A stretch of DNA of 64,000 nt, taken from NCBI GenBank assembly GCA_977020255.1, contig CDROCS010002105.1, positions 496,001-560,000 on the forward strand, given 5' to 3'. The DNA is from Obrimoposthia wandeli. Taxonomy: Eukaryota. This document shows, one piece after another, positions 1-64,000 of this stretch. How positions within the stretch are numbered: the first letter of the stretch is position 1; each line of letters begins with the position of its first letter. Both the position numbers and the translations under genes were made by a program. The notes under the pieces are model-generated. The model was not told the origin of the DNA. It worked only from the letters and a program-made list of their open reading frames with translations, and searched no databases.

Positions 1-244
1 GTTCTTCGTTGATTTCAACAATTTCACCAGTAACAGGAGCGTAAATATCAGATGCTGCTTTTACTGATTCAACAAGAGAGAATGTTTCGCCTGCTTCAAC
101 TGAATCACCAACTTCTGGAAGATCCACAAAAACCACGTCGCCTAAAAGACCTTGAGCGTGGTTAGAAATGCCCATGGTGATAGTGCCGTCGCCGTTATCA
201 CGAACCCACTCATGGCTTTCAGCAAACTTAAGTGTATTTTCCAT
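1..244 (-). CDS. gcvH: Glycine cleavage system H protein (5' part, runs off window)
   Basis: Manual translation from ATG at 244: [43 protein letters not shown]...[24 protein letters not shown], with lipoyl-Lys motif ESVKAASD; lies next to glyA. Confidence 0.97.
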
Positions 245-415
245 TTTAAACTCCTCGCGTAAATGTTCCGCAGATAATGTTTTTTTTAAAAGCGTGCTGT
301 TTATACAGACAGGCCATTTGAATTAATCATTTTTGTTGTTACATGCTCTCTATAACGATGTTCTTCATAAAAAAGAGGTGTTACGAGAGCATGATATGTC
401 GGTAAATTTTGGTTT

Positions 416-1711
416 TTACTGGTAAAGCGGGAAACGGCTACACAGCTTCTGAACTTGCTGTTTAACATGTTTTTCCACTTCACTGTTGTCTTCTGGGTTA
501 GCCGCTAGACCGTCTAGTACATCGCCAATCCATTCACCAATTTGCTTGAATTCGTCATTGCCGAAGCCACGGCTTGTACCTGCTGGTGTGCCTAAACGAA
601 TACCCGAGGTTACCATTGGTTTTTCAGTATCAAACGGGATTCCATTTTTATTACAAGTGATGCCTGCACGTTCTAGTGCATTTTCAGCAGCATTACCTTT
701 CAATCCCTTAGGGCGAAGGTCAACCAACATCAAATGGGTATCTGTTCCGTTAGTTACAATATCGCAGCCACGATTTTGTAGTACTTCGGCTAATACTTTG
801 GCGTTGCTAATCACATTTTTGATATAAATTTTGAAATCAGGTTCTAATGCTTCACCAAATGCGACAGCTTTACCCGCAATAACGTGCATCAACGGACCAC
901 CCTGAAGACCAGGGAATACCGCAGAGTTAATCTTTTTATTGATGTCTTCTAGGTTTGTTAGAATCATGCCACCACGCGGACCACGTAACGTTTTGTGTGT
1001 TGTTGTGGTAATAACATGCGCATGTGGGATAGGGCTAGGGTGTTCACCCGCAGCAATAAGGCCTGCGATGTGTGCCATATCAACCATTAGGAAAGCGCCA
1101 ACTTCATCAGCGATTTCACGGAATTTTGCAAAATTGATTGTACGAGGAATAGCTGAACCACCCGCAATAATCATTTTTGGTTTGTGCTCGATAGCCAGTT
1201 CACGCACTTGGTCATAATCAATTTCTAGAGTGTCTTTGTTCACGCCGTATTGAACAGCATCAAACCACTTACCAGAAAGAGCAGGGCGTGCACCGTGTGT
1301 TAAGTGGCCGCCAGCATCCAAAGACATACCTAAGATAGTGTCACCAGGTTGAAGCAGTGCAAGCATAACTGCACCGTTTGCTTGAGCGCCAGAGTGAGGC
1401 TGAACGTTAACATATTCACATTGGAATAATTGCTTGGCACGAGCGATAGCGATCTTTTCTACTTCATCAACATGTTCACAACCACCGTAGTAACGACGGC
1501 CCGCATAACCTTCAGCATACTTATTGGTTAAACAAGTACCTTGTGCTTGCATTACTGCTTTAGAAACGATGTTTTCAGAGGCTATCAGCTCAATTTGCTG
1601 ATTCTGGCGGTTAAGCTCAGCTTCGATACCTGCGTTAACGGCACCGTCAACCTGTGCAAGGTTGGTTGAAAAGAACATTTCTAAATCATGATTTTGATAC
1701 GAAGCTTTCAT
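416..1711 (-). CDS. glyA: Serine hydroxymethyltransferase
   Basis: [28 protein letters not shown] and PLP-lysine motif [14 protein letters not shown]. Confidence 0.98.
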
Positions 1712-1934
1712 TCACGTTATCCTCAAGTCGAGCTCCAAGGCAGTTAAGCATTTATCAGAGCCGTTCATATTTGTAGGTATGGTTTATTCTAATTTTAATA
1801 ACGTTTCGTCTTGTTTTATCTTGGCAGTGAAGAGCAATACTGCCAACAAGTACGTAACATACCCTTCTATAGATAGCCGATCAAACAAAAATTTCCAATA
1901 GTGAATTTTTATCTCTTTTAATGCTGGTTATTGT

Positions 1935-1950
1935 ACGCAAACGTTTGCGT
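1935..1950. promoter_or_regulatory. PurR operator (pur box) upstream of glyA
   Basis: Perfect palindrome ACGCAAACGTTTGCGT equals the PurR consensus; glyA is a known PurR target. Confidence 0.85.
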
Positions 1951-2156
1951 GCTGTCATGTGAATTCCTATTATAAGGCCAAATTGTTAGTCAATTTCAGT
2001 TTACAGTAGTCGTTGATAATTTGTTTTAATTTGTGATAACCCCTTTTACATAAAGGGGTGAGGGATATTTCTAAATACATTAAATTAAAATGATATCGGT
2101 GTTATAAATGATGAGTTTTTCATTGATTAAGGCGATGTTTCAGATTTACATTTTCC

Positions 2157-2176
2157 AAGTTTCCTTTAGGAAACTT
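2157..2176. promoter_or_regulatory. Candidate operator for the adjacent XRE regulator
   Basis: AAGTTTCCT-TT-AGGAAACTT, perfect 9-bp inverted repeat in the divergent glyA/XRE intergenic region. Confidence 0.5.
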
Positions 2177-2282
2177 TGTTTCAAATATGACGCATGGGTC
2201 ATGCTTTTTATTCGCGATAACTTTTAAGTTTCGGGCAAGCTATGCCAGAATGAAGATATAGTATTGGGCAAGGAGGGCCGTA

Positions 2283-2909
2283 ATGACCGATAAAAACGAA
2301 CAAGATATTTACCCATCAATGAGCGTTGCGAAAGAACTGGAAAGTGAAAAAATCAAGCCGCTAAAGCTCGGTAAACGCTTAAAAGAAATTCGCATGGCAC
2401 ATGGTTTAACACTTGAAGAAGCGAGTAAAAGAACAGGTCTTGCACGTTCAACGCTTTCAAAGATTGAAAACGAACAAATATCGCCAACATTTCAAGCAAT
2501 GCAAAAGTTGGCGAATGGTTTAAGTGTTGATATACCTCAACTTTTTGCGCCGCCGAAGCAGATAAAGGCAACAGGTCGCCGTGATATAACACGTACTGGC
2601 GAGGGTAAGCCACATCCCACTTCAACCTATGAGCATGAGCTATTAGCAACACAGTTAACGCATAAGAAAATGATGCCGTTTAAGTCTCGTGTTCGTGCCC
2701 GCTTTTTTGAAGATTACTCTGATTGGATTCGTCATGATGGTGAAGAGTTTTTATTGGTGTTGTCAGGACAGATAACCTTCTATTCTGAGTTTTATGAACC
2801 CGTCGTGTTAAGCGAAGGTGACTCCGTATATTACGACGCAAACATGGGGCATATGCTTATTTCTTTAAGTGAAGACGATGCACTTATCCTTTGGGTTACA
2901 GCCTCTTAG
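2283..2909 (+). CDS. XRE-family HTH transcriptional regulator with C-terminal cupin domain
   Basis: LGKRLKEIRMAHGLTLEEASKRTGLARSTLSKIENEQISPT (HTH_3); cupin HDGEEFLLVLSG...EGDSVYYDANMGH. Confidence 0.92.
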   Translation: MTDKNEQDIYPSMSVAKELESEKIKPLKLGKRLKEIRMAHGLTLEEASKRTGLARSTLSKIENEQISPTFQAMQKLANGLSVDIPQLFAPPKQIKATGRRDITRTGEGKPHPTSTYEHELLATQLTHKKMMPFKSRVRARFFEDYSDWIRHDGEEFLLVLSGQITFYSEFYEPVVLSEGDSVYYDANMGHMLISLSEDDALILWVTAS

Positions 2910-3257
2910 CTCAATGTGTGTGATGAAGGTCTTCTTTTTAACATTTGTTTTTTAAGCTTGATGATAGGTTTGTAAGTTACTTGTCATTGTTGACAAGTGT
3001 TTAACATTTAAGGTTTTTAAAGGGAATCAAGCAGCACATTACAAGTGTGTTAGTGGCTGGTTATCTAGACATCATCGACAGATTCGGAAAGAAATCTGAA
3101 TTTATGTGAGTGAGAACGGGTTGAACTAAACTAAACTTTGTCTATTATAAGAAACTCATTAACAAAAACATAACAATCAGCATTGGTAGTTGTTGTTTAA
3201 AACAAAGCCGACTATGTTTTTGCAGAGATAGTGATAATAGCGAGGATAGTGTTCCCC

Positions 3258-4637
3258 ATGGAAGCTTTAACGAACTTGATATCTGCAATAAATGGTGTGG
3301 TGTGGGGTGTTCCCATGCTAGTAATGATTCTTGGTGTAGGATTATTTTTAACGTTTGGTCTGAAATTAATGCCAATTTTAAAGCTAGGTACTGGCTTTAA
3401 ATTGTTATGGACTGGGCGAATTCCTGAAAAAGAAGAAAATGTAAAAGGTGAGATAAGCCCGTTCAACGCGTTAATGACATCCCTTTCTGCCACTATTGGT
3501 ACAGGTAACATTGCGGGGGTGGCAACGGCTATCTTCTTAGGTGGTCCGGGCGCATTGTTTTGGATGTGGTGTACAGCGTTAGTCGGAATGGCAACGAAAT
3601 ATGCTGAAGCGGTTTGTGCGGTGAAATACCGTGAAACCGATGCGAATGGGAACCATGTTGGTGGCCCAATGTATTACATCAAAAATGGCTTAAGCAGTAA
3701 GTGGTCTTGGCTGGCTACTGCGTTTGCTATTTTTGGTTCAATTGCCGGTTTTGGTATTGGTAATACAGTGCAATCGAATTCCGTTGCAAGTGCTATTGAA
3801 TCAAGTTTTGGTGTTGCACCAATGATTTCAGGCTTAGTAATGATGGTGCTGGTTGGTTTGGTATTAATGGGGGGCATAAAGCGTATTGCTGATGTTGCAG
3901 GAAAATTAGTACCACTGATGGCTGCTTTTTATATTGCGGCTGGCTTAGTCGTATTGATGATCAATGCGGCAGAAGTACCGGCAGCCGTTGCATTGATTTT
4001 TGAAAGCGCGTTCAACCCAGTTGCTGCTCAAGGTGGATTTGCTGGTGCGGCGGTGTGGGCTGCAATTCGTTTCGGTGTCGCACGGGGTGTGTTCTCGAAT
4101 GAAGCTGGTTTAGGTAGTGCGCCTATTGCGCATGCGGCTGCACAAACAAAGAACCCAGTATCACAAGGCTTAGTCGCGATGTTGGGTACCTTTATTGATA
4201 CCTTAGTGGTTTGTACCATCACAGGTTTAGCCATTGTGGTATCAGGTGAGTGGACATCTGGCGCAACAGGAGCAGCACTGACTTCAGCCGCTTTTGCTTC
4301 AGCATTGCCCGGTATTGGTAATTATCTTGTCGCTATTGCTCTATCAGTTTTTGCTTTCACCACAATTTTAGGCTGGAGCTTCTATAGCGAAAAGTGTGTT
4401 CAGTATCTTTTGGGTGTGAAAGCGGTGGTGCCTTTTCGAATACTGTGGATTTTGGCTGTGCCTATTGGGGCAACCAGCTCTTTAGAATTCATTTGGTTAC
4501 TCGCAGATACATTAAACGCAATGATGGCAATTCCTAACCTAATTGCTCTGATGTTGCTAAGTCCTGTGGTCTTTAAGCTGACAAAAGAATATTTTTCTGA
4601 TCAGCAAAAAAACGATGAACAAACAGGTGAATCATAA
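3258..4637 (+). CDS. Sodium:alanine/glycine symporter (AGCS family)
   Basis: ATIGTGNIAGVATAI..GGPGALFWMW and RGVFSNEAGLGSAPIAHAAA; start moved to ATG 3258 (GAGGA upstream), ORF track starts at 3231. Confidence 0.95.
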   Translation: MEALTNLISAINGVVWGVPMLVMILGVGLFLTFGLKLMPILKLGTGFKLLWTGRIPEKEENVKGEISPFNALMTSLSATIGTGNIAGVATAIFLGGPGALFWMWCTALVGMATKYAEAVCAVKYRETDANGNHVGGPMYYIKNGLSSKWSWLATAFAIFGSIAGFGIGNTVQSNSVASAIESSFGVAPMISGLVMMVLVGLVLMGGIKRIADVAGKLVPLMAAFYIAAGLVVLMINAAEVPAAVALIFESAFNPVAAQGGFAGAAVWAAIRFGVARGVFSNEAGLGSAPIAHAAAQTKNPVSQGLVAMLGTFIDTLVVCTITGLAIVVSGEWTSGATGAALTSAAFASALPGIGNYLVAIALSVFAFTTILGWSFYSEKCVQYLLGVKAVVPFRILWILAVPIGATSSLEFIWLLADTLNAMMAIPNLIALMLLSPVVFKLTKEYFSDQQKNDEQTGES

Positions 4638-4715
4638 GGTTGGAATGGTTTTATTACCAACTAGTAGTATGGATTAATTGACCGCAGGGTATGCGGTCTA
4701 TGGAGTATTAAACGT

Positions 4716-5834
4716 ATGTCTCACGAACTTCTGGTTACCCCTCTTCATGCGCTACATATTGAAATGGGCGCAAAAATGGTTCCATTCGCGGGCTATGATA
4801 TGCCTGTTCAGTACGCATTAGGTGTACGCAAAGAACACTTGCATTGCCGCGATGCAGCCGGTTTATTTGATGTTTCTCATATGGGGCAACTACGTCTGCA
4901 TGGCGCAAATGCAGCGAAAGCGATTGAAGCATTAGTACCTGTTGATATTATCGATTTGCCTGCGGGCAAGCAGCGTTATGCTTTCTTCACGAATGAAGAA
5001 GGGGGTATCAGCGATGATTTAATGGTGACAAACTTTGGTGATCACTTATTCGTTGTGGTTAACGCGGCATGTAAAGATCAAGATATTGCACACATTCAAG
5101 CTAACCTGCCTGAAGATGTAGTAATGGAAGTGATTCACGATCGCGCTCTTCTTGCACTTCAAGGTCCAAAAGCGGCTGAAGTACTCGCTCGTTTGAACCC
5201 TGTAGTGAGCGACATGGTCTTCATGGATGCGACAAAACTAGAATTGTGTGGCGTTGAATGCTACGTAAGCCGTTCTGGTTACACGGGTGAAGATGGATAC
5301 GAAATATCTGTACCAGCAGATACCGCTGATGCATTTGCTCGCGAGCTGTTAGCGTATGCAGAAGTGGAGTGGATTGGTCTTGGTGCGCGTGACTCATTAC
5401 GTCTTGAATGTGGTTTGTGCTTATACGGACACGATCTTGACCCAACAACAACGCCAGTCGAAGCAAGTCTACTTTGGGGGATCAGCAAGTGTCGCCGTGC
5501 AGATGGTGAGCGTGCGGGTGGTTTCCCTGGTGCAGAACTTATTCTTGAGCAGATCAAAACCAAAGATGTTGCGCGTAAGCGTGTTGGACTTCTTGGTCAC
5601 TCAAAAGCACCAGTTCGTGAAGGTAGCAAGCTATTTGATGCCAACGATAATGAAGTGGGTATTGTTACAAGTGGCACGTTTGGTCCTTCTAAAGGCATGC
5701 CCGTTGCAATGGCTTACGTTCAGACGGGTCTTGCAGTGATTGGTACAGAGCTATTTGCAGAAGTTCGTGGTAAGAAATTACCGATGACTGTTGAAAAAAT
5801 GCCGTTCGTACCACAGCGTTACTACCGCGGTTAA
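4716..5834 (+). CDS. gcvT: Glycine cleavage system aminomethyltransferase T
   Basis: TPLHALH, MVPFAGYDMPVQY, GLFDVSHMGQ, SRSGYTGEDGYEI, GLGARDSLRLECGLCLYG. Confidence 0.98.
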   Translation: MSHELLVTPLHALHIEMGAKMVPFAGYDMPVQYALGVRKEHLHCRDAAGLFDVSHMGQLRLHGANAAKAIEALVPVDIIDLPAGKQRYAFFTNEEGGISDDLMVTNFGDHLFVVVNAACKDQDIAHIQANLPEDVVMEVIHDRALLALQGPKAAEVLARLNPVVSDMVFMDATKLELCGVECYVSRSGYTGEDGYEISVPADTADAFARELLAYAEVEWIGLGARDSLRLECGLCLYGHDLDPTTTPVEASLLWGISKCRRADGERAGGFPGAELILEQIKTKDVARKRVGLLGHSKAPVREGSKLFDANDNEVGIVTSGTFGPSKGMPVAMAYVQTGLAVIGTELFAEVRGKKLPMTVEKMPFVPQRYYRG

Positions 5835-5932
5835 TTGATTAGTATTCCCACTACTTTGCGACTAGGGTGGTGGGGGTTCTTGATGATGAATTTATGAAGA
5901 ACAGAAAGTGCTAATTAGTGAAATGATTAATT

Positions 5933-5961
5933 AAAAAAGGAGCGATTCTAGCTCCTTTTTT
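5933..5961. terminator. Bidirectional intrinsic terminator
   Basis: AAAAAAGGAGC-GATTCTA-GCTCCTTTTTT between convergent genes. Confidence 0.8.
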
Positions 5962-6066
5962 CATGCCAAATTTATGCGGATTATCAACCTGAAACAGGCT
6001 CCATATAAACAATGTTAATATGTGAGGCATGCGAACGATAACAGCGAGCACCAACATCTATGTTGG

Positions 6067-6276
6067 TTAATGGCTTTTTACCATAGTTTGATAAACAGAT
6101 TTGAACAGCAGATTAAATCCGTCTTGTGAAATTTCACGTGCTGTCATCTTTGCCGCTTTCAGTCTGCGATAGCACTCACCAAGGGTAGCAAGTACGACTT
6201 CTTGTTCTTTAGGATTCAATTTATTCATCATTGTTGGCTCACTATCAGTAGTAATAAACATTGTTTTTTTTATCAC
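6067..6276 (-). CDS. Small hypothetical protein
   Basis: 69-aa ORF co-oriented with two upstream genes; true start may be the MMNKLNP methionines; no motif recognised. Confidence 0.6.
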   Translation of the reverse strand: MIKKTMFITTDSEPTMMNKLNPKEQEVVLATLGECYRRLKAAKMTAREISQDGFNLLFKSVYQTMVKSH

Positions 6277-6333
6277 TCAAATATATCTGATAGTTTATGA
6301 ATCAACTCTGAACGAAGATGCAGAAATATCCAA

Positions 6334-6612
6334 TTACCTTACTCGTATTAATCGGTGTGGCGTGCCTTCCAAGTTAAATACTTTCGCTTGTGCCCGCTTC
6401 ATATTAGAAACCTGTACAAGCATGGTATTTGTGTAGTGTTTTCTTTTCATCCATTGAAGTGGCTCAGTGAAACCGCCTTCATCGACGACGAAGGTGTCAC
6501 AACTAAAGCCTTCGCCTATGCTGACAATCCACACGCGTTGTTGAAAATCCATTACTTCGAGGCATGAGCTTGAAAACCGCTGCCATAGTGTTCGGATGTG
6601 AGTACTCATCAT
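6334..6612 (-). CDS. Small hypothetical protein
   Basis: 92-aa ORF between GST and the 69-aa ORF on the same strand; no motif recognised. Confidence 0.6.
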   Translation of the reverse strand: MMSTHIRTLWQRFSSSCLEVMDFQQRVWIVSIGEGFSCDTFVVDEGGFTEPLQWMKRKHYTNTMLVQVSNMKRAQAKVFNLEGTPHRLIRVR

Positions 6613-6637
6613 ATAATCCAGTTAATGTATTTAAAGT

Positions 6638-7288
6638 TTACTCAAAAAGAAAAGACTCATGCTTATCAAGCCAAAGCGGGTATTTTGCCATTATTTTCGA
6701 AAACACGTTGCTCTCTAGGTGTTTGGCTAACCAGCCTTGAACTTTAGGGTAAGGTGATTGCTCAAACCATTGTCGATCAACATGCGCGAATTGACGAATA
6801 AAGGGGAAAATTGCATAGTCCGCTAGGGTGGGCGCCGTTCCCATTAAATAATTGGAAGTACTCAATCGCTCTTCGAGTACATTTAAAAAATGCATGCCTT
6901 GTTGGCGGTAGTACTCTTCTGGAAAGTCAGGATGACGATCAGCATATTTGTACTTATCTAACCAGCCTTTGAATTCACCATCACAAGTAGCAATCAATGC
7001 ATCAATGTCAGATTGAATAGATGGATTGTCGATGCAGAGTAAATTCGCTGAGTCATTTTGCTGAAGTGCCCATTTCATAATATCTAGGCTTTCATCGATA
7101 ACTGAACCATCACTCAATACTAAAACGGGCACCGTTCCTTTTTCTGATGCTGCTAGCATGTCGACAGGTTTATTTTTTAGTATTATTTCACGCAGCAGAA
7201 CAGAACGGTTTGCTAATAATAATCCCATTCGTGCACGCATCGCGTAAGGACAGCGACGAAAAGAATACAGTATAGGCTGTTGTGGCAT
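6638..7288 (-). CDS. Glutathione S-transferase family protein
   Basis: LYSFRRCPYAMRAR thioredoxin-fold N-terminus, KGTVPVL, IDESLDIM, LADYAIFPFIRQF. Confidence 0.93.
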   Translation of the reverse strand: MPQQPILYSFRRCPYAMRARMGLLLANRSVLLREIILKNKPVDMLAASEKGTVPVLVLSDGSVIDESLDIMKWALQQNDSANLLCIDNPSIQSDIDALIATCDGEFKGWLDKYKYADRHPDFPEEYYRQQGMHFLNVLEERLSTSNYLMGTAPTLADYAIFPFIRQFAHVDRQWFEQSPYPKVQGWLAKHLESNVFSKIMAKYPLWLDKHESFLFE

Positions 7289-7502
7289 GTATTTATCCTG
7301 AATACAGCAAAAAATCTATTGCTATAGTAACGTGAGTTATCATGAAAACTAAAATAATTACCGTTAATAAATTTTAGTAAATACTCTAGAAAAAAAGCTA
7401 ACGCCAATTTCTCCGTCTATAATTTTAGTCAGTCATGTCTTGAGTGAAAAATATGGATTAACACTCAACAAAAAAAACACACTTAATAAGGGAATAGTAC
7501 TG

Positions 7503-8330
7503 ATGGCAGCATTAACAGGCGTCACTGTTTTTATAACCGGCTCTAGCCGAGGAATTGGTCGTGAAATTGCTTTAATTTGTGCTCAACAAGGCGCTAACAT
7601 TGTTATCGCTGCAAAGTCTGATCAACCACACCCTAAATTAGCAGGCACCATTCATAGCGTTGCTCAAGAAGTCGAAGAGGCGGGTGGCAACGCGTTGGCG
7701 ATTAAGCTGGATGTACGTGATGAAGAAGCTGTAAACCTTGCAATGCAACAAGCGTTTGAAACCTTTGGTAGTATTGATGTACTGGTTAATAACGCCAGTG
7801 CAATAGTATTAACGCGGTTACAAGATACGGATATTAAGCGCTTCGACCTCATTAATTCGATTAATGTGCGTGGCTCATTAGTGTGCTCAAAAGCGGCGAT
7901 ACCGTATTTAAAGAAAAGCAGTAACCCTCATATTATTACGCTATCGCCACCTATTAACCTCGCGTCGCATTGGTTGAAACCCTATATTCCCTACACAATC
8001 ACAAAATATGGCATGACACTGTTAACCATGGGGTTAGCCGAAGAGCTAAGAGACGATGGCATTTCAGCTGCCACGTTATGGCCGCAAACGTCAATTGCCA
8101 CTGCTGCGGTTGAATTTGCGATAGGTAAAGAGCTGCTAAAACACTCAAGAACGCCCCGCATAATGGCAGAAGCGGCGTTAGAAATTATTAAGACAGAACA
8201 TTTACAATTAAGTGGGCAAACATTGATCGATGAAGGCTTGCTGAAAGAGCGAGGGTTTACGGATTTTGAGCAGTATAAGTATGATCCTAATTCTGAAGAC
8301 CTGATGCGTGATCTATTTCTGGATGAGTAA
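7503..8330 (+). CDS. SDR oxidoreductase (HSDL2-like)
   Basis: ITGSSRGIG Rossmann motif, NNASAI, catalytic YTITK; start ATG 7503 with AAGGGA upstream. Confidence 0.88.
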   Translation: MAALTGVTVFITGSSRGIGREIALICAQQGANIVIAAKSDQPHPKLAGTIHSVAQEVEEAGGNALAIKLDVRDEEAVNLAMQQAFETFGSIDVLVNNASAIVLTRLQDTDIKRFDLINSINVRGSLVCSKAAIPYLKKSSNPHIITLSPPINLASHWLKPYIPYTITKYGMTLLTMGLAEELRDDGISAATLWPQTSIATAAVEFAIGKELLKHSRTPRIMAEAALEIIKTEHLQLSGQTLIDEGLLKERGFTDFEQYKYDPNSEDLMRDLFLDE

Positions 8331-8369
8331 TTTTTGCTGATAGTTATTGCCTGTTCGAGGTACAGGCTT

Positions 8370-8396
8370 AAAAAGCCGCTAACAATATAGCGGCTT
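8370..8396. repeat. Terminator-like hairpin, copy 1 of a 27-bp direct repeat
   Basis: AAAAAGCCGCTAACAATATAGCGGCTT, 26/27 identical to 9353-9379. Confidence 0.8.
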
Positions 8397-8592
8397 CTTT
8401 GCCGCCAGTCTCAATGCATATTTCCCATCTGGGTCCTGATGTTATAATCGAGCCCAATCTTATGAGCATCTAGTTCTTGAATGTTTTACAATTGTTCATT
8501 ATTGATTTGTGGTTAATACCAAGAAAATTAGCCAATATTGTCCGTCAAGGGTATGATGTTTTTTGGTCTTAAAGGTGTCAATCGGTACAACA

Positions 8593-9165
8593 ATGAATTC
8601 AACGCTTCTGCTTAATGTAACTACTCACGCTCTGCTACATCTGGAATTTTGTAATCTAGATAAATCGTTAACCAATCAAATTGAACGAAATATCAAACTT
8701 AACCAATTCCTGAAACGTGCAATTAAAAATAATAATTACAAACGTATCAAAAAGAACATTAAACAGTGGTTAACTGAAGCAAAAAAAAATAATCAAAGCC
8801 TAGAATTGTTACTGTTGTCTGAGCTTTCGATGCTTGTCGATAATTGTTCGACGGACATGCATAAATTTATTGAATTGATCAACATGGTTGAATCTCAGCT
8901 AACAACGAAAGTGCAGTACGCCAATGCACGTGAACTCGATTTAGAGTCTCGGTTTGGTGAAGTGCTAGTTTGTGTCATTGAGTCTGATTTGCATGCCATC
9001 TTTGACGAGGATGGGTTGATGACCAAAACGACGCAATTATTATTCATTGGCCCACCAGCCTATAAAGACCTTTTCTCTGAACAGGTTGATAACAGCGATC
9101 ACTTCCAATCGGTACTCGGCTACGAAGATGAAAACCATTTACGCATAGAGTTATGTCGCTTTTAA
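8593..9165 (+). CDS. DUF2913-like protein
   Basis: HALLHL...RNIKLNQFLK...YKRIKKNIK pattern resembles DUF2913 (recognised from memory, not searched); AT-rich. Confidence 0.6.
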   Translation: MNSTLLLNVTTHALLHLEFCNLDKSLTNQIERNIKLNQFLKRAIKNNNYKRIKKNIKQWLTEAKKNNQSLELLLLSELSMLVDNCSTDMHKFIELINMVESQLTTKVQYANARELDLESRFGEVLVCVIESDLHAIFDEDGLMTKTTQLLFIGPPAYKDLFSEQVDNSDHFQSVLGYEDENHLRIELCRF

Positions 9166-9221
9166 ATCGCTAAGGTTTAAGGCGATCGAAACACAACTTG
9201 TCTCAGGACGGGACATTTATT

Positions 9222-9327
9222 ACTCGCAAGCTCGTACCCTTCGGGCTATTGCCTTTTCGCACCTTCGGTACGGGCAATGTGCTTTCGCTTCGCTCAGGTG
9301 AACCCAGTCTAGGATTCTACATCCCTA
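9222..9327. repeat. Hairpin-rich intergenic element with GAA-triloop minihairpins
   Basis: CCCTTCGGG (9237-45), ATTGCC..ACCTTCGGT..GGCAAT (9248-78), GCTTCGC (9287-93); these read cGAAg on the minus strand. Confidence 0.55.
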
Positions 9328-9352
9328 TCTTATTTGGCAAACTCCAGACGTA

Positions 9353-9383
9353 AAAAAGCCGCTAACAATGTAGCGGCTTTTTT
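9353..9383. terminator. Terminator hairpin, copy 2 of the 27-bp direct repeat
   Basis: AAAAAGCCGCTA-ACAATG-TAGCGGCTTTTTT. Confidence 0.8.
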
Positions 9384-9384
9384 G

Positions 9385-9423
9385 AATGTGGTGGAGCGTT
9401 CTGGGTGTGGCGGATTTGGAACA
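9385..9423 (-). pseudogene. Degenerate tRNA 3'-end remnant / att-like scar
   Basis: AATGTGGTGGAGCG matches 12/14 of AATGTGGCGGAGAG at the tRNA-Ser 3' end; followed by TGTGGCGGATTTGGAAC; sits next to a terminator just as the intact tRNA does. Confidence 0.4.
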
Positions 9424-9451
9424 AATCCCTTTAACCACAAATATTAGATGC

Positions 9452-9482
9452 AAAAAGGGCGCTGATAAATCAGCGCCCTTTT
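9452..9482 (-). terminator. Terminator downstream of tRNA-Ser
   Basis: AAAAAGGGCGCTGAT-AA-ATCAGCGCCCTTTT. Confidence 0.85.
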
Positions 9483-9489
9483 CTAAATG

Positions 9490-9580
9490 TGGCGGAGAGA
9501 TAGGGATTTGAACCCTAGAAGGGCTATAAACCCTTGCTGGTTTTCAAGACCAGTGCTTTCGACCACTCAGCCATCTCTCC
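9490..9580 (-). tRNA. tRNA-Ser (anticodon TGA)
   Basis: Reverse complement GGAGAGATGGCTGAGTGGTCGAAAGCACTGGTC-TTGAAA-ACCAGCAAGGGTTTATAGCCCTTCTAGGGTTCAAATCCCTATCTCTCCGCCA: acceptor stem, long variable arm, TTCAAAT T-loop, encoded CCA. Confidence 0.97.
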
Positions 9581-9590
9581 AACGCGGCGA

Positions 9591-9619
9591 ATAATACGGT
9601 GCAACGACGTAAGTGTAAA
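9591..9619 (-). promoter_or_regulatory. Sigma70 promoter of tRNA-Ser
   Basis: Minus strand TTTACA-17 nt-TATTAT followed by a GC-rich discriminator TCGCCGCG. Confidence 0.75.
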
Positions 9620-9763
9620 GATCAAAAAGTGCGTTTGATGGCTTAATAAGCGTTAAGGTAAAAATACGCTAATTTTAGGATGATTTATAAGCGAACAGAG
9701 ATGTATGCCACCGACAATTAGCTTGAATTGTCGGTGGTATTGTTAGCGATAAGGTAGGCGGAC

Positions 9764-10075
9764 TTAATAACGTTTGTCCAATTCCATTAATTTATGGATA
9801 AACTCTTGTACTTGCGCTTCATTGTTATTGTGAAACTCAGTGGTTGTTTGGTTGATTACAGACTCTGGATCTTCATTCATTGTATGAAAGTGGTATGTAT
9901 TGTGAAAGTTAATATCAAGGCTTACGTTGTTGTCTGCCAAGTTGACATAGTAACCATCAGGGCTTTCGGTGCAGGTGATGTCTTCTAGCTTACAGCTGTT
10001 CTCAAAATGTTGACCTTGGGTTTTCACTTTTTCATAAACACTTAATAGGGTACGGACATCAACGCTGTTTTTCAT
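9764..10075 (-). CDS. DUF3081-like protein
   Basis: DGYYVNL...LDINFHNTYHF resembles DUF3081 (from memory); GGAGG RBS before ATG 10075. Confidence 0.7.
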   Translation of the reverse strand: MKNSVDVRTLLSVYEKVKTQGQHFENSCKLEDITCTESPDGYYVNLADNNVSLDINFHNTYHFHTMNEDPESVINQTTTEFHNNNEAQVQEFIHKLMELDKRY

Positions 10076-10340
10076 AATTCCTCCGTACATCGGCTTGGTG
10101 CCGAAATAGGGTACTGAATGGGAAATAAAATCTTTTTTCTTCTATAAACCTAGGCTTTCCAACCGTACATGCAAGTGAAGTTTCAAAAATGTTAATCTTG
10201 ATCAATATTTGTTTACAATATGGTTGGTGTATCTTTACGAATGAGATGAATAAACCTGAATAAAAATCGTGATTTCATCGTGACGTTTTGTAAGCTAAAT
10301 GATAATTTGATGTGACCAACAGTAAAATGGAATTTCTTCT

Positions 10341-11522
10341 ATGTTTAAACAGCTTACACAAGCACAACTTGACCCAATTTTGTCGCTGTCTATTGCCTAC
10401 CGTGCAGATGACCGCACAGATAAAATGGACTTAGGTATTGGCGTATATAAAAATAGCCAAGGTGAAACGCCAATTATGCAAGCTGTTCAGCAGGCGCAAC
10501 AGCAAGTACTTGCGACGCAAACAACGAAATCTTATGTTGGTCTTGCTGGAAGTGAAGTCTTCAACCAATCGATGATGGATTTGCTGCTTAGTGGCACATC
10601 GGCCCATAGCCGTGCTGCTGCAGTACAAACACCAGGGGCGAGTGGTGCACTGCGTATGTTGGCTGATTTGATGCACCTCGCGCAGCCAGAGACTACCGTG
10701 TGGTTAACAAACCCAAGCTATGTTAACCATAAACCCGTAATGGAAGCGGCTGGCTTAACCGTTAAATACTACCCGTATTTTGACCATGCAACGAAGCAAG
10801 TAAATAGCGGTGCAATGTTGGCGGAATTAGCAAAAGCGGGCCCTAAAGATGTTGTATTACTTCATGGGTGTTGCCATAACCCAACGGGTGCCGATATTTC
10901 ATTTTCTGATTGGCAAGCTGTTACTGCGTTAGCCAATAAGAATGGTTTCTTACCGTTTGTCGATATTGCTTATTTGGGCTTTGGTGATGGTTTAGAGCAA
11001 GATGGTGCTGGTCTAAAGTACATGGCAGACAACGTTGAAGAAATGATTGTAGCGGCATCATGTTCGAAAAACTTTGGTCTGTACCGAGAGCGTACAGGTG
11101 CTGCCATTGTTATCAGTGATTCTTTGCCAGAAGCACAAAAAGCAAAAGGCCGGATTCTACAACTCGCGCGAGCTTCTTACACCATGCCACCTGATCACGG
11201 TGCTGCATTAGTTGCGACTATTTTGACAGACGATGCGTTAACCGCAACATGGAAGCAAGAGCTTGATCAAATGCATAAGCGTTTACTTAGCTTACGTTCT
11301 GGTTTAACCAAAGCAGTGCGAGCACAGGGTTCAGATGCATTTAATTTTATCGAGCAGCATAAAGGTATGTTCTCTGTAACGGGCCTGAGCCCAGAGCAGA
11401 TTGAGCGTCTTCGTGCTGAATACGGCATTTATGCGGTCGGTGATGGTCGAATCAATATTGCAGGTTTACAAGAACAGCAATTAGATTACTTAGCAAATGC
11501 ACTTATTACCGTAACGAAGTAG
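10341..11522 (+). CDS. Aromatic amino acid/aspartate aminotransferase (class I, TyrB/AspC family)
   Basis: DLGIGVYK, LLHGCCHNPTG, DIAYLGFG, PLP-lysine SCSKNFGLYRER, GRINIAG. Confidence 0.95.
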   Translation: MFKQLTQAQLDPILSLSIAYRADDRTDKMDLGIGVYKNSQGETPIMQAVQQAQQQVLATQTTKSYVGLAGSEVFNQSMMDLLLSGTSAHSRAAAVQTPGASGALRMLADLMHLAQPETTVWLTNPSYVNHKPVMEAAGLTVKYYPYFDHATKQVNSGAMLAELAKAGPKDVVLLHGCCHNPTGADISFSDWQAVTALANKNGFLPFVDIAYLGFGDGLEQDGAGLKYMADNVEEMIVAASCSKNFGLYRERTGAAIVISDSLPEAQKAKGRILQLARASYTMPPDHGAALVATILTDDALTATWKQELDQMHKRLLSLRSGLTKAVRAQGSDAFNFIEQHKGMFSVTGLSPEQIERLRAEYGIYAVGDGRINIAGLQEQQLDYLANALITVTK

Positions 11523-11556
11523 CACTATAGAACGTAAGCGAAGTCACTAAATAAAC

Positions 11557-11602
11557 AAAAAAGAGGAGCGTCTACCGTTAGCCGTAGATGCCCCTCTTTT
11601 TT
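11557..11602. terminator. Bidirectional terminator
   Basis: AAAAAAGAGGAGCGTCTAC...GTAGATGCCCCTCTTTTTT. Confidence 0.75.
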
Positions 11603-11621
11603 AGAATGTTTTTACGTGGTA

Positions 11622-12098
11622 TTACTTTGCTTTGTTGATGATGTTTTTGTAGTGCTTAGCTCTAGCAAACAAAAAATCCACATCAGGTGGGAAATCTTTA
11701 TTTGATTTGGCATTTTTCATCATGTCGAACACTTTGAATTCAGTTAAAAATGCAAACTGATAAGGCTTGAAGTCGCCCTTAGATTGTTCTGTTGGGTCAA
11801 AGTACTTATCACCAATTTTAATGATAGCCTGATCAATGATTTTTTCTTCATTGCAGCGATAGCCCAAAACGTAACGTTCACCTTTTTGGTAAATAACGTT
11901 CATGTAGCTATTATAAAAACTTTCGTCTTCTTTTGTGGTGCAGCTTTCTAGAAGCGCATCATCCATCGCTTCAACAGTTATCATTCGGATGTTTTCAGCA
12001 TTGAAATTCAATTCGGTTAATTGCTCGCGAATTGCTTCTAAAGTTAGTTGGGTCACTTCTAATACCGCGTTATGAATAAAATCGCACGCATTATACAT
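11622..12098 (-). CDS. Hypothetical protein
   Basis: 158-aa ORF filling the gap; real start may be the GTG of VTQLTLE; no motif recognised. Confidence 0.7.
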   Translation of the reverse strand: MYNACDFIHNAVLEVTQLTLEAIREQLTELNFNAENIRMITVEAMDDALLESCTTKEDESFYNSYMNVIYQKGERYVLGYRCNEEKIIDQAIIKIGDKYFDPTEQSKGDFKPYQFAFLTEFKVFDMMKNAKSNKDFPPDVDFLFARAKHYKNIINKAK

Positions 12099-12257
12099 CG
12101 ATCTTCAAATAATTCATTGAACTTCAAAAAAACAACAGTAATTATCATGGATAATAGCTCGCTGTTTTGGTCTAAAATGGCTTTTTTGTTCATTTTATGA
12201 ATTAAAGAAGAAAGTTACCGTGTTTTCAGTTCGATATTTACAGGTTAAATCACTTTA

Positions 12258-12276
12258 AATGAGATTCATTTTCAAT
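12258..12276. promoter_or_regulatory. Fur box upstream of TonB2-type operon
   Basis: AATGAGATTCATTTTCAAT resembles the Fur inverted repeat (about 13/19 to GATAATGATAATCATTATC); ~70 nt upstream of the first gene. Confidence 0.65.
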
Positions 12277-12342
12277 TAGGATTGTGTGTATCTCTCCTAG
12301 AATGCTAGGAGTATTTTTAATCTTCACCATTTCTACATACTA

Positions 12343-13167
12343 TTGATGAGCAATATGAAAGCAATAAAACCTAGTCTGGTCATTTTGATGCTCTGCATGG
12401 CAAACAGTGCAACTGCCAATATTGATACCGCACGTGCAATCGAAAGTAACACCAATGCTGCTTCTACTAAGAGCCAAATAAACGTTGATCGAAGCTCAGA
12501 AGCCGCATTAACAATGAAAGCAGAGATTGAGCAACTTGAAGAAGAAGTGAAAAATTTAACGGTTTATCGCGATCATTTGTCTCGTCTAGTTGCCAATCAA
12601 CAAGAAGAAGTGCTCAGTATTAATCAGCAGATTCAAGGTATAAAAGAAACACGGCAGGGTGTAGTACCACTGATGTATAAAATGCTTGATGGACTAAAGC
12701 AAATCATTACAGATGATAAGCCCATTCGCCATGAGCAACGCTTGGCTCGGCTTAATAAATTAGACGCTATGATGTCACAAGCCGATATCAGTGATGCTGA
12801 AAAATACCGTCGTATTCTTGAAGCCTATCAAATTGAAATGGATTACGGCACGAAATTAGGTGTGTACCAAGGTCAAATTGCTGTAGATGCTGGTGGCGCT
12901 ATTGAAGTCGACTTACTGTATTTAGGGCGTATTTCTCTCGTTGCCAGAAGCTTAGATAGCACGCGTTACTGGGCATGGAACGATATCGATAATGGTTGGC
13001 AATCTGTCGACAGTAGTCAAAGCTCAAATATTGATAAAGCGTTTTCTATTGCACACAAGCAGGTTGCCCCAAGCTTGATAACCTTGCCAGTATCAGCTCA
13101 GTTAGTCGTTGAGCAACGACCTGTTACCTCAAATGTAACAGCATCAGCGAACGTGGAGCAGCAATAA
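12343..13167 (+). CDS. DUF3450 family periplasmic coiled-coil protein (TtpB-like)
   Basis: Signal peptide; EKYRRILEAYQIEMDYG and LYLGRISLVA motifs; first gene of the ttpC-exbB-exbD-tonB cluster. Confidence 0.85.
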   Translation: MMSNMKAIKPSLVILMLCMANSATANIDTARAIESNTNAASTKSQINVDRSSEAALTMKAEIEQLEEEVKNLTVYRDHLSRLVANQQEEVLSINQQIQGIKETRQGVVPLMYKMLDGLKQIITDDKPIRHEQRLARLNKLDAMMSQADISDAEKYRRILEAYQIEMDYGTKLGVYQGQIAVDAGGAIEVDLLYLGRISLVARSLDSTRYWAWNDIDNGWQSVDSSQSSNIDKAFSIAHKQVAPSLITLPVSAQLVVEQRPVTSNVTASANVEQQ

Positions 13168-13168
13168 T

Positions 13169-14536
13169 ATGACATTCAAAACGTTAGTTACGGCTGTTTG
13201 TCTACTGACAATGCCATTTGCTGTGTTAGCTGAATCACCGGTTTCAGCTGAATCACTTGTATCAAAAACTCAGCAAGAACAAAAAGAACAACGCGCTCAT
13301 AATGTTCAACGTGAAGCGGGGTTCACACAAACATCGCAAAGCATTCAGGCACAACGTGATTCGCTATTGGCGATGCGCGAGACATTACAAAGTGAAACTG
13401 AAAAACTGAGCGATACATTCAGTAAAAACGAAGTTGAATTATCGACCCTCGAAGAGCAGTTACGTTTAGATACGGGCAGTTTGGGCGAGTTATTTGGCGT
13501 TGTGCGCCAATCTGCAAAAGATCTTAATACCGAAATAGAGACATCGGTAACCCGTGTTGATAGCGCCAAATACGCCTCTGTTGTTAATCAAATCGTCGAT
13601 GCAAAAGCGTTACCTTCCATGCTGCAGTTAACAGGGTTGTGGCGAGGAATGGTAGAACAAATAACAGCAAGTGGTGAGATTGCAGCCGTTTCTTTGCCTT
13701 ATATCAATGGGGAAGGGTACAAAGCTAATATTGATGCTTTCCGTCTTGGTAGCTTTGCCTTAGTCGCTGATCAAGGCTATGTGCAATGGAGCAATGAGCG
13801 TCACGTTGCTAAACCGTATTTAAAGCAACCGCAAAAAGGTCCAGTGTTAGCCGATTTATCAGCTATTAATCAGGCTGGAATACTGCCTTTAATTGTTGAC
13901 CCATCACGCGGTATTATGCTGGAACAATTGGCGAATACCCCATCATTAAAAGAGCGATTAGAGAATGGCGGTGTTGTCGGGAAGGTTATTTTAGGCTTAC
14001 TCGCGATGGGTGTCATTATTGCGCTCTTTAGAGGCACAAAGCTCTTTATTATCCGTCAGCAAATTAAAGCGCAATTAAAGCAACCTCAGGTTCCGGGTAA
14101 CAACCCGTTGGGGCGCGTACTTAGCGTATTTTATGATAATAAAGCGCGTTATACCGAACAAGGACGCAGCGTAGAGGCATTGGAATTACGTTTACTTGAA
14201 ACCATTATCGATGAGCAACAACACCTTGAGAAAGGGTTATCAATGTTGAAGCTCCTTGCGGCTTTAGCTCCAATGTTAGGCTTATTAGGCACGGTAACAG
14301 GTATGATTGAAACCTTCCAAGTCATCACACAGTTTGGTAATGGTGACCCTAAGGTTATGGCTGGTGGTATTTCAATGGCGTTAATTACAACGGTGTTAGG
14401 TCTGGTTGCTGCAATGCCACTGTTGCTTGCGCATAATATATTGAGTACGCAAGCAGATACCATTCGAAATATTTTAGAGAAGCAAGGTATTAGTCTTGTT
14501 GCTGAGCAGGCTGAAAAAGTAGGAATTACAGCATAA
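13169..14536 (+). CDS. ttpC: TtpC, long MotA/TolQ/ExbB-family protein of the TonB2 system
   Basis: Long periplasmic N-terminus plus ExbB channel motif APMLGLLGTVTGMIETF...AGGISMALITTVLGLVAA. Confidence 0.85.
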   Translation: MTFKTLVTAVCLLTMPFAVLAESPVSAESLVSKTQQEQKEQRAHNVQREAGFTQTSQSIQAQRDSLLAMRETLQSETEKLSDTFSKNEVELSTLEEQLRLDTGSLGELFGVVRQSAKDLNTEIETSVTRVDSAKYASVVNQIVDAKALPSMLQLTGLWRGMVEQITASGEIAAVSLPYINGEGYKANIDAFRLGSFALVADQGYVQWSNERHVAKPYLKQPQKGPVLADLSAINQAGILPLIVDPSRGIMLEQLANTPSLKERLENGGVVGKVILGLLAMGVIIALFRGTKLFIIRQQIKAQLKQPQVPGNNPLGRVLSVFYDNKARYTEQGRSVEALELRLLETIIDEQQHLEKGLSMLKLLAALAPMLGLLGTVTGMIETFQVITQFGNGDPKVMAGGISMALITTVLGLVAAMPLLLAHNILSTQADTIRNILEKQGISLVAEQAEKVGITA

Positions 14537-15066
14537 TGGAATTCAGCCTTTTACAAGCCTGGTGGTTCTCATTATCGCAATTCATGAACCAAGGTGGTCA
14601 AATACTATGGTGGTTGGCTGCCGTGGTAATGCTTTGCTGGGTCTTAGTTGTAGAGCGGGTTATTTATTTGTTTTTCCAATATCCACACCAGAGAAAAGTT
14701 TGGTTAGCAAAATGGCATGATCGTGATGATCAAACATCATGGTATGCCCATGCCGTACGTGACGGCTGGTTAAATGAAGCGCGTACTGCATTAAATCAAC
14801 ACTTAAACCTGATTAAAGTATTGGTATCTATTTGCCCAATGTTAGGGCTACTTGGCACGGTAACGGGGATGATTTCTGTCTTCGATGTAATGGCAACTCA
14901 AGGTAGTAGCCAGCCAAGGCTAATGGCTTCGGGTATTTCGCTCGCAACGTTACCGACGATGGCTGGTATGGTGGCTGCACTGGCGGGTATGTTTGTTCAC
15001 GCACGTTTGTCTAAAGCGTGTCATCTGCGTGAATTGAAATTAGAAAAACTACTAAGGAGCCAATGA
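14536..15066 (+). CDS. exbB: ExbB proton channel
   Basis: CPMLGLLGTVTGMISVF...MASGISLATLPTMAG. Confidence 0.9.
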   Translation: MEFSLLQAWWFSLSQFMNQGGQILWWLAAVVMLCWVLVVERVIYLFFQYPHQRKVWLAKWHDRDDQTSWYAHAVRDGWLNEARTALNQHLNLIKVLVSICPMLGLLGTVTGMISVFDVMATQGSSQPRLMASGISLATLPTMAGMVAALAGMFVHARLSKACHLRELKLEKLLRSQ

Positions 15067-15470
15067 TGAGACTAAGTCGTCCGTCTTCTGCTCGTGAAGA
15101 TGCACAAATTGACATGACATCGATGCTAGACATTGTTTTTATCATGTTGATTTTCTTTATTGTTACCAGTTCATTTGTTCGAGAATCTGGCGTTGAAGTT
15201 AATCGACCACAGGCGAGCCATGTCGTTAGCCAAAAAGATGCCGGTATTTTTATTGCCATCACGTCAGCAAATGATATTTACATTGATAAGCGTGTGATAG
15301 ATGTTGAGCGTGTACAAGCAATCATTGAGCACCTATTACTTGAACAACCTGAAGCAACATTAGTTATTCAAGCTGACGAACATGCTTATAATGGCACTGT
15401 TGTAAAAGTGATGGATGCAGCGAAAGGCGCAGGGGTCAATAATATCGCGTTGGCAGCGGAGAAGCGCTAA
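15063..15470 (+). CDS. exbD: ExbD
   Basis: IDMTSMLDIVFIMLIFFIVTSSF; IQADE...VVKVMDAAK. Confidence 0.93.
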   Translation: MMRLSRPSSAREDAQIDMTSMLDIVFIMLIFFIVTSSFVRESGVEVNRPQASHVVSQKDAGIFIAITSANDIYIDKRVIDVERVQAIIEHLLLEQPEATLVIQADEHAYNGTVVKVMDAAKGAGVNNIALAAEKR

Positions 15471-16141
15471 TGCCTTTAAACTCAGGTGTCACCGTGCCCT
15501 CTCGTTCTATTTTTCAATCATCATTCATTCGGTTATTGGTTGCATTACCTGTATCTGCTGCTGTGGCCTTGGGGCTATTCACCTTTATGGCGTGGATGGT
15601 AGACAATGGACAAAAAAGGGCACCAGAAAAATCTGAGGTGTTAGCATTCGATATCGTCATGATTGAACAAGAACGTGATGCGCAACGCCGTCAGCGAACG
15701 GTGCCAGAAAAACCTGATACGCCAGAACCGCCACCAGAAGCTGTACCAAGAAGCTCTCAATCAGCGGTTACTGCCACTTCTGCACCATCAATACCGAGCT
15801 TAGGTTTGGATACGGCAATTAAAGGGCTAGCGATTAGTGTGCCTCAGTTTTCAGATTTTGGGGCGAACCAGCAAGCTATGCCGCTATACCGTGTAGAGCC
15901 TAAATATCCTACGCGTGCAATGAAGCAAGGAGCCGAAGGTTTTGTTGTTTTGTCTTTTACTATTGATGCACAAGGCCGTCCAACCGATGTTGAAATACTA
16001 GATGCGAAACCACGTCGCTTATTCGAAAGAGAAGCGATTCGAGCACTGCGTAAATGGAAATATCAGGCTAAAATTGTTGATGGAAAAGCCATTTCTCAGC
16101 AGGGGCAAACTGTTCGCCTTGAATTTAAGTTAAATAAATGA
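15470..16141 (+). CDS. tonB: Energy transducer TonB (short TonB2 type)
   Basis: N-terminal TM, Pro-rich linker, PKYPTRA...EGFVVLSFTID...FEREAIRALRKWKY. Confidence 0.92.
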   Translation: MPLNSGVTVPSRSIFQSSFIRLLVALPVSAAVALGLFTFMAWMVDNGQKRAPEKSEVLAFDIVMIEQERDAQRRQRTVPEKPDTPEPPPEAVPRSSQSAVTATSAPSIPSLGLDTAIKGLAISVPQFSDFGANQQAMPLYRVEPKYPTRAMKQGAEGFVVLSFTIDAQGRPTDVEILDAKPRRLFEREAIRALRKWKYQAKIVDGKAISQQGQTVRLEFKLNK

Positions 16142-17313
16142 TGAATGTAAAAAACGTCGTTATTGCCTGCACCTTAATGCTTTGTATCTCGATGAGCGTT
16201 CAAGCGAAAGAGCTCTCTCAATTTACTGCTGGTAAAGTTCAGCGTGCTCATCATTTGCAACAAGAGGATAAATTAAGTGAAGCCATTACGCTATTGGCAG
16301 ATCTCAACCCTTCAAGGGCGTATGACAAAGCATTTGTTAAACGTATGTTGGGTATTTTCTATTGGCAAAAAGGCAATACTAAAAGTGCGATTGTTAATCT
16401 GTCTTACGCTGTCGACAGTGGTTTATTGAATGATGAACAAGCTTGGGTAACTCAGCGAATGCTGGCTGATATTCTATTGTCAGAACAGCAGTTTACAGTG
16501 GCACTTCCTCATTATTATACGTTATCGAAAAATATACCTGATAATCAGAAAGCGGATGAACTGTGGCTGCGTATAGCACAATCACACTATAAAATTGAAG
16601 AGTGGAACAGAGTACTTGCTGCCTTAAAGCAGTTCGATAGATTCAATAAAAAAGTGGATGTACAACCGTTAACCATTAAGTTGGGTGCTCAACTTCAACT
16701 TAAACACTGGAAAGGTGCGATTACAACACTGAACGGCTTAATTGGTTTAGAGCCAAATAAAACCGTATGGTGGCAGCAATTAGCGGGTATTCAAATCCGT
16801 ATTGGACGCTCGAATGATGCACTGGATACTTTAGCATTAGCCAAGCATCAAGGTGTCGAGCTTCGCCAGCAAGATTTAAAAACACTCGCTCAACTTTATG
16901 CGCAACGTGGTATTCCAGAACGCGCCGCCATATTATTCAGTGAACTGGATGGTGCAGCTACCGATGCTAAATTACTCTCTGATCAAGCGATGTATTGGCA
17001 GGTGGCTAAAGAGTGGAATAAAGCGATTTCCATTTGGTCTAAAGCGGCAAGGTTAGATAATAAATATCGTTGGCAATTAGCTCAGTTATTGCTGCAAGAA
17101 GGGCATTACCATAAAGCATTATCGGAGCTAGAACGCGTGAAAGATAAAGCTAAAAAAGCGGATGTTGAGCTTGCAAAAGTACGCGCCTATTACAAACTAG
17201 AAGACTTTGACCGTGCCATTATTCATGCAAAGCAAGCGAACAACATGAACTCTTCTTCGACGTCAAAAAGTTGGATTCGATATCTTAGTCAAATTCGTGA
17301 AATGAAAGGTTAA
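16138..17313 (+). CDS. Tetratricopeptide repeat protein (TtpD-like)
   Basis: Signal peptide and repeated TPR-like helices; last gene of the TonB2-type operon. Confidence 0.8.
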   Translation: MMNVKNVVIACTLMLCISMSVQAKELSQFTAGKVQRAHHLQQEDKLSEAITLLADLNPSRAYDKAFVKRMLGIFYWQKGNTKSAIVNLSYAVDSGLLNDEQAWVTQRMLADILLSEQQFTVALPHYYTLSKNIPDNQKADELWLRIAQSHYKIEEWNRVLAALKQFDRFNKKVDVQPLTIKLGAQLQLKHWKGAITTLNGLIGLEPNKTVWWQQLAGIQIRIGRSNDALDTLALAKHQGVELRQQDLKTLAQLYAQRGIPERAAILFSELDGAATDAKLLSDQAMYWQVAKEWNKAISIWSKAARLDNKYRWQLAQLLLQEGHYHKALSELERVKDKAKKADVELAKVRAYYKLEDFDRAIIHAKQANNMNSSSTSKSWIRYLSQIREMKG

Positions 17314-17481
17314 GTGACCTTAATCGTCAATATTTTAATGTGATTCCTATCGGTTGAATGCATTGGTTTTTGTTGACTATCCTCCTATCTAAATAGAGTG
17401 ACTTAGAAAAAGGATTGTTCTTATTGATTGATCTGACGTTATTAACTAGAATACGAATCGTTTTTATTAAGAGTAAGTACT

Positions 17482-18150
17482 GTGTCAAATATTCTGGTTG
17501 TTGATGACGATGTAATGCTGTGCGAATTATTAACCGAAGTACTGAATGAAGAAGGTTACGATGTTCATTGTGTTCACGATGGTGAAAGCGCACTAACGTA
17601 TATGCAAGCATACTCTGTTGATTTAGTATTACTTGATGTGATGTTACCGAATATTGATGGCTTACAAGTCGCACGCCGTATTTGCCAACGTTTTGCTACA
17701 CCTATTCTGATGTTAACCGCGCTGGGTGATGAAGCGTCTATGTTAGATGGCTTACAAGCCGGTGCAGATCAATATGTTGCGAAACCTTTTCGTGTACCTG
17801 AATTACTGGCAAGAATTACGTCGATACTACGCAGAGTAGGGCTTGAACGTCAACGTCAGGGATTGAACAATTGCACGGCAGATTTGTCGAAACAGTTTTC
17901 AAGATTGCCGTTAACGGGCACCGAATCTGAGCTGCTTGAATACCTTATTAAGCATGATGGTATTGTGGTCTCTAAAGCTGAATTGCAAAAAGAAGTGTTA
18001 AAGAAAGATCTTTGCCCATTTGATCGTAACCTTGATATGCATATCAGCAATATTAGACGAAAAATGCTGCAGTCAGGTTTGTCAAAACAACATATTAAAA
18101 CGGTACGTGGTAAAGGCTATAGCTTTTATGAAAGTGTTAATGTTGCGTAA
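17482..18150 (+). CDS. OmpR-family response regulator (PfeR/PeuR-like)
   Basis: ILVVDDD, LLDVMLP phospho-Asp, KPF, winged helix RNLDMHISNIRRK...IKTVRGKGY. Confidence 0.92.
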   Translation: MSNILVVDDDVMLCELLTEVLNEEGYDVHCVHDGESALTYMQAYSVDLVLLDVMLPNIDGLQVARRICQRFATPILMLTALGDEASMLDGLQAGADQYVAKPFRVPELLARITSILRRVGLERQRQGLNNCTADLSKQFSRLPLTGTESELLEYLIKHDGIVVSKAELQKEVLKKDLCPFDRNLDMHISNIRRKMLQSGLSKQHIKTVRGKGYSFYESVNVA

Positions 18151-18181
18151 AGTGTTACGCTAATCGATAACGTGAAACTTA

Positions 18182-19573
18182 ATGAATTCAATTTTATCTA
18201 ACGTCTTTTCTCCCTTACGCGCTATTAATGATCGTTGTGGATTAGCTGTAAGGTTATTTTCCTATTTCGCTATTATTTTATTGTTAATTCTTGGTATTCA
18301 AAACGTGGCCGAAGTTGCGTTAGTCAAAGCAATGTTACGTATACCAGATCAAATACAAGAACAGATGCTCGATATCGCCAACCAAGCGGAGATCATGATA
18401 GCTGACGGCGATATGTATGAATTAGCTGACTGGGAACGAGGGCAACCTTATTATCTTTTTGTTTTAAATGAAGAAAATAGGTCATTGAGTGGGCGAGATA
18501 TGCACCCACATTTTGAATTTAAATTGGCGTATATCAGGCAGATTGATTCATTATTGGAAAGTCGTGTTAATCGCCCAATCATAGAGATACCGTTACACAA
18601 TGGTAATCGTTTAGTTATTCAGTTTCCGCTTGATCAGCATCCTGCTCATCACTTTAAATTGTATTTTGGCTTAATTAAAATCTTTATTGCCTCTCTTATT
18701 TTATGCGTATTTTCGTTATTACTGGCTCGATATTTACAACGACCATTAAATAAACTACAAGAAGCCAGTCGCCGTTTATCTGAAGGCGATTTTAGTGTTC
18801 GAGTGGCAAGTGAAGTAGGGCGTGGTGTCAAAGAGTTTCGGGAATTAGCCCACGATTTTGATCATATGACATTTCGTATTCAAACATTAGCTGAACAACA
18901 AAAACGTTTAATTAGGGATGTTTCTCATGAATTGCGTACACCGTTAGCGCGTCATGATCTGGCTTTACATTTACTTCGAAAAAGAACGCCCGAAGAAAAT
19001 CAGCATTTATTAGATCGGCTAGAGCATGAATCTGATGAAATGAATAACTTAGTGACTGAAATTTTAGAGTTTAGTCGCATTGAAAACGCAAGTTACTCTG
19101 CAAGCTTAGAGCCATTACAGCTTGAGATCTTTTGCCAAGCGCAAGTATTAGAAAGCCAAATGAGCTTGAAACCGAAGCAACGCTTAATGGGGTACTTTGA
19201 TAATGAAACCCCCTTGGTGCTTGCTGATAGTCGTTTGTTATTACGTGTGATTAAAAATTTATTAGTCAATGCCAGCAAGTATGCCGGAGAGCAGGCAACA
19301 ATTACGATCACCGTTCAATTACCGCAAAAGCATGATGGGCAATATGTTGAAGTGATTATTGAAGACGATGGTAAAGGTATCGCCCCTCAGCACTTAAAAC
19401 GTATTTTTGACCCTTTCACGCGCTTGGAAGAAGCGCGTGACAAGCAATCTGGTGGTTATGGCTTAGGGTTGGCGATTGTAAAAGAATCGATGGCGTTAAT
19501 GAAAGGGCAGGTAGAAGCCGAGAATCGATTGCAGGGTGGCTTACGTATTACCTTGTTATTCCCTGCTTTATAG
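18182..19573 (+). CDS. Sensor histidine kinase (PfeS/PirS-like)
   Basis: Two TMs, HAMP, DVSHELRTPLAR, NLLVNA, DDGKG, GGYGLGLAIV; periplasmic ...NRLVIQFP segment resembles P. aeruginosa PfeS as I recall it. Confidence 0.88.
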   Translation: MNSILSNVFSPLRAINDRCGLAVRLFSYFAIILLLILGIQNVAEVALVKAMLRIPDQIQEQMLDIANQAEIMIADGDMYELADWERGQPYYLFVLNEENRSLSGRDMHPHFEFKLAYIRQIDSLLESRVNRPIIEIPLHNGNRLVIQFPLDQHPAHHFKLYFGLIKIFIASLILCVFSLLLARYLQRPLNKLQEASRRLSEGDFSVRVASEVGRGVKEFRELAHDFDHMTFRIQTLAEQQKRLIRDVSHELRTPLARHDLALHLLRKRTPEENQHLLDRLEHESDEMNNLVTEILEFSRIENASYSASLEPLQLEIFCQAQVLESQMSLKPKQRLMGYFDNETPLVLADSRLLLRVIKNLLVNASKYAGEQATITITVQLPQKHDGQYVEVIIEDDGKGIAPQHLKRIFDPFTRLEEARDKQSGGYGLGLAIVKESMALMKGQVEAENRLQGGLRITLLFPAL

Positions 19574-19577
19574 GTAC

Positions 19578-19616
19578 AAAAAAACAGCGACCCTAGAATC
19601 TAGAATCGCTGTTTTT
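19578..19616. terminator. Bidirectional terminator
   Basis: AAAAAAACAGCGA...TCGCTGTTTTT between convergent genes. Confidence 0.7.
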
Positions 19617-19662
19617 ATCGTTTTTTATGATGACTAATTACGATGAATAAGTCGGTGGTTAT

Positions 19663-21510
19663 TTAGCGACCATACGTTGATACAATAAATTGCTCGAACT
19701 CATTGCACATGTCGTTATCAGAATGAGCATTGTTGGCGAGTTTGTTGGCACCATCAATGATATTAATGGTGGCATTTAAAGGCGCAATCTCAGCACGCGT
19801 TCTCGACTCAAGTGCTGATATTTTCTTCTGCTCGATTCCCCATGCTTGCTCAGACGATAAGTTACACTCATCGGCTAGATATTTTGCGTTAAAGCCTTCG
19901 CCAGTCAAGTTGACGATGGTGTCGTTATGATTAACGCTGTTGCCGCCATTCCAGTAATACTTCGCTAATAGCGGTCCAATTTCTGGATTATCCGTTAAGT
20001 AACCAAGCTTTTCTGTTAGGTAGGTTCTTGTTTGATAAACAGCCATATGAGCCAGTAAATAACCTTGGTAAGCACACGAGGCTTCGTCTGATAAAAGGTG
20101 CGGAATAGCCATTAACGGGCGTGGGCTTGCATCCAGACCTAGAATTTGCTTTTCCGTGTCTCTTGCTAGTTTTGTTACCGTTTCTGCATTCAGTTCTTCA
20201 TCACTGAGTTGGTATAATGCGCGCTCAAAATAGGGAACAACCAAGATACTTCTTTCGCCGTAAGCCATAAACGGCTGTTTGCTATCTATAATTGCTTTAA
20301 TTACCTTATCGGGTACGGCATTTCCTTCTGTGTCTAACGCATATTGCTTTAACCAATCAGCATCGCCTAACAAGCTGTCACAAAACATGGATTGTGTTTC
20401 AGCATAAGCCATAGACGTTGGTGCAAATTCTTGGGCAAAACACGGTGCATTCATTTTTACATTCGAGAAATGCGCAGCGTGTCCGCCTTCGTGGAACAAG
20501 GTATTGATACCGTCATAGCCACTGCCTACTTGGTCGGGCTTCGCGTTACTGGTGAAGTTCACTTTTGCCGATACCCAATTTTCTTGATCGTAGAACGAAG
20601 GTACAGGGCCATGGCAGAATCCGTTTTGATATTTACCTTTACGATCAAGAAGATCTAACGTTAATTCAGCACCAGAATAGTCAATATTTAAACGACCAAA
20701 CGATTCAACCCAACGACGTAACGACTGAGAAAACGGTACATATGGGTCTAAATCACGCATAGCATCGCCCGAAAACGAGTATACAAAGTTATGCCCTTGT
20801 ACCGATTGCGGACCAAGAGAATCGATTAAGTTGTTTACGCTATTTTGATGACTGTCTTTTGTTCTAGCTTCGAAATCATCAAGAATCGTAAATAATTCAG
20901 CGGTTGTCATCTGTTCTGTTTTAACAATGGAGTAATCAAAGAAGCTGTTATAGCCTAATGATTTGGCGAACTTGTTACGCAGTTTTACTAACGCTAAAAA
21001 TCCGTTCTGTAGTAACCATTGTTCTAAATCTAATAGCGCTTGATGCGATGATTGACGTACTTGTTCGTTGGCACTTGCACGAATATTCGATGACAATACA
21101 GGCAGCGATCCTTCTGCCTTCTTACCGTCTTCACCGATATACGTCATTACATACTGTTGTTTCTTTTCAAACAAAGTAGCTTCAAATTGAATGAGTTCAG
21201 CTTTAAGTTGCTGCGCTTCTTCAGATTCTAGAGCATGTACCTGAAAAGTCGCGAGCCATCCTTTCAGTCCAATTAGGGTTTGTGTTTTTTCATCTGACTC
21301 TTCAAGAGATTCCGCGACGTTGATCTGCGCTTGTACATCAGAAATTTGAGAAGAGGTGCTTAAAAAAGCATTCCATGCGGTTTCTGCTTTGGTCGAGCCA
21401 TCATGATCATCACTCATCCCCATGTAGGTATCCCAAAAGAAATCTTCTTTTGTTCGGTGAATAGACAAGTAACGTTCGTTTAGTGAGTTAAGGTAAGCAG
21501 TAGCTGTCAT
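19663..21510 (-). CDS. M3 family zinc metallopeptidase (oligopeptidase)
   Basis: RKGKYQNGFC, TLFHEGGHAAH (HEXXH), AETQSMF. Confidence 0.88.
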   Translation of the reverse strand: MTATAYLNSLNERYLSIHRTKEDFFWDTYMGMSDDHDGSTKAETAWNAFLSTSSQISDVQAQINVAESLEESDEKTQTLIGLKGWLATFQVHALESEEAQQLKAELIQFEATLFEKKQQYVMTYIGEDGKKAEGSLPVLSSNIRASANEQVRQSSHQALLDLEQWLLQNGFLALVKLRNKFAKSLGYNSFFDYSIVKTEQMTTAELFTILDDFEARTKDSHQNSVNNLIDSLGPQSVQGHNFVYSFSGDAMRDLDPYVPFSQSLRRWVESFGRLNIDYSGAELTLDLLDRKGKYQNGFCHGPVPSFYDQENWVSAKVNFTSNAKPDQVGSGYDGINTLFHEGGHAAHFSNVKMNAPCFAQEFAPTSMAYAETQSMFCDSLLGDADWLKQYALDTEGNAVPDKVIKAIIDSKQPFMAYGERSILVVPYFERALYQLSDEELNAETVTKLARDTEKQILGLDASPRPLMAIPHLLSDEASCAYQGYLLAHMAVYQTRTYLTEKLGYLTDNPEIGPLLAKYYWNGGNSVNHNDTIVNLTGEGFNAKYLADECNLSSEQAWGIEQKKISALESRTRAEIAPLNATINIIDGANKLANNAHSDNDMCNEFEQFIVSTYGR

Positions 21511-21733
21511 TATCGTCCCTATAAATGTAAGCACGTGATTAATTTGAAATATTATATGTCTATTTGATAATAATACATATGGTATTTTTTATGTGGTTCA
21601 CGTTTAAAAATAGTGAGTTATAGCATTCCTGCTGTAAACGATGATATACATATAAGAGTGAAAGAAAGGTGTTTGTTGCCTTTAATGGTATTGATTGTTT
21701 TACAGTCGCCAAAAAAATTTCAAGGAAGAGATC

Positions 21734-22264
21734 ATGTTTACAGTAACTATCGATAAAGACATTAAATTATGTTTGATACATCCGTCATTTGCACCTCGGT
21801 ATGTAGAATTAGCACAAGAAAATCATGAGTATTTGTCTCAATGGTTATCATGGCCGTACTGTTGTAAAACCGAAAGTGATTTCAATGCCTTTATTCAACA
21901 CTCTCTTCACCAATATGCCGATAACAAGTCAATGAATTGTGCGATTGAATATAAAGGCTCCATTGTTGGCAATATTAGCTTCAATACGATTAATCACGAT
22001 ATCAAAAAAGTTGAAATCGGTTATTGGCTAGCAGCGAACATGCAAGGAAAGGGCATTGTTACGCGGTCGTGCCAATACCTGATTGATTATGCTTTTTCTC
22101 ATTTGAACATGAACAAAGTCGAAATTTCAGCGGCAGTAGACAATGCTGCAAGCCGTGCGGTGTGCGAGCGTTTAGGCATGGAATTAGAAGGCATCATCAC
22201 GAATGCTGAGAAAGTGGGCGATCGTATCCTTACGCATGCAATTTACGGATTACACCGAAAATAG
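21734..22264 (+). CDS. GNAT acetyltransferase, RimJ/RimL family
   Basis: EIGYWL..QGKGIVT, N.ASRAVCERLGM..EG; ATG 21734 with AAGGAAG RBS. Confidence 0.9.
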   Translation: MFTVTIDKDIKLCLIHPSFAPRYVELAQENHEYLSQWLSWPYCCKTESDFNAFIQHSLHQYADNKSMNCAIEYKGSIVGNISFNTINHDIKKVEIGYWLAANMQGKGIVTRSCQYLIDYAFSHLNMNKVEISAAVDNAASRAVCERLGMELEGIITNAEKVGDRILTHAIYGLHRK

Positions 22265-22289
22265 TCAGTGTAAAACAACACTGACTATT
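22260..22289. terminator. Hairpin between convergent genes
   Basis: AATAGTCAGTGT-AAAACA-ACACTGACTATT, perfect 12-bp stem. Confidence 0.7.
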
Positions 22290-22316
22290 GAATATTCGCA
22301 CGCTTCTAGCTAATCA

Positions 22317-24677
22317 CTATTTTGTTGTTGAGGAGTGCCATTGAATGGTTTTACCGTTGCTTAATAATGCCAAAATCGTATCCGGTGGGATGTGTACTTT
22401 TTTGGGTATTGTTAGTGGCATAGCGCGCTCAGAGAAGTTGGCAATAATTTTGCTGCCATCACTAAAAGTGGTTTGCTGTAATAGCCCTTGTTTATCGAGC
22501 CATTTAAAACCCACCAGCGCTTTATCCCATAGCTGTGTGTGAATAGGAAGAAAGCCGCTTTGATAGTGTTTAAGTGCCTGTAAACGAAGTGAATTTATAG
22601 TGTTTGCTTCATCACGGCTTAAATGAACCATCGCCGGCGTATTGTAAAGCATAGCCATTAAGTCTCGTTCCATTTGTACATTGCTGAATTTTAGACTGTC
22701 ACTGTGCCAGTGATGGCTGTTAATCAGTTCATCATGAAATACTGTTTGATATAACGGTATTTTGTATTGCGGTGCAAACAATAGCGTTTTGTACGGTTCT
22801 TTTACTTGTGCCGATTGAAAGAAAAAAGCAGGCTTCTGATCAGGATACCAAGCCCCTAAATAATAGGGAGACTGACGATTACTCTTCATATCAGGATCAG
22901 TCCAACCAAAGCCCACCGTTTCCATACCATGTGCAAAGGCGATTCCCTGAGTGGTTAACGCATTGCCATCTTCCGATCCTAATAACACATGTTGATCTTT
23001 AGCGATCCACTGCATGCGAGCGTTAAATGCGGCGAGCATCTCTGCTTGAGTCATTCCACCGCTTGATGCGCTGTAGTCTTCACGCGCCATCGCTGTAGCA
23101 TCGACATCTAGAAATATACTGTTAAAGCGCCCGTAATTAATGACGTCTTTTATGCGGTTTTCTACGTAACCTCGGTCACAACGTGGGTTCAGATACACAC
23201 CATTGCCACGAAATCCTTTTTGCTGGTCGCCGTTGGCTTTTTCTATCGCACACTCTTCGCGCATTGCTTGTGGTAGTTGTGCTGTAAGCCAAGCGTCATT
23301 TACACCAGGAGCAATTGCAGTATTGTAGGAATCATAAACACCCACGAGGTACCCAGCTTTCTTGGCTTGCTCTACGACTTCAGGTTGATAAAACGCAGGC
23401 ATCCAATTATCTAAGCCAAGCCAAAGTTTCTTTAAACCAGCTTTTTGCAGGTTCGTGATCATATCTTTTGAAATAGCTTGTCCCCAGCGGGTGGGGGATA
23501 TCAAATAGCTCCTCGCCTGTATTGCTAGCCAAGCTTTACGTTGCTGAGCGGCTTGGTACTGTTCCTTAATACCGTTGTTACCCAGCTGATGTTCAAGGGC
23601 TGGCATAGTATTATTAATTGACTGGTTTATGCTCTCAACCAATAAACGTTTATGGTATTTACTAAGCCAATCTTGACCTTGATGAAGCGATTTGAGCTCT
23701 TTTATCGATTCTTTAGGCGGTGTAAATTGCGGTTGATTAAAGTACCAATCTTTTAGTCCCCACCAATCCAGAACATCTTCAACGGCAAGTACGTCACGAC
23801 CAAACAAATAAACATGACTCGCTCCAATTAATTTTTTCAATTCAGGGTTTTCAATACGTTTTGCTGAAAGGGGCTGAGCTTGCTGATGGTTAATACGCCA
23901 CTTTCGATATTCTTTTGCGCCTGCTAATGGTTCATCGCCCAGGGATATTTGTACACTAAAAGCTTGTGAGCGATTAAGAGGCGTGAAGTAATGCGCTGCT
24001 TGCATGTCTAATAAGGTATTACCTGTTTGCTTAGATGGGGTGAAATGCAGCGTGTTGTCAGTAGCTGTTATTAACTGGTAACTGACATATAGGCCATTTT
24101 GCTCAGTGGTCCAAAATGGCATTTTAAGATCTTGTGTAGTATTAGAGCCTGAATACTCTTCGCTTAAGTAGTTTATCCATGTTCTGTTATTGGTTGGAAT
24201 ACGCATGCCCTCGTTAAAAGGGATCAATAAGGTTTGCGTGGCTTGCTCTGCCAAATCAAACCACGTTAGCTTGATTGGCTTATTACGTTTTATAGCTGTT
24301 TTCTCGTTCACGGTAAACGCCAGATTCAAGCTTTCATTAAATGTTGCTGCTACTTCAATGTTACTGGGTTTAAGGAGCCAGCGAGCCTGATTGGCGCTGG
24401 ATTGCACAAGCTGAATTGCGTATTGTGGTCGATCGTTAATCGCGAGGGCGGCTTGGTTTATTGAGAGGTTTTGATTTTTTTTGTGCCAGCTAATTTGCAA
24501 ATTATCAGGATCGATAGAGATTTGCTCATTATTTTGGACAAGTTGTATATCTGTGCTGTGGGCAGAGAAACTGATAACACTTGTCAATAATGTTAATAAA
24601 AACGTTGGTTTTTTCATGGTGACTATTCCGTTTGGATTTGTGCTTATTACAAAGCAAATCCAAATCTGGTTTGTCAC
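22317..24677 (-). CDS. Secreted glycoside hydrolase, GH129/GH101-like
   Basis: Signal peptide MKKPTFLL..SAHS (ATG 24617); GVYDSYN; FLDVDA and GSEDG fit the GH101/GH129 Asp nucleophile and Glu acid/base pattern; QTTFSDGSKIIANFS. Confidence 0.7.
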   Translation of the reverse strand: MTNQIWICFVISTNPNGIVTMKKPTFLLTLLTSVISFSAHSTDIQLVQNNEQISIDPDNLQISWHKKNQNLSINQAALAINDRPQYAIQLVQSSANQARWLLKPSNIEVAATFNESLNLAFTVNEKTAIKRNKPIKLTWFDLAEQATQTLLIPFNEGMRIPTNNRTWINYLSEEYSGSNTTQDLKMPFWTTEQNGLYVSYQLITATDNTLHFTPSKQTGNTLLDMQAAHYFTPLNRSQAFSVQISLGDEPLAGAKEYRKWRINHQQAQPLSAKRIENPELKKLIGASHVYLFGRDVLAVEDVLDWWGLKDWYFNQPQFTPPKESIKELKSLHQGQDWLSKYHKRLLVESINQSINNTMPALEHQLGNNGIKEQYQAAQQRKAWLAIQARSYLISPTRWGQAISKDMITNLQKAGLKKLWLGLDNWMPAFYQPEVVEQAKKAGYLVGVYDSYNTAIAPGVNDAWLTAQLPQAMREECAIEKANGDQQKGFRGNGVYLNPRCDRGYVENRIKDVINYGRFNSIFLDVDATAMAREDYSASSGGMTQAEMLAAFNARMQWIAKDQHVLLGSEDGNALTTQGIAFAHGMETVGFGWTDPDMKSNRQSPYYLGAWYPDQKPAFFFQSAQVKEPYKTLLFAPQYKIPLYQTVFHDELINSHHWHSDSLKFSNVQMERDLMAMLYNTPAMVHLSRDEANTINSLRLQALKHYQSGFLPIHTQLWDKALVGFKWLDKQGLLQQTTFSDGSKIIANFSERAMPLTIPKKVHIPPDTILALLSNGKTIQWHSSTTK

Positions 24678-25591
24678 CTATATGTCTCTATTGTCGAAAT
24701 AGGTAGACTAAAACGCTGAACATATTCCACTTTTACTTCGCCTTGGTATTCAAATTGACTGACTACTGCACTTAGCCATGTCGCGTTGCTAGGAGTGGTT
24801 GCTGGGCGTTTTGCTGTATATCGTAAATTACTATCAGTTGCTGCTGATGTAATTGGCATAACCGGTGCTCTAGACGTTAGCTGCATTGGTATATGCTTAC
24901 CGAGCTGGTTGTATTGTTCATCAAACCATTGCCAATTCATCACAACTGGTGCACAAGATATTTTATTGGCTGGTGGCGTGACGACTAACGATTTTGATGC
25001 TCGACGTGTGCTTGAGTGAACCCATGTTGTATCAGTAAAGGAAGAAATAACCAATGGATAGCTAACACCATTAATTGAGAGTTGGTATATTCCTGCCTTT
25101 GGTGCGCTTAATAAATCGTTACTTTCAAATTCACTATATTCTTCGGTTGGCTGGGGAATATCAGCACTGACCAGTAACGTATTATTTTCGTCAAATAGAT
25201 CTAAAGTAAGAGGTTGCGTGACTTGCTCTGTTGATATTTTGATCTGATAACCCTGATTGTTCACACTATTTTTATTGATAAAAGAGACATCGATGTTGGC
25301 TGGTAAACTCACAGAGCTAATCAGCTGTTTTCCACATTGTGTTTTACTCAATACCGCGTCTTTGATCGGTTGCCAATAGTGCTCACTGATCTGATTTTGG
25401 CTCAAGCTGAGTTGAAGCTCTTGCCAAGCAAGCAGGGTTTGATCTGCAGATAAAGCTGAATAGCTCGATTGCAGTGGGGTATCAGCAAACCAGTTATCAG
25501 CTTTGGCCTGAGTGATTGGGCTAAATAGGCAGCTCAGAAGCAAGCTGCTCATCAATAGGTAATTTAAAAATAATGAAATCAGTTTATTCAT
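24674..25591 (-). CDS. DUF2861-like exported protein (VxrC-like)
   Basis: Signal peptide then WFADTPLQSSY..LAWQELQLSLSQ resembles DUF2861; ATGA overlap with regulator. Confidence 0.7.
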   Translation of the reverse strand: MNKLISLFLNYLLMSSLLLSCLFSPITQAKADNWFADTPLQSSYSALSADQTLLAWQELQLSLSQNQISEHYWQPIKDAVLSKTQCGKQLISSVSLPANIDVSFINKNSVNNQGYQIKISTEQVTQPLTLDLFDENNTLLVSADIPQPTEEYSEFESNDLLSAPKAGIYQLSINGVSYPLVISSFTDTTWVHSSTRRASKSLVVTPPANKISCAPVVMNWQWFDEQYNQLGKHIPMQLTSRAPVMPITSAATDSNLRYTAKRPATTPSNATWLSAVVSQFEYQGEVKVEYVQRFSLPISTIETYR

Positions 25592-26235
25592 GACGCTTTC
25601 ACCAAGCGATAGCCAACCCCGCGTAACGTTTCTATATGAATACTAGGTAATTTTTGACGGATGCGTAATACATGGTTATCTACGGTTCTGGTTGTTGGGA
25701 AGGCTTGATAGCCCCATATTTTATTCAGTAATTCTTCGCGATGAAAAACACGTCCTTGGTTTTGAATCAACATCAGTAGCAATTGAAACTCTTTAGGTTT
25801 TAGTTCGACTGCAGAGCCATTATCAGTTAACGCTCGATTTGATACATCAATCTCTATTTGTTGATAGCGAACAGAGCTATCACCCAGGGGGCGAAGTTGG
25901 GCACAAATACGTGCCAATAATTCCTGATGTGAAAAGGGCTTCACCATATAGTCTTTTGCACCCGCCATTAATCCTTCAATACGTTGTTCGACATCGATTT
26001 TTGCGGTAAGGATGATTACAGGTAGCGCCTTTAACGTAAGCCATTGTGGTAAATGTGTAATGCTGTCGCCTTCAGCTAGTTGACGATCAAGGATAACCAG
26101 ATCAGCACGATACCAGTGTGTCTCAATATTTTGGATATTAGTGAGCCATTTGCAGACAAAGCCTTGCTGTATAAGATATTCACTTAATCCTTCACCAAGT
26201 AGCTTATCGTCTTCAATTAATAAAATTTTGTTCAT
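25588..26235 (-). CDS. OmpR-family response regulator (VxrB/VbrR-like)
   Basis: ILLIEDD, VILDRQL, KPF, TTRTVDNHVLRIRQKL..IETLRGVGY; ATG 26235 overlaps the kinase stop. Confidence 0.9.
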   Translation of the reverse strand: MNKILLIEDDKLLGEGLSEYLIQQGFVCKWLTNIQNIETHWYRADLVILDRQLAEGDSITHLPQWLTLKALPVIILTAKIDVEQRIEGLMAGAKDYMVKPFSHQELLARICAQLRPLGDSSVRYQQIEIDVSNRALTDNGSAVELKPKEFQLLLMLIQNQGRVFHREELLNKIWGYQAFPTTRTVDNHVLRIRQKLPSIHIETLRGVGYRLVKAS

Positions 26236-27713
26236 AATGGTAATTCCAAAATACAACGTGTTGGCTTACGTTGGCAGATAAGCTTGCCACCCATTTGCTT
26301 CATAAGGCGAGAGACGATAACTAGACCGATCCCCATATTGGTTTGACTCATTGAAGGACTAACAAGTGTTAACCAACGTTGAATGATACTCGGGAATTCA
26401 CCCTGATCAGACACTTGAATTCGCAGTACTTGATCAACATGAATATCGATAACGACGTTACCTTTACCATGTTGCTGAGCATTTTTTATCAGGTTCTCGA
26501 TACAGATCCCAAGCCAATAGTAGGGTAGGTTTAATTCTCGATCTTCGTTCAATGTGTAATCCAGTGAATACTTGTCTAAATAATGATCTAACCAGTCAGA
26601 GAGATAAGCACTTTGATGTTGAAATTGCTCTTCAGGTTGAGAACTCAAATAGCCCTTACTGGTTTCTGCTAATTGAGCCAGCCGTTGATGGTCTGCCATT
26701 AAGCGCCATACCGTTTGTTGTGTGTTGTCACTTAACTCATCAAATTGATCGCGAAACATCTCTACGGTAAAGCCCAAACTGGTGATGGGTGTTCTTAGCT
26801 CATGTGTTAGAAGCTGGAGGATAAATTGTCGTTCTTTTGCATTCTGCCGCCGTTGGTAAATGTTACGTGTTATCAAAAATGCAATAGCTAAAGCTAAAAA
26901 ACCCAAAATCCAACGAGTTAGTTGAGGCGCTGGTGTCGCGACATTTAAACAAATGTTGCTGTACCGAAATGAACAAATTGCGGCTGTGTTGTCTGCTATC
27001 ACTAATTTCATCGAATGTGCAAGAGGTTGCCATTGATTAACGTCGATGGCTTTCCAACCCGAGTCACTGTTTAACCACAGTGTGTTCTGTTTGGTTATGT
27101 AAGCTCGATAACCAGATAACAAGGCATCTACCCCTTGAGGGGAGAGCTCATAAAGTAGAGCGTTCAATGGATGCGCTTGGTTAGAGAGCGTTAATTGCCC
27201 CCGATGCTGAGCTAAAAAATGATCACGATGTGGTTTATCAAGTGAAGCAAGGTAGCGGTCGGCATAGCTGCCGCCAGCAGGGTGAAGTAAGGCTTTACTT
27301 TCAAACCAACTACTTGCTAATGGCTTTTTTTTGCACAGTGCCAGTTCAAACTCGATTGCATCTTGTAGTTTAGTCTCTTTGAATTTTATGTCTTGAAGAC
27401 CTGTGCCTTGTGGATTGATCTTGGTGAATAAAGAATGATCTTGTTGGCACTGTTCACCTATTTGCCACAGCTGCTGTATTTCCTGCCAGTGGAATTGGCT
27501 GAAAATAGGGTACTGACTGCTGCTGAGAAGTAGTGATTTAGGGTAGAGGTTAATGTCGGCTTGGCTAATATTTTTTTGTGGTGAGAGTAAGCCAGCTCGC
27601 TGATAAAACTGTTGCCATAATGTTTGAAGATTCATTGCACTATCTTGAGCAACTGCTGGTGAAGCGTTAACACAAAAGACAACAAGTAAGCCTATAAGTT
27701 GAAAGCGATTCAT
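26232..27713 (-). CDS. DUF3404-domain sensor histidine kinase (VxrA/VbrK-like)
   Basis: Signal peptide, IEFELALC...LLHPAGGSYADRY, single TM, LTHELRTPI, ENLIKNA, degenerate G1 DQGEF, GIGLVIV. Confidence 0.82.
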   Translation of the reverse strand: MNRFQLIGLLVVFCVNASPAVAQDSAMNLQTLWQQFYQRAGLLSPQKNISQADINLYPKSLLLSSSQYPIFSQFHWQEIQQLWQIGEQCQQDHSLFTKINPQGTGLQDIKFKETKLQDAIEFELALCKKKPLASSWFESKALLHPAGGSYADRYLASLDKPHRDHFLAQHRGQLTLSNQAHPLNALLYELSPQGVDALLSGYRAYITKQNTLWLNSDSGWKAIDVNQWQPLAHSMKLVIADNTAAICSFRYSNICLNVATPAPQLTRWILGFLALAIAFLITRNIYQRRQNAKERQFILQLLTHELRTPITSLGFTVEMFRDQFDELSDNTQQTVWRLMADHQRLAQLAETSKGYLSSQPEEQFQHQSAYLSDWLDHYLDKYSLDYTLNEDRELNLPYYWLGICIENLIKNAQQHGKGNVVIDIHVDQVLRIQVSDQGEFPSIIQRWLTLVSPSMSQTNMGIGLVIVSRLMKQMGGKLICQRKPTRCILELPL

Positions 27714-28040
27714 AGTGTGAATTGTGCTATCCTTGTTTAATCTATTGATTTTTAGATGATATTATCTAATTGAAGTTGTGTTTTTTATATATTACACACA
27801 TATATACACACATTAAAAATACTGTATTTTACAATTATGATTGTTAATTAATTTTAAAGATACAAAAAAGATCCAAGAAAATGACGTTCAATGTCGATTG
27901 AAATAAGATAAATCACAGATCATAAACGAGTAGTTGGGGCTCAATTATTTGTGTCTTAGCGTTAATTTCAGAGCGCATTTTCACCAGAGCATTAACTGTG
28001 TAATTTTAGGTTGGGTGGTGTGATCCGCAGTAAGCGATAA

Positions 28041-28262
28041 TTTATCTATCGAGAAATTAACAACGTTGCCCAAAGCGGCTCTCGCATCGACTTGATCACC
28101 GTTGAAGCGAGGTTTAACGGAGAGGCGCCACTCGGGTTAAAAACAGGGTTGGTTAACCTAGATAAAATCCTAGCACCTAAAAACATCTTACCAGGTACAT
28201 TTGTGGCCATAGGAGCTCGGCCTAAGATGGGTAAAACTGCATTCACTCTAAAGATTGCCGAG
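28041..28262 (+). pseudogene. Phage-type DnaB helicase remnant with internal deletion
   Basis: In one frame after an upstream TAA: FIYREINNVAQSGSRIDLITV (DnaB N-domain-like) joined to GLKTGLVNLDKIL...GARPKMGKTAF (Walker A); cut off at 28262. Confidence 0.8.
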
Positions 28263-28317
28263 TCCCGCATGCAGGGTGTTGTGGGGGCTGAGGGTTAAAG
28301 ACCCTCGGCTACCCGAT
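28263..28317 (+). mobile_element. 3' end of a group II intron (class C type): 3' half of domain V plus domain VI
   Basis: CCCGCATGCAGGGTGTTGT then GGGGGCTGAGGG-TTAAAGA-CCCTCGGCT-A-CCCGAT; bulged A at -7 (28311); terminal AT. Confidence 0.75.
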
Positions 28318-28340
28318 GAATAAGTTTAAAACTAAGTGCA

Positions 28341-28724
28341 CTACAAAAACTGGGCTGGTCCATCTAAAAATAAAATACCAAATGGAGCTTGGATATAAGT
28401 GATGTATAAAAACTCAAAAAATCCTTGTGATGGAAAATCTACGTCAGAATTAGGATTAGCCATCTCATGAACCTCATAAACATCCATACCATCAACCATT
28501 CTTCCTAATTCCCCTACACCAATTTTTTGAAGGTTTGTAATGTGAGATTGATACTGTTCAATATTCAAAAATGAGATTTGGCTTACTAAGGAAGATTTAA
28601 CTGTATACCGGTCCTCAGCATCCCAATTAGTGTCCCAACAACTTATAAATGGCATTAAAAATAGATAAAAAACAATAATATATTGCATAAAACCCCATGT
28701 ATTGATAGTTAATAAAATGTGCAA
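28341..28724 (-). CDS. AT-rich orphan hypothetical protein
   Basis: 127-aa ORF, probable start MQYII (28688) with a hydrophobic N-terminus; no motif recognised. Confidence 0.45.
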   Translation of the reverse strand: MHILLTINTWGFMQYIIVFYLFLMPFISCWDTNWDAEDRYTVKSSLVSQISFLNIEQYQSHITNLQKIGVGELGRMVDGMDVYEVHEMANPNSDVDFPSQGFFEFLYITYIQAPFGILFLDGPAQFL

Positions 28725-29404
28725 TATGCAATATGCACTTATAATATTGTATTAAACGATCTAAGATCGTAGATATCAAAAATCTGTATCGCAAAATACT
28801 TATTACGTTAAATTGTCGGCTTAGTAGGGTAAAACACCACACTAAGCACTTTAACGCTTACTGACTGCCATTTTATCTCGTTATTTATGGTAAATAATAC
28901 AAAATGTGTCTGAAAAATTATCACTAATATCAGTTCAGATGATATTGATCATGCTTTCAATTCAGGTTCGGCATGATTTGATGGTTAACAACTTAAAATC
29001 ATAGCTTTAGTCATCTAGTTAAAAGCAAAAACAGCTTGGCTGTGTGAAGGCGATTAATGCGGGTTTTTGAGTCAGTCGCGGTTCCGACTCGCGATCTATA
29101 CCGAAAAGTTGGACGGTAGGGAGAGTGCGCTTCTATTGTTACGTTCCTGAAAAACATTTGGTGTCTATTTTTAGCCGCCAATTCAGTCGACCTCTTTCAT
29201 CGGCTGCGCGACACTTAATCCTTATTTGTTATACCTTTTTCAATGAAGCAATAGCCAAACTAATGTGTTTATTTTTTGCTAGGCCTGAGCGTTTAACTAA
29301 ACCAACTAAATTAGTTGAAATACTATTACTCGGTAACCCCGTTGCTAGATCCTTAAATTGTTTCTTGCTGGTAACTTGAAAGTCATACCCATTCTCATTT
29401 AAAA

Positions 29405-29974
29405 ATGCCATTCATTTCCGAACGCATGACAAGGCTCACTCGTATCGATAACGAATTAACCCACGAGATAAAAAAATGGCGATACTATCCCGTAGTGAAA
29501 GCAATTCAAGCTATGCGCGGCATCCGATTACTGGTTGCCGCGGGAGTCATTGCTGAACTCGGGGATCTCAATCGATTCGACCATCCAAGTAAGCTTATGA
29601 GCTATTTGGGACTAGTACCCAGAGAACACTCCAGTGGTAACTCTCGGCGGCTAGGCGCTATCACTAGGTGTGGTAACCACCGAGCACGACGTTTATTAGT
29701 TGAAGGGGCACACAGTTACCGGCATCCCGCTAAGATTTCCGCTGAAATGCAGCAAAGACAAGAAGGTCTGAGTAAAGACATCATAGAAATTGCTTGGAAA
29801 GCACAATTAAGATTGTGCCGACGATACCAACGATTACTTCAACGAGGGAAACATCGTAACTTGATAGTCACGGCCATTGCCCGAGAAATGATTGCATTCA
29901 TTTGGTCGATTACACATGAAGTTGTCTTATCCCCCGTCGATCTTAAACAACGATTAGTGAGAATACCGAAATGA
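29405..29974 (+). pseudogene. IS110-family recombinase, C-terminal half only
   Basis: AMRGI...VIAELGDLNRF..PSKLMSYLGLVPREHSSG (catalytic Ser)...ITRCGN..ARRLLVEGA..AIAREM; N-terminal DEDD RuvC domain absent. Confidence 0.9.
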
Positions 29975-30275
29975 CAAAATTTGAGTTGGCGTATCAGGTC
30001 AAGCCACGATTAGTGGTGCAAACTCCGATAGACGTTGGCTGGCTGTTACGATAAGTAATAGATCCACGAGCATAGACTGAAGACCGGCACCACGACGTAA
30101 TAAGTAAGGTAGGCAAGGCTGATTAAACCAATCAGTAACCCTCGAATACCTGCATGTTAATCGTCGAAAGTTACAGGCTTCATCTAATGCGTCAGCTCAT
30201 CTCTCACAGATATCATGGCTCTGGCTTTGCTTGAGTTAGATTTTCTACACGCTGCTTGACATGGGGAGTCATACC
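29413..30275 (+). mobile_element. 5'-truncated IS110 element with intact right end abutting an attC site
   Basis: Recombinase fragment, ~300-nt 3' non-coding region, then right end CTTGACATGGGGAGTCATACC (TTGACA at 30256-61) directly followed by AAC of attC. Confidence 0.75.
29975..30275 (+). ncRNA. Candidate IS110 bridge/seek RNA
   Basis: Non-coding and stem-rich (GTGGTGC 30013-19 pairs with GCACCAC 30087-93); TAGACGTTGG (30029-38) is the exact reverse complement of the insertion junction 30274-83. Confidence 0.55.
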
Positions 30276-30375
30276 AACGTCTAACATAAGTTGCACCACG
30301 GCTAACTCACCAAGTACACCGAACTCCACACCAACACTGCGGAGTAAAGCGTGTCAACTTGATGTTTTTATAAGT
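30272..30375 (-). other. attC-like integron recombination site of the GNAT cassette (R'' lacks AAC)
   Basis: Top (minus) strand CTTAT^AAAAAC-ATCAAGTTG...CAACTTAT-GTTAGAC-GTT; extra C in L''; 7-nt L'-R' spacer. Confidence 0.75.
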
Positions 30376-30394
30376 ACATTAACCTGCTGAATTA

Positions 30395-30811
30395 TTAGCC
30401 TTTTAATTGTTCGATCTTCGGTAAAACCCATGCACTATTATGAGCTTCAAATCCAATTTTTGGATAATAATCTACTGCTTGAGGCGCTGCCAATAAAATC
30501 AACTTACAGTTAGTATGTAGCTGTTCTTTCGATACTTTGATTAACTGCTTGCCGATACCTGAAGCTTGAATACTTTCATCAACCGCAAGGTCTGATAAAT
30601 AACAGCAAAAATGAAAATCAGTAACTGATCGAGCAATTCCAACCAATTGCTTGTTAAGCCATGCAGTTACAATCAAATTAGAGTTATCCAACATTCCTTT
30701 AATCATTGATTCATCTTCAATTGGTCTACGAATACCAAGAGACGTTTTCTTAAGTAATTCGATAAACTGCTCAGACGTAACTGATTGATTCACTTTGTAT
30801 TCAATTTCCAT
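30395..30811 (-). CDS. GNAT acetyltransferase, integron cassette type
   Basis: LVGIARSVTDF..CYLSDLAVD...GIGKQL...YYPKIGF; bounded by GTTATAA upstream and attC downstream. Confidence 0.9.
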   Translation of the reverse strand: MEIEYKVNQSVTSEQFIELLKKTSLGIRRPIEDESMIKGMLDNSNLIVTAWLNKQLVGIARSVTDFHFCCYLSDLAVDESIQASGIGKQLIKVSKEQLHTNCKLILLAAPQAVDYYPKIGFEAHNSAWVLPKIEQLKG

Positions 30812-30840
30812 TTAAAGATACCTACTTACTTATTTTTTGT

Positions 30841-30964
30841 TTATAACGCCAGCCATAATACACCACAACGTATTACTATAATGTTGATATAACCACCAAA
30901 AACACCAATGCTAATTTATACCTAGAATGCCGAGCGTTGATGGTCGTTTGATGGCCTTATAGTG
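30841..30964 (-). other. attC-like site, 124 bp (R'' lacks AAC)
   Basis: Top (minus) strand CACTAT^AAGGCC-ATCAAACGACCA...TGGTGTATTAT-GGCTGGC-GTTATAA; length typical of Vibrionaceae cassette repeats. Confidence 0.72.
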
Positions 30965-30969
30965 ATATT

Positions 30970-31236
30970 TTAACCAAGAATATCAGCCTGTTTTTGGAAC
31001 AATTTTAAGTCCTCAATTTTTCTACTTTTTGCTGCTGTAAACCATTGAACTCCAGTGTCATCTGCATGATCAAACTCTATGCGAAACTCATATTTACTAC
31101 TTACTAAAAAGGCCAAAACCATCCCTATTAAAGAACCGACAACAGGAAGACATGTAGAAAAAGCCAACCCATATTCTTGATTCTCAGAAGGTAAAAATAT
31201 GAACAGCAAACTTGAACTCACAACCCCCAGTATCAC
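30970..31236 (-). CDS. Small membrane hypothetical protein (cassette-like, possibly 5'-truncated)
   Basis: 88 aa, two hydrophobic segments, AAGGAG before GTG; stop 6 nt from attC. Confidence 0.55.
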   Translation of the reverse strand: MILGVVSSSLLFIFLPSENQEYGLAFSTCLPVVGSLIGMVLAFLVSSKYEFRIEFDHADDTGVQWFTAAKSRKIEDLKLFQKQADILG

Positions 31237-31260
31237 CGCGATCTCCTTTTTATTATCGAC

Positions 31261-32199
31261 TTAATCTATGTTGCCATTGATATGCGGATTATTTTTAATG
31301 AGGTTTTTGAATTGCTCTAACAGTGCAATGCTTTGTTTGTTTTGTAATCTATCTTTATGTAGGTATGCTCCAATAGTCGCCTTACTAAAACATTCTTGCA
31401 TTTGAAGCGGCACAATATCAAAGGTACTAAAGTAAGATCTCATTCCTATCGGGTAAGGTAAAATTGCGTCGCTGTTTTGTAACAAATCAATTGCTGTTAA
31501 TAGTGAATTGGTATTATAGATAACCTTTTCTTGCAAATAGTGACGTTTTTGAAAAGACGTTAATTTTTCGTTTTGTTGTTGAACTAAATGTGAAAAACGT
31601 TTTTTTGACGCGCCTAAATCGACAGAAGGAAAGCGTGCGATATCTTCATTACTGCAAGTGATCTCAAGTAGAGGATGCCCTTTTCTGACATAGACTTCTT
31701 CGCAACTGCTAAATAGGGGATGGAACAGTATGCCTTCGTATTGCGCTAGGCCGAGTATCTCATGCCCAACAAAGATGCTAATTTCATCACTTAATAATAA
31801 ATTCATCAGCTGTAAGTGATTGCCAACATCGATAGATATATTGCTGTGAGGGTAAGTATCACGAAAGTCTTGAACGCTGTCTCGAATAAAAAGATGCCAC
31901 CAAGCATCACCACAACCAATCTTAAGTTCAGTTTGATGCCTCAGTTTATTCTTCTCTAATTTATTGAGGGTATTCTCGTACAGGTTTTGCATCATTTTCG
32001 CTTGTTCATAAAGAAGCTCTCCGCTAGAAGTAAGCGTGATTCCTTTTGAGTTACGATTAAACAATTTACTGCCAAGCTTTTCTTCTAACTTCTGCATGTT
32101 ATGGCTTAACGTCGGTTGACTTAAGCTGAGGTTGTTAGCAGCTTGGGTGACGTTCTGAGTCTTAGCTACTTGAATGAATTGGATCATTAACTTAAACAT
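31261..32199 (-). CDS. LysR-family transcriptional regulator
   Basis: NVTQAANNLSLSQPTLSHNMQKLEEKLGSKLFNRNSKGITLTSSG. Confidence 0.93.
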   Translation of the reverse strand: MFKLMIQFIQVAKTQNVTQAANNLSLSQPTLSHNMQKLEEKLGSKLFNRNSKGITLTSSGELLYEQAKMMQNLYENTLNKLEKNKLRHQTELKIGCGDAWWHLFIRDSVQDFRDTYPHSNISIDVGNHLQLMNLLLSDEISIFVGHEILGLAQYEGILFHPLFSSCEEVYVRKGHPLLEITCSNEDIARFPSVDLGASKKRFSHLVQQQNEKLTSFQKRHYLQEKVIYNTNSLLTAIDLLQNSDAILPYPIGMRSYFSTFDIVPLQMQECFSKATIGAYLHKDRLQNKQSIALLEQFKNLIKNNPHINGNID

Positions 32200-32231
32200 A
32201 ATAGCTCTTTGCTTCGACAGAAAGAGCTATT
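32200..32231. other. Hairpin abutting the LysR start codon
   Basis: AATAGCTCTTT-10 nt-AAAGAGCTATT, 11-bp stem ending at the ATG (32199). Confidence 0.6.
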
Positions 32232-32262
32232 TTATGATGCTTATTTGTATATATCTATCTAT

Positions 32263-34110
32263 CTATCGATTTTGATACATAGCGAAGCCAAATGGTGCCA
32301 ATGTTAGTGTTTTTGTTAATTGGCAAGGCGTTTCGTGATAAATATCAATGACATTATGGTCAGAAAGTGAACTAGGAAGCTTCACTTCAGCGGTTTTATC
32401 GCTGTTATTAATAAAGACAGTAATGCATTCTTCATGATTCTCTTTTTGATAGATTAAGCATTGTTGCTCATCGTCTGTCATTAGCCACTTCATCTTATGA
32501 GCTCGAAGTGCTGGATGATGCTTTCGTAATTTAATGATCTGCATAATATGTTGTTTCATATTGAGATCATGTTTACTTTCATCCCAAACCATACATTTAC
32601 GGTTTAGTGGGTCTGTACCACCATCTAATCCAATCTCGCCACCATAGTAAATACACGGGGTTCCGCTGTGAGTAAATTGGAATAAATAAGCCAATTTTGC
32701 TTTTTCTTTGTTTCCTGAACATTGATGAATAATACGAGCGGTATCATGGCTATCTAACAGTGAAAACGCCACTTCATTTACTGTAATTGGGTAGCTTACA
32801 TTGACATCATTCACCGCGTATTTAAATTGCTTTGCGCTAAGTGTATCGTTAGCGAAAAACCCGAGAATAGCATCTGTAAGTGGGTAGTTCATTACCGCAT
32901 CAAATTGATCGCCACCTAGCCAGTTCATGGAGTCGTGCCATACTTCACCTAAAATATAGATTTCAGGTTTAATGGCTTTTAACTCATCACGGAAGCGTCG
33001 CCAGAAGCGTTGGTCGACTTCGTTAGCGACATCTAAACGCCACGCATCGATATCAAAATTACGCACCCAGTAACGGCCAACTTCAATCAGGAATTCCATC
33101 ACTTCTGGATTTTCAGTGTTGAGTTTTGGCATGTTTTGCGCAAAAGCAAAAGCACGGTAATTGAGTTTTTCTTTGCTGTGACGATCTTTTTTAGATTCAT
33201 CAATCAAAGGGAACTGCTCAACATAAAACCAATCAATGTATTTTGAATCTTTGCCATGCTTAATGACGTCTTGCCACTGTACCGAGTTAGCGCCGATGTG
33301 ATTAAACACCGCGTCTAACATGATTTTCATGCCGCGTTTATGCGCTTCGTGAATCAATGTTTTTACTGTTTCGTCATCACCAAAAGCAGGGTCTACTTTT
33401 AAATAATTTGTGGTGTCGTATTTGTGGTTGGTTTCACCTTGGCTAATTGGGGTGAAATACAGACCTGTAATACCGAGATCTTGTAGGTAATCAAGATGGT
33501 CAATAACCCCTTGTAAGTCTCCACCAAAGAAACTGTTGCTTTTAGGGTCTTCTGAGCCCCAAGGGAGTGCATTTTTAGGTGAGATTGACGGGTCACCATT
33601 GGCAAAACGTTCAGGGAATATTTGATACCAAATGGTTTCTTTAACCCAACTAGGAGCATTAAATACATCCGTTGGGTTCATATAAGGGAAGCAATAAAAG
33701 TTCAGTAATTGACTGAGTGCAGGATCCGCATCATCTGTTATTGTTGTGATTTGTTTTTCGCCTGCCAGTAAACGTTCGTTATCTTTACCTTCAAGAATAA
33801 ACGCGTAACGTGCGCGATAAAATTGCGGCTGTGCCTCACAGAACCAGTAATCAAACAGTTCAGTTTCACACTCTTTTTCCATAGAAATATTGGTGCCACC
33901 AGTCCAACCGCTAGCATCTTCTGCATTTAAGTTACCGCCACCACCGCCAACCGACCAATCGTAAGGGTCACCAATTCTTAGCGTCGCGTTATTGACTTCT
34001 CCTTTTGCGGTACGAATTCGCAGATGAAGGGTGTTCTTGTCGTATGCATAAGAATAGCTAGAGTGAGAGCGATGATAAATCGCAGCTTTTGTAATCATGT
34101 TAGATACCAT
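32263..34110 (-). CDS. Cyclomaltodextrinase/neopullulanase (GH13_20)
   Basis: N-domain AIYHR..LHLRIRTAK, WYQIFPERFANGD, DAVFNH, AWRLDVANE, ILGEVW, LDSHD; likely start 34098. Confidence 0.93.
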   Translation of the reverse strand: MVSNMITKAAIYHRSHSSYSYAYDKNTLHLRIRTAKGEVNNATLRIGDPYDWSVGGGGGNLNAEDASGWTGGTNISMEKECETELFDYWFCEAQPQFYRARYAFILEGKDNERLLAGEKQITTITDDADPALSQLLNFYCFPYMNPTDVFNAPSWVKETIWYQIFPERFANGDPSISPKNALPWGSEDPKSNSFFGGDLQGVIDHLDYLQDLGITGLYFTPISQGETNHKYDTTNYLKVDPAFGDDETVKTLIHEAHKRGMKIMLDAVFNHIGANSVQWQDVIKHGKDSKYIDWFYVEQFPLIDESKKDRHSKEKLNYRAFAFAQNMPKLNTENPEVMEFLIEVGRYWVRNFDIDAWRLDVANEVDQRFWRRFRDELKAIKPEIYILGEVWHDSMNWLGGDQFDAVMNYPLTDAILGFFANDTLSAKQFKYAVNDVNVSYPITVNEVAFSLLDSHDTARIIHQCSGNKEKAKLAYLFQFTHSGTPCIYYGGEIGLDGGTDPLNRKCMVWDESKHDLNMKQHIMQIIKLRKHHPALRAHKMKWLMTDDEQQCLIYQKENHEECITVFINNSDKTAEVKLPSSLSDHNVIDIYHETPCQLTKTLTLAPFGFAMYQNR

Positions 34111-34118
34111 TTAATAAG

Positions 34119-34161
34119 ATACCAACTTAAATAATGATCAAGTACTCATCTAAGTTGGTAT
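34119..34161. promoter_or_regulatory. Inverted repeat upstream of the cyclodextrinase gene
   Basis: ATACCAACTTA-21 nt-TAAGTTGGTAT. Confidence 0.45.
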
Positions 34162-34232
34162 AAATTTGCTTTAGAAAGAGAGATTTTCATGTGAACTTTA
34201 TGAAGGACATATCAAAAATTCATCTAATATTT

Positions 34233-34904
34233 CTAGCTTTTAATTTCGTTATAAACGAGTAAGAGTTTTTGCACTTCACCTTGTGTATACGCGAGATCTT
34301 GGCTCTCTTCGTATCCCCAAAGAGGGGTGATTTCAAAGGCGTCTTTGGTTGGCATTACCTTAATCGCTACAATACGTTCTTGCTCGCTATCTGAGATAAA
34401 AAAGAGATACGGCTGAGGTTGTTTAAGCAGTGCGTTGTATTGCGATGGTGTGGTGTAGACAGCATTCACCGCCTTTACGTCTTTAGAACCATAAAAGCGT
34501 TGAGCTTCGGCTAATACCGGTATCGCCATCTCTTGCAGTTGCTCATAACTGCTTTCTACATGAAATGATCCACAATCATTTGGGATCTGATCACGCAGTG
34601 TGTTGTATTCGGTATGGATAGTTTCTAATGGAAGCGTTAAATAGCTTTTCTCAAAACTCTCAGCCAAGAGAAATAGCTCATCATTATTGACGCATTGCGT
34701 AAAGTTACTTTGTTGCTCAGTAAACGTTGAATACTCAAAAGATGGTTTGGGAAGGGTGCTATACGCAATGATAAATCCAGTGATGAAAATGACGACAGCG
34801 ACGGCAATATGAAACATATAGTCGTGAATGCGTTGAAGTTGGCCGCGAAAATTCAAAGTGTGACTCCTTTCCATTAACTGTCTGGAATAGATTGTGCTCT
34901 TCAC
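34233..34904 (-). CDS. Hypothetical single-TM periplasmic protein in the maltodextrin operon
   Basis: One hydrophobic segment and two Cys; the GTG start lies inside a hairpin, so ATG 34874 is more likely. Confidence 0.7.
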   Translation of the reverse strand: MKSTIYSRQLMERSHTLNFRGQLQRIHDYMFHIAVAVVIFITGFIIAYSTLPKPSFEYSTFTEQQSNFTQCVNNDELFLLAESFEKSYLTLPLETIHTEYNTLRDQIPNDCGSFHVESSYEQLQEMAIPVLAEAQRFYGSKDVKAVNAVYTTPSQYNALLKQPQPYLFFISDSEQERIVAIKVMPTKDAFEITPLWGYEESQDLAYTQGEVQKLLLVYNEIKS

Positions 34905-34933
34905 TGCCCTCTTATCGTAAGAGGGCAGTGAAG
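34899..34933. other. Perfect 16-bp intercistronic hairpin
   Basis: CTTCACTGCCCTCTTA-TCG-TAAGAGGGCAGTGAAG; no U-tract in the operon direction. Confidence 0.75.
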
Positions 34934-34963
34934 TACCTTATTTAAGGTATGTGTATGATGTAA

Positions 34964-36100
34964 TTATTTTTTAAATTCAGCCGATTTTATTGAATACTTG
35001 ATTGATTCTTCGGTTTTGGTATCAAAAAAATGCAGCTTGGTATTGTCGATAACTAAGGTGATTTTTTCATCAATCGCTACATCGGGTTCGCCTGTTCCCA
35101 ATGTGCCAACAAATAGGTTCATTGGTGCGGCATTGAAAAACACATTGATAGCATCGCCTAAGTATTCACTGTTCATTGCTGTGACTTCAAAGCAGCAATC
35201 AGGGAAAGCATCGCGATATTTTTTACCCGAGCGAATCGCACTAGAACGCGCACCTAAAGTGATGGATCTACCATTGTAGCCAGCGTTATTGAGGATTTTT
35301 TGGTCACTCTCATTTAAGGTAATGGTAAAAGAGTGGCAAGTGAATTGGCCGCCTTCGTATGTTCCTTCAATCAGGTTCATTGATGGCATACCCATAAACG
35401 TGGCAACAAAACAGTTTTTAGGGTTGGTAAATAATTCTTTTGGTGACCCTATTTGCTGCACTTCACCCATCGACATCAATACAATACGATCGGCCATGGT
35501 CATTGCTTCGACTTGGTCGTGCGTTACGTAAATGGTGATCGCACCTTTGTTTTTGTGCATACGAGAGATTTCAGTACGAGTTGTGGTACGTAATTTCGCA
35601 TCTAAGTTACTTAATGGTTCATCCATCAAATACAATTTTGGCGTACGAACCATTGCACGCCCGAGTGCCACACGTTGACGCTGCCCACCAGAGAGTTCTT
35701 TCGGTTTACGCTCAAGGTATTCGGTTAAGAAAAGATCTTCAGAGATATTATTAACTGACTCTTTAATCTCACCGCTTGGGTAATTACGCAGCTTTAAGCC
35801 ATAACCAATGTTGTCACGAACTGACATGTGTGGGTAAAGGGCATAGCTCTGGAAAACCATCGCAATATCACGGTCTTTTGAACTGACGTCATTCACGACT
35901 TCGCCATCAATAAGGAACTCGCCATCGGTGATGTCTTCTAAGCCTGCAATCATGCGTAAAGTGGTGGATTTGCCACAGCCAGATGGGCCGACAAGGACAA
36001 TAAATTCCCCATCTTCAATGTCTAAATTGAAATCACGTACCGAGCACGTATCAGAATTCGGGTATTTTTTGTTGATGTTTCTTAATGAAATCTTGCTCAT
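34964..36100 (-). CDS. Sugar ABC transporter ATPase (MalK/MsmX type)
   Basis: [43 protein letters not shown]. Confidence 0.95.
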
Positions 36101-37014
36101 TAGCCTTTTACTCCACCAGACGTTAAGCCGCCCACGATATAATCTTGAAATTTATAGAACACAATGACAGGTGGAATTGCTGCTAAGACCGCGCCTGCTG
36201 CGAATACGTTATAGCTAGACTCTTTGATGTTGTTGATGAGTCCCATTAGGCCTACGGCCAGTGTTTTCGCTTCTGAATTCATACTGGCGATAAGGAATTT
36301 TGGCATGATGATGTCGCCAATAGGGCCTAAGAAACAGAAGATGGCGATAACCATGATCATTGGCTTAACCAACGGCAGTAATATCTCTTTAAAGATCTGC
36401 ATTTGGGTTGCACCATCAATTTTCGCTGACTCGTCTAACGCACGAGGGATCGAATCGTAATACCCCTTCATTAAAATCGTATTCATTGTGATGCCACCTG
36501 TGGTGTAGATGAGGATCATATAGATATACGTATAAAGCGTGGCATTTGAAGAGCTGTAAATGCCGATAGAGTTTGCAATTGCGTACAGAGCAATTAAGCC
36601 ACTGCCAGAGGGGATAATCTGAATGATTAACAGCGATATCAACGCACTTTTTCTTGATTGATAACGATAACGGGAATAAACAAAGCCAGCAATCGTAACA
36701 ATAAAGGTAGAGAGCACCATGGTGATAACCGACACAAGGAAGGTATTTCGATACCAACTTAAATAAGGTGTTTCAGTAAACAATTGAACAAAGTTTTCCG
36801 TTAAACTGAAATTCTCTGGGAAAAATGAGGTTGAATACAGTGAATTACTCACATTAAACGCGCTCATAAGAGTGACCAGTATCGGATAAACAATCACGAT
36901 CACCATTGAAATAAGAAACGCGTAACTAAAAATCAGTCCTATATTTCTGGTGATGAAATGACGATTTAGGCGTTTCGCTTTGACTGGGCGCTCTAAACGG
37001 ATAGCGTTGTCCAT
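36100..37014 (-). CDS. Maltodextrin ABC permease (MalG type)
   Basis: EAA loop [20 protein letters not shown]; multiple TMs. Confidence 0.92.
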
Positions 37015-38312
37015 TACATAACCTCCTCATTTTTAAAGGCACCGGCTTTCAACCATGAATACAAGACAACCGCACCGACAACGGTACTGGTAATTAAGGT
37101 ATACACAGCGGCTTCGTTGTATTTGGCGTCCATCATTAAACGGAAACCAAGGGATGAAATGGTATCGAGTGGTTTATAAATTGACCCCACGGTTTGTACC
37201 GTTGCTTCACCCAGCATATAAACGATGGTGACGTTATTAAAGTTGAAGGTAAATTGAGTAATAAACACGGGAGCGACACTGATTAATATTAAGGGCAAAG
37301 TGATGTCGAAGAAGTTTGTCCATGCATTACCGCCATCAATAGCACTGGCTTCATAAAGATCGTCTGGAATGGTTTGTAATACGCCAGTCACTAAAATAAA
37401 GACGTAAGGAAACCCAAGCCATGCTTGTATTAAAATGATCGTTATCTTAGCGTAATCGGCATTAAGGAAGAAGCCAATTGCGGTACTGACATCGTATTCA
37501 TTACCCGTGAAAAATGGGATTACCATGGTGTTCATTCCGCCAATTTTCGAGAAGAAAAGTTGGAAGACTAAAATGGTTAAGAAAGCAGGAACGGCCCAAG
37601 GCAAGATGTACACGGTGCGGAAGAATTTCTTTCCTCTGATGTGTTTATTGTTGGCTACAACCGCCAGCACAGTGCCTAAAACAATGGTCAGTGCTGAGGC
37701 ACAAAATGTCCATGTTAACGTCCAAGTGAGTGTTTCTTGAAATGCCGCTGCGGTGCGTTCGTTGGTAAATAAACGTTCGAAGTTGGTAAAGCCTTTCCAT
37801 TCAATAAGGAATGCAGGCGGAAGTACAGGGCGTTTGAAGTTAGTAAATGCAACGATAATAGAGACAATTGCAGGTAAAAGAGCAAAAATAAACAATAAAA
37901 TAAATTTAGGTGCAGTGATTAGGTTTGGAACGATTTCGTGTGATAGGCCACGAACTTTCTCGGTAAACGTAATGGCAGAACCAGTTTCTTCTATTTGGCG
38001 TTTTACATCTTTAGCATCACGAGCAAACGCATAGTGAAGGGCTAAAAAAACCAGAATCATCATGGCGCCAACGGTTGAACCTACCATGATTAGAAAAGAA
38101 TCATCAACAAAACGTTCAGCACCTATGGTGATTTTTCCATTAGGTTGCTCGACAGCTAATAGGCGGAAGTTCGGAAGGGTGAATTGAATAAATACCAATA
38201 TCTCTAAAGCCAGTATCGAAAATCCAAACAGGGCTTCTCGCATTCGACGGAGTAGGAGATGTCCACTGCCGGGAATAACTATAGAGAGCCAGAATACAAA
38301 TTGTTGACTCAT
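37014..38312 (-). CDS. Maltodextrin ABC permease (MalF/MalC type)
   Basis: LPWAVPAF, EAA loop LQTIPDDLYEASAIDGG, ITLPL, FNFNN. Confidence 0.92.
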   Translation of the reverse strand: MSQQFVFWLSIVIPGSGHLLLRRMREALFGFSILALEILVFIQFTLPNFRLLAVEQPNGKITIGAERFVDDSFLIMVGSTVGAMMILVFLALHYAFARDAKDVKRQIEETGSAITFTEKVRGLSHEIVPNLITAPKFILLFIFALLPAIVSIIVAFTNFKRPVLPPAFLIEWKGFTNFERLFTNERTAAAFQETLTWTLTWTFCASALTIVLGTVLAVVANNKHIRGKKFFRTVYILPWAVPAFLTILVFQLFFSKIGGMNTMVIPFFTGNEYDVSTAIGFFLNADYAKITIILIQAWLGFPYVFILVTGVLQTIPDDLYEASAIDGGNAWTNFFDITLPLILISVAPVFITQFTFNFNNVTIVYMLGEATVQTVGSIYKPLDTISSLGFRLMMDAKYNEAAVYTLITSTVVGAVVLYSWLKAGAFKNEEVM

Positions 38313-38367
38313 GTAAATAACCTACTTATTTATTAGTGTTGTGTAGATATGTCACGTTATTTGTGTT

Positions 38368-38398
38368 GCACGATGCCTTAGTGTCGCTGGCATCGTGC
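38368..38398. other. Intercistronic hairpin after the binding-protein gene
   Basis: GCACGATGCC-11 nt-GGCATCGTGC. Confidence 0.65.
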
Positions 38399-38427
38399 GG
38401 GTCATAGAAAGGAAGTATTAACGTTGA

Positions 38428-39561
38428 TTACATGTCTTCAATATCGATTTCGATAGTATCAACCGCTGCATCTAATACCGCTTTCACATCTTGTCCTTGT
38501 GCTATTTGAGCAAGAGCTGTTTTCATTGGGCCCCACACTTTCATGAACTCAGGAATGCTTGGCATAGGTTGACCAATGTTCGTCGCATCGAAAATGGCTT
38601 TGTGCAGTGACCCTTCTTTGTAGCTCACAGACAAACTAGGCGAGACTTCGCGTGTATCTGTGTACCATTTTTGTGCATTTTCAGGCGTTGCTAGGAATTT
38701 AATAAAGGCACGAGCGCCTTCTTTGTTATCACTGTAACCATTGACGGTCATCCCTTTTGTCCCAGTTAGGGCTTTGTATGGATGGGTGCCATCCCAACTT
38801 GGGATTGGTGCTGCACCAACGTTAATGCCTGCTTTTTCAATATCAGCAATTGCCCACGGTCCGTTGATGATCGCTTTTAGTTTTCCTTCCATGAAGTATT
38901 TCATCATGATGTCGTAAGCAACGGTATCATCTTGCATTAGCGTCCAGTGACTCACTCCACTGTCATATAAGCCTTGAGCCGCGGCACCTGCTTTGATTGA
39001 ATCAGCCGTATTTAAGCCAATGTCTTGAGGGTTGTTGTCTTTGAATATGTAGCCGCCGTTGGTCATAAACAGACCACCCGCAAAGTAGAAATCAGTAAAT
39101 TTTGCAGCCCAATCTGAAGGTGGGATTTCTTTCAATGTTTTAGGTGCTTCTTTCACCATATCTTTGTTGTAAAGAAATAGGGTAGTGTCCGTAGACATTG
39201 GCACCATATACGTTTTGCCGTTGTACGTTGCGGCGTTAGTTGCGGCATCGGTAAAGCCGTTAATGGTGAAATTGGTTGAAGAAATTAAATGCTGGTCGGC
39301 TAATTCACCAATACGGTCATTAGGGATCATGAAAATATCAGCAATGTTGCCTTTTTGAGTTGGCAATGCACTCAATAGGTCAAACATACTTGTCGCGGCA
39401 ACTTCAACCTTAAAGTCTTTACCTTTGTTGAATTGTTCTGCCAACTCAGTGAAGTAAGGTACGTAGCTTTTTTCTACACCGACTACAATATTCTCTGCTG
39501 CCATTGCCGTATTGCTTAATAGTAAGGCGGTTGAAACGGCAAGCGATATTTTCTTAATCAT
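38428..39561 (-). CDS. Maltodextrin/cyclodextrin-binding periplasmic protein
   Basis: Sec signal ..NTAMA, DIFMIPNDRIG, INGPW, GQPMPSIPEFMKVWGPM. Confidence 0.88.
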   Translation of the reverse strand: MIKKISLAVSTALLLSNTAMAAENIVVGVEKSYVPYFTELAEQFNKGKDFKVEVAATSMFDLLSALPTQKGNIADIFMIPNDRIGELADQHLISSTNFTINGFTDAATNAATYNGKTYMVPMSTDTTLFLYNKDMVKEAPKTLKEIPPSDWAAKFTDFYFAGGLFMTNGGYIFKDNNPQDIGLNTADSIKAGAAAQGLYDSGVSHWTLMQDDTVAYDIMMKYFMEGKLKAIINGPWAIADIEKAGINVGAAPIPSWDGTHPYKALTGTKGMTVNGYSDNKEGARAFIKFLATPENAQKWYTDTREVSPSLSVSYKEGSLHKAIFDATNIGQPMPSIPEFMKVWGPMKTALAQIAQGQDVKAVLDAAVDTIEIDIEDM

Positions 39562-40450
39562 TTAGTTTCTCCTGAAAGGGATAAAGAGTTTTGAGCCGAT
39601 AAAATCACGTTGGTATAATTCGATGGTATCAACAGCTTATGCTTTTTATTAAGCGGTCTCTTAGAGTGCTTCCTGCGATACATGTTTGCTTGTTTATAAA
39701 GCTAAACGTCATTGGGGGTATCATAGGCCGTTGGTGGTATTGGGTGAAATGCAATTTATAACGGTTAGCCATAGAAAAAATGCATATCACATAGATAAAT
39801 GTTATCTACCGCAATGATATCCAAGGTATTCAGTATCTTTGATAGGTTAAAAACGTGATGCCAATGTTACTTCTGGGGCGGGTTTATCGACTCTTGATGA
39901 TTCTGGCTCTTAATGTTGATTGTTTTGGCCCTTAATGCTGGTGGTTTTGGCATTTTAATAAAGGTAGTTAGCTCACAGTTGCTAGCCTTATAAAAGAGGC
40001 TGGCTATCGTAATAAAAATACGTCATGAGTCACTTATATTTTAAAAATGACTCGTTAGGATGCGTGTGAAATATGTTTAACCTCTATTTTTTTCAGTGCA
40101 ATAATGTAATACCATTATAGAAATAGGAACTAGATCATAATTCATAATATTCCTATAAATCGTAATGACTACTCCCTCAATTAATTATTATCTTTTAGAA
40201 AATCACACCACACATTGTTACCTAATTGTTACCTGCCTGATCTTTTTCTGTTGTATTTTTCGGGTTTTAGTTTGTTTAAATTACGTAATACTTTCAGTTT
40301 AACATTAAATTAACCGTGTGGATTTCGTGCGGTGACACTAACGTGCCTGTATCACATTACGGGAGTGACGTTCAGCTTGCTATTTGCGTATGCCTCATAC
40401 TCTTTCCATCGAATCTCCAATACCCTATACATATAATAAAGGATTGAACG

Positions 40451-41425
40451 ATGAAAAAGGTTTTGTTCAAAGTTGCAGCTCTTACTCTGGCTCTTGCTAC
40501 TGCTGGTGTTCAGGCAAAAGACTATGAAATTGTGAACGTCGTGAAAGTATCAGGTATCCCTTGGTTTAACCAAATGAACAAGGGTATTGAGCAGGCAGCT
40601 ACTGACTTTGGCGTTAATGCCCGTCAGTTAGGCCCATCTACTCCCGATCCCGCACAGCAAGTAAAGATCATTGAAGATCTGATTGCTAAAGGGGTAGACG
40701 CTATAACCGTTGTTCCTAATGATGTAACGGTATTAGAACCAGTATTTAAGAAAGCACGTGAGAAGGGCATTATTGTACTGACTCACGAATCTCCAGATGG
40801 GCATAATGCCGACTGGGATATCGAAACCATTGATAACCAAGCTTATGCTAAAGCGACAATGGATGAACTTGCGAAAAATATGGGCAAGAAAGGGGGTTAT
40901 GCGGTTTATGTTGGATCGTTAACCGTTCCATTGCATAACAACTGGGCAAATTTAGCGATTGATTATCAAAAAATGGCTTACCCAGACATGTATGAAGTCA
41001 CAAGCCGTATGCCTGTCGCAGAAAGTATTGACGCTTCGTATGCTGCAACTAATGATTTAATGAAAGCACACCCAGATATGACGGGCATTGTTTCTTATGG
41101 CTCTCTCGGTGCTATTGGTGCTGGTGAGGCAATTAAGAAAAAGCGTGCTAAGAACAAAATGAGTACTGTTGGCATTATGATGCCAAGCCAAGCGGCACCG
41201 TATTTAATGCGTGGTGAAATCGATAAAGGCTTCTTGTGGAATCCGGCAGATGCGGGTTATGCAATGGTTGCTGTGGCTAAACAAATGCTGGACGGTCAAA
41301 AAGTGGTTGATGGTGTAACCGTTGATAAGCTTGGCGTTGCAGAGATCGATCAAGAAAATCGTGTGATTAAGTTTAACAGAATCCTAGTCGTGGATAAGTC
41401 AAACGCTCGCGATCTTGGTTTCTAA
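40451..41425 (+). CDS. Sugar ABC substrate-binding protein (LsrB/AI-2-binding-like class)
   Basis: Signal peptide, VVKVSGIPWFNQM, QVKIIEDLIAKGVDAITVVPND, LWNPADAGY. Confidence 0.85.
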   Translation: MKKVLFKVAALTLALATAGVQAKDYEIVNVVKVSGIPWFNQMNKGIEQAATDFGVNARQLGPSTPDPAQQVKIIEDLIAKGVDAITVVPNDVTVLEPVFKKAREKGIIVLTHESPDGHNADWDIETIDNQAYAKATMDELAKNMGKKGGYAVYVGSLTVPLHNNWANLAIDYQKMAYPDMYEVTSRMPVAESIDASYAATNDLMKAHPDMTGIVSYGSLGAIGAGEAIKKKRAKNKMSTVGIMMPSQAAPYLMRGEIDKGFLWNPADAGYAMVAVAKQMLDGQKVVDGVTVDKLGVAEIDQENRVIKFNRILVVDKSNARDLGF

Positions 41426-41485
41426 TTACACGATCAATATTTTGTTCTGGGCAGTGCAATGCTGCCCTTTAGCTGGAAATCCATC

Positions 41486-42979
41486 ATGTCAAACGAAGCA
41501 TTTATTACCTTAAAGCGTGTATCCAAGCATTTTGGTTCCGTTAAGGCCCTTGATGGCATCAACTTAACTTTTAATAAAGGTGAAGTGCATTGCTTAGCAG
41601 GGAAAAATGGTTGTGGAAAAAGTACCTTATTTAAAGTGATCTCTGGGGTACATGCACCAGAAAAAGGTGCAGAGATTGTACTTGATGGGAAAACCTATTC
41701 TCGCTTGAATCCGCAGCAATCCATAGAGCATGGGATTCAGGTTATCTATCAAGATTTATCTTTATTTCCTAACCTTACTGTCGCTGAAAATATTGCCGTG
41801 CAAGATCACATGGCATGGACGAAAGGCTTAGTTAAGCAAGCGCGTTTAGATGCGATAGCCAAGGCGGCGATGGATAAAGTGGGGGTATCACTTCCTTTAA
41901 CTAAACGTGTAGAGCAACTTTCTATTGCAGAGTGCCAGTTAGTCGCGATTTGTCGTGCAATGGCGTCGGACGCCAAGCTTGTCATTATGGACGAACCAAC
42001 GGCTTCTCTGACTCGCACCGAAGTAAACAGCTTAATTAAGGTGGTTGCAGATTTAAAGTCTAAAGGCATCACTGTTGTGTTTGTTAGCCACAAGTTGGAT
42101 GAGGTAATGGAGATTTCTGATCGTATAACGGTTATTCGTGACGGCAAAACCATTGGTACGTATCCAGCGGAAGAAATTAATAGTGAAGAACTGGCGTTCT
42201 TAATGACGGGGCAACGTTTTGAGTATTCTCCGTTAGGCGAATATAAACAGCAAGGAGACATGAAGTTAGAGGTTACCAACCTGACTAAAGAAGGTCAGTT
42301 TAGTGATATTAATCTTCAGGTTCGTGCTGGTGAGATTGTCTCTATAACGGGGTTGCTAGGCTCAGGTCGTACTGAGTTATGTTTGGCTTTATTTGGTATG
42401 ACGAAGCCCGATAGCGGTCAAATGAAGGTTAATGGCAAGCTTGTTGAATTTAGCTCTAACAGAGATGCGATTGCTCATGGCATTGGTTATGTATCGGAAG
42501 ACAGAATGAGTACCGGATTAGTTATGGATCAATCCATACAAGACAACATCACAGCGGCTGTTCTGCCTCGATTGAAAAGAACGAATGGTTTTCTTGATCA
42601 TATTAAAGCGACAAAATTAGTTGGAACACTCATTTCTTCGCTATCCATTAAAGTTGCTGATCCAATGTTACCTGTAACCAGTTTATCGGGCGGTAACGCT
42701 CAGCGAATTTCTATTGCTAAGTGGATTGCGGCTGAGCCTGATGTGTTGATTCTCGACTCTCCAACTGTGGGCGTTGATATTGCGAATAAAGAAAGTATTT
42801 ATCAGATAGCAAAAGATCTCGCCTTAAAGGGGATGGCTATCATCATGGTGAGCGATGAGATTCCAGAAGTCTTTTACAACAGCCATCGGGTGATTGTTAT
42901 GAAAGATGGACATTTTTCTCATGACTTTCATCCAGAAACTTCTTCAGAAAAAGAAATCATGGAGGCCGTCAATGCGTGA
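41486..42979 (+). CDS. Sugar ABC ATPase (RbsA-type, two NBDs)
   Basis: GKNGCGKST, IMDEPTASL, LSGGNAQR, LDSPTVGVD. Confidence 0.93.
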   Translation: MSNEAFITLKRVSKHFGSVKALDGINLTFNKGEVHCLAGKNGCGKSTLFKVISGVHAPEKGAEIVLDGKTYSRLNPQQSIEHGIQVIYQDLSLFPNLTVAENIAVQDHMAWTKGLVKQARLDAIAKAAMDKVGVSLPLTKRVEQLSIAECQLVAICRAMASDAKLVIMDEPTASLTRTEVNSLIKVVADLKSKGITVVFVSHKLDEVMEISDRITVIRDGKTIGTYPAEEINSEELAFLMTGQRFEYSPLGEYKQQGDMKLEVTNLTKEGQFSDINLQVRAGEIVSITGLLGSGRTELCLALFGMTKPDSGQMKVNGKLVEFSSNRDAIAHGIGYVSEDRMSTGLVMDQSIQDNITAAVLPRLKRTNGFLDHIKATKLVGTLISSLSIKVADPMLPVTSLSGGNAQRISIAKWIAAEPDVLILDSPTVGVDIANKESIYQIAKDLALKGMAIIMVSDEIPEVFYNSHRVIVMKDGHFSHDFHPETSSEKEIMEAVNA

Positions 42980-43970
42980 TCATATTCGTTTTCATTGGAG
43001 TGCTTTAATAAAGCGTCATGAATTTTATCTGGCAGTTCTTATTGGTTTAATGGTTGTTGGATTAGGAATAAGCTCAGAAGATTTTTTAACGCTGGGCAAT
43101 ATTTTCGATATGTCTGTGAGTTCTGCCATTTTAGGCATCATGGCTTGTGGGCTTTTTGTTGTATTGATCGCAGGTGGTATTGATATTTCATTTCCAGCCA
43201 CTGCTGCGATAGCGCAGTACGTTATGGCGACCTATGTGTTGTCTATTGGTGGAAACTTCTTTATTGCTTTTCTGATTGCCGCTGCTGTGGGTATGTTGCT
43301 TGGTCTGATTAATGCCGTATTGGTATATAAGCTGAAAGTACCTGCCATTATTATTACGATTTCGACGCTCAATTTATTCTTTGGTTTACTTATTTATTTT
43401 AGCAATGGTGCTTGGTTATACGGTTTTCCTGATTGGTTTATGGATGGCGTTGAGTTGTTCACCTTTGTGGGTAGTGACGGATACGATTATGGCTTCTCTC
43501 TTCCAATCATAATGCTTGTAGCTGTTGTTTCATTTACGTCATTTTTGATGTCTAAAACACGGTTAGGTCGTCAGATATATGCGATGGGTGGTAATGCAGA
43601 TGCAGCAAGCCGGATTGGTATTAATTTATTTGGTATCAACCTTTTTGTTTACGGTTATATGGGAGCATTAGCGGGAATTGCCTCAGTAGTGCAAACCCAA
43701 ATTACACAGTCAGTTGCTCCGAACTCCTTAATGGGTTTTGAGCTGACGGTTTTGGCTGCTGTGGTATTAGGTGGAACAAGTATGACAGGGGGAAAAGGCA
43801 CGTTAATGGGGGTTGTTCTTGGTGTGGCGCTGTTAGCCATTTTGAAGAACGGATTAACGCTGCTGGGTGTTCCTTCCTATTGGCATGCGGTTGTCACTGG
43901 TCTCATCATTGTATTCAGCATCAGTATGACTGCACTGAATGAAAAGAAACAAGCATTGCAGGGGGCGTAA
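42972..43970 (+). CDS. Sugar ABC permease (RbsC type)
   Basis: GGIDISF, IYAMGGNADAA, ELTVLAAVVLGG; ATG 42972 overlaps the ATPase stop. Confidence 0.92.
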   Translation: MRDHIRFHWSALIKRHEFYLAVLIGLMVVGLGISSEDFLTLGNIFDMSVSSAILGIMACGLFVVLIAGGIDISFPATAAIAQYVMATYVLSIGGNFFIAFLIAAAVGMLLGLINAVLVYKLKVPAIIITISTLNLFFGLLIYFSNGAWLYGFPDWFMDGVELFTFVGSDGYDYGFSLPIIMLVAVVSFTSFLMSKTRLGRQIYAMGGNADAASRIGINLFGINLFVYGYMGALAGIASVVQTQITQSVAPNSLMGFELTVLAAVVLGGTSMTGGKGTLMGVVLGVALLAILKNGLTLLGVPSYWHAVVTGLIIVFSISMTALNEKKQALQGA

Positions 43971-44929
43971 TGGATCATATATTGAACGCATTGAAGCTGC
44001 CAACGGACAGAAATATTCGTTATTTATTGGTTATTTTAGTCAGTATTATGGCCATCATGGCTGTTGCTAGTGGTGATATATTCTTCTCGCTGGCAAATTT
44101 ACAATCCATGTCGTCACAAATGCCATTATTGGGGATGTTAGCGCTCGCCATGGCAGTGTGCATGCTTACTGGTGGTATTAACCTCTCGATTATTGCAACG
44201 ACCAATGCGTGTAGTTTGGTCATGGCAAGTATTATCACGATGGCACCCGATAATGGAATGGTACTGTTATTAGCATTGGTGGCTGGTTTAGTTACTGCGA
44301 TTGTGATTGGTTTACTTAATGGTGCTTTAATTGCTTATGTCGGTGTTTCGCCAATATTGGCAACACTCGGAATGATGACATTAATTAATGGCCTAAACGT
44401 ATTGATTTCTGGTGGCAGTGTTATGTCGGGTTTCCCAGAATCATTACTCGTGCTAGGTAATGGTGCATTTTTTGGTATTCCAATGCCACTGATCCTCTTC
44501 GTGTTTTTTGCTATTGGCTTGTGGGGCTTACTTGAGCACACCAGCCTTGGTCGCACTATCTATTTGATGGGCTCGAATGAGAAAGCAACTCGATTCTCTG
44601 GTATCAATACACAAAAAACGGTTCTTTATGTGTATGCGATCTCATCGATTCTTTGCTGGGTTGCTGCACTGATTATGATGGCGAAATTCAATTCGGCTAA
44701 AGCTGGCTATGGGGAATCCTATTTATTGATTGCTATCTTAGCATCGGTGCTAGGGGGTATTAATCCAGATGGTGGTTTCGGTCGAATTATTGGTATTGGC
44801 TTGGCATTGATTGTATTGCAAACGTTAGAGAGCGGTCTGAACTTATTAGGCGTCAGCAGTTATCTAACGATGGCTCTTTGGGGTGGTATTTTAATTCTAT
44901 TCATTACCCTACAAAAACGTAAAGCTTAG
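43970..44929 (+). CDS. Sugar ABC permease (RbsC type)
   Basis: TGGINLS, MGSNEKATRFSGI, ILASVLGG. Confidence 0.92.
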   Translation: MDHILNALKLPTDRNIRYLLVILVSIMAIMAVASGDIFFSLANLQSMSSQMPLLGMLALAMAVCMLTGGINLSIIATTNACSLVMASIITMAPDNGMVLLLALVAGLVTAIVIGLLNGALIAYVGVSPILATLGMMTLINGLNVLISGGSVMSGFPESLLVLGNGAFFGIPMPLILFVFFAIGLWGLLEHTSLGRTIYLMGSNEKATRFSGINTQKTVLYVYAISSILCWVAALIMMAKFNSAKAGYGESYLLIAILASVLGGINPDGGFGRIIGIGLALIVLQTLESGLNLLGVSSYLTMALWGGILILFITLQKRKA

Positions 44930-44942
44930 TGGAGAGAGCAAA

Positions 44943-46577
44943 ATGAGTATTTATTTTATTGGCGTTGATGTTGGTAGTGGCAGCGCAAGAGCGGGTGTTT
45001 TCGATGCCTCTGGTCGAAAAGTCGGTGAAGCAAAACGCGACACACAAATGTTCAAACCTCGTGCCGATTTTGTTGAGCAATCATCTGAAGATATTTGGCA
45101 AAGTGTGTGTATGGCGGTAAGAGATGCTGTTTCACAAGCGAGTATTGATCCGATTCAAGTAAAAGGCATTGGCTTTGATGCAACGTGTTCATTAGTTGTT
45201 TTGGATAAGAAAGGCCAACCTTTAACGGTAAGCCCAACGGGTCGTAGTGAACAAAATGTCATTATGTGGATGGATCACCGCGCCATTGCACAAGCAGAGC
45301 GTATTAATGCGACAGAACATCCGGTATTAGCGTATGTGGGAAATCGTATCTCTCCTGAAATGCAAACACCGAAGTTGCTTTGGCTAAAGCAAAATATGCC
45401 AAATACTTGGTCACAAGCTAAATATTTTTTTGATTTACCCGATTTTTTAACGTGGAAAGCAACGTTTGATGATAGCCGCTCTCTTTGTTCGACCGTGTGT
45501 AAATGGACATACCTTGGTCATGAAGATAAGTGGGACACACACTTTTTCGAACGTATTGGATTAGATGATTTGCTTGCTGATGGAGCAAAGTCTATTGGCA
45601 ATGTTATTAAGCCAATGGGAGAGCCTGTAGGGCAAGGTTTAACTGCACATGCCGCCGATGATTTAGGTTTAATACGCGGTACGCCTGTTGGTACGTCGAT
45701 TATCGATGCTCATGCTGGTGGTATTGGTGTTCTGGGGGCTGCCGGTATGACTGGTGAAACTGCAGATTTTAATAAGCGCTTGGCATTAATCGGCGGAACG
45801 TCATCTTGCCATATGGCGGCATCAAAGACAGCACGCTTTATCGATGGTGTATGGGGAGCCTATTATGGCGCAATGATACCAAATCATTGGCTTAATGAAG
45901 GTGGTCAATCTGCTACAGGGGCGTTAATTGACCATATAATCACGTCGAATCCGTTATATGATCAACTAAAAGCACAAGCAAAGAAAGATGAGACAACGGT
46001 TTATCAATTACTGAATGATCATTTGTTGAAACTCGCTGGTTCTAAAGAAGATATTGCGTTTCTAACGAAAGATATTCATGTCTTGCCCTATTTTCACGGT
46101 AACCGCTCTCCACGAGCCAACCCAAATCTTACTGGTACAATTACCGGGCTAAAAATGTCGAAGACAATCGATGATATTGCATTGGCGTATCTAGCGACAA
46201 TTCAAGCCATTGCGTTAGGAACAAGACATATTATTGAAGTAATGAATCAGTCGGGATATGAGATTGATACCATTATGGGCTGTGGCGGTGGAACAAAAAA
46301 TGCGATTTTTGTTCAAGAGCATGCGAATGCAACTGGTTGTCTAATGTTACTACCAGAAGAAAGTGAAGCCGTATTATTGGGCTCTGCAATGCTAGGTTCA
46401 GTAGCGGCAGGTTTTTATTCCGATATTCCAGATGCGATGAATGCAATGAGCCGTATTGGAAAAGCAGTGACACCACAAACGGACAAAATTAAGCGTTTTT
46501 ATGATATGAAATATCAAATTTTCCATCAGATGTATGAAGACGATATAAAGTACAAACAGCTGATGTCTGAATTCTAA
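44943..46577 (+). CDS. FGGY-family pentulose kinase (D-ribulokinase-like)
   Basis: IGVDVGSGSARA, GIGFDATCSL, WMDHRA, SPEMQTPK, IIDAHAG, GGTSSCHM, FHGNRSP. Confidence 0.9.
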   Translation: MSIYFIGVDVGSGSARAGVFDASGRKVGEAKRDTQMFKPRADFVEQSSEDIWQSVCMAVRDAVSQASIDPIQVKGIGFDATCSLVVLDKKGQPLTVSPTGRSEQNVIMWMDHRAIAQAERINATEHPVLAYVGNRISPEMQTPKLLWLKQNMPNTWSQAKYFFDLPDFLTWKATFDDSRSLCSTVCKWTYLGHEDKWDTHFFERIGLDDLLADGAKSIGNVIKPMGEPVGQGLTAHAADDLGLIRGTPVGTSIIDAHAGGIGVLGAAGMTGETADFNKRLALIGGTSSCHMAASKTARFIDGVWGAYYGAMIPNHWLNEGGQSATGALIDHIITSNPLYDQLKAQAKKDETTVYQLLNDHLLKLAGSKEDIAFLTKDIHVLPYFHGNRSPRANPNLTGTITGLKMSKTIDDIALAYLATIQAIALGTRHIIEVMNQSGYEIDTIMGCGGGTKNAIFVQEHANATGCLMLLPEESEAVLLGSAMLGSVAAGFYSDIPDAMNAMSRIGKAVTPQTDKIKRFYDMKYQIFHQMYEDDIKYKQLMSEF

Positions 46578-46600
46578 ACAATTACTTCACCCTAGTGTAT

Positions 46601-46630
46601 AAAAAGGCCTCTTTTATTGAGGCCGTTTTT
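46601..46630 (+). terminator. Intrinsic terminator
   Basis: AAAAAGGCCTC...GAGGCCGTTTTT. Confidence 0.7.
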
Positions 46631-46786
46631 GTATGGGAGAAGTCATTCGCACTTTTTTCTTTTCCTGTATCTCTATGCCTTTCACTTCGTTTTCTAAGAG
46701 GTTGAAAATTATCGATGAAACGAGCATTTTTAGGTAACTTGGGTATACAATCAGTAACTGTAATTATTGAGAGATGGTAATCATTC

Positions 46787-47728
46787 GTGAAGAATTTTGA
46801 CGTTAACTTATTACGGGTGTTGGCTGTATTACTCGAAGAGCGCAGCGTGACAGCGGCGGCATCACGTTTATACCTCAGCCAATCGGCTGTCAGTAAACAA
46901 TTGGCTAAACTGCGTGAAACCTTTGATGACCCGCTTTTTGAACGTCAGTCTAAGGGGTTACTTCCTACCCCGAAGGCGTTGTCTCTTGCACCCAGTATTC
47001 ATGAGATCTTACGTCAGATTGATCAGCTAGCGATTCCTACAAAGTTTGAACCAGAAAAAAGCCAGCGTACGTTTACTTTTGACCTTGTAGAAACAGCATA
47101 TACAGTAACGTATTCGCGTTTTATGCCGAGCTTACTTAAGCAAGCGCCCGGTATTAGTATTAATAGCCGTACATGGCGCGATGAGAGTTTGAATCGGTTA
47201 TTGAGGCGTGAAATTGATTTTGGAATTGGGATTTTTGAATGGGACGAACGTGCCAAATCTCATTACCTTAATATTCCTGATGAGCTTAATTATGTTGAGC
47301 TGGTACGGGACTATTCGATTTGCCTAATGCGCAAAGGACATCCTGCGTTGCAAGAAGAATGGAATATTGATACTTTTTTAAAATATCGTCACTTAGAAGT
47401 CACTATTGGTGGCATTAGTGGTTGGTTATTAAAAGAGGTACTCGAGATTGAGCGCAAGCAACTCGACAGTGCGGTCAATATGTCGGATGTACAGAGTGCA
47501 GTGAAGTTGTGTGAGCAGAGTGACTTACTGATGTGTTATCCGTTTTCTGCGGTTAAAGCATTAAACATGGATGCTAATCTCGTTGTTAAGCCGCTCCCAA
47601 TAAAACTCGAACCGGGTGGATATGCGTTACTTTGGCATCGCCATTTTGACAACGATCCGAGTCATAAATGGTTACGAGAGCTGATTATAGGTCTTGCTTC
47701 TGATGACGAAATTCTGCGCAACGCATAA
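46787..47728 (+). CDS. LysR-family transcriptional regulator
   Basis: FDVNLLRVL..ERSVTAAASRLYLSQSAVSKQLAKLRETFDDPLFER. Confidence 0.94.
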   Translation: MKNFDVNLLRVLAVLLEERSVTAAASRLYLSQSAVSKQLAKLRETFDDPLFERQSKGLLPTPKALSLAPSIHEILRQIDQLAIPTKFEPEKSQRTFTFDLVETAYTVTYSRFMPSLLKQAPGISINSRTWRDESLNRLLRREIDFGIGIFEWDERAKSHYLNIPDELNYVELVRDYSICLMRKGHPALQEEWNIDTFLKYRHLEVTIGGISGWLLKEVLEIERKQLDSAVNMSDVQSAVKLCEQSDLLMCYPFSAVKALNMDANLVVKPLPIKLEPGGYALLWHRHFDNDPSHKWLRELIIGLASDDEILRNA

Positions 47729-47882
47729 ACATTAAGACGGTGTAGTGCTGCTCAAGCCCGTAAATATTAAATGGAATAGGCCCCGTAGTATCTCTTCTGA
47801 CGGGTTTTCAGGGGTAGAGCATTTAAGTGATATGATCTAGACCCCAATACAATCAGAATGTTATCTGAATGGCTTTCACAAT

Positions 47883-48761
47883 ATGAATATACCTGAAGTT
47901 GGTTTTAACCACACAAAAACGGCAAACCGCGAAATCGAAATCATTGATTTAGAACAATTGTACCAACGTAAAGATAATCTTAATCATAACCCTACCTTGC
48001 CACACCGCGTCGACTTCAATCAGATTATTCATATCGAAGAGGGGGAGGGAAGTCATTTAATAGACTTTGTGAACTACCCTTATGAATCGGGTGCATTTAT
48101 TTTCATTCAAAAAAATCAAGTGCATGCGTTTGATTTTAGCCAGAAACCGAAAGGTAAAATACTGCTCTTTACGCAAGAGTTTATCAATCAAGCGCTTGCG
48201 AACATGAGATTGCCAGAATTTACGCCAACCCACTTAGAGTACTCTTATCAGCCTGTGTTTATTCCTGGCTCAGAAGCCATGAGCAGCAGCAAAAAGCTAT
48301 TGGCTGAAATCAGTAAAGAGCTTGTGCATCAGGAATCAGATCCTTTAATCGTCATGTTTCTGTTTTCATCATTGTCGTTAATTCTGCGCCGAGTGATGCC
48401 AGAGAATCATCATGATAGATTAAACAAAGATCAACTCGGTAAGTTCTCTGATTTTGTTGATTTGCTTGAAGAAAAATTCCGTCACTCTCGAGATGCTACT
48501 TATTACGCTGATCATCTGCACACGACTTATAAAACCTTAAATCAGATCTGCAAATTAGCGACCAATCAAACGGCTAAGCAACTTATCGATGCTTACACTA
48601 TTTTGGAAGCAAAAAGGCGACTTGTATTAGATGGGTTACCAACTCAGCAGCTTGCTTATGAATTTGGCTTTGAAGATGCCAGCAATTTTGTAAAGTACTT
48701 TAAAAAACATACATTGATCACCCCATCACGCTTTCAGAAACAGTTTGACGTTCGGCTTTAA
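47883..48761 (+). CDS. AraC-family transcriptional regulator
   Basis: Cupin-like PHRVDF..G.G.H.IDF; C-terminal QLAYEFGFEDASNFVKYFKKHTLITPSRF. Confidence 0.93.
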   Translation: MNIPEVGFNHTKTANREIEIIDLEQLYQRKDNLNHNPTLPHRVDFNQIIHIEEGEGSHLIDFVNYPYESGAFIFIQKNQVHAFDFSQKPKGKILLFTQEFINQALANMRLPEFTPTHLEYSYQPVFIPGSEAMSSSKKLLAEISKELVHQESDPLIVMFLFSSLSLILRRVMPENHHDRLNKDQLGKFSDFVDLLEEKFRHSRDATYYADHLHTTYKTLNQICKLATNQTAKQLIDAYTILEAKRRLVLDGLPTQQLAYEFGFEDASNFVKYFKKHTLITPSRFQKQFDVRL

Positions 48762-48841
48762 CCATTATTCCGCCTGTACTGACCATGTGAGTTCTGTCTT
48801 TTATCATTACTATTACTTCATTCCAACGAGAGGTAAAAATC

Positions 48842-49705
48842 ATGAAAAAAGGTATATCAGCCGCTTTAGCTACAACGCTTTTAGTGTGTACAGCATACAC
48901 AAGTCAGATTTCAGCGAAGGAAAATACAATGGACCTATCTAATAAAGACAAAGCGGTTGCTGTACTTAACAGTATTGAAACGGGCGATCAGCAAGCGATT
49001 AGCTATGTAAATCCAGACAAATACATTCAGCATAACCTAGCAGTAGGAGATGGTCTTTCTGGGTTTGGCGCAGTACTGCAAGCGCTTCCAGAGGGCAGTG
49101 CAAAGGTTAATGTAAAACGTGCCTTTACTGATGGTGACTACGTATTTACACATACCGACTATAATTTCTTCGGCCCTAAAGTTGGCTTTGATGTATTCCG
49201 TTTTGAAGGTGGCTTAATTGTTGAACACTGGGATAACCTTGCTGAAAAATTAGGGCTAAATCCAAGTAATCGTACTCAGTTAGATGGCTCAACAGAGGTT
49301 AGAGACTTAGATAAGACAGAAGAGAACAAAGCACTCGTTACTGACTTTGTTGATACGATTCTGATGAAAGGTGATTTTGCACAACTAGGTCGCTTTATTG
49401 ACGATGGTGATGCCGATTATCTTCAACATAACACAGCCATAGCAGACGGTGTTTCCGGCTTAGGCAAAGCGCTAGATGAGATGGCAAAGCAAGGCATTAA
49501 AATGGTTTACACAGAAAACCATATCGTATTAGGTGAAGGTAACTTCGTTCTGAGTATTAGTGAAGGTAGCCTAGGTGGAGAACATGTTTCTTTCTATGAT
49601 CTATTCCGTATTGAAAAGAATAAAATTGTAGAACACTGGGATACTATCGAGTCAATTCCAGCGAAAAATGCATGGAAAAATAATAATGGTAAATTTGGTT
49701 TCTAA
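48842..49705 (+). CDS. Exported tandem SnoaL/NTF2-like protein
   Basis: Two repeats of YIQHN..V.DG..G and DVFRFE.G.IVEHWD; signal peptide. Confidence 0.85.
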   Translation: MKKGISAALATTLLVCTAYTSQISAKENTMDLSNKDKAVAVLNSIETGDQQAISYVNPDKYIQHNLAVGDGLSGFGAVLQALPEGSAKVNVKRAFTDGDYVFTHTDYNFFGPKVGFDVFRFEGGLIVEHWDNLAEKLGLNPSNRTQLDGSTEVRDLDKTEENKALVTDFVDTILMKGDFAQLGRFIDDGDADYLQHNTAIADGVSGLGKALDEMAKQGIKMVYTENHIVLGEGNFVLSISEGSLGGEHVSFYDLFRIEKNKIVEHWDTIESIPAKNAWKNNNGKFGF

Positions 49706-49856
49706 ATAGAGCTAATCTTTCAAATAGAGATCGCCTTCCAAATAAACCGTAGCCATAATATCGCTATGGTTTTCTCGGTTATGGAGTCGATAAGTAGTTC
49801 TTATCAACAACTATCAAGCTAGTTCAACGCCGTGAACATATTTAAGATAACAATAA

Positions 49857-49895
49857 AACCCGATAGCCTATTTAGAAGGCTATCGGGTTATTTTT
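49857..49895. terminator. Bidirectional terminator
   Basis: AACCCGATAGCCT-ATTTAGA-AGGCTATCGGGTT-ATTTTT. Confidence 0.75.
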
Positions 49896-49915
49896 ATTTA
49901 AACCTCATTAGTTAA

Positions 49916-51418
49916 TTAATGACTAACTCGTTTTGGATCTCGTTTTGAGGATGATTTATATGGTTTCGGTGTTTTGGCTATTTCAGCATCGGTGAATGTT
50001 TTTAGGTAAGCAACAAGTGCTGCTTCATCATAAGTACTTAAGCGAAGATTTCCTGGTAAAGGGAAAGGAACCCCCGTTGAAGCAAATTGGATAAGTGACC
50101 CGTCTAAGATTTCAGGTTCTGGCCAACAGTTCAATTTTAATGCCTCTTTTTCGGTCACATTGTTAGATGGACAAGAGTCTTTAATTGCACCGGTGTTATA
50201 AAAATGAACAATGCCTTCCAGAGTCTTAAAATAGCCATTATGGGTGTAAGCCTTCACAAAGTTTTTGCCGGGGCGCTGGTCAACATTACGTAGGGTTGGT
50301 GTTTTGTGCATCCCGAGATGAGATGACAGCGCTTCATTTCTCGGGGTCGATGGGTCATCTTCTACCACGAAACCTGTTACTTTATAAAGGCCTTCATCCA
50401 GTTCCGAGCTGCCTGGGTTATCATAGTTTACGGGGAAGCCTATCTTGTGGTAGCTATCGTCGGTGTATCTTTCTGTTAGACTACTTTCTCCATTATCGTC
50501 ACTCTGATGGCAACCAGCACACCCCGCTCTACCATAAAACAGCTCTTGCCCTTTAGCTTCTAGTTTGGTGAATTTTGCTGTCTCCCGCATTACGTCATCA
50601 CGTTTAGATGTGAAATTATTGTTTTCAGTTGATAACTGCCAAGCGCCTAAAGCCGTGGCAAACCGGGCAAAAACACGATCGATATACTCGTTACAATCGA
50701 GTTCTACTCCCCAAGCATATTCGTATAACTCCGCCCCCCATTTGGTACTTTCAACGAGCTGACAAGTTTCGGTTTTACTGGATAAGCCTTGCTCGACAGG
50801 ATTGATAAAAGGGCTGGCATGTGCCTGATGAGTCACAGGGTTTATGGCATACTGATTATATAAGTCTTTATAATCATAAGCATTATCTAGCCCAGCGAAA
50901 GCATCAATAGCTACACCTTTATCATCGAGTAGATCTCCCCCTAAGGCACGTCCATCCCAGAAAGCACCACCACATAGACCTGATGGGATCGAGCTACATG
51001 CGCCAAATGGCTGTAAACCTTTTACGTCACCATTTATAGCGAGGAAGGCGGCGTACTTATTCGTTGGCGGCTTACGATTACCGACTGTATGCGGGTTTGC
51101 CCCCGTAACGGCAACTTGGGTCAGGTTGGTTTGAGAATGCTCATTAGTACCACCAGCACTGGGTGAGTGACAACTTGCACAAGCCTGACGTTTTGGAAAG
51201 GAGATATTCGTAAAAAATAGCCTCTTACCTAATTCCTCTATGTAAGTAAGATCAGATTCTCCTGAATTTGGTTTTGCATCTACTGTATTGGGAAAGGCAG
51301 ATATTCCAAGAGCTAAACCGACAGAAGCAATTAACATTGCCGATTTTTTTTTATTCCCTACACGGATTTTAAATTCTATTTCTGTCATTTTTGTGCGCCT
51401 CTGCATGTAATGATTCAT
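49916..51418 (-). CDS. Dihaem cytochrome c, bCcP/MauG superfamily
   Basis: Signal peptide; haem motifs CASCH and CAGCH; FWDGRA; KTPTLRNV; HNGYFKTLEGIVHFYN. Confidence 0.88.
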   Translation of the reverse strand: MNHYMQRRTKMTEIEFKIRVGNKKKSAMLIASVGLALGISAFPNTVDAKPNSGESDLTYIEELGKRLFFTNISFPKRQACASCHSPSAGGTNEHSQTNLTQVAVTGANPHTVGNRKPPTNKYAAFLAINGDVKGLQPFGACSSIPSGLCGGAFWDGRALGGDLLDDKGVAIDAFAGLDNAYDYKDLYNQYAINPVTHQAHASPFINPVEQGLSSKTETCQLVESTKWGAELYEYAWGVELDCNEYIDRVFARFATALGAWQLSTENNNFTSKRDDVMRETAKFTKLEAKGQELFYGRAGCAGCHQSDDNGESSLTERYTDDSYHKIGFPVNYDNPGSSELDEGLYKVTGFVVEDDPSTPRNEALSSHLGMHKTPTLRNVDQRPGKNFVKAYTHNGYFKTLEGIVHFYNTGAIKDSCPSNNVTEKEALKLNCWPEPEILDGSLIQFASTGVPFPLPGNLRLSTYDEAALVAYLKTFTDAEIAKTPKPYKSSSKRDPKRVSH

Positions 51419-52088
51419 TTTTCAAGCATGTGGTTTTGATGTCATTAATTGCTTGGAATTATAAGTTGCAGTCATAAATAAAATAGGGTGAACGGTGTTG
51501 GAAGGATTCTTAAATGTTGGAATTTTCTAAGATTTAGGTCAGGTTGAAGTATTAAATTAATGTGTGGTTATTCATATATGATACACAAAATTATTTTAGT
51601 GATTTTTTCTTATTTGTGTGACTTTTATTACTTTTGCTACATTAAATTGATATAAAACAATTTGATCCGAGAAATAGGCACTAATAATCAATGTATAAGC
51701 CGTTAGATTAAAAAATCTAAGAGTGTTAATTTAGTGATAAATAAAAACAGAAAGAAAAACGTCAATAAAACTATATTAACAATCCTGATATCGGGTTTTA
51801 TTTTTTGTACTGATTCACAAATATTGACGGTTAACGCCTTATTTTGCACATTGCTATGAGGTTCGCTGCATATTTGGATGGTGTGAAGATTAGCGATATT
51901 TAACTTATATCATCCATGATGATTCGTTATCAGTTGTGAACTGATGGGACCGAAAGCACTTTCGTTTTAGGAAATAATTCCTTACTGACTGACAACTCAC
52001 TAAGTCATTGAAAATAAGTATGTATTTCATGTAAATGATAAGTGTATAGTGCTGGTTTGGTTGAGTATGTAAGTGTGGATGTCAGTAT

Positions 52089-54875
52089 ATGGAAATAAAA
52101 AGGCTTATTAGGGTTTGGGGAATTATTTTTGCCACGTTGTTGCTGGTGGCTTGCCAGCGCGTGCCTGAACCTCAGTTACTTCAGGCGGATAGCCAATGGC
52201 AACAAGGGCAATTGAAAAACGGAATGCAATATCATTTGCTGCCAATTAGTGGAGAGTCCGTTTCGCTCCGTTTGCTAGTTCATACTGGTGCCGTTGATGA
52301 AACTGCAGAGCAGGCAGGTTATGCGCATTTCCTTGAGCACATGGCGTTTCTTGGCAGTTCTGGTTTCGGAGCAAAGCATGTTGAGTCTTTGTTTGTTGAT
52401 GCGGGCGTGTCGTTTGGCAATGACCTAAATGCATTTACGACACATGATGTAACGACTTATCAAATCGATCTACCGAATAATGAGCGCTTAGAAAGTGCGA
52501 TGACTTGGCTAAGCGATATTGCCACTGGAAAGCTTACCTTAGATCCAAGCCTTATTGAGAATGAAAAAGGGGCTGTTTTAGGCGAGTTTCGATTTTCCCA
52601 ACGTGGTGATAAGCCCGCTGAGCTGAAAGTCTTTGAGGCGTTACTACAAGGTAGTCGCTATGAAGGTAGAGATGTACTCGGCACGACAGGCAGCATTAAT
52701 AGCCTGAATCGTGATGGATTGTTGTCATTTTATCGTACGCATTATCTACCTCAAAATACAGAATTGATTATTACCGGAGACATTGATCGTAAGCAGTTAG
52801 AGCCTATGATCGCACAGCATTTTAGTGCATCAGAAGAAGCTGCCGTTCAAGATGTTAAAACAGAGTCAGAAGATGAAGGGATTGCGGATCTTACATCAGA
52901 ACCTTTGTTTATCTCAGGCTCGGCAGGGCAACAGGCTGGCATAGCTTTGCTAGTTGAATTGAGTGACAAACAAGTGACTACCGATGCTGAATACCAGACC
53001 TTGCTACTTGAAGACACGGTGATTCAAGCTATCGGGCTGAGGTTGCAAGATCGGCACATAGAAGCCCAATCGCCGCTGCTCAATTCATTTGCCTATAACA
53101 GCCTTTATATCAATCGCCGTATTGGTGAGATTGTCGTTGAATTTGAAGAATCTGATCGGCTGGCAGCTCAGAACTTTTTTGCTGAAGAATTAGCAAGCTT
53201 ACGAGATCATGGCGTTGATGATGTTGAGCTAGCGACGATTAAAGAAACGTGGCGAAATGATGTTAATGGCCTAGATACACAGTGGCTAAACAAAAAAGCT
53301 GCCAATTATTCTGACGATCGTCTTTACACTCTAATGGAAGGTAAAACACAACTGTCGAAGGAAGTGATTCGAAGCCAGTTGCAACAATTTATTAAACAGC
53401 TTGATCAAGCAAAGCTGAACCAAGCGATTAAAAAATACCTCAGTGCTGCAAACAATAAACCCGTTTTATTGCTTACAAGAGAAGAAAATACAGAGAAAGC
53501 CAAAGCGACATTCGCTCAGTTTCAGACGCAATTTTCAGCATCAGGTAAAGAACTCTTGATGGCTTCCTCTTCAGGTGATTTTCCATTGCCTGAAAAAGGA
53601 GGAGAAATAACGTCTTATGAAGTAATTGAACCAACCACACACCGCTGGACATTAGAAAACGGTGTTGAAGTCTGGTTAAGGCAGATGCCTGAATCGGGTG
53701 ATGATGTGTACCTGTATCTGATGTCATCTGGTGGTATAGCGGCATTGCAACCAGAATTGTACCATGCAGCTACAATGGTAGGCCCCGTCTTTGCCCGCAG
53801 TGGATTGGCAGGTTTTTCTGCGCCGGAATTTAATAAGTTACTGCTTCGCCATAACACCTATATTGAGCCCATTCTTTGGAAAACCTCACACGGTTTATAT
53901 AGTGAGACGGCTAAAAAGGAGCTTCCTTTTGCTTTATCAGTGCTTAACCAGGCAATGACAGCAGCGAAAGTGGACGAACGGCAATTTGCGGCAGTACAGC
54001 ATGAACTCATTGTTGAGCAGAATAATTGGTTGTTATCTCCGTTCGGTCGTTTTGCCAATCAGAGTTACGGTACACTTTATCCTGTTGACAGCCCAAACCA
54101 GATTGTAACTGGGGATGATTTAGAGCAAGTAACATCGGATCAAGTGCAGGCTGTTTTTGACACATTGATGAAGAAAAAGCGTAATTTTACCCTAGTTGTC
54201 AGCGCTGATATTGAGGTTGGAGACTTTAATCGGATGCTCAGACGTTATGTGGCTGGTATTCCCTTTGAATCAGCAGAATTAATTACTGATTATCGGGCTG
54301 AGCCGAAGGTCACTATTGCGTCGGTGAATGTGATGGAAGCGGTAGATAATACGGTTAATTATGAGGTTAACCTGTTTTCTCAGGGAGAGCCGAAAACAAC
54401 GCGAGATCGTTTTACCACCGATTTGTTCTATCGGTTATTGGACAAGAGATACCGTGATAATCTGCGTAATGCCCATGGGCTGAGTTATGCACCCAGTATT
54501 ACTTTGCTTTGGTTTGATGGTAGTGGTGAGGCGCTGGTGTCATTTGTCGTCAATGCGGCACCTGATAAGTTGGATGCTGTACGAAGCAGTACTCAACAGG
54601 TATTGCGAAAGGCAAGGATGGGCTTTACCGATAGGGAGTTTGCGGCGGCTAAGTCACAATTGGCAGCAGATCTGAAATCGGATCAGACTAACCCGCAAGC
54701 ACAGGCGCGGATGCTCAGTAGTTATCTGCTCTTTGGTGCAGACCCACAAGCGGTTATTCATCCAGAGAAGATTATGTCGACACTGACATTAGCGGAAGTT
54801 AATGCGTTATCAGAACGCCTGATAGGCAAGAACACTCAACAGATGGAAGCAATGCTTACACCTAAAGAAGGCTAA
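52089..54875 (+). CDS. M16 zinc protease (PqqL-like), lipoprotein
   Basis: Lipobox LLVAC, GYAHFLEHMAF (HXXEH), NAFTTHDVTTY, duplicated M16 halves. Confidence 0.9.
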   Translation: MEIKRLIRVWGIIFATLLLVACQRVPEPQLLQADSQWQQGQLKNGMQYHLLPISGESVSLRLLVHTGAVDETAEQAGYAHFLEHMAFLGSSGFGAKHVESLFVDAGVSFGNDLNAFTTHDVTTYQIDLPNNERLESAMTWLSDIATGKLTLDPSLIENEKGAVLGEFRFSQRGDKPAELKVFEALLQGSRYEGRDVLGTTGSINSLNRDGLLSFYRTHYLPQNTELIITGDIDRKQLEPMIAQHFSASEEAAVQDVKTESEDEGIADLTSEPLFISGSAGQQAGIALLVELSDKQVTTDAEYQTLLLEDTVIQAIGLRLQDRHIEAQSPLLNSFAYNSLYINRRIGEIVVEFEESDRLAAQNFFAEELASLRDHGVDDVELATIKETWRNDVNGLDTQWLNKKAANYSDDRLYTLMEGKTQLSKEVIRSQLQQFIKQLDQAKLNQAIKKYLSAANNKPVLLLTREENTEKAKATFAQFQTQFSASGKELLMASSSGDFPLPEKGGEITSYEVIEPTTHRWTLENGVEVWLRQMPESGDDVYLYLMSSGGIAALQPELYHAATMVGPVFARSGLAGFSAPEFNKLLLRHNTYIEPILWKTSHGLYSETAKKELPFALSVLNQAMTAAKVDERQFAAVQHELIVEQNNWLLSPFGRFANQSYGTLYPVDSPNQIVTGDDLEQVTSDQVQAVFDTLMKKKRNFTLVVSADIEVGDFNRMLRRYVAGIPFESAELITDYRAEPKVTIASVNVMEAVDNTVNYEVNLFSQGEPKTTRDRFTTDLFYRLLDKRYRDNLRNAHGLSYAPSITLLWFDGSGEALVSFVVNAAPDKLDAVRSSTQQVLRKARMGFTDREFAAAKSQLAADLKSDQTNPQAQARMLSSYLLFGADPQAVIHPEKIMSTLTLAEVNALSERLIGKNTQQMEAMLTPKEG

Positions 54876-54913
54876 CTAGAAGCTTGATGGAAGAATAATC
54901 AGCTATGCCACTC

Positions 54914-54947
54914 AAAAAGCCTCGAGTATCGCTCGGGGCTTTTTTTT
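54914..54947 (+). terminator. Intrinsic terminator
   Basis: AAAAAGCCTCGAG...CTCGGGGCTTTTTTTT. Confidence 0.75.
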
Positions 54948-55118
54948 CTCCTTATATCCTGTTATTTCCCTTCACCTTTAGCATGCCACCTTCTGATTGA
55001 TTATTAGGCAAATTGTATAGAGTTAATCGATTGCCTAAGCAACTAGATTCTTAATTGGTATATTGGGTTGACCTTACCGTTCACGGGGCGCCTAATTGCA
55101 CTTATTTTGTAAGAAAAT

Positions 55119-56036
55119 GTGAATGTGAGAGCCATGAATAAGACATCGATTATCGCAACTGCAATAGCTTCACTTGCTCTGCTTCCGAATGTTGCCCATG
55201 CTTGGAATTATCAAGGGCATGTTACCGTGGCACAAATTGCTTATCAGAATCTAGACACCGCAGCCCGTACACAAGTGGATGTACTGGCAGCCAAGGCTTA
55301 CCAGTCGATGCCTAAAGATATTCAACAAAAAATGGATAGCTTTGAAGGGGCGAGCCAATTTGCCAAATTGGCAATGGTGCCAGATTTGATCCGTAAGATT
55401 CCGGCTGAAGATATTTGGGCGCAAATGGGTGAAACAATTCCTGCAAGCCTGAACCAGTGGGATGAGAAAGAAACAGGCGCATGGCACTATATAAACCAAA
55501 CTTATCCTGCAACGAGCCAGTGTGATTTCATTCATACGCCTAACATCAAGCTTGTTGCTAGTTACCTTTTTGACGATTTTGAACAGAACCCGCAAGCTGC
55601 CAGTATGATGTTCATGAGCCATGTCGCGGGTGACTCACATCAGCCAATGCACTCTATCTCTCAGAGCCTAAATCAAAATACATGTGAAACGGATTTAGGT
55701 GCCAATAAGCATACGTTAGACGTGCCACAAAAAGATTTACACCACCTGTGGGATAGCGGCATGGGTTTATTGGACACGGCACATAATATCAATGATTTTG
55801 CGACGGATCTTCAGTTGGCATACCCAAGTACAACATTGACTCTGGGCAAAACTGCAGATGTTGATTTGTGGGTAACCGAGAGCTATCAGTTGGCTGATTT
55901 CGGTTACAGTGTAGCAATTGACGCAAAGCCATCGGAAGCTTATTACAGTAAAGGCACCGAACTGGTGAAACAGCGTATGGCTCAGGCTGGTTATCGTCTT
56001 GCTGACGAACTAAACTCGGCTTTAGCTAAAAAGTAA
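55119..56036 (+). CDS. S1/P1 nuclease (secreted)
   Basis: Signal peptide, mature W-NYQGH, PD.IR, WHYIN, HVAGDSHQPMH, LHHLWD: all Zn ligands recognisable. Confidence 0.92.
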   Translation: MNVRAMNKTSIIATAIASLALLPNVAHAWNYQGHVTVAQIAYQNLDTAARTQVDVLAAKAYQSMPKDIQQKMDSFEGASQFAKLAMVPDLIRKIPAEDIWAQMGETIPASLNQWDEKETGAWHYINQTYPATSQCDFIHTPNIKLVASYLFDDFEQNPQAASMMFMSHVAGDSHQPMHSISQSLNQNTCETDLGANKHTLDVPQKDLHHLWDSGMGLLDTAHNINDFATDLQLAYPSTTLTLGKTADVDLWVTESYQLADFGYSVAIDAKPSEAYYSKGTELVKQRMAQAGYRLADELNSALAKK

Positions 56037-56074
56037 ACGTTATTCGTTTATTCATTAAATAAGATAATAAATAC

Positions 56075-56104
56075 AGCCTGTATCTTTATGGTACGGGCTT
56101 TTTT
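56075..56104 (+). terminator. Intrinsic terminator
   Basis: AGCCTGTATC...GGTACGGGCT-TTTTT. Confidence 0.65.
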
Positions 56105-56347
56105 ATGTCTTGCGTGTGGCCTTTAGCGGCCACCTAACTCATTTTTGTCCATCATCAGTTAATAAGAGTGATCACTCTAAGCCAGATTTGTCCTATAGTT
56201 CATTAGAGTTAATACTCATAAAAGTTTGTACACCCTTGTTTAACTGTGTGTTTCTCATTCGACAAGTATCAGAGCGCGTTATATGGGCTAGAGTGCATTT
56301 AAAGGTATTTTAATTTTATTAAAGGATATTTTACAGGATGTATCATC

Positions 56348-57193
56348 ATGAATAATCTCACTATTTCAAACATTGCCGCTAGCCATCTACTGACAAATAT
56401 CAAAGATAATGTACTTACTATTACCATGAATCGACCCAATAAATTAAATGGGTGGACGATGGAAATGATGGATGCGCTTAGTGAAGTGTTTTCAGTTGCC
56501 AATACCAACGATGCCGTTAAGGCGATCATATTATCGGGTGAAGGTAAATATTACTCTGCTGGCGTAAATTTAGGCGGCTCACTTAAAGTTATGCCCCCGA
56601 AAAAGCTGCATAATTTGATCGTAAAAAATAATTTGAGGTTATTTGATATTTTCCTTAACTGTAACAAGCCTTTACTTATTGCCGTTAATGGCCCTGCAAT
56701 TGGTGCAAGTGTTACATCCGCGACCTTAGCAAATAGTATCATTGCATCAGAAAATGCGACTTTCTCAACCCCCTTTTCGGCGTTAGGTTTAACTCCCGAA
56801 GGTTGCTCTAGTTTTCATTTTCCTCGTTTATTGGGTGAAGAGAATGCTCAGCGTATGTTAGGCCGTGAAGGTTGGAAACCCAGCGCCAAAGAAGCATTGG
56901 ACGTTGGCTTAATTCAAAAAGTTGTCCCTCAAGAGAATCTAATGGAAGAGGCTGAACGTATTGCTCAACATTGGGTTGCTAATAATGAACAGCGTCAATT
57001 TTTAGCTGGCAGTACGTTAGAAAAACTCAAAGAGACGAATGCTCATGAATCAGAACAGCTTGCGGATTCATTTTTAGGTGCCGATTTTTTAAAAGAACAG
57101 TCGCGTTTTTTTTGGCGTAAAAAGAAATATGCTCCGTCAGCTTTGTTCTTTACCTTATGGACATTAAGGCCATTATGGGGTCGGTTAATGTAA
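56348..57193 (+). CDS. Enoyl-CoA hydratase/isomerase (crotonase; ECI-like)
   Basis: ITMNRPNKLNG, YYSAGVNL, AVNGPAIGA, PFSALGLTPEGCSS. Confidence 0.9.
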   Translation: MNNLTISNIAASHLLTNIKDNVLTITMNRPNKLNGWTMEMMDALSEVFSVANTNDAVKAIILSGEGKYYSAGVNLGGSLKVMPPKKLHNLIVKNNLRLFDIFLNCNKPLLIAVNGPAIGASVTSATLANSIIASENATFSTPFSALGLTPEGCSSFHFPRLLGEENAQRMLGREGWKPSAKEALDVGLIQKVVPQENLMEEAERIAQHWVANNEQRQFLAGSTLEKLKETNAHESEQLADSFLGADFLKEQSRFFWRKKKYAPSALFFTLWTLRPLWGRLM

Positions 57194-57291
57194 ATACAAT
57201 TAACATTTTGCTCATTTACAATGACGGTGACTGACTTTACTGGTCTTTTATTGATGAATAAGGATAATAGCTACCTCTGTTTGCTGTCTTA

Positions 57292-57990
57292 ATGTTGCCT
57301 TCCATGCGCCTTGATAAATTCATTTGTAAAAGTACCGATCTAACCCGAAATGAAGCGACTTTGTTGATCAATGCGGGAAATGTCATCGTTAACAATGAAG
57401 TCGTTAGTAATGAGGCGACTCAGGTTCATGAAAACAATGACGTTCTGTTAGACGGGAAAAAACTAATAGCACGTGCTTCGCGTTATATTTTGATGCATAA
57501 GCCTCTTAATACAATCTGTTCGAATATTGATGAAGTATACCCATCATTGTTTAACTACATCGATGTAGAAAAAGCAGAAGATCTGCATATTGCAGGGCGT
57601 TTAGATGCAGATACAACAGGTTTGGTATTGATAACTGATGATGGTCGCTGGTCTTTTAATATCATCACGCCGAATAAGCAGTGCGAAAAAACGTACCGTG
57701 TTGGTTTGAGAAACCCAATTGCAGATGGTGCTGCTGATAAGTTTAAACAGGGCGTGCAATTACAAGGCGAGAAACAACTTACATTGCCTGCGAAACTCGA
57801 CGTTGTTACCTCGAATGAAGTGTTACTTACAATAACAGAAGGTAAGTACCATCAAGTAAAACGCATGTTTTCTGCCATCGGTAATCGCGTTGTAACGTTA
57901 CACAGAGAGCAGATAGGCAATATCAAATTAGATATTGAGGTAGGGAAGTGGCGTTTTCTAACACCAGAAGAAGTTGACTGTTTTAAGTAA
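57292..57990 (+). CDS. RsuA-family pseudouridine synthase
   Basis: MRLDKF S4 domain, HKP, AGRLDADTTGL, EGKYHQVKRMF; may be an rsuA paralogue. Confidence 0.93.
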   Translation: MLPSMRLDKFICKSTDLTRNEATLLINAGNVIVNNEVVSNEATQVHENNDVLLDGKKLIARASRYILMHKPLNTICSNIDEVYPSLFNYIDVEKAEDLHIAGRLDADTTGLVLITDDGRWSFNIITPNKQCEKTYRVGLRNPIADGAADKFKQGVQLQGEKQLTLPAKLDVVTSNEVLLTITEGKYHQVKRMFSAIGNRVVTLHREQIGNIKLDIEVGKWRFLTPEEVDCFK

Positions 57991-58027
57991 GATGACATAG
58001 TTCATATGCTTATTACCATAATAACGA

Positions 58028-59059
58028 TTAAATTTGTACAAACGGCGGACAATTAAAAGCGGGTAACCCAAAACTACGTAAGGCATCGGTATAGCAATCG
58101 CGCTTTTCTTTGCCTTCTGGAAAATCAGATGTTGATAGTTGGTCGTTAACCGCAATGTGATTAAAATGAATGGATTGCGTTATTTTTTTATTTTGTAAAC
58201 GATTCTGCCAATGTAAAACATTGAATAAAACATGAGAGCGGTGAACATGAATAGAAGCACTCACCAGTGTTGCTGTTTGAATATTGTAATTAGCCAATAG
58301 CGCTAAACTTAATCTGGCATTATCAATAGTGTTCGTTGCTTTATTTTCTTCTATAATTCTACCTTTACTAATTCCTTGTTCAACTAACCACGCTTTCATT
58401 GCATAAGATTCGGTTTTTCCGACTTTAGCTAACCCTCCCGTAACGATAATAAGCGCCTTCGGATATTGATTAGCCAGAGATAGCGTTAGTTTCAATCGCT
58501 TTAATAATGGTGGTGCTATTGATCCGTCATCATTCAATAAATAACCCAAGGTGATAATAGCGCGCCCAGAATGTGTACTTTTATCTATCGTTTGTTTTGA
58601 TGTTGCACATAGAGATAAATAATCCATTGGGTAACTTAGAATCGCTTCTAATATAGCGAGCAATGTTTTTACTTGTAACGCGTGATGTGAATCTAACGCT
58701 TCAAGCTGATGAAGGTAAGATGTCATTTTTCGATGGTCATTTTGATGGTGTAGCCAAACAGTGATGTAGGTTAAAGCCGTGACTTTATCTTGATGGTTTT
58801 GAGCCGTTAGCAAAGCGTGTTGATAAGACAGCAGTGCGGAATGTATATCGTGACTGAACGTTAGCATGTTGGCTAAGGTGAAATGATGCTCAACGCTTGA
58901 AGGTGACAGTACAAGCGCTTCTTGAAGATAAAAAACAACGGCTTCTAAGTTCGATACGAGCTGTCCATTTAAAGGATACTGCAAACGATCTTTACTATTA
59001 AACGCATCAAAAGCATACCGAGAAAGTACGTTAAGAGGACGCTGCTCTGTTATTTCCAT
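58028..59059 (-). CDS. YdcF/DUF218 (ElyC/SanA) protein with TPR-like N-terminus
   Basis: IITLG...RLKL..IIVTGG..ES..M..L...EENKATNTIDNA...VSASIHVHRS. Confidence 0.82.
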   Translation of the reverse strand: MEITEQRPLNVLSRYAFDAFNSKDRLQYPLNGQLVSNLEAVVFYLQEALVLSPSSVEHHFTLANMLTFSHDIHSALLSYQHALLTAQNHQDKVTALTYITVWLHHQNDHRKMTSYLHQLEALDSHHALQVKTLLAILEAILSYPMDYLSLCATSKQTIDKSTHSGRAIITLGYLLNDDGSIAPPLLKRLKLTLSLANQYPKALIIVTGGLAKVGKTESYAMKAWLVEQGISKGRIIEENKATNTIDNARLSLALLANYNIQTATLVSASIHVHRSHVLFNVLHWQNRLQNKKITQSIHFNHIAVNDQLSTSDFPEGKEKRDCYTDALRSFGLPAFNCPPFVQI

Positions 59060-59301
59060 TTTATTTTGCCTTGTCTTTTTCTTTTATAATCAACAGATTG
59101 CTACTTATAATGAGTAGTTTATGAGCTTTTTGATGAATTGCAAGAAATCCACACCGCTACCCCAACTGACCTCAAGAGAGAACAAAACCTTAAACGGGGT
59201 ATCAATCGTACTACTTTATCAGAATAAGCTATTTTTATAAGTAATCAGTATGAAGTTATCTTTTACATTTCTAACATGTGTAACGCATAAAGGATCAAAC
59301 A

Positions 59302-59694
59302 ATGGACAATCAGTTTAAACAACATGGTGCATTCAGTTGGGCAGAGTTAATGGTTGATGAGCCAGAAAAAGCAATCGCATTTTATAAAGATGTAATTGGT
59401 TGGGATGTAGAGGAAATGCCGATGTCTACTGGCACTTATTATGTATTTAAAGCCGATGGACAGCCTGTTGGTGGGTTGATGGAAAAACCACAAGAAGCTA
59501 GCCATGTACCTAATCATTGGGGAGTGTACGTAACGGTGGATGATGTTGATGCCACCTTGTCGCAAGTTGAATTGGCGGGTGGTAAAGCCGTTTTTGCTCC
59601 GATGGATGTACCCGGTGTGGGGCGTTTATGTTCCTTCATGGATAATTGTGGTTCGGTTCTGTCGATTATCAGTTATGAAGACAAAAAATCATAA
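59302..59694 (+). CDS. VOC/glyoxalase family protein
   Basis: SWAELMV..AIAFYKDVIGW, WGVYVTVDDVD, GGK..DVPGVGR. Confidence 0.9.
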   Translation: MDNQFKQHGAFSWAELMVDEPEKAIAFYKDVIGWDVEEMPMSTGTYYVFKADGQPVGGLMEKPQEASHVPNHWGVYVTVDDVDATLSQVELAGGKAVFAPMDVPGVGRLCSFMDNCGSVLSIISYEDKKS

Positions 59695-59882
59695 CGTGTA
59701 TGAATGATGTTTCATTTTATATAGACGAGTAAAATTTTGCCTGTTATATTCAATAAAACGCTCAATCATTGAATTTCACTGAAAAATCAACGATAAAGTA
59801 GTAGAGCTATTTAGCGTGGCATATACAATAGACCCCTGACACCACTTTTTTCAACTTCGGTTTTTGTCAAGGAGATACCAAA

Positions 59883-60821
59883 ATGCCATATGAGTCATTA
59901 ATAACTATCGGTGTACTGATTGTTGTTGCAATCGCGTTCATTGCTTCTGGTGTAAAGATGGTGCCCCAAGGCAGCCATTGGACAGTAGAGCGCTTTGGAC
60001 GTTACACCAAAACACTCAAACCTGGTTTGAATTTAATTGTGCCATTCGTTGACACTATTGGTAATAAAATCAGTGTTATGGAAAGAGTGCTCGATATTCC
60101 AGCACAAGAAGTTATTTCTCGTGATAATGCAAGTGTAACTATCGATGCAGTATGTTTTATTCAAGTTATTGATGCAGCGAAGGCTGCGTATGAAGTCAAT
60201 GATTTAGAGCATGCGATTCGTAACTTAACGCTTACCAATATGCGTACAGTATTAGGTTCGATGGAACTGGATGAAATGCTATCTCAGCGAGATACCATCA
60301 ATACTCGGTTGCTGACCATTGTTGATCTGGCGACTAATTCTTGGGGTGTTAAAGTTACACGTATTGAAATTCGTGATGTGCAGCCACCAGCAGATCTTAT
60401 TGCTGCGATGAATGCGCAGATGAAAGCAGAGCGTAATAAGCGAGCTGATATTTTATCAGCGGAAGGTGTTCGTCAGGCTGAAATTCTTAAAGCTGAAGGC
60501 CACAAGCAATCAGAAATTTTACGTGCCGAAGGTGATAAGCAAGCGGTTATTCTTAAAGCTGAAGCGCGTGAGCGTGAAGCCGAAGCGGAAGCAAAAGCTA
60601 CAAGCGTCGTATCAGAGGCGATAGCAAAAGGTGACGTTAAAGCCATTAATTACTTTATCGCACAGGGTTATACCGACGCATTGAAAGCGATTGGTCAATC
60701 AGAAAATGGCAAAGTAATTATGCTGCCGCTTGAAGCAACGGGCTTGATGGGTTCTATTGCGGGTATTGCTGAGCTATTAAATCAACCTAAGTCAGATAAT
60801 ACGAAGGGTCCTAACGCATGA
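59883..60821 (+). CDS. SPFH/stomatin family protein (QmcA-like)
   Basis: [44 protein letters not shown]. Confidence 0.93.
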
Positions 60822-61270
60822 TAGCCCTACTTGAACAGATGAACTTCTGGCATTGGGTAGCGTTTGGTTTAGCCTTACTACTACTTGAATTACTCGGAAC
60901 TGCTGGGTATTTGCTTTGGTTGGGTGTCTCTGCTGTTCTTGTTGGATTGCTCTTATCGTTTTTACCTCTGAGTTGGCCATTACAATGGCTAACGTTTGCG
61001 GTTTTCTCGTTATTTACAATGTGGTTGTGGTGGCGTTACCAACACAAAAAAGACCGCATTGAAGATGAAGGGCGCACACTCAATAAGCGTTCAGAACAAT
61101 TAATAGGGCAAGTTTCTGTGTTAGAAGAGCCCTTAGCTGCTGGGACAGGGCGAATGAGGTTAGGCGATACAACATGGCTTGTACGAACAGATGTTGCTTT
61201 AGAAGCTGGTGTACTCGTAGAGGTTATTGATGTTGATGGCATCATGTTAATTATTCAGCCTAAAGCGTAA
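60818..61270 (+). CDS. NfeD family protein (YbbJ-like)
   Basis: Hydrophobic N-terminus; LN.R..QLIG...[10 protein letters not shown]; ATGA overlap with the SPFH gene. Confidence 0.9.
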
Positions 61271-61316
61271 AAATAATGGCTTAATATAGCTTTTATAATA
61301 TAGGTCTTTATTAAAT

Positions 61317-61349
61317 GCGACGCTCTATTTATAGAGCGTCGTTTTTTTT
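61317..61349 (+). terminator. Intrinsic terminator
   Basis: GCGACGCTCTAT-TT-ATAGAGCGTCG-TTTTTTTT. Confidence 0.8.
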
Positions 61350-61441
61350 GTTATTTATTACCACTGTTTATTCAATTTAGCGTCGAGGCTGATTAGGTGT
61401 ATGCAGTGGTCAAAAAAAATGTTCAAAGAGGTTGAAAAGAA

Positions 61442-61918
61442 ATGGAAGAGTTGTATCTTGCGGGGGGATGTCTTTGGGGCGTTCAGGAATTTATGAAGAC
61501 GCTGCCAGGTGTTGTTTCAACAGAGGCTGGGCGCGCGAATGGTTCTACTCACAATACCTCAGGTGAGTATGATGGCTATGCCGAGTGCGTTTGTACCCAA
61601 TTTGATTCAACGCTCGTTTCTGTTGAGCAGCTAATGGATTACTTCTTTGAGATCATCGACCCTTATAGCGTTAATAAGCAAGGGGAAGATGTAGGTGAAA
61701 AGTATCGAACCGGTATTTACAGCAAGAACCCCAAACATCTGGTTCTAGTGAATTGTTATCTCCAAGCGAGAGAAGATGCCTGCAAGATTGCTATTGAGGT
61801 GTTGCCGTTATCCAACTATGTAAAAAGTGATGATGAGCATCAAGATAGGCTAACTTTGCATCCTAATGATTACTGTCATATTCCGAAAAATATCTTGTAC
61901 AAATACAAAGATGAGTAA
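61442..61918 (+). CDS. msrA: Peptide methionine sulfoxide reductase A-like (divergent)
   Basis: YLAGGCLWGVQ, AECV, QGEDVGEKYRTGIY, EHQ, YCHI. Confidence 0.8.
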   Translation: MEELYLAGGCLWGVQEFMKTLPGVVSTEAGRANGSTHNTSGEYDGYAECVCTQFDSTLVSVEQLMDYFFEIIDPYSVNKQGEDVGEKYRTGIYSKNPKHLVLVNCYLQAREDACKIAIEVLPLSNYVKSDDEHQDRLTLHPNDYCHIPKNILYKYKDE

Positions 61919-61931
61919 ATACATCGGGCAT

Positions 61932-61960
61932 AAAAAACCGACACTCAAAGTGTCGGTTTG
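61932..61960. terminator. Hairpin terminator between convergent genes
   Basis: AAAAAACCGACACT-CAA-AGTGTCGGTTT. Confidence 0.75.
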
Positions 61961-61965
61961 ATATT

Positions 61966-62002
61966 GTTTCAAGGTTTCAAGGTTTCAAGGTTTCAAGGTT
62001 TC
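61966..62002. repeat. 8-bp tandem repeat (GTTTCAAG) x4.6
   Basis: Perfect units counted directly. Confidence 0.9.
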
Positions 62003-62008
62003 GTGCGA

Positions 62009-63208
62009 CTACTCAACCAGTTTTTCGGTGACAAAAGAGCGGTTTTTTGCCAGTAACCACAATAACCCGCCAGTGATACCAACAAAAAGTTGAATTACAC
62101 CGAGATTTTCGATCAAAGACTCGGGGCGAACGGACACCAATACCATTCCTAACGAACCACAGATCATACTGCAAAATTGAATCAATGCGACAGCAGAACC
62201 CGTGTCATTGTCTTGTTGGTCAAGCATTAAGTTAGTACCCGGTACTCGCATCGTGATGACCATTAAGGTCGCGGGTGCGGCAATGCATGCAAAAACCCAA
62301 GGTGACATATGACCAATTGTGATGGTCAACATACCTGCAATGGCGAGTAGAAAGAAACACAGCGTTATGATTTTTTGAACCGAAATGTAACGAGATAGCT
62401 TCATATAAATCGTTGGGCCAAATGAGGCACACAGTGCATTAAAAGCAAAAGCGTAGCTAAATTGTTGTTCGGTGAGTCCAAACCCATTGATATAGATGTA
62501 TGAACCAGCCGCAAGAAAAGCCATTAGTGCCATTGGCGTAATGGAAAAAATCATCAGCAATGCGACAAATTGTGGGTTTTTTAAGACTACCCCGAGCCTT
62601 CCCCAAGAACGCAGTATCGAGCCGTCGTATTTTATTGCGAGTGTTTCTTCATAGCAGAATGCCAATACTGAGGCGAAGGCACCAAAAACGGCAAGTGTCA
62701 CGAACATCATTCTCCATGATGCGATTTGAAGCAAAAAGGCGCCAATAACGGGGGCGACCATTGGGGCAATGATAACCAACGACATGATTGTAGCCATGAT
62801 TTTTTGGCGCTCTCTACCATCATAGAGATCTTTGACAATAGCGGTAGCGACTACCGTGATGGCACTTCCAGCAAACGCTTGAAGTATTCTTGCGCCAATG
62901 AGTTGTTCTATATTACCAGCCAGAGCACAAAATATACTGGCTAGCATGTAGCCACCAATACCTGTTAATAAGATCGGCTTTCGACCAAACTTTTCACTTA
63001 GTGGCCCCCAAAATAACAAACCCATAGCGTAAGTGACGAAATAACTGCTGAGTGTTAAATTCACCATTGCTTGATCAGTGTTAAACACGTTGACCATTTG
63101 TGGAAGCGCAGGCAAATACAGATCAATTGTAAGTGGTGGAAAGGCACTAATAATGACGAGAAAAAATAACATCCCGGTTTTACCCAATACTGATTGTGGC
63201 TTTTTCAA
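62009..63208 (-). CDS. Bcr/CflA-family MFS efflux transporter
   Basis: TIDLYLPALPQM, WGPLSEKFGRKPIL, PMVAPVIG, WRMMF; about 12 TMs. Confidence 0.92.
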   Translation of the reverse strand: MKKPQSVLGKTGMLFFLVIISAFPPLTIDLYLPALPQMVNVFNTDQAMVNLTLSSYFVTYAMGLLFWGPLSEKFGRKPILLTGIGGYMLASIFCALAGNIEQLIGARILQAFAGSAITVVATAIVKDLYDGRERQKIMATIMSLVIIAPMVAPVIGAFLLQIASWRMMFVTLAVFGAFASVLAFCYEETLAIKYDGSILRSWGRLGVVLKNPQFVALLMIFSITPMALMAFLAAGSYIYINGFGLTEQQFSYAFAFNALCASFGPTIYMKLSRYISVQKIITLCFFLLAIAGMLTITIGHMSPWVFACIAAPATLMVITMRVPGTNLMLDQQDNDTGSAVALIQFCSMICGSLGMVLVSVRPESLIENLGVIQLFVGITGGLLWLLAKNRSFVTEKLVE

Positions 63209-63365
63209 ATGGATACTCTCAATGCTCTACTGACGCGCACCGCGCAATTGGAAAAATCAGTATGGTATAGGTGCAAGCCCTTATAGCTTTCGACTGATTT
63301 ATTTGTTGGTTTGATAATTTCCATTATTTTACCTCATAGTATGAACATATACTGGCAGTATGAAA

Positions 63366-63680
63366 TTATTTATCTTTTACTACATTTTTCACTGTGTTTT
63401 TTAAATTATGCATAAATGCCTTAAAATGAGGCATAAAATCGACAAACAGTACATGTTTACGATTTGCCATCATTACAGGGCCTAACAGACGCAATGCAAC
63501 ACCAACCTTGGTTGCGACAGACTCTTCTAAGCCACTACCTTGCTTTAAATTTGCTACAAGCTTGAACAAGTCTTCTCTGTCTTGAAATTCAAACTGTAGT
63601 GTTTTTCCCGTTTCTTGTTCTGAGTTAACTTCTTCAATGGTAATGCGATAGCAATTTTCTTTGCTAATTTTAGGGGGCAT
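63366..63680 (-). CDS. DUF3861-like protein
   Basis: YRITIEE...LQFEFQDREDLF...VALRLLG resembles DUF3861 (from memory). Confidence 0.75.
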   Translation of the reverse strand: MPPKISKENCYRITIEEVNSEQETGKTLQFEFQDREDLFKLVANLKQGSGLEESVATKVGVALRLLGPVMMANRKHVLFVDFMPHFKAFMHNLKNTVKNVVKDK

Positions 63681-63715
63681 AGTTGCTCTTCTGTATTGAA
63701 ATAAAATATCATGTA

Positions 63716-63762
63716 GATGATAATATCAACTATATCGTCATGGTTGATAATGTCAACTATAT
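63716..63762. promoter_or_regulatory. Tandem candidate MarR operators
   Basis: GATGATAATATCAACTATAT and GTTGATAATGTCAACTATAT (18/20 identical), each with a GTTGAT-N3-RTCAAC-type dyad. Confidence 0.55.
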
Positions 63763-63780
63763 TGCATGGAGAGATTATAA

Positions 63781-64000
63781 ATGTCTGACTACAATTCGTT
63801 AGAAAGCTTGTTTAACTTAGTCCATGTACTAAAGCGTCAGCTGCATGATCAAATCGAACAACTCGATCTGGGTATGACCCCAATGCATGTTCGAGTGATG
63901 AAGATAATTGATAAGAAAAAGCCTTGTACTGCAATTGATATAGCAAAATTTTTAGATAGAGATAAGGCTCAGGTAACGCGCTTAGTGAATACGTTGATTG
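63781..64000 (+). CDS. MarR-family regulator (partial, runs off window)
   Basis: Manual translation MSDYNSLESLFNLVHVLKRQL...MTPMHVRVMKII...TAIDIAKFLDRDKAQVTRLVNTLI; GGAGAG RBS. Confidence 0.88.
   Translation, partial: MSDYNSLESLFNLVHVLKRQLHDQIEQLDLGMTPMHVRVMKIIDKKKPCTAIDIAKFLDRDKAQVTRLVNTLI

What the first reader, a model, noticed from the sequence alone, without database searches (positions are those of the whole stretch)
29975..30300. IS110 3' non-coding end encodes a guide complementary to the attC site it is inserted in (candidate attC-targeting bridge RNA)
Seen: the IS right end (…TTGACATGGGGAGTCATACC) joins directly to the AAC/GTT crossover triplet of an attC. Inside the 300-nt non-coding end, TAGACGTTGG (30029-38) is the exact reverse complement of the junction CCAACGTCTA (30274-83). 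In the same register 7 nt upstream, GTGGTGCAA (30013-21) is the exact reverse complement of attC arm TTGCACCAC (30291-99), giving 21/26 identity overall. The 9-mer can alternatively pair within the RNA with GCACCAC (30087-93). A weaker ATACC (30145-49) echoes the donor end (30271-75). Known: IS110/IS1111 recombinases use a bridge/seek RNA whose right target guide is antisense to the target, the -35 box at the right end forms a junction promoter on circularisation, and attC targeting is described for the IS1111-attC group. Inference: this recombinase looks like IS110-group (LGLVPREHSSG…ITRCGN; no subterminal inverted repeats noticed) yet carries a downstream guide RNA programmed for the integron R' crossover, possibly with extended pairing into the L' arm. 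That would be an RNA-guided element parasitising or reshuffling cassette arrays. This copy lacks the DEDD domain, so it could act only as an RNA in trans.
Basis: partly seen in the sequence, partly recalled or inferred. Interest (0 to 1): 0.8.

Follow-up and report, generated by a model that had tools for sequence, protein, structure and literature searches.

The report
attC-seeking guide RNA in IS relic
The stretch is the intact guide-RNA end of a dead, half-deleted insertion sequence (ISVisp2-like, IS1111 group). Its RNA is written to recognise the integron cassette recombination site (attC) it sits in, which is a known mechanism seen here in a lineage and at an attC position not reported in the papers I could search.

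Summary
TAGACGTTGG (30029-38) is the exact reverse complement of the junction CCAACGTCTA (30274-83).

It lies in the 5' strand of an internal loop of a conserved structured RNA in the 301-nt 3' end of a 5'-truncated IS. About 70 relatives from marine Gammaproteobacteria show a 1.55-1.6 kb IS. It has a 384-aa DEDD transposase, 12-bp subterminal inverted repeats and a TTGACA-N17-CATAAT circle-junction promoter. Its 3' RNA has two stem/loop/hairpin modules.

Helices covary strongly. Both guide arms covary with their own flanks. Nearly all copies abut AACGCC plus an attC-like hairpin. One intact copy in a Klebsiella class 1 integron places the insertion at the R' core (GT|TAGAT), antisense to the cassettes.

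The family is ISfinder's ISVisp2. It is already classed in the IS1111 group with a right-end bridge RNA predicted. attC-targeting seekRNAs are experimentally known for ISKpn4 and ISPst6.

The 9-mer is the RNA's own P1 stem.

What may be new is the lineage, only 22-23% identical to ISPst6/ISKpn4, and the target position: the R' crossover rather than the 5' end of attC. This copy is an immobile relic.

The parts
29413..29974 (+). Relic of the transposase gene: C-terminal half only (about residues 199-384 of 384). The mechanical ORF starts at ATG 29405. The DEDD/RuvC domain and the IS left end are missing.
   Evidence: Pfam PF02371 only. tblastn with a full-length relative matches 29414-29968 to residues 199-383 and finds no N-terminal piece elsewhere in the window. 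Full-length relatives carry PF01548 plus PF02371.
29975..30275 (+). 3' non-coding right end of the IS (301 nt), which encodes the seek/bridge RNA.
   Evidence: It aligns end to end with the right ends of 70 relatives. Folded alone it gives two modules, z = -3.0.
30013..30019 (+). P1 helix, 5' strand (GTGGTGC), pairing with 30087-30093.
   Evidence: Seven pairs, 97.9% paired over 41 sequences, five of them with compensatory double changes.
30025..30038 (+). Guide A (CCGATAGACGTTGG) in the 5' strand of the target loop. It is complementary to the IS-sense top strand of the right flank AACGTCTA plus CC of the IS end (right target guide plus handshake bases).
   Evidence: Exact 10-nt complement of 30274-83. 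The family consensus GGCGTTAGG is the complement of CCTAACGCC. It covaries with its own flank, p = 0.00015-0.004.
30041..30065 (+). P2 inner hairpin of the target loop (GG CTGTTAC gataa GTAATAG at CC).
   Evidence: The sequence varies but pairing is kept, with up to 23 of 41 sequences showing double changes at one pair.
30068..30077 (+). Guide B (GAGCATA+GAC) in the 3' strand of the target loop. It has the same sense as the left target flank (..RYHTA) followed by the first three bases of the IS left end, so it pairs with the bottom strand (left target guide plus handshake).
   Evidence: In 43 relatives with a left flank, positions -5 to -3 match their own flank more than shuffled pairs do (2.05 against 1.61, none of 20000 shuffles as high). 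Examples are L019 ACCTA, L082 ACTTA and L098 ATCTA.
30087..30093 (+). P1 helix, 3' strand (GCACCAC).
30094..30165 (+). Second module, a candidate donor-binding loop. It has stem GACG/CGTC (30094-97 / 30162-65), a covarying hairpin CTGATT/AATCAG (30119-24 / 30130-35), and a 3' loop strand GAATACCTGCATG (30144-56) that echoes the IS right end CATACC+AG.
   Evidence: One search shows hairpin covariation and the conserved GAATAYCAGCATG. One search gives the fold. The two relatives whose right end reads CATATC both have ATATC in the loop.
30256..30261 (+). TTGACA, the -35 box of the junction promoter formed on circularisation with CATAAT of the left end (17-nt spacer).
   Evidence: TTGAC is invariant in the family. 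The left end reads GACATAATGACTCC. The spacing is an inference.
30261..30275 (+). Right subterminal inverted repeat ATGGGGAGTCAT (30261-72) plus the 3-nt terminal extension ACC. The IS ends at 30275, or 30276 because one A is ambiguous.
30276..30372 (-). attC of the GNAT cassette, read on the minus strand (cassette sense). Its 3' R' GTT (complement of 30276-78) abuts the IS right end.
   Evidence: DNA fold -16 kcal/mol as a long bulged hairpin. It is homologous to the attC beside relatives L099-L101. More than 50 contigs of the same attC type occur in run X1.
30395..30811 (-). GNAT acetyltransferase cassette gene whose attC carries the IS relic.
   Evidence: Pfam PF13673, PF13508 and PF00583. 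The upstream attC-like site at about 30845-30895 ends in GGCGTTATAA 30 nt before the ATG.

Best explanation
Positions 29413-30275 are the 3' 863 bp (tnp C-terminal half plus the whole 301-nt right end) of an ISVisp2-like insertion sequence of the IS1111 group of the IS110 family.

Its right end encodes a seekRNA/bridge RNA.
- Module 1 (30013-30093) is the target-binding loop. It consists of a covarying stem P1, an internal loop and an inner hairpin P2.
- The 5' loop strand (30025-38) base-pairs with the IS-sense top strand of the target to the right of the crossover (A)ACGYC..
- The 3' loop strand (30068-77) pairs with the bottom strand of the left target ..RYHTA.
- Each guide runs on into 2-3 bases of the IS end.
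- Module 2 (30094-30165) probably reads the donor ends.

The target is the R' core of attC sites, GGCGT|TAR.. in cassette sense, 1-2 nt from the integrase crossover. The IS lies antisense to the cassettes.

In a live copy the 384-aa DEDD recombinase, expressed from the TTGACA-17-CATAAT promoter of the excised circle, would use this RNA to recombine the circle junction with an attC. This follows what was shown for ISEc11, ISKpn4 and IS621.

Shown here:
- sequence anatomy;
- RNA covariation;
- guide-flank covariation;
- site and orientation specificity.

Inferred from published work on relatives:
- RNA-protein complex formation;
- strand-exchange chemistry;
- the role of module 2.

This particular copy has lost its left end and catalytic domain and is immobile.
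For: - Exact complementarity; 3 occurrences against 0.05 expected.
- Family: 80 loci with 70-93% identical Tnp C-termini. Their right ends align and stop at GGGAGTCATACC, followed by AACGCC in about 50 of 55 distinct flanks.
- Subterminal repeats and left end.
- RNA helices: 96.6% of cells paired against 86.1% in shuffles, 66 double-change cells against 15.8, 0 of 500 shuffles as high. Second-module hairpin covariation. Fold of this copy: z = -3.0.
- Guide-target covariation: right arm p = 0.00015-0.004; left arm 0 of 20000 shuffles. Compensatory cases are the window (guide GAC, flank GTC) against L016 (GGC, GCC), and L078 (guide AAGTT, flank AACTT).
- Position in attC: an intact copy in K. 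pneumoniae pKP5362-1 lies between arr-3 and qacEdelta1. Its flanks rejoin to ...GGCGGCGTTAGATGCACTAAGC.
- Context: 36 of 44 adjacent ORFs are on the opposite strand. 39 of 51 right flanks fold as AAC..GTT hairpins with z < -2.
- Literature: seekRNAs of the attC-targeting ISKpn4 and ISPst6 co-purify with the transposase, and in IS1111-type RNAs the top-strand match is 5' of the bottom-strand match (PMC11187229). ISVisp2 is listed as IS1111 with the bridge RNA in the right end (PMC11208160 supplement). ISVisp2 was matched to this family by motif search in the PMC11187229 supplement.
Against: - There is no direct RNA evidence for this copy. No sigma-70-like promoter is found in 29000-30450. The only RNA-library signal is a 161-nt contig of an L016-like variant in a metatranscriptome, which could be DNA carry-over.
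- Rfam has no matching family.
- Pairing beyond AACGCC(N) is at chance level in most relatives, so the right guide is short, about 6-8 nt.
- Some copies (L075, L092, L098) have guides that mismatch their flank by 1-3 bases.
- The shuffle tests do not correct for shared ancestry.
- The donor-binding role of module 2 rests on an invariant motif and two weak concordant cases.
Confidence: 0.87

Rival explanations
1. The complementarity is a chance match or a local inverted duplication peculiar to this copy, with no guide function.
For: Only 10 nt are exact. A third copy of the 10-mer occurs by chance at 20412.
Against: The same loop segment is complementary to the flank in about 50 independent relatives. 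It changes with the flank, as in the window against L016 and in L078. It also sits in a covarying RNA structure.
Confidence: 0.02
2. The guide extends over 26 nt. GTGGTGCAA (30013-21) also pairs with the attC arm TTGCACCAC (30291-99), for example by opening P1 on a folded single-stranded attC.
For: The match is 9/9 and exactly in register. I estimate about 3.5e-4 expected for an in-register 9-mer (inference). The closest relative, L016, keeps 7/9.
Against: - The 9-mer is the 5' strand of P1, which covaries with 30087-93 across the family.
- The family-wide best match to the own flank is no better than to foreign flanks, 5.26 against 5.16 of 9.
- L100, a near-identical IS in another attC of the same genome as L016, has 4/9. 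L101 has 6/9 and L102 has none.
- P1 does not change where the attC arm changes.
Confidence: 0.05
3. The conserved 3' end acts at the DNA level. It would be a recombinase binding site, or a captured attC half-site mimicking the target, rather than working through an RNA.
For: Guide A has the same sequence as the cassette-sense top strand of an attC 3' end (GGCGTTAGG). No RNA data exist for this family.
Against: Compensatory changes keep four helices, which selection on double-stranded DNA would not do. The two guides match opposite strands of the target, as in the published seekRNAs and bridge RNAs. The RNA was shown to be essential for relatives in the same ISfinder group.
Confidence: 0.04
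4. The relic's RNA is still made and works in trans with a transposase from another copy, or acts as a decoy.
For: All helices and both guides of this copy are intact. The published work says seekRNA use is not confined to very close transposases. Related ISs exist in the same assembly on contig C253.
Against: No promoter-like site lies upstream. No full-length copy of this lineage was found in the assembly; the best other copies are 67-68% identical and on another contig, possibly another organism. Published data indicate that the donor must be flanked by the matching target.
Confidence: 0.1

Closest known systems
ISVisp2 (ISfinder; IS110 family, IS1111 group) and its cluster ISCps8 / ISSpi3 / ISSso6 / ISMtsp6
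   Same: Same transposase family. Relative L095 resembles ISVisp2 closely by eye, and the window fragment is 71% identical to L095. Both have a 384-aa Tnp and a long right end. Durrant et al. 2024 list a predicted bridge RNA in the right end.
   Different: The window copy belongs to a distinct Photobacterium sub-lineage whose guide reads GTTGG instead of GTTAGG. It is a truncated relic. I found no statement in the searchable papers that ISVisp2-type elements target attC.
IS1111-attC group: ISPst6, ISPa21, ISKpn4 (and ISPa25), with their seekRNAs (Tetu & Holmes 2008; Post & Hall 2009; Siddiquee et al. 2024)
   Same: [quoted passage not shown] They insert in one orientation, antisense to the cassettes.
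   Different: The transposase is only 22-23% identical to ISVisp2 in the published identity matrix, and is about 340 aa against 384 aa. The published group is described as inserting near the 5' end of attC (PMC3001079). This family inserts at the 3' R' core next to the integrase crossover. I could not check the insertion point of the published group directly.
IS621 bridge RNA (IS110 group; Durrant et al. and Hiraizumi et al. 2024)
   Same: The RNA has two loops, each with two guides that read opposite strands on either side of a short core. The guides run on into the partner's sequence. A DEDD recombinase and a circular intermediate with a junction promoter are involved.
   Different: In IS621 the RNA is encoded in the left end, 5' of the gene, and the order of the guides is reversed. 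IS621 has only 2-3-bp subterminal repeats.
Group IIC-attC introns
   Same: These are RNA-guided mobile elements that specialise on attC sites and insert antisense to the cassettes.
   Different: They are retro-elements (ribozyme plus reverse transcriptase) that insert near the 5' end of attC. They have no DEDD recombinase.

Membership tests
IS110 family, IS1111 group | DEDD (RuvC-like) transposase with PF01548 plus PF02371 and the GLxPxxxxSG motif | tested here: met
   Full-length relatives have PF01548 and PF02371. The window keeps only PF02371, with YLGLVPREHSSG. The motif is described in PMC11187229.
IS110 family, IS1111 group | Subterminal inverted repeats of 7-17 bp with short terminal extensions | tested here: met
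   The left repeat is ATGACTCCCCAC after about 8 nt, and the right is GTGGGGAGTCAT followed by ACC, in full-length relatives. The window keeps the right repeat at 30261-72.
IS110 family, IS1111 group | Long non-coding right end (3' of tnp) that encodes the guide RNA, and a short left end | tested here: met
   The right end is 296-330 nt and the left end about 100 nt. The structured RNA lies in the right end.
IS110 family, IS1111 group | In the seekRNA, the top-strand match lies 5' of the bottom-strand match | tested here: met
   Guide A (5') is complementary to the top strand. Guide B (3') is identical to the top strand, so it pairs with the bottom strand. The criterion comes from PMC11187229.
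IS110 family, IS1111 group | Site- and orientation-specific insertion without target duplication | tested here: met
   The L098 flanks rejoin to the uninterrupted arr-3 attC / 3'-CS junction with one ambiguous A. The right-flank consensus is AACGCC and the left is ..YTA. The 3'-CS sequence is recalled from memory.
IS110 family, IS1111 group | RNA co-purifies with the transposase and is required for movement | not testable with these tools
   This needs pull-down or transposition assays. It has been shown only for ISEc11, ISKpn4, ISPst6 and ISPa11.
IS1111-attC group sensu Tetu & Holmes (ISPst6 / ISPa21 / ISKpn4) | Transposase within the monophyletic ISPst6-related clade (members at least about 74% identical to each other) | tested here: not met
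   ISVisp2 is 22.8-23.5% identical to ISPst6, ISKpn4 and ISPa21 in the published matrix. The N-termini are visibly unrelated in sequence.
IS1111-attC group sensu Tetu & Holmes (ISPst6 / ISPa21 / ISKpn4) | Insertion near the 5' end of attC, antisense to the cassettes | tested here: not met
   The orientation is antisense, which is met. The position is the 3' R' core, which is not met. The 5'-end statement for the published group comes from PMC3001079 and was not re-examined on sequence here.
attC site (integron cassette recombination site) as the target | Imperfect palindrome with R''..L''/L'..R', ending in GTTRRRY directly after a cassette ORF | tested here: met
   The window site folds at -16 kcal/mol and follows the GNAT ORF. 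39 of 51 family flanks have hairpin z < -2. The arr-3 attC in a class 1 integron is an annotated example. No IntegronFinder model was available.

The most novel reading that the evidence does not exclude
The ISVisp2-like clade would be a second, independently evolved lineage of RNA-guided insertion sequences specialised on integrons.
- It is deeply diverged from the ISPst6/ISKpn4 group.
- Its seekRNA reads both sides of the integrase crossover in the R' core (GT|TAR), rather than the 5' end of attC.
- It is widespread in cassette arrays of marine Gammaproteobacteria, sometimes with several copies per array.
- It has already reached a clinical class 1 integron on an NDM-1 plasmid.

Insertion leaves the attC with its GTT. 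The IS plus the downstream cassette could therefore be excised and moved by the integron integrase as one unit.
Probability: 0.4. Interest if true: 0.5.

Novelty: new member of a known kind. Interest (0 to 1): 0.3.

Why it matters
The mechanism is established: RNA-guided DEDD recombinases, including ones that hunt attC sites. The finding therefore mainly confirms that such a guide can be read straight from sequence.

Its added value is modest but real.
- It documents a large, natural set of guide-target pairs (about 70 copies) for a deep-branching IS1111-group recombinase of 384 aa with a compact RNA of about 150 nt.
- This lineage aims at the integron crossover site itself, in marine bacteria.
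- One copy sits in a clinical resistance integron.

That bears on how cassette arrays are frozen or reshuffled. It also adds an orthologue to the pool of candidate programmable recombinases.

The window's own copy is a fossil and does nothing by itself.

Tried and rejected
1. Rfam scan of 27000-33000 at E <= 1 gave no family.
2. Extended 26-nt pairing is rejected.
3. AGTCATACC at 29381-89, 24 nt left of the truncation point, was tested as a possible second IS right end. No other right-end homology lies upstream, and the 9-mer also occurs in reverse complement at 45744. I treat it as chance.
4. My first ungapped inverted-repeat test for attC-likeness found nothing, because attC stems are bulged. 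A first fold-based scan was too strict. Both were replaced by fold z-scores.
5. I looked for ISKpn4/ISPa21 copies in the plasmid collection to compare insertion points directly. Hits H5, H6, H21 and H25 were unrelated IS110-family elements outside integrons, so the comparison rests on the literature.
6. Tetu & Holmes 2008 (PMC2447020) is not held.
7. Read laying used only assembled contigs. It cannot show a transcript's ends or level.
8. The window is not a large cassette array. It is ordinary chromosome with a two-cassette cluster.

Full report
**1. Observation**

The sequence is as described.
- TAGACGTTGG at 30029-38 is the exact reverse complement of CCAACGTCTA at 30274-83. That 10-mer spans the last two bases of the IS (CC) and the first eight of the flank.
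- GTGGTGCAA (30013-21) is the reverse complement of TTGCACCAC (30291-99). In register the identity is 21/26.
- GCACCAC is at 30087-93.
- ATACC is at 30146-50, one base off the stated position.
- The 10-mer occurs three times in the window on both strands, against 0.05 expected.
- The ORF 29405-29974 carries only the C-terminal PF02371 domain.

**2. What the element is**

A scan of one genome per species returned 80 loci that encode 70-93% identical C-terminal halves. Nearly all are from marine Gammaproteobacteria: Photobacterium, Pseudoalteromonas, Alteromonas, Shewanella, Colwellia, Vibrio and Rheinheimera.

Full-length copies have these features.
- They encode a 384-aa protein with PF01548 (DEDD) plus PF02371.
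- They are about 1.55-1.6 kb long, with a left end of about 100 nt and a right end of 296-330 nt.
- Homology on the left starts at (A)GACATAATGACTCCCCAC. On the right it stops at GTGGGGAGTCATACC.
- This gives perfect 12-bp subterminal inverted repeats with short terminal extensions.
- Joining the ends gives TTGACA-N17-CATAAT, a consensus junction promoter (inference from those alignments).

In the window, homology begins at 29413, about residue 199. No left end or N-terminal fragment is present. The copy is therefore an immobile relic. Its closest relative, in Photobacterium sagamiensis (L016, 93% aa), is also 5'-truncated, at another point.

A motif search in the supplement of Siddiquee et al. 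2024 identified the family's ISfinder representative as ISVisp2. Durrant et al. 2024, Supplementary Table 5, lists ISVisp2 as IS1111 group with the predicted bridge RNA in the right end.

**3. The RNA**

Alignment of 41 diverse right ends gives this arrangement.
- A 7-bp helix P1 (window 30013-19 with 30087-93) encloses an internal loop.
- The 5' loop strand holds CCGAnnGCGTTAGG.
- The 3' loop strand holds CCACGArCATAGACTGAAG.
- The two strands are separated by a variable hairpin, P2.

On the named structure 96.6% of cells pair, against 86.1% in shuffles. Ten of 13 pairs show compensatory double changes, in 66 cells against 15.8. No shuffle of 500 and no slid register comes near.

A second module follows (30094-30165). 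It has a short stem GACG/CGTC and a covarying hairpin. Its conserved 3' strand, GAATAYCAGCATG, echoes the right-end tip CATACC+AG. The two relatives whose tip reads CATATC both have ATATC there. This is weak but concordant evidence.

The window's own sequence folds into exactly these two modules, z = -3.0. The architecture is that of a bridge/seek RNA with a target-binding loop and a donor-binding loop.

**4. Guide and target**

*Right flank.*
- The right flank starts AACGCC in nearly all of 55 distinct guide/flank pairs.
- Identity to the reverse complement of guide A is 84-100% over positions 1-6, 40% at position 7, and at chance beyond.
- Anchored on GTT, each copy's guide fits its own flank better than other copies' flanks. 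For positions 4-7, p = 0.00015; for 4-6, p = 0.004.
- Informative cases: the window has guide ..TAGACGTT and flank AACGTCTA. L016 has ..CAGGCGTT and AACGCCT. L078 has GGAAGTT and AACTTCC. L100 has the same guide as L016 and flank AACGTCTGTC, matching 9 of 10.

*Left flank.*
- Flanks end ..RYHTA, followed by GAC of the IS.
- Guide B repeats that string in the same sense.
- Positions -5 to -3 match the own flank at 2.05 against 1.61 for shuffled pairs, with none of 20000 shuffles as high. Examples are L019 ACCTA, L082 ACTTA, L098 ATCTA and L024 GCATA.
- These tests ignore shared ancestry, so the p-values are optimistic.

Guide A (5') therefore pairs with the top strand right of the crossover, and guide B (3') with the bottom strand left of it. 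This is the order Siddiquee et al. describe for IS1111-type seekRNAs.

**5. The target is attC, at R'**

- 39 of 51 right flanks fold as AAC...GTT hairpins of 55-150 nt with z < -2.
- In 36 of 44 loci the next ORF lies on the opposite strand, so the order is cassette ORF, then attC, then IS right end.
- An intact copy in K. pneumoniae plasmid pKP5362-1 (NZ_CP095763.1; 80% aa to a Pseudoalteromonas copy) lies between arr-3 and qacEdelta1.
- Its flanks rejoin to ...GTTTATGGCGGCGTTAGATGCACTAAGC. That is the end of the arr-3 attC joined to the start of the 3'-conserved segment. The insertion is at GT|TAGAT or GTT|AGAT, since one A is ambiguous. The identification of the 3'-conserved segment sequence rests on my memory.
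- The insertion is thus 1-2 nt from the integrase crossover G|TT and antisense to the cassettes.
- In the window the same arrangement holds. The GNAT gene (30811 to 30395, minus strand) is followed by its attC (30372 to 30276), whose terminal GTT abuts the IS right end.
- A second attC-like site at about 30845-30895 ends in GGCGTTATAA, 30 nt before the GNAT start. In IS sense this reads TATA|ACGCC, an unoccupied copy of the family's target.

**6. The second match**

- Across 57 relatives, the best match of this segment to the own flank (5.26 of 9) equals that to foreign flanks (5.16).
- Within the Photobacterium lineage the attC arm varies without any change in P1: 9/9 in the window, 7/9 in L016, 6/9 in L101, 4/9 in L100 and none in L102.
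- An in-register 9-mer is improbable a priori, about 3.5e-4 by my estimate. It is, however, a single event on one attC type. I treat it as coincidence and give 5% to a real extended contact.

**7. Comparison with what is known**

RNA-guided targeting by IS110/IS1111 elements is established (PMC11187229, PMC11208160). attC-targeting IS1111 members have been known since 2008-2009. The seekRNAs of ISKpn4 and ISPst6 were purified with their transposases, and that of ISPa25 was predicted.

The family here meets every sequence-level criterion of the IS1111 group. It is not a member of the ISPst6-related 'IS1111-attC group', for two reasons.
- ISVisp2 is only 22-23% identical to those transposases.
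- That group is described as inserting near the 5' end of attC (PMC3001079), whereas this family sits at the 3' R' core.

I could not verify the published group's insertion point on sequence. I found no paper linking ISVisp2-type elements to attC; ISVisp2 is named in a single unrelated paper. A Shewanella integron survey reported no IS interrupting an attC.

**8. State of this copy**

All helices and both guides are intact. However, there is no left end, no catalytic domain and no promoter-like site in 29000-30450.

The assembly is 1.35 Gb in 6912 contigs, evidently a host plus bacteria. It holds no full-length copy of this lineage. The nearest are three copies at 67-68% identity on contig C253.

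Laid contigs show two things.
- The attC type is highly repeated in the likely source run, with more than 50 contigs. A large array therefore exists elsewhere in that sample.
- A marine-sediment metatranscriptome holds a 161-nt contig covering the target loop of an L016-like variant. This is compatible with transcription in the family, but DNA carry-over cannot be excluded.

Action in trans is possible but unsupported.

**9. Verdict**

- The core interpretation, an attC-programmed guide RNA at the R' crossover, is supported.
- The IS110-group assignment and the extended pairing are not supported.
- This is a fossil member of a known kind of system. The lineage and the target position appear undescribed in the literature I could search.

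Noticed in passing
G000 contig C253:3666278-3673585 (loci L015, L129): Three ISVisp2-like copies of about 1.56 kb lie within 7.3 kb, all in the same orientation. Each has GACAyAATGACTCC on the left and is followed by (A)ACGCC plus an attC-like repeat (the third copy's right end has decayed to GGGGAGTCATATA). This is a cassette array invaded several times, on another (bacterial) contig of the same 1.35-Gb assembly.
   Followed up: partly
L098 = NZ_CP095763.1:28578-30131 (K. pneumoniae IncC plasmid pKP5362-1): An intact 1554-bp family member is inserted in the R' core of the arr-3 attC of a class 1 integron, next to blaNDM-1, catB3, qacEdelta1 and sul1. It is the only such record among 72,556 plasmids by megablast. 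Its RNA resembles Rheinheimera/Alkalimonas copies most closely.
   Followed up: partly
window 30845-30895: A second short attC-like site lies upstream of the GNAT cassette (minus strand ...GGCTGGCGTTATAA). In IS sense it reads TTTATA|ACGCC, an unoccupied match to the family's target consensus. Together with the 88-aa ORF at 30970-31236, this makes a two-cassette cluster without an integrase, inside ordinary chromosome.
   Followed up: partly
window 29381-29389: AGTCATACC, preceded by CTTGAA, resembles the IS right-end tip and lies 24 nt left of the truncation point. No other right-end homology lies upstream, so it is probably chance.
   Followed up: yes
window 20412-20421 (minus strand): A third exact copy of CCAACGTCTA lies inside the ORF 19663-21534. 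It has no obvious link to the IS.
   Followed up: no
L039, L051, L055, L075, L088 (right ends): These copies carry short insertions (such as CGGTGACCGCC) in or just after the 3' strand of P1. L075 also has a scrambled guide A (GAAAAAGTT) that no longer fits its flank. These look like decaying RNAs in otherwise full-length elements.
   Followed up: no
run X1 laid on window 30276-30370: The attC beside the IS belongs to a repeat family with summed contig depth up to about 1266 against 12.6 for the surrounding DNA. This implies a large chromosomal cassette array elsewhere in the source sample.
   Followed up: no
L016 2000-2545 (Photobacterium sagamiensis): The closest relative of the window's relic is also 5'-truncated, directly after a GNAT-type gene whose product ends ...ITIADVRASIGDY. 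The preceding ORF may be its partner, which would make a possible toxin-antitoxin cassette.
   Followed up: no
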